Virus record (IMG/VR): IMGVR_UViG_2648501669_000005 | DNA: 4,313 nucleotides | From: a virus | Taxonomy: Duplodnaviria; Heunggongvirae; Uroviricota; Caudoviricetes | Strand: one strand, 5' to 3' | In this document: positions 1 to 4,313 of the stretch, in pieces | Layout of the letters: every line of letters starts with the position of its first letter | Numbering within the stretch: the stretch's first letter is position 1 | Translations under genes and position numbers: made by a program | Notes under the pieces: model-generated | The model's input: the letters and a program-made list of their open reading frames with translations, nothing else | What the model was told of the DNA's origin: nothing | Database searches by the model: none

Positions 1-42
1 AAGTTGGAGTCATTACCAAATAAACATATCGAATTAACTTAA
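1..42 (+). CDS. 3' end of an upstream ORF running off the window start (possibly the major tail/tail tube gene, by position only)
   Basis: Frame 1 is open from base 1 to TAA at 40-42, directly abutting the Shine-Dalgarno of the next gene. Too short to judge coding potential; the other two frames carry stops. Confidence 0.25.
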   Translation, partial: KLESLPNKHIELT

Positions 43-49
43 GAGGAAA
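41..49 (+). promoter_or_regulatory. Shine-Dalgarno sequence (AAGAGGAAA) for the ORF starting at 55
   Basis: Purine-rich AAGAGGAAA lies 5 nt upstream of ATG at 55. Confidence 0.6.
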
Positions 50-54
50 CAAGA

Positions 55-363
55 ATGAATATTAATGAAATGCTGAAAGCTCTTTCTCCGAAACGCGAAT
101 CTCTGACCATCGGTGGATTCACTTTCTATGCTCGCCCTATGTCAGTAAAAGAATTTAACGAACATGTTTTCAATACCGATAAAGATGACCGTGATGAACG
201 TTCTATTCTTCGTTGTATTGAAGATGAAGACGGTAAACCAGTATTTGAATCTATGGAACAAGTTAAGGCACTGTATACTAACGTCCGCAGTGAATTAATC
301 GGTTTGGTTGCTCAAGCGTCATTGATGCAAGATCCGACAGTAATTGAAAACGAGGTAAAGTAA
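55..363 (+). CDS. putative phage tail assembly chaperone (lambda gpG-like position), 102 aa
   Basis: Complete ORF with a strong SD, located immediately upstream of the tape measure gene and followed by a -1 frame ORF, which is the conserved G/GT arrangement. Assignment is by synteny and size, not by a verified domain match. Confidence 0.6.
   Translation: MNINEMLKALSPKRESLTIGGFTFYARPMSVKEFNEHVFNTDKDDRDERSILRCIEDEDGKPVFESMEQVKALYTNVRSELIGLVAQASLMQDPTVIENEVK
354..363 (+). other. candidate -1 ribosomal frameshift site (G GTA AAG TAA) at the end of the chaperone ORF
   Basis: The 0-frame ends GAG GTA AAG TAA. The -1 frame is open from 348 (after TGA at 345-347) into the ORF starting at 393. An A AAG lysine codon followed directly by a stop resembles known Lys-tRNA slip contexts. 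Confidence 0.35.
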
Positions 364-392
364 ACCCGCTTCTGAATTTCTATTTTCGGCAA

Positions 393-734
393 ATGATGCG
401 ATCGGGGCTTAGTAAAGATGAAATGGATAATATGCCAATCACTCTGTTTTGGAAATTATACATTTTCGACACCTACTTAGAACCACAAAGCCCCGCGTTT
501 CATGATATGCAGAATGCGATGTTGCAATATTCCATGTATATGACGTCGCAAGGAATGACACGCGAAACTGCACGCAAACTCAAGCCTAGCCAATTCCAAT
601 TAATTAGAGAAGAAAAACTCTTTAAAACTAAAGAAGAACTGGAAGAAATTGCACGCAAGAAAGAAGAAGAACGTAAAGCGGCAATGCTGAACATGTTTGA
701 TCCATCTTTGCTTGAGAAACTCAGAAGCGGTTAA
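393..734 (+). CDS. putative T-like extension of the tail assembly chaperone (113 aa from first ATG), likely expressed mainly as a frameshift fusion with 55-363
   Basis: ORF is in the -1 frame relative to 55-363. No recognisable SD precedes ATG 393 (upstream is tattttcggcaaATGATG). It ends 11 nt before the tape measure start. The Lys/Glu-rich C-terminal part is typical of the GT segment. Confidence 0.5.
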   Translation: MMRSGLSKDEMDNMPITLFWKLYIFDTYLEPQSPAFHDMQNAMLQYSMYMTSQGMTRETARKLKPSQFQLIREEKLFKTKEELEEIARKKEEERKAAMLNMFDPSLLEKLRSG

Positions 735-739
735 AGGGG
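734..739 (+). promoter_or_regulatory. Shine-Dalgarno (AAGGGG) for the tape measure gene
   Basis: AAGGGG lies 6 nt upstream of ATG 746 and overlaps the stop of the preceding ORF, consistent with translational coupling. Confidence 0.55.
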
Positions 740-745
740 TAATTT

Positions 746-3175
746 ATGACAAAACATATAGTAACAATAGAAGGGGATAATAAAGGTCTAAGGAGAAGTA
801 CCAATGAAGCCGCCGACCTTCTCGATAGTTTGTCTGAAAAGGCAAGTAATATTGATTTTGGTGGTGGCTTATCTGGTCTGACTGGATCTCTTCGTGGGAT
901 CGCTGGCTCTGCTGGTTTGGCTGCTGGTGGTATCGGCTTAGTTGCGACCGCAGTGGTTGCAGCCGCTAAAGCTGGCGCGGAATACGTTAAACAATATTCA
1001 GAAGTATCTAAGGCGACCGGACTCTCGATTGAATCCCTTCAAAGACTGGAAAAGGAATTTTCTGGTACTGGCCTAACAGTTGAAAAATTCGGTGATATCA
1101 ACAAAGACACCTTAGATAAGATGGGTGATGCATGGGCTAACGGTGGTGGTATTGCTGATGACTTAGAATCGGTTGGTCTTAAGTTAGAAAACTATGCTCA
1201 CTTCATGACAGATCCGCAAGGTGGTATGAAAGCGGCGATCCAAGTGTTCTATGACATGAAGAAAGCCGGAAAATCAATGGCTGAAATCAAGTTCATGATG
1301 GAATCTTTAGCCAGTGATTCAAGCCATATGACCAGCCAGCTTGAGAAATATAATAGTGCTCAAGAGGCGATGATCGCTATTCAGAATCAATCTGTTAACG
1401 TCACCGAAGAAAACGCTAAAAAATATGATAAATTTTCTCAGAATATTAATAAGCTGGAAAATAACCTGAAAGGCGCAGCCATGACCATTACTGGTCCTTT
1501 GGTTGATAGCTTAAACTGGTTATTTGAATGGTTTAATATTGATTGGGAAAAGAGTTCTCTATTCAGGGCATTAGACCGTCTGAATAAAGAAGGTAAGACC
1601 GCAACTGGTGGTATTCTTAACACCAACCATAAAGACGCTCAAAAGATTATTGACAAGTACAATAAAGAAAAGCGTTGGAATAATCTAGCAGATTGGGAAA
1701 AGGCCGCGATCCGTGGTGCTGGTGTCGATCCTCGTACTGCTGGCTTTGATGTAGAAGGATTTAAGAAACGTTTTGGTGGGTCTTATAAGAAAAATGGTGC
1801 TCTGATTGTCGTAGATGCTGGTGAACATCTGACACGCAAGGCAGATCCTAACACTGATTTAACTCTACCAAATAAACCAGTAAGACCAGAATCATTGGGT
1901 AAATCTGGCAACGAGAAGAAAGCCGAGGAAGAAGCACGCAAGAAAGCGGAAGAGGCAGCTAAAAAGGCTAAGGAAGCCGCAGAAAAAGCACAGAAAGAAC
2001 GTGAGGATGCAATCAAGCGTCTGAATGCACTTGATGTTAAATTGCAAGGGCAAGTTGCAGCGTCTATTGCTTCTCAAAACAAGCAGTTAGAAGCCAGCTT
2101 GAAAGATTTGGATACTGCTTTAGATCTGGGCTTAATCTCTCAGCAAGACGCAGCCGCGAAACGCCAATCCTTAATCGATCAGAATACTGAAAACGTATAC
2201 AAGATGATTTTAGGTGCTGATCCGGTTGATGCTCTGAATGCTTTAACACAATTGCAACAAATCAGGGATAATGAGTTAGAAAGCCATAAACGGTTACTTG
2301 ATGGTAAGGCTATCTCCTACGAAGAATATATGCGTCGTGTGAATGATACCGAACAAAGTTATTCGCAGATTGAAGATTCTTTGCATGGAATGGATGGTTT
2401 TAAAACCAATCAGTTGACCAATAGCTTAGACTATCAGGACTCAAATAATCCGTTTGCTAAATTTAATGCAATCGATAAAGAGAAATCGGAAGCCGAACAA
2501 GATTATAAAACCGATAAACTCAAGATTGATGGGATCACCGATCCGGCTAAACGGATGGAAGAATTAGAAAAACTCAATGAAAACCATCAAAAACGAATGG
2601 CTGCAATTGAGAAGAAATATGCTGATGCTCGCCAGTCAATAGCCGATGATATGTACGGCGGTTTTGCTGCTGCAATGACTCTCTTCGGGCAGGAAAACAC
2701 TAAAGCTATGCAGATGGCTTTCAATGCTCATAAAGCATTCTCTATCGGACAAGCGACGGTGAACATGTGGACGGCTGCTACCGATGCATGGAACGATCCG
2801 ACCAACGTAACCACAGGTCAAAAAATCGCTGCTGCTGCATTGGCTGTTTCTCAGAACATGGGGAACATCGCAAACATCAAGTCTACTAACGTTAGCGGTA
2901 TGGCTCATGATGGTATCGATAATATCCCTCGTGAGGGTACATGGTTGCTTGATAAGGGTGAACGAGTAGTTGATCAGCGTACTAACGGTGATTTGAAAGA
3001 CTTCCTTGCTGCTCAAAAATCAGGCGGTGGCAACTCTCAGCCGATTGAAGTTAACGCACCTTTGAACATTAACGGCAACGTTAATAGCTCAGACAAGATG
3101 GTCATGGATGCTATCAAACGTCACGCTAAGTTAGTTGCTCAGGCGGTAGAAGACGCACAACGCCGTAAGATGTAA
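746..3175 (+). CDS. phage tail tape measure protein (tail length determinant), 809 aa
   Basis: Largest ORF, directly downstream of the chaperone pair. It has a Gly/Ala-rich hydrophobic segment near the N-terminus (GGGLSGLTGSLRGIAGSAGLAAGGIGLVATAVVAAAKAG), a central Lys/Glu/Ala-rich predicted coiled coil (KKAEEEARKKAEEAAKKAKEAAEKAQKERE) and a C-terminal hydrophobic Ala/Gly-rich segment. This composition and position are characteristic of tape measure proteins. Confidence 0.85.
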   Translation: MTKHIVTIEGDNKGLRRSTNEAADLLDSLSEKASNIDFGGGLSGLTGSLRGIAGSAGLAAGGIGLVATAVVAAAKAGAEYVKQYSEVSKATGLSIESLQRLEKEFSGTGLTVEKFGDINKDTLDKMGDAWANGGGIADDLESVGLKLENYAHFMTDPQGGMKAAIQVFYDMKKAGKSMAEIKFMMESLASDSSHMTSQLEKYNSAQEAMIAIQNQSVNVTEENAKKYDKFSQNINKLENNLKGAAMTITGPLVDSLNWLFEWFNIDWEKSSLFRALDRLNKEGKTATGGILNTNHKDAQKIIDKYNKEKRWNNLADWEKAAIRGAGVDPRTAGFDVEGFKKRFGGSYKKNGALIVVDAGEHLTRKADPNTDLTLPNKPVRPESLGKSGNEKKAEEEARKKAEEAAKKAKEAAEKAQKEREDAIKRLNALDVKLQGQVAASIASQNKQLEASLKDLDTALDLGLISQQDAAAKRQSLIDQNTENVYKMILGADPVDALNALTQLQQIRDNELESHKRLLDGKAISYEEYMRRVNDTEQSYSQIEDSLHGMDGFKTNQLTNSLDYQDSNNPFAKFNAIDKEKSEAEQDYKTDKLKIDGITDPAKRMEELEKLNENHQKRMAAIEKKYADARQSIADDMYGGFAAAMTLFGQENTKAMQMAFNAHKAFSIGQATVNMWTAATDAWNDPTNVTTGQKIAAAALAVSQNMGNIANIKSTNVSGMAHDGIDNIPREGTWLLDKGERVVDQRTNGDLKDFLAAQKSGGGNSQPIEVNAPLNINGNVNSSDKMVMDAIKRHAKLVAQAVEDAQRRKM

Positions 3176-3177
3176 TT

Positions 3178-3225
3178 AAAAGCCCCCATAGTCATAAATA
3201 ATCATAAAACTATGGGGGCTTTTCT
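3178..3225 (+). terminator. perfect 14-bp inverted repeat hairpin with an 18-nt loop followed by TTTTCT; candidate intrinsic terminator or attenuator, or an RBS-sequestering structure
   Basis: AAAAGCCCCCATAG (3178-3191) is the exact reverse complement of CTATGGGGGCTTTT (3210-3223). The loop is tcataaataatcataaaa. The T-run is short (4 T). The GGGGG of the 3' arm doubles as the SD of the ORF at 3226. Confidence 0.45.
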
Positions 3226-3786
3226 ATGTTCAAATCCAAGAATATTAAAATCACAGATTTTACTCTTAAATCAAAACAGCCTTTCTTCAAGGCGCAATCT
3301 ATCTCCGGTAAATTTCAACGTCGCTTTACTGGCATTCATTTTTACGAAGCAGAATTTACCGCGAATTACATGGCTCAGGATATTAACGAAGTAAAAGAAT
3401 TTGTAGCACGTCACCTTTTTGGTCGTCCTTTTAGTGTGCCACTGTCTTACTTTTCAAAATATACAGGTGATGTACGCCAGATGGTTACGGCTGCTGCTGG
3501 TACTGCTCGCGGTGGGCGTAAGGTGAGAATCTCCAACTTCACCGGAACACTGAAAGCGGGAACTATCATCCAGTTTGAGAACCACAAGAAAATCTACACG
3601 ATCACCGAAGATGTGAAATCAGGTGGCGAAATGAAACTCTTCCCTAATTTGCGTCAGAACGTCCTGGCTGGTGAGGTGATCAAGTATCAGAACGTAGAAG
3701 GTGAATTTGTTCTCAAAACGGAAAATATCGATTGGAAGATCGCCCAGATTGGCAAGATGAAATTCGAATTAGTGGAGAATGTATAA
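3226..3786 (+). CDS. phage tail component of unknown identity, 186 aa (position of distal tail / minor tail protein)
   Basis: Complete ORF starting 7 nt after a GGGGG SD, immediately downstream of the tape measure gene. Its stop overlaps the next start as TAATG. Function is assigned by synteny only. Confidence 0.55.
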   Translation: MFKSKNIKITDFTLKSKQPFFKAQSISGKFQRRFTGIHFYEAEFTANYMAQDINEVKEFVARHLFGRPFSVPLSYFSKYTGDVRQMVTAAAGTARGGRKVRISNFTGTLKAGTIIQFENHKKIYTITEDVKSGGEMKLFPNLRQNVLAGEVIKYQNVEGEFVLKTENIDWKIAQIGKMKFELVENV

Positions 3787-4112
3787 TGGCAACTATTCAG
3801 GAATCATTCAGCAAACTATGCACTAATCTGGACTTCATCGAGGTATACAACGACCAGACAGGTCAGAATGTGTCTAGATTGACTCTACCGCAGCTTTTCT
3901 CTACTGGCTCGATGTTTCACATTATCGAAGTGATAACAGCGTCAGGGGACGTTCTACGGCTTACAGATGGGTATTTCGATTTGGACTATAACGGTTTTAC
4001 ATATCTCGCAACGGGTGATTTTCTTCAAATCTCATCGAATACCGAAGAGAAGGAGATCAACAACAACGGGATCAACGTAACTGTTTCTAACGTTCGCGAA
4101 GAATACATTTGA
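3786..4112 (+). CDS. phage tail protein, 108 aa as encoded; probably 3'-truncated by the IS insertion (stop codon TGA is supplied by the IS terminus)
   Basis: ATG at 3786 overlaps the upstream stop (TAATG) and is preceded by GGAG at 3774-3777, so it is preferred over the in-frame ATG at 3732 given in the ORF track. The reading frame ends ...GAA TAC ATT TGA, where TGA is the first three bases of the IS end (TGAAGTGG...). Confidence 0.55.
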   Translation: MATIQESFSKLCTNLDFIEVYNDQTGQNVSRLTLPQLFSTGSMFHIIEVITASGDVLRLTDGYFDLDYNGFTYLATGDFLQISSNTEEKEINNNGINVTVSNVREEYI

Positions 4113-4313
4113 AGTGGTTTACTGAATTTGGCCACCTGAACAGAGGTGATATGCTCACCTCAGAACAACACAGGTGCCATAATGAAAAAAAGAAATTTCA
4201 GCGCAGAGTTTAAACGCGAATCCGCTCAACTGGTCGTTGACCAGAATTACACCGTGGCAGTACCAACCAGCCCTAACTAATCCGTCCACACCACAACGCA
4301 GCCCAGGGGCAAA
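4110..4313 (+). mobile_element. left end of an IS3-family insertion sequence (IS911-like): terminal inverted repeat, leader and start of orfA; extends beyond or is broken before the window end
   Basis: Begins with 5'-TG (TGAAGTGGTTTACTGAATTTGGCCACC...), typical of IS3-family termini. About 70 nt downstream is an ORF starting [26 protein letters not shown], which I recognise as the N-terminus of IS3-family OrfA (IS911-type). GC content is visibly higher than in the flanking phage DNA. Confidence 0.6.
4182..4280 (+). pseudogene. 5' fragment of the IS3-family transposase orfA (32 codons, then premature stop)
   Basis: ATG at 4182 is preceded by AGGTG. Translation is [32 protein letters not shown]. 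An intact OrfA is roughly 100 aa with a helix-turn-helix after this point. Here the sequence diverges after about 4260 and reaches TAA at 4278-4280. Confidence 0.45.

What the first reader, a model, noticed from the sequence alone, without database searches (positions are those of the whole stretch)
345..395. Candidate programmed -1 frameshift producing a G-T-like chaperone fusion
The ORF at 393 is in the -1 frame relative to 55-363, and that frame is open from 348. The 0-frame ends GAG GTA AAG TAA, so a Lys-tRNA slip from AAG (358-360) to AAA (357-359), possibly promoted by the adjacent stop codon, would continue as VNPLLNFYFRQMMRSG... into the downstream ORF and give a fusion of about 226 aa. 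The heptamer GGTAAAG differs by one base from the lambda G-T slip site GGGAAAG. The downstream ORF has no Shine-Dalgarno of its own. A frameshifted chaperone pair directly upstream of the tape measure gene is a conserved feature of long-tailed phages.
Basis: partly seen in the sequence, partly recalled or inferred. Interest (0 to 1): 0.5.

Follow-up and report, generated by a model that had tools for sequence, protein, structure and literature searches.

The report
Frameshifted phage tail chaperone gene pair
Two overlapping genes just upstream of a prophage's tail-length ruler gene are almost certainly joined by a deliberate backward ribosome slip on the bases A-AAG, as in phage lambda's G/GT tail chaperones; this is an ordinary, well-known arrangement that genome annotation missed here.

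Summary
ORF1 (55-363) ends GAG GTA AAG TAA. The next ORF is in the -1 frame, which is open only from 348. That ORF has no ribosome-binding site, and the predicted fusion is 226 aa.

In all 17 distinct relatives found (E. coli and other prophages, metagenomes, phage DCP80) the second ORF is in the -1 frame. In all 17 the aligned Lys codon is AAG preceded by A.

Elsewhere in these genes Lys is AAG only 15% of the time. Two relatives carry textbook slip heptamers at exactly this codon: A_AAA_AAG and T_TTA_AAG.

The 33 bases between the slip site and the first ATG evolve as -1-frame coding sequence (16 synonymous to 7 non-synonymous changes, against 1:16 in each other frame). Several relatives have no start codon there.

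ORF1 has a tail-assembly-chaperone fold (best solved match HK97 TAC, 2OB9). The extension resembles lambda gpT.

No downstream RNA structure or conserved upstream Shine-Dalgarno stimulator was found. The site in this window is a bare A_AAG tetramer next to a stop codon, not a canonical heptamer.

Verdict: a real, unannotated new member of a known kind. Interest is low to moderate.

The parts
43..46 (+). Shine-Dalgarno (GAGG) of ORF1, 8 nt before ATG 55
   Evidence: Read directly from the sequence.
55..363 (+). ORF1: gpG-like tail assembly chaperone, 102 aa, the product of normal 0-frame decoding
   Evidence: ORF listed. phrog_344 'tail assembly chaperone', E 8.3e-7. Pfam Phage_TAC_13 at 21.5 bits, below the 28.8 cut-off, but matched by 11 of 13 relatives, best E 2e-6. 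AlphaFold model pLDDT 79; best PDB match is the HK97 tail assembly chaperone 2OB9, prob 1.00, TM 0.54-0.58.
345..347 (+). TGA in the -1 frame; upstream limit of the 13-nt window in which the shift must occur
   Evidence: -1 frame open from 348.
354..360 (+). Shift site G_GTA_AAG. The conserved core is the tetramer A_AAG (357-360): tRNA-Lys re-pairs from AAG (358-360) to AAA (357-359)
   Evidence: NNA_AAG is invariant at the aligned Lys codon in 17 lineages. AAG is used 13 of 13 times here against 14 of 94 Lys codons elsewhere in ORF1. Relatives carry T_TTA_AAG and A_AAA_AAG at the same codon. A_AAG is the most shift-prone tetramer in E. coli (PMC4066793).
361..363 (+). TAA stop of ORF1, directly 3' of the slip codon; a possible 'shifty stop' enhancer (inferred)
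   Evidence: The stop follows AAG immediately in 7 of 17 lineages and within one codon in 13 of 17. 25 of 28 database homologues end at this Lys.
360..392 (+). -1-frame codons VNPLLNFYFRQ upstream of the first ATG; reachable only by frameshifting
   Evidence: Codon changes against four relatives: 16 synonymous to 7 non-synonymous in the -1 frame, 1:16 in the 0 frame and 1:16 in the +1 frame. Contains invariant F7 and near-invariant R10 of the extension alignment.
360..734 (+). -1-frame extension (gpT-like domain), 124 aa plus stop. Fusion product = join(55..360, 360..734), 226 aa
   Evidence: Pfam Phage_tail_T at 21.5-21.8 bits, below the 25.9 cut-off, matched by 6 of 13 relatives, best E 1.9e-6. 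No Shine-Dalgarno before ATG 393.
746..3175 (+). Tail tape measure protein gene, 809 aa, immediately downstream: the presumed client of the chaperone
   Evidence: phrog_13674 E 8.8e-64. Annotated as tape measure in NZ_CM149869.1.

Best explanation
**What it is.** The window is the tail-assembly module of an E. coli siphovirus-like prophage. Most ribosomes translate ORF1 (55-363) to its TAA and release a 102-aa gpG-like tail assembly chaperone.

**The shift.** A minority of ribosomes slip back one base at A_AAG (357-360): tRNA-Lys, which decoded AAG 358-360, re-pairs with AAA 357-359. Decoding then continues with GUA AAC CCG ... to the stop at 732-734. The product is a 226-aa fusion, ...IENEVK-VNPLLNFYFRQMMRSG..., whose C-terminal half is gpT-like.

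**Inferred function.** By analogy with lambda G/GT, the shared N-terminal part would bind the tape measure protein encoded at 746-3175. The extension would recruit the tail tube protein. The low slip frequency would set the G:GT ratio.

**Shown here**
- The reading-frame geometry.
- Family-wide conservation of A_AAG and of the -1 arrangement.
- -1-frame coding constraint upstream of any start codon.
- The TAC-like fold of ORF1.

**Inferred**
- That the fusion is made, and how efficiently.
- Which kinetic route is used. No RNA structure or conserved Shine-Dalgarno stimulator exists, and the P-site codon cannot re-pair well. I therefore favour (about 60:40) slippage of the single peptidyl-tRNA-Lys in the P site while the A site holds the slowly decoded UAA. 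The alternative is slippage of tRNA-Lys at the A site or during translocation on an NNA_AAG hexamer. Both routes give the same protein.
For: **Frame geometry and missing ribosome-binding site**
-.

**Conservation of the arrangement**
- About 60 loci of the window's own clade all keep ...GAAAACGAGGTAAAGTA[A/G] while neighbouring codons vary.
- In 17 distinct lineages (ORF1 identity across the 13 aligned lineages falls to 30%), ORF2 is always in the -1 frame.
- The aligned Lys is always AAG preceded by A. The forms seen are GTA/GCA/GAA_AAG, T_TTA_AAG and A_AAA_AAG.

**Codon statistics**
- AAG makes up 14 of 94 other Lys codons in ORF1.
- The slip site is the only in-frame NNA_AAG in 11 of 13 ORF1s.

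**Translation in the -1 frame before any start codon**
- In segment 360-392, synonymous to non-synonymous changes are 16:7 in the -1 frame and 1:16 in each of the other two frames.
- The first possible start codon in the extension lies anywhere from codon 5 to codon 30 in relatives; the first ATG is as late as codon 79 (L110). None has a Shine-Dalgarno sequence.
- Invariant residues of the extension lie upstream of the window's first Met.

**Protein identity**
- ORF1: phrog_344 TAC; Phage_TAC_13 in 11 of 13 relatives; fold match to HK97 TAC 2OB9 and to viral TACs.
- Extension: Phage_tail_T in 6 of 13 relatives.
- A tape measure gene follows directly, and a lambda-like tail tube gene lies upstream.

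**Literature**
- A_AAG is the best -1 tetramer in E. coli (PMC4066793).
- NNA_AAG sites are used naturally by IS1222 and B. subtilis cdd, and lambda G/GT uses low-level -1 shifting (PMC5009743).
- One-tRNA P-site slippage with a vacant A site needs no downstream structure (PMC6771820).
Against: - There is no experimental evidence of the fusion protein.
- In reporter constructs, A_AAG without a stimulator was barely above background (about 0.15% against 0.11%; PMC4066793).
- No downstream structure was found here. The window's fold gives z = +1.9, the alignment fold gives 0 consensus pairs, and 13 relatives share no fold.
- The GAGG at 352-355 abuts the site and is not conserved in relatives, so efficiency could be very low.
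- The P-site codon GUA cannot re-pair with GGU, so this is not a canonical X_XXY_YYZ site.
- The adjacent stop is absent in 10 of 17 lineages, so it cannot be a universal requirement.
- The Pfam matches of the window's own proteins are below the gathering thresholds.
- RefSeq (PGAP) annotates two separate genes without slippage.
Confidence: 0.88

Rival explanations
1. There is no recoding. ORF2 is an independent gene, translated from ATG 393 (or 396, 420 or 432, the last being the RefSeq start). Initiation would be de novo or by termination-reinitiation after the TAA at 361.
For: ATG ATG at 393-398 lies 30 nt after the stop. PGAP annotates a separate gene from the position equivalent to window 432. 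Many relatives keep Met-Met here.
Against: There is no Shine-Dalgarno before any of these ATGs. The Met is replaced by Ile, Leu or Ala in L101, L104, L105, L110, L116 and DCP80, and L110 has no ATG until codon 79 (zero-based index 78). The 33 nt upstream of the ATG are under -1-frame purifying selection and contain invariant residues. This model also does not explain why AAG preceded by A is invariant at the last shared codon.
Confidence: 0.05
2. The -1 shift happens at the other slippery tetramer in the 13-nt window: A_AAC (348-351, 0-frame GAA AAC). The junction would then be ...VIEN-RGKVNPLL....
For: A_AAC lies inside the open -1 window. X_XXA_AAC sites work in eukaryotic viruses (PMC5009743).
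Against: It is not conserved. Relatives have GAA GAA TCG, GAA CAA GAA, GAA CTG and others at this position. A_AAC was not among the six shift-prone tetramers in E. coli (PMC4066793).
Confidence: 0.03
3. A +5 hop exploits the pentanucleotide repeat GTAAA-GTAAA (355-364). Peptidyl-tRNA-Val would leave GUA 355-357 and land on GUA 360-362, giving ...ENEV-NPLL....
For: The direct repeat GTAAAGTAAA exists in the window. Hops between matched codons across a stop have been described (Weiss et al. 1987, cited in PMC5009743).
Against: The repeat is absent from the GAA_AAG, GCA_AAG, TTA_AAG and AAA_AAG lineages, which keep the same -1 arrangement. AAG is an ordinary codon and gives no pause at take-off.
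Confidence: 0.01
4. The frame change is damage or an artefact: a frameshift mutation or sequencing error in what was once a single gene in a decaying prophage.
For: The prophage does carry IS insertions.
Against: The same -1 offset occurs in every relative, including 50 complete E. coli genomes at 80% coverage or more, IMG/VR contigs, metagenomes and a cultured phage. Both reading frames remain under purifying selection.
Confidence: 0.01

Closest known systems
Phage lambda gpG / gpGT tail assembly chaperones, the conserved frameshift of long-tailed phages (Levin 1993; Xu, Hendrix and Duda 2004, 2013, 2014; as summarised in PMC5009743)
   Same: Two overlapping ORFs sit directly upstream of the tape measure gene. 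The second ORF is in the -1 frame without its own start signals. The slip uses tRNA-Lys on A_AAG near the end of the first ORF. No RNA stimulator is present. The extension matches the lambda gpT Pfam family weakly.
   Different: Lambda uses the canonical heptamer G_GGA_AAG, which allows two-tRNA re-pairing. Here the P-site codon is GUA, which cannot re-pair, and the 0-frame stop abuts the slip codon. ORF1 belongs to a different sequence family (Phage_TAC_13-like). In this prophage a Gp38-like adhesin gene sits between the tail tube gene and ORF1.
HK97 tail assembly chaperone (PDB 2OB9)
   Same: It is the best solved-structure match to the ORF1 model (Foldseek prob 1.00, TM 0.54-0.58) and has a similar size.
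   Different: Sequence identity is only about 20-22%, the E-value is 4e-3, and rmsd is 4.6-8.8 Å. The similarity is at fold level, not family level.
NNA_AAG / Z_ZZN minimal -1 shift sites: IS1222 (G_CGA_AAG) and B. subtilis cdd (A_CGA_AAG) (PMC5009743, PMC4066793)
   Same: The shift relies on single tRNA-Lys re-pairing AAG to AAA, with a non-slippery 5' codon ending in A.
   Different: The published tetramer measurements needed a pseudoknot to rise above background (PMC4066793). No stimulator other than the adjacent stop codon is visible here.
E. coli dnaX and IS3/IS911 A_AAA_AAG frameshifting
   Same: The same tRNA-Lys slip occurs. One relative (L114) carries exactly A_AAA_AAG at the homologous codon.
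   Different: Those systems have an upstream Shine-Dalgarno sequence, a downstream hairpin or pseudoknot, or both, and reach high efficiency. None of these is present in this family.

Membership tests
gpG/gpGT-type frameshifted tail assembly chaperone pair | Two adjacent or overlapping ORFs immediately upstream of the tape measure gene and downstream of the tail tube gene | tested here: met
   ORF1 55-363, ORF2 frame 348-734, tape measure gene 746-3175. A lambda-like tail tube gene lies upstream in the parent prophage, with a Gp38-like adhesin gene in between.
gpG/gpGT-type frameshifted tail assembly chaperone pair | The second ORF is in an alternative frame, overlaps the end of the first and lacks its own conserved start codon and Shine-Dalgarno sequence | tested here: met
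   -1 frame with a 13-nt overlap. No Shine-Dalgarno, and the first start codon varies between codon 5 and codon 30 (first ATG as late as codon 79, L110) in relatives.
gpG/gpGT-type frameshifted tail assembly chaperone pair | A slippery sequence in the overlap that is conserved among relatives | tested here: met
   A_AAG is present in 17 of 17 lineages at the aligned Lys codon.
gpG/gpGT-type frameshifted tail assembly chaperone pair | The alternative frame is translated from the slip site onward, shown by coding constraint upstream of any start | tested here: met
   Synonymous to non-synonymous changes are 16:7 in the -1 frame against 1:16 in each other frame over 360-392. Invariant F7 and near-invariant R10 lie there.
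gpG/gpGT-type frameshifted tail assembly chaperone pair | The fusion protein is actually produced at a low, fixed ratio and is required for tail assembly | not testable with these tools
   This needs a reporter assay, mass spectrometry or genetics.
Canonical X_XXY_YYZ tandem-slippage site (lambda G_GGA_AAG type) | The heptamer allows both P-site and A-site tRNAs to re-pair in the -1 frame | tested here: not met
   The window has G_GTA_AAG. GUA to GGU leaves only one Watson-Crick pair for tRNA-Val (inference from codon-anticodon rules). Two relatives do meet the rule: T_TTA_AAG and A_AAA_AAG.
Pfam Phage_TAC_13 (PF16459) | Score at or above the gathering threshold (28.8 bits) | tested here: inconclusive
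   The window protein scores 21.5 bits, E 3.2e-4. 11 of 13 relatives match at E<=0.01, best 2e-6. One database homologue carries a precomputed PF16459 hit. The fold match to HK97 TAC supports the assignment.
Pfam Phage_tail_T (PF06223, lambda gpT domain) | Score at or above the gathering threshold (25.9 bits) | tested here: inconclusive
   The window extension scores 21.5-21.8 bits, E about 3e-4. 6 of 13 relatives match, best E 1.9e-6.
Stimulated bacterial -1 PRF (dnaX / IS3 type) | A downstream hairpin or pseudoknot, an upstream Shine-Dalgarno-like stimulator at about 10 nt, or both | tested here: not met
   The fold z-score is +1.9. The consensus structure has 0 pairs. 13 relatives share no fold. 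GAGG 352-355 abuts the site and is not conserved.

The most novel reading that the evidence does not exclude
In this chaperone family the G:GT ratio is set by a bare A_AAG tetramer whose only stimulator is the 0-frame stop codon placed at or next to the slip codon. This would be a natural '-1 shifty stop': one-tRNA P-site slippage while the A site waits for a release factor. On this reading, lineages have repeatedly switched between that solution and a canonical heptamer with a distant stop. The hint is that both heptamer lineages have the stop 6-10 codons away, whereas 13 of 15 tetramer lineages have it 0-1 codon away. The naive hypergeometric p is about 0.04, and the lineages are not independent.
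Probability: 0.3. Interest if true: 0.45.

Novelty: new member of a known kind. Interest (0 to 1): 0.25.

Why it matters
**Annotation.** The practical value is mainly a correction.
- RefSeq lists these as two unrelated hypothetical genes. The second is truncated at its 5' end.
- NCBI names the first gene's homologues 'cytochrome'.
- They should be annotated as a tail assembly chaperone and its ribosomal-slippage fusion, join(55..360,360..734).

**Biology.**
- The finding extends the conserved G/GT frameshift to an uncultured group of enterobacterial prophages.
- The family is a small natural series in which one codon carries GTA/GCA/GAA_AAG, with or without an adjacent stop, T_TTA_AAG, or A_AAA_AAG.
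- That series could be used to measure how slip-site strength and stop proximity trade off to fix a chaperone ratio.
- None of this challenges current understanding.

Tried and rejected
- **Fusion search against the protein database.** Searching with the 226-aa fusion returned no hit at E<=1e-3, although ORF1 alone found 31. I treat the null as a limitation of the tool.
- **Cultured phages.** Only one distant relative was found, DCP80.
- **PDB sequence profile searches.** ORF1 and the extension found nothing meaningful.
- **Downstream stimulatory RNA.** None was found in the single-sequence fold, the alignment fold, or 13 individual folds.
- **Upstream Shine-Dalgarno stimulator.** GAGG 352-355 is too close to the site and is not conserved.
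- **Alternative start codons.** In the extension, CTG at 372 is TTG in some relatives and TTA in L090. It has no Shine-Dalgarno at a workable distance. Rejected.
- **Transcriptional slippage.** There is no homopolymer run in the window (AAA only). Rejected.
- **+1 frame.** It closes at 410-412 and does not lead into ORF2. Rejected.
- **Structure prediction.** It was redone with database homologues.
- **Genome-collection scan.** It gave only one locus.

Full report
**1. What is in the window**

The 4313-base window is 100% identical over 18-4100 to a prophage in E. coli HCP5S3_I4 (NZ_CM149869.1). Related copies occur in 56 of 5426 complete E. coli genomes.

The gene order in the window is as follows.

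| Coordinates | Feature | Evidence |
|---|---|---|
| 55-363 | ORF1, 102 aa | see section 6 |
| 348-734 | ORF in the -1 frame, first ATG at 393 | see sections 2 and 6 |
| 746-3175 | tape measure protein, 809 aa | phrog_13674 E 9e-64 |
| 3226-3786 | distal tail protein | phrog_1302 E 1.5e-16 |
| from 3786 | start of a baseplate-hub gene | cut by an IS3-family element |

In the parent prophage a lambda-like tail tube gene and a Gp38-like adhesin gene lie just upstream.

**2. Checking the observation**

- The 0 frame ends GAG GTA AAG TAA (352-363).
- The -1 frame has TGA at 345-347 and is then open to 732-734, so only 348-360 is available for a shift.
- A shift at AAG gives a 226-aa product...IENEVK-VNPLLNFYFRQMMRSG....
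- ATG 393 has no Shine-Dalgarno sequence. ORF1 and the tape measure gene do.

Every statement of fact in the finding is correct.

**3. Comparative test**

I collected relatives from four sources:
- IMG/VR;
- a species-representative genome set;
- metagenomes;
- public assemblies, plus the one cultured phage with a relative, DCP80.

About 60 loci of the window's own clade keep GAAAACGAGGTAAAGTA(A/G) unchanged while nearby codons vary. One variant has a GTA duplication (GTAAAGTAGTAAAC) that keeps both frames intact.

Across 17 distinct lineages the downstream ORF is always in the -1 frame. ORF1 identity across the 13 aligned lineages falls to 30%. The aligned Lys codon (K102) is always AAG preceded by A.

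| Sequence at the slip site | Lineages | 0-frame codons between AAG and the stop |
|---|---|---|
| GTA AAG TAA | window, L093, L090, L101, L103 | 0 |
| GCA AAG TAA | L116 | 0 |
| GAA AAG TAA | L106 | 0 |
| GAA AAG AAC/AAA/AAT TAA | L105, L109, L104, L110, L135 | 1 |
| GAA AAG CCC TGA | L136 | 1 |
| GTA AAG AAA... | L102 | 4 |
| GTA AAG GAA... | L108 | 11 |
| A_AAA_AAG | L114 | 6 |
| T_TTA_AAG | DCP80 | 10 |

The last two are textbook X_XXY_YYZ heptamers, and they sit on exactly the same codon.

- Elsewhere in ORF1, Lys is AAA 80 times and AAG 14 times. AAG at the slip codon in 13 of 13 aligned lineages is therefore not codon bias.
- In 11 of 13 ORF1s this is the only in-frame NNA_AAG.

**4. 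Is the -1 frame translated from the slip site?**

I compared the 33 nt between the slip site and the window's first ATG with four relatives.

| Frame | Synonymous codon changes | Non-synonymous codon changes |
|---|---|---|
| -1 | 16 | 7 |
| 0 | 1 | 16 |
| +1 | 1 | 16 |

- The alignment of the extension has invariant F7 and near-invariant R10 upstream of the first Met.
- The position of the first possible start codon ranges from codon 5 to codon 30; the first ATG is as late as codon 79 (L110). None has a Shine-Dalgarno sequence.
- Several lineages have Ile, Leu or Ala where the window has Met-Met.

Independent initiation therefore cannot explain the conserved N-terminal part of the domain.

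**5. Stimulators**

- The region downstream of the site folds no better than shuffled sequence (z = +1.9).
- An alignment of seven relatives gives no consensus pairs.
- Thirteen relatives folded singly share no structure.
- The GAGG at 352-355 abuts the site and is not conserved.

The only recurring context feature is the nearby 0-frame stop. It is immediate in 7 of 17 lineages and within one codon in 13 of 17. At protein level, 25 of 28 database homologues end at this Lys.

Both heptamer-bearing lineages have distant stops. This is a hint that stop proximity compensates for a weak site. The sample is small and the lineages are not independent.

**6. Protein identity**

ORF1:
- It matches phrog_344 'tail assembly chaperone' (E 8e-7).
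- It matches Pfam Phage_TAC_13 below threshold. The match is seen in 11 of 13 relatives, best E 2e-6.
- An AlphaFold model built with 28 homologues has pLDDT 79 and pTM 0.67.
- Its best solved match is the HK97 tail assembly chaperone 2OB9 (prob 1.00, TM 0.54-0.58). It also matches viral proteins annotated as TACs.

The extension:
- It matches Pfam Phage_tail_T, the lambda gpT domain. The match is below threshold in the window and is seen in 6 of 13 relatives, best E 1.9e-6.

**7. Mechanism**

From the literature:
- The minimal -1 site is a Z_ZZN tetramer.
- A_AAG is the most shift-prone tetramer in E. coli. It reached 5.6% with a pseudoknot but was near background without one (PMC4066793).
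- NNA_AAG sites are used by IS1222 and occur in B. subtilis cdd. Their efficiency depends on the 5' codon (PMC5009743).
- Lambda G/GT works at about 1:30 (PMC5009743).
- -1 shifting can proceed by two-tRNA slippage during translocation. [quoted passage not shown]

In the window GUA cannot re-pair with GGU, so only tRNA-Lys can slip. With UAA next to it, P-site slippage during slow termination is plausible. In lineages with a sense codon after AAG, the slip must occur at the A site or during translocation. Both routes give the same protein, so sequence alone cannot separate them. Efficiency is unknown and may be low.

**8. Rival explanations**

- Independent initiation or reinitiation of ORF2: rejected on the evidence in section 4.
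- A shift at A_AAC 348-351: not conserved, and a poor tetramer in E. coli.
- A +5 hop between the two GTAAA repeats: the repeat is absent in most lineages.
- A mutation or sequencing artefact: the arrangement is universal in the family.

**9. Comparison with what is known, and novelty**

This is a member of the conserved gpG/gpGT class of frameshifted tail assembly chaperones. It differs from lambda in using a non-canonical site (tetramer plus adjacent stop) and in belonging to a different TAC sequence family.

RefSeq does not annotate it. ORF2 is called from the position equivalent to window 432, and ORF1 homologues are named 'cytochrome'.

I rate it a new member of a known kind. Confidence that a programmed -1 shift at A_AAG makes a G-T-like fusion is about 0.88. 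Interest is 0.25.

Noticed in passing
window 3178-3223: A perfect 15-bp inverted repeat (AAAAGCCCCCATAGT / ACTATGGGGGCTTTT) with a 16-nt loop lies between the tape measure stop (3175) and the next gene's start (3226). It looks like a terminator or an mRNA-stabilising hairpin inside the tail operon. The simple terminator scan missed it because of the long loop.
   Followed up: partly
window 4098-4313: The baseplate-hub gene that starts at 3786 is intact (654 nt) in NZ_CM149869.1. In the window it is cut at about 4100-4110 by the end of an IS3-family element (IS911/ISEc52-like, 93-97% identity to about 4275). The last roughly 38 bases (4276-4313) matched nothing in these searches.
   Followed up: partly
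window 55-363 and database homologues P0001-P0027: NCBI and UniRef name the ORF1 homologues in E. coli, Salmonella, Proteus and Edwardsiella 'cytochrome'. Nothing in the sequence, the Pfam or PHROG hits, or the fold supports that name. It looks like a propagated misannotation of a tail assembly chaperone.
   Followed up: partly
window 432-734 (L001 15415-15717): RefSeq starts ORF2 at the third or fourth in-frame ATG (the position equivalent to window 432). This drops 24 residues of the extension, including the invariant F7, R14, G16 and L17.
   Followed up: yes
L018 / L042 / L081 (IMGVR_UViG_2778260996_000020), junction: A 3-nt duplication gives GTAAAGTAGTAAAC. The 0-frame stop becomes TAG and the -1 product gains one Val. 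The slip site and both frames survive.
   Followed up: partly
L031 / L038 / L072 (IMGVR_UViG_2925919700_000005): ORF1 is interrupted after codon 74 by an insertion of about 1.4 kb, probably an IS element, so this copy's chaperone gene is broken.
   Followed up: no
L001 14489-14995, just upstream of window position 55: A Gp38-like tail-fibre adhesin gene (Pfam Gp38_N E 2e-15, phrog_1121) sits between the tail tube gene and the chaperone gene. In relative L114 the order is fibre, Gp38, tube, chaperone. The receptor-binding module appears to have moved within the tail operon.
   Followed up: partly
L067 (Escherichia phage DCP80, PQ671644.1): The only cultured-phage relative is a 141-kb record classified as Straboviridae/Tevenvirinae. 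It nevertheless carries a siphovirus-type chaperone and tape-measure module, with all genes annotated 'hypothetical'. The classification or the assembly may be wrong.
   Followed up: no
L113 (JBEBQJ010000175.1): A contig binned as a Sphingobacterium yanglingense MAG carries a junction identical to the IMG/VR locus L107 and differing from L106 by two bases upstream of the slip site. This suggests mis-binning rather than a Bacteroidota host.
   Followed up: no

Follow-up and report, generated by a model that had tools for sequence, protein, structure and literature searches.

A conserved RNA hairpin that sequesters the distal tail Shine-Dalgarno sequence and carries a T4-late-promoter-like box in its loop in an integrated siphovirus-like element of Escherichia coli

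The junction between the tape measure and distal tail genes in the window, by which we mean the whole 4,313-nt stretch of DNA analyzed here, encodes an RNA hairpin that pairs the Shine-Dalgarno (SD) sequence of the distal tail gene and carries an ATAAATA box in its loop. We consider the best explanation of this palindrome to be a translation mask of the T4 e/soc type combined with an internal restart signal, a reading to which we give about an even chance of being correct. In T4, the ribosome-binding sites (RBS) of e, soc, 49, and I-TevI are sequestered in long transcripts, and RNAs initiated at late promoters lack the 5′ strand and are translated (PMC3014915). The structure described here is closest to the T4 e/soc control hairpins, and the T4-late-type box within the loop is a new element. 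The loop ATAAATA is also the most informative feature of the site, and was not picked up in an earlier note on this DNA.

Pairing and conservation of the junction hairpin

The ORF list and profile searches identified the window as a siphovirus-type tail module. It contains a tail assembly chaperone (55–363), a T-like ORF (393–734), the gene for an 809-aa tape measure protein (746–3175, + strand; PHROG tape measure families, best E = 8.8e-64), the gene for a 186-aa distal tail protein (3226–3786, + strand; PHROG 1302 distal tail protein, E = 1.5e-16) and, downstream of the latter, the start only of a DUF2163 baseplate-hub gene. Distal tail homologues are 186 aa long with an invariant M1.

Inverted-repeat searching and folding placed a perfect repeat with 100% complementary arms of 15 + 15 nt at the tape-measure/distal-tail junction. 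The 5′ arm AAAAGCCCCCATAGT (3178–3192, + strand) begins 2 nt past the tape measure stop codon TAA (3173–3175), exactly as the earlier note had it, and is followed by the 16-nt loop CATAAATAATCATAAA (3193–3208, + strand) and the 3′ arm ACTATGGGGGCTTTT (3209–3223, + strand). The palindrome had been described as a perfect one of 14 bp around an 18-nt loop; it is indeed present, but its arms are 15 nt and its loop 16 nt. It had also been called very unlikely to arise by chance, and this held up. The repeat at 3178–3223 is the sole long perfect one in the 4,313-nt window, and across 200 dinucleotide-preserving shuffles of the window (loop 3–40) the longest perfect repeat was 12 nt, compared with the 15 nt observed. 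The folding energy calculation suggested at that time gave −24 kcal/mol for the hairpin RNA (z = −6.7), with an equal fold in 0/200 shuffles. The core stem has 11 bp, of which 7 are G-C pairs, at −19.2 kcal/mol, and reaches 15 bp counting the A/U pairs. Rfam covariance models run against the whole window returned no match at E ≤ 1.

The 3′ arm contains the sequence GGGGG (3214–3218), with the ATG of the distal tail gene 7 nt on, at 3226. Since GGGG(G)T is the usual SD type across the element in which the junction lies, the distal tail gene has its real SD in this arm, as had been proposed. In read-through RNA this SD is fully paired (P(unpaired) = 0.00), and CCCCC within the 5′ arm (3183–3187, + strand) is the anti-SD segment. 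The earlier suggestion of an RNA hairpin that occludes the RBS is therefore supported, both by this complete pairing and by the compensatory and G:U changes described below that keep it. For RNAs that run from 3204 or 3208 to 3260, the predicted accessibility of the SD rises from 0.00 to 0.4–0.6. The predicted rise is smaller in a longer RNA (3206–3290), where folding gives weak pairing of the freed SD with the downstream coding sequence.

The same junction is found in ~56 of 5,426 complete E. coli genomes at 88–100% identity. Our comparison set drew its junctions from the genomes of 11 E. coli, from contigs whose distal tail proteins are 47–91% identical, from 41 IMG/VR loci, and from one GTDB locus, the last being distant and the only one returned by a scan of GTDB genomes. 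The 20 junction variants, which come from E. coli, Salmonella, and metagenomes, fold alike in every case (20/20), at −17 to −31 kcal/mol, and hence the conservation that the earlier note had proposed to look for is present in E. coli and Salmonella relatives even though the arm sequences differ. These variants include GCCCCCATAGT/ACTATGGGGGC, GCCTCC/GGAGGC, GCCCTC/GGGGGC (with a U:G pair), GACCCCCTAGTT/AACTAGGGGGTC, and ATACCCCCTAGTT/AACTAGGGGGTAT, and a 62%-identical relative has arms AACCCCC...GGGGGGTT. A MAFFT alignment of the E. coli and Salmonella hairpins (A3) misaligned both arms, so a covariance-model alignment was used. The final version (A6) is a redo at a stricter threshold of one whose minus-strand and unrelated hits had been filtered by hand (A5). 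In A6, 98.5% of cells pair compared with ≤62% in slid controls, 3 pairs are altered on both sides (a number reached in 2/500 shuffles), and the covariation score is 0.113 versus 0.039 (0/500 shuffles). Adding L017 and L018 brings the number of pairs with double changes to at least 5. Several lineages (L010, L032, L018) also have one-sided C-to-T changes, which leave a U:G pair in the sense RNA only. Compensatory changes together with G:U changes specific to the sense strand point to selection on RNA pairing in the mRNA sense, acting on a hairpin at the tape-measure/distal-tail junction.

The same substitutions bear on whether the site is instead a DNA palindrome bound by a dimeric regulator, or an extruded cruciform, as the earlier note had allowed with its protein-binding palindrome. 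The arms are perfectly two-fold symmetric in the window, and the covariance model scores the minus strand too, as it would for any palindrome. However, the arms differ by clade with pairing kept (GCCCCCATAGT, GACCCCCTAGTT, ATACCCCCTAGTT, AACCCCC), and the one-sided C-to-T changes break the symmetry of the DNA while maintaining U:G pairs in sense RNA, so we regard a DNA-level role as very improbable.

The lengths of the C and G runs in the arms vary (CCCC, CCCCCC, GGGGGG) in L025, L041, L047, L031, and L030, which results in a one-base bulge; this homopolymer variation may be sequencing error or slippage.

The loop box and its relatives across the element

The first eight bases of the loop (3193–3200, + strand) read CATAAATA in the window and GATAAATA in most relatives, and depart from the T4 late promoter TATAAATA at −13 alone. 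Every E. coli and Salmonella copy has ATAAATA unchanged in the loop, whereas the six bases that follow it are variable, and the 3′ half of the loop differs among relatives (AATCAT, ATCATT, ACAGCT, CATCAA). A direct repeat within the loop that had been noted previously (TCATAAA..TCATAAAA) is present in the window but confined to a minority of copies; most relatives have TGATAAATAATCATAAAA instead, and ATAAATA is the conserved part. T4 late promoters consist of TATAAATA at −13 to −6 without a −35 element, depend on gp55, and vary mainly at −13, where the variants are mostly A (PMC2988020).

The box is one of a family that stands before most of the element's transcription units. The intact 34.7-kb element L069 contains 12 ATAAATA boxes, all in its 5.2 kb of intergenic DNA and 0 in its 29.5 kb of coding DNA. 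Shuffled L069 intergenic DNA gave a mean of 3.5 boxes (sd 1.8) against these 12, a comparison to be read knowing that AT-rich heptamers are fairly frequent in AT-rich intergenic DNA. Start codons lie 27–71 nt downstream of 10 of the 12 boxes and in their orientation, and the genes ahead of boxes are terS-like, hyp4, a Rha-type regulator, terL, distal tail, hyp16, hyp3, hyp7, and hyp20. Seven of the 12 are exact copies of TATAAATA and the other five differ only at the first base (−13). In 46 kb of flanking host DNA the exact TATAAATA occurs 0 times. Divergent gene pairs have one box per strand (terL/hyp7, and the lysozyme/distal-tail pairs of more distant relatives). The boxes thus resemble T4 late promoters in their exact 8-mers (7/12), in the restriction of the remaining differences to −13, in having no conserved −35 or other upstream positions, and in being co-oriented with genes behind leaders of ~20–65 nt. 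Unlike T4 late promoters, they occur in a 35-kb integrated element with no detectable gene for gp55, gp33, or a sliding clamp, and with G/C at −13, where the common T4 variant is A.

We also considered other identities for the box. A sigma-70 reading was rejected, as no hexamer in TATAAATA retains both the −11A and the −7T of such promoters and there is no −35. A simple promoter scan made no sigma-70-like call at the hairpin site. A reading of the loop as an IHF site was dropped on inspection.

The combination of a box with an SD hairpin recurs. Using a script that searched for a box together with a hairpin spanning the predicted +1, we found this layout at five other sites, namely at terL, hyp16, hyp4, the post-hub junction (L042/L044/L047), and in L014. 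The post-hub hairpin has an unrelated stem, with SD GAGGG in its 3′ arm and AATAAATA in its loop. The module at terL lies in a divergent region with no co-directional gene ending nearby. In the T4-like DNA of the Escherichia phage DCP80 record, the script also picked out a box with a start-codon hairpin immediately before the gene annotated as soc.

In relatives with 47–50% distal-tail identity (L012–L014, L056–L059), the distal tail and hub genes make up a separate unit that diverges from a lysozyme gene, and the intergenic region of 52–57 nt carries a TATAAATA-like box on each strand. In L014 the SD regions of the two directions together form a 10-bp inverted repeat, GCCTCTTATT/AATAAGAGGC.

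These features suggest the following mechanism. On RNA read through from the tape measure gene, the SD GGGGG would be paired with CCCCC, and translation of the distal tail gene would be poor. With its GC-rich stem and U-rich tail, the hairpin may in addition halt some of the polymerases or shield the upstream mRNA at its 3′ end. The loop box (C/G-ATAAATA), placed at −13 to −6, would act as a T4-late-like promoter, for which the position of the box and T4 spacing predict a transcription start at 3206 (+ strand; PMC2988020). A transcript from ~3206, ~6 nt past the box, would begin in the last bases of the loop without the 5′ arm, exposing the SD. Such a restart RNA would be translatable and would cover the distal tail, hub, and tail-tip genes. 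The function of the loop box as a promoter, the existence of a factor that reads it, and any termination at the hairpin are what we infer from sequence.

The site shares with T4 e, soc, 49, and I-TevI a stable helix that pairs the SD in the long transcript, and a TATAAATA-type box sited, here at the sequence level only, so that its transcript would lack the 5′ strand. The arrangement differs from these T4 cases in that the box is in the loop, whereas the T4 box is in the 5′ strand; the hairpin here has C or G at −13 and a terminator-like U tail; and the setting is the siphovirus-type tail operon of an integrated element that yielded no gp55 and whose promoter use is putative. The restart reading is weakened by two of these points, namely that no gp55-like factor was found in the element and that −13 is C or G at the hairpin site when T4 variants are mostly A.

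If it is correct, the T4 device of an RBS mask with an internal late promoter operates in uncharacterized integrated siphovirus-like elements of E. coli and Salmonella. The question would then be what reads T4-type late promoters where gp55 is not detectable, with a bearing on phage-satellite and phage-phage interactions. The box family provides a directly testable map of ~10–12 transcription units. If the hairpin part alone holds, the site would be an intercistronic control hairpin of an ordinary kind in a tail operon, though a well-supported one.

Termination and translational coupling

Sequestration of the SD is itself compatible with both partial termination and translational coupling, which are viable as explanations of the hairpin. 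The first, of which the earlier note had raised the partial terminator, holds that the site is a plain partial intrinsic terminator and 3′-end stabilizer that ends the chaperone/tape-measure transcript and lowers distal-tail transcription, with the SD overlap and loop motif being incidental. Like the intrinsic terminators of phage late operons, the hairpin has a GC-rich stem with flanking A/U tracts right after a stop codon. Its 11-bp GC-rich core (−19.2 kcal/mol) is followed by UUUUCUAU, with 6 U in 8 nt, and the U-rich tract TTTTCT (3220–3225, + strand), which is the SD-to-AUG spacer and a possible terminator tail, has a TransTermHP-style tail score of −4.68. The T run was correctly described as short; it is 4 nt here and 4–5 nt in all E. 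coli and Salmonella copies, kept even in L003, where the 5′ A run is non-complementary. Elsewhere in the element, too, genes are followed by large-loop hairpins with T runs, the tail-tip gene being one such case.

Post-stop hairpins also persist in relatives at 43–56% distal-tail identity, and this too fits a terminator or stabilizer. L015/L016 (56%) and DCP80 (43%) each have a short hairpin right after the tape measure stop. However, these distant hairpins have no U tract and leave the SD outside, and the DCP80 junction has no box. That of DCP80 is GGGGC-TTCG-GCCCC, at the same junction, of the kind of the T4-family C(UUCG)G hairpins that protect mRNA 3′ ends. The window hairpin shares with such intercistronic hairpins the conserved position after the tape measure stop, but it exceeds them in length, takes in the downstream SD, and has an AT-rich loop that is large and contains a conserved box. 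Because distant relatives keep a post-stop hairpin but leave the SD outside it, protection of the mRNA 3′ end or termination may be the older function of a hairpin at this junction.

Other features fit a terminator poorly. The loop is 16 nt instead of the usual 3–8 nt, and a simple consensus scan with a loop limit of 3–8 nt reports none at the site, the loop being >8 nt. The U tract of 4–5 nt doubles as the SD-to-AUG spacer, so its conservation is otherwise explained. The invariant ATAAATA in a variable loop and the recurring layout of box plus SD hairpin are left unexplained. The GC-rich stem and U-rich tail thus keep partial termination possible, though as a full account of the site we find it unlikely.

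The second alternative is that the hairpin serves only to couple translation. A ribosome ending at the tape measure stop would melt the 5′ arm and tie distal-tail synthesis to that of the tape measure, with no internal promoter. In L019/L020 and in every E. coli copy, 2 nt separate the stop codon from the base of the stem, and the SD is otherwise fully paired. Given the established size of the ribosome footprint, a ribosome halted at the stop codon would be expected to overlie much of the 5′ arm. In L054, L017, and L018, however, the stop-to-stem distance is 6–13 nt, which puts the C run beyond the likely reach of the ribosome, and the hairpin is still kept. Coupling also leaves the conserved loop box unexplained, along with the box-plus-hairpin modules that have no nearby co-directional upstream gene end, such as that at terL. 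On balance we consider coupling by itself a doubtful explanation.

The integrated element, phage DCP80, and the window copy

The junction lies in a 35-kb element of E. coli that is integrated by a serine recombinase in hicB or ycdX, depending on the strain. The element carries terS, terL, portal, capsid, a siphovirus-type tail, lysis genes, the serine recombinase, and a Rha-type regulator. Intact copies are present in E. coli 266917_2 (NZ_CP026723.1, 237.2–271.9 kb) and HCP5S3_I4. We found no recognizable repressor, replication module, or sigma factor in the element (L069 5206–39948 in hicB; L064 plus L001). For gp55/gp33 or another sigma factor in particular, Pfam, PHROGs, PDB sequence search, and phmmer --max on six-frame ORFs all returned none in the element. 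A gp55 could come in trans, or could have diverged beyond the reach of these searches. The Gp38-like adhesin was examined as a possible T-even link and gave no support, as its best matches are Stx-phage adhesins at 45% identity.

A segment of L064 (~17870–17973) upstream of a 48-aa ORF has a good sigma-70-type promoter (TTGACA, 17 nt, TATGAT) that overlaps the palindrome TTGTCAAGGGGCATTGACAA, with a second TTGACA nearby. These sequences may constitute the element's operator/promoter region.

Among cultured phages, the element terL and distal tail have a single relative, a 26-kb segment within the record for Escherichia phage DCP80 (PQ671644.1; L066–L068), a Gaprivervirus of 141 kb with this siphovirus-like structural module at its left end. 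The record contains three copies of rIIA and duplicated exonuclease subunits, primase, spackle, and ndd, and looks like a scrambled assembly with co-assembled T4-like DNA. In the 26-kb segment there are 11 exact TATAAATA boxes, each in the orientation of the genes there, and the segment itself encodes no gp55. Its distal tail gene (16905–17462) is unannotated. Megablast of the window against cultured phages matched only the IS element at its right end, and distant blastn found short tape measure fragments only.

A broader and more speculative possibility is that the element is wired almost entirely with T4-type late boxes and stays silent until a gp55-encoding phage (T4-like, rV5-like, or ViI-like) infects, at which point late expression would follow. 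It would then accompany T-even-type viruses as a satellite or piggy-back phage, or else serve as a decoy defense, and the hairpin would gate the tail genes to late transcripts. We think this scenario improbable as it stands. Our search of the literature turned up no relevant work on T4-late-promoter satellites or on temperate siphoviruses with TATAAATA.

Terminator-like hairpins with T runs are present in L001 at 8368–8559, 10115–10162, 14424–14476, and 23680–23721. Their positions are after the capsid gene, before the tail-fibre and Gp38-like genes, and after the tail-tip gene. Looser TAAATA boxes, for example TGTAAATA and TCTAAATA, come after several of these hairpins.

Copies of the element often carry IS insertions, and the window has one at each end. 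Positions 1–17 (AAGTTGGAGTCATTACC) are an IS1 terminal inverted repeat, the same 17-mer that ends annotated IS1 copies in L001 and L063, and all E. coli relatives align to the window from base 18 onward only. At the right end, hub-gene homology stops at ~4109, where an IS3-family (IS911-like) end starts with TGAAGTGGTTTACTGAATTTGGCC... (window 4109–4313), and the baseplate-hub gene is consequently truncated in this copy. With IS1 on the left and the IS3-family element on the right, the window is a tail-module fragment between two IS elements. The IS1 at the window start adjoins AAATAAAC and splits a box-like motif, TCTAAATA, that in intact copies sits before the chaperone gene. In the IMG/VR locus L031 (1–99), an IS1 end (..GTAAGTTGGCAGCATCACC) adjoins the base of the 5′ arm in place of the tape measure gene, and the hairpin and distal tail gene are intact.

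Within the tail module of the window, the chaperone ORF and the T-like ORF are ~30 nt apart without overlap, and the usual −1 frameshift arrangement (G/GT) is not evident. The T-like ORF contains an imperfect 11-nt inverted repeat (403–413/485–495).

Follow-up and report, generated by a model that had tools for sequence, protein, structure and literature searches.

The contig analyzed here ends in a short open reading frame (ORF) that lies behind a set of phage tail genes, and the initial annotation proposed that an insertion sequence (IS) of the IS3 family had truncated it. The questions raised by this locus are which gene was interrupted, what supplies its stop codon, and what the interruption would mean for the prophage. 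The window, i.e., the whole 4,313-nt stretch of DNA that was analyzed, is the complete contig JRQF01000212.1 of assembly GCA_000768125.1. It comes from Escherichia coli strain 77-30253-3, from a copper-fed pig in Denmark according to the genome announcement; the assembly is a 790-contig draft obtained from Nextera XT libraries and MiSeq v3 2x300 reads. Positions 18-4109 are identical (4092/4092) to a prophage in the complete genome of the pig E. coli HCP5S3_I4 (NZ_CM149869.1; locus L022), and this prophage family was found in 56 of 5,426 complete E. coli genomes. The contig collection has 1,318 blocks that list an identical copy of the intact 186-aa distal tail protein, whose gene lies directly 5' of the interrupted one, hence the prophage is widespread. 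The features of the window are collected in Table 1.

Table 1. Features of the 4,313-nt window and the basis of each assignment
Feature	Position	Strand	Basis
Right terminus of IS1	1-17	+	17-mer AAGTTGGAGTCATTACC, identical to the annotated IS1A end in L022
Tail assembly chaperone pair	55-734	+	Weak Pfam matches (Phage_TAC_13, Phage_tail_T); PHROG 344
G-like chaperone ORF	55-363	+	Tail assembly chaperone
T-like ORF	393-734	+	-1 frame, open from 348
Tail tape measure protein, 809 aa, intact	746-3175	+	PHROG 13674, E 8.8e-64
Distal tail protein, 186 aa, intact	3226-3786	+	PHROG 1302, E 1.5e-16
Truncated baseplate hub gene, gpL-type (DUF2163/PF09931)	3786-4112	+	Codons 1-108 of 217 phage-encoded (3786-4109)
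Presumed 3-bp target site ATT	4107-4109	.	Inferred from duplications in 6 of 7 complete ISEc52 copies
Left end of ISEc52 (IS3 family, IS911-like)	4110-4260	+	151/151 identical to annotated ISEc52
Error-laden continuation of ISEc52	4261-4313	+	30/53 identical in exact register

The last phage ORF encodes 108 amino acids and ends in ...REEYI followed by a TGA stop at 4110-4112, exactly as had been described; the database entry for its product is WP_244446039.1, 'hypothetical protein [Escherichia coli]'. The proposal that this stop is supplied by the terminus of an IS was borne out, because the sequence TGAAGTGG at 4110 is the start of an IS3-family left inverted repeat. Elements of the IS3 family have ends that begin with 5'-TG, and produce OrfAB, with its DDE (rve) catalytic domain, by a -1 frameshift. 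The terminal repeat with its 5'-TG is present at 4110, and the DNA from there onward, which the initial annotation had expected to be a known IS3-family element, is the left end of ISEc52. The identity through position 4260 holds for the ISEc52 copies of both E. coli GN02323 and Salmonella phage SEN22, and the name follows PGAP, which annotates identical copies as 'IS3-like element ISEc52 family transposase'. The left inverted repeat spans approximately 4110-4145, begins with TGAAGTGGTTTACTGAATTTGGCCACC... and is followed by the leader; orfA, which codes for a helix-turn-helix protein, starts with an ATG at 4182 and agrees with ISEc52 OrfA in all of its first 26 codons. The orientation of orfA is the same as that of the tail genes. 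Complete copies of ISEc52 are 1,250 bp long and carry imperfect terminal repeats of ∼36 bp, with TGAAGTGG starting both ends; the left repeat TGAAGTGG pairs with the right repeat TGAAGTGGTCAAC....

The empty site was found in HCP5S3_I4, where the gene (15769-16422 of L022) encodes 217 amino acids and reads ...GAATACATT↓AGCCTGATTCG with no IS (in a longer reading, ...GAATACATT↓AGCCTGATTCGAAAC; the arrow marks the position of the junction). In 11 further relatives on long contigs the gene is likewise uninterrupted at this point, with ATT followed by ACC, ACT or AGC. Codon 108 of 217 is therefore the last one encoded by the phage, and the switch to the IS comes exactly before codon 109. Judged from these sequences, the coincidence of the switch with the end of the IS cannot be a matter of chance. 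A shift in base composition at the junction, also put forward in the initial annotation, did not stand up. The GC content is 41.6% at 18-4109 and 45.0% at 4110-4260, while the phage DNA by itself varies between 40.5% and 47.5% among 200-nt windows; the difference is too small to serve as independent evidence, and was discarded as such. Complete ISEc52 has a GC content of 51.6%.

The phage-IS left junction is absent from the 5,426 complete E. coli genomes, and it has no exact match in the JGI metagenome contigs or the GTDB representative genomes. The insertion allele was seen in one assembly; of the other loci examined, all have an intact hub gene except one that is cut by an IS5 (L013, see below). 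From these comparisons the insertion appears to be private to strain 77-30253-3. Seven other short contigs encode the identical 108 residues and end in ...ATT, ...ATTA or ...ATTAC. The idea that they carry the same insertion was rejected: their ends follow the intact allele, and they are contig-end partials that break at a polymorphic site.

The IS visible in the window amounts to 151 clean bp and 53 noisy bases, and the contig stops at 4313. The noisy bases (4261-4313) gave no other match among E. coli genomes and plasmids, which could give the impression of a second junction. This was rejected on the basis of the 57% in-register identity to ISEc52, compared with only 10-18 matches in shifted registers (binomial P ∼1e-6). 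The differences are mostly G and T replaced by C and A, and the contig extends 204 nt into the IS, i.e., less than one 300-nt MiSeq read. It is most likely that 4261-4313 is an untrimmed low-quality read tail. On this reading, the deposited 32-aa ORF (4182-4280), which ends at a false stop in orfA within the noisy stretch, is an artefactual truncation of orfA. More generally, contig ends in older MiSeq 2x300 drafts may carry tens of noisy bases that can mimic a second junction.

We considered whether the contig end itself could be a chimera of phage and IS DNA, with the hub gene intact in the real genome. The unreliability of the last 53 bases suggests that few, poorly trimmed 300-nt reads cover the contig end, and the seven contigs with the same 108 residues do derive from an intact allele. 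However, a chimera would be expected to break at a random position of the IS rather than at its terminal TG. Here the phage sequence gives way to the IS precisely where the inverted repeat begins, and the first 151 bases of the IS contain no error. We regard an assembly artefact as almost certainly the wrong explanation.

To which gene do the 108 codons belong? In a search with the intact 217-aa protein, 41 homologues were obtained, mostly of 214-221 aa together with a few shorter calls or partials, in agreement with the expectation that homologues of the product would be longer. Every homologue that reaches REEYI continues, with (T/S)LIRNKQFDKSD..., and therefore the window product aligns only to their N-terminal half. 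When the 108-aa fragment was used as the query, homologues of 175-189 aa were found, whose shorter length comes from the choice of start codon in the same gene; these, too, all continue beyond REEYI (TLIRNKQFDKSD...). The initial annotation had taken the ORF for the N-terminal part of a larger tail-tip protein. The protein is indeed larger, at 217 aa, but it is a small hub protein of the gpL type and not the large tip protein. The latter is encoded by a 1,258-aa GpJ-like gene, two genes downstream of the hub gene in intact relatives.

The assignment to the hub family draws on several lines of evidence. Residues 43-149 of the intact protein match PF09931 ('Baseplate hub protein, N-terminal attachment domain', formerly DUF2163) with 26.3 bits, a narrow margin over the cut-off of 26, and the 108-aa fragment scores 18.0 bits, below that cut-off. 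The source annotations of the relatives also name DUF2163 or baseplate hub domain proteins, and the intact protein matches PHROG 2048 'tail protein' (E 2e-27). A PDB sequence search with the intact hub protein gave no match. The AlphaFold model of an intact homologue is of moderate confidence (pLDDT 65, pTM 0.61), and fold comparison with this moderate-confidence model revealed a hub fold common to it and to solved siphophage tail-tip hub proteins. Finally, the gene order in 10 intact loci and in L022 is 809-aa tape measure protein, 186-aa distal tail protein, the 217-aa protein, a DUF6950 protein and a 1,258-aa protein with Phage_Tail_Tip and Ig_GpJ_C domains. We conclude from the Pfam and PHROG matches, the model and the gene order that the interrupted gene is that of a gpL-type hub protein. 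With its end at residue 108, the window copy stops within the Pfam domain and short of the strands predicted at residues 120-170, hence the second half of the domain and these long predicted strands are gone. As judged from its sequence, the window copy is a gene fragment and no functional member of the hub family. The cluster of the 217-aa protein (P0013, P0014 and P0024) also has 144-aa members, present on dozens of E. coli contigs, some of megabase scale; they may represent another recurrent truncated or frameshifted allele of the hub gene. In a comparison with 50,697 phage records, the sole match of the hub protein was to Escherichia phage DCP80 (141 kb), with 43.5% amino acid identity, and the prophage family is almost unrepresented among cultured phages.

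Taken together, ISEc52 very probably transposed into the gpL-type hub gene between codons 108 and 109, with the IS end terminating the reading frame. A 1,250-bp copy of ISEc52 would have jumped into ...ACATT↓AGC..., the empty site being ACATT↓AGCCTG. Since the junction lies exactly at a codon boundary and the IS begins with TGA, the terminus of the IS itself ends the frame, and a 108-aa fragment is left that breaks off partway through the hub domain. Complete E. coli genomes contain ISEc52 at thousands of sites. Of seven complete copies analyzed, six have 3-bp target duplications (ATT, AAT, TTT, ATC, TGA and CAT), and such a duplication is the only feature common to the flanks of the copies; a TACATT flank and extended flank matches were tried as a target consensus and rejected, given that the flanks of the seven copies differ and that the ranking carried a selection bias. 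By analogy with these copies, we infer that the IS in strain 77-30253-3 is complete and flanked by an ATT duplication, with a right junction TTGTTGACCACTTCA↓ATTAGCCTGATTCGAAAC. A simple insertion predicts that this junction reads ...TTGACCACTTCA↓ATTAGCCTGATTCG.... In that case the tail genes would resume ∼1.25 kb further on, first with the 3' half of the hub gene and then with the DUF6950 gene and the 1,258-aa GpJ-like gene. The downstream tail genes would thus be displaced, as the initial annotation had supposed.

The predicted right junction (GTTGACCACTTCA↓ATTAGCCTGATTCG) had no match in JGI metagenome contigs. Exact look-up of 10 predicted 3'-remnant ORFs returned only forms of 97 aa and 93 aa, on short ENA metagenome contigs and none in NCBI. 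These results bear on an alternative in which the ISs mark the end-points of an IS-mediated deletion or rearrangement. The 4.1-kb tail segment would then be a prophage remnant on its own, and the rest of the hub gene (its 3' half) and the downstream tail-tip genes would be missing or would lie elsewhere in the genome. Such an event would agree with a right junction found in no collection searched, with predicted remnant ORFs that have no NCBI record, and with a contig that ends in IS sequence on both sides. Furthermore, the one reference copy of ISEc52 that has no duplication (L027, 1301-2561, in E. coli D9, NZ_CP010152.1; flanks ATG and CAA) joins a truncated cas3 to a truncated cas7 in a type I-E CRISPR-Cas locus, an apparent IS-associated deletion on the evidence of its sequence. 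On the other hand, short-read assemblies break at multicopy ISs, so that contigs bounded by ISs are to be expected anyway in a draft of 790 contigs. The collections searched exclude the other contigs of this assembly, and hence the missing junction says little. Moreover, the other six reference copies are simple insertions with 3-bp duplications. We consider a deletion or rearrangement unlikely, and favor a simple insertion of ISEc52 into the hub gene.

The left end of the contig is also IS-derived. The terminal 17 bp correspond to the end of IS1, and all intact relatives match the window from base 18 only. With an IS1 end on one side and ISEc52 on the other, the 4.1-kb phage segment is therefore bounded by ISs on both sides. 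The IS1 lies in an intergenic spacer, 37 nt upstream of the ATG of the tail chaperone gene, and on the other side of this spacer intact relatives carry a Gp38-like gene. A duplication of ∼9 bp would be expected around AAATAAACA for the IS1 insertion.

What would the interruption mean for the prophage? In lambda, gpL is required for tail-tip assembly, and a hub protein of half length should therefore abolish tail formation. Given the lambda precedent and the second IS at the other contig end, the prophage is probably unable to build tails. Polarity of the insertion on the downstream tail genes is also possible, and the presence of IS1 in the sequence of the other contig end supports prophage decay. 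It could be imagined instead that cells make the 108-aa hub fragment and that it serves a separate function, for example by hindering the tail-tip assembly of related superinfecting phages, or that the segment from tape measure to hub, bounded by IS1 and ISEc52, is kept as a unit. No positive support for a fragment with its own function or for a unit under retention was found in this analysis, and we judge these ideas highly improbable. Inactivation of the hub gene by ISEc52 is of an ordinary and already known kind, in which a common E. coli IS disrupts a structural gene of a resident prophage, and its importance beyond annotation is little. In practice, WP_244446039.1 is to be taken as the 5' part of a baseplate hub gene disrupted by an IS, and surveys of prophages or of induction should probably count the prophage of 77-30253-3 as defective.

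The genes upstream of the interruption form a tail module of the siphophage type. The tape measure annotation is also carried by the gene of a 100%-identical relative, and the distal tail protein has a weak match to the pb9 B-domain besides PHROG 1302. Read in the -1 frame, the T-like ORF is open from 348 and overlaps the last part of the G-like chaperone ORF. The sequence conserved at this overlap is GGTAAAGTAA, and GGTAAAG followed directly by a TAA stop (354-363) is kept in 12 of 12 relatives, one of which has a diverged upstream sequence. On this pattern of conservation, 348-393 is a candidate site for a programmed -1 frameshift of the G/GT type, with a non-canonical heptamer. The spacer that separates the tape measure gene from the distal tail protein gene contains, at 3178-3223, a long perfect hairpin (AAAGCCCCCATAG...CTATGGGGGCTTT; z -6.7, -24 kcal/mol) and then TTTC. 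From its sequence it looks like a terminator or an RNA-stability element within the tail operon; a simple terminator scan did not pick it up because of its long loop.

Across the loci of the family (L003-L012 and L022) there are a large serine recombinase, a fused protease-capsid gene and a Gp38-like adhesin, and a Gp34/Peptidase_S74 fibre gene sits between the head and tail genes. Several of the loci carry other ISs: L022 has two copies of IS2 and one of IS1 (2287-3515, 22885-24113 and 27328-28040), L008 an IS3-family element in a head/tail gene (732-1960), and L009 a DDE_Tnp_1 element after the fibre gene (4004-5116). This is a little-studied E. coli prophage family that has been repeatedly struck by IS elements, and as far as can be read from these sequences it seems to be commonly decaying or IS-tolerant.

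A parallel case comes from the same prophage family. In an E. coli contig from ENA (ERZ650938 NODE_323, 10001-11032; L013), a hub gene with 98% amino acid identity was independently cut by IS5, and the IS part of this contig is 100% identical to annotated IS5. The insertion lies at CTAG, at about codon 175, and yields a 187-aa product with a 12-residue IS-encoded tail, whereas in the window the stop follows immediately. The known proteins to which the interrupted gene can be compared are lambda gpL, Chi gp27, the DUF2163 protein of JBD30, the R4C hub and the N-terminal part of T5 pb3. Against the solved hub proteins, the sequence identity is just 9-18%, and the window copy retains residues 1-108 only. 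The IS lineage itself is also known from temperate phages. Over 4108-4260 the window is 93.5% identical to the annotated IS911 of Shigella phage Sf6, and over 4110-4260 it is 100% identical to the ISEc52-like transposon of Salmonella phage SEN22, which is flanked by the 3-bp duplication AAT. In both P22-like phages the element adjoins accessory genes of the ninG or antirepressor type. The prophage of 77-30253-3 is of the siphophage type and unrelated to the P22-like phages, and here, unlike in Sf6 and SEN22, the IS interrupts a structural tail gene.
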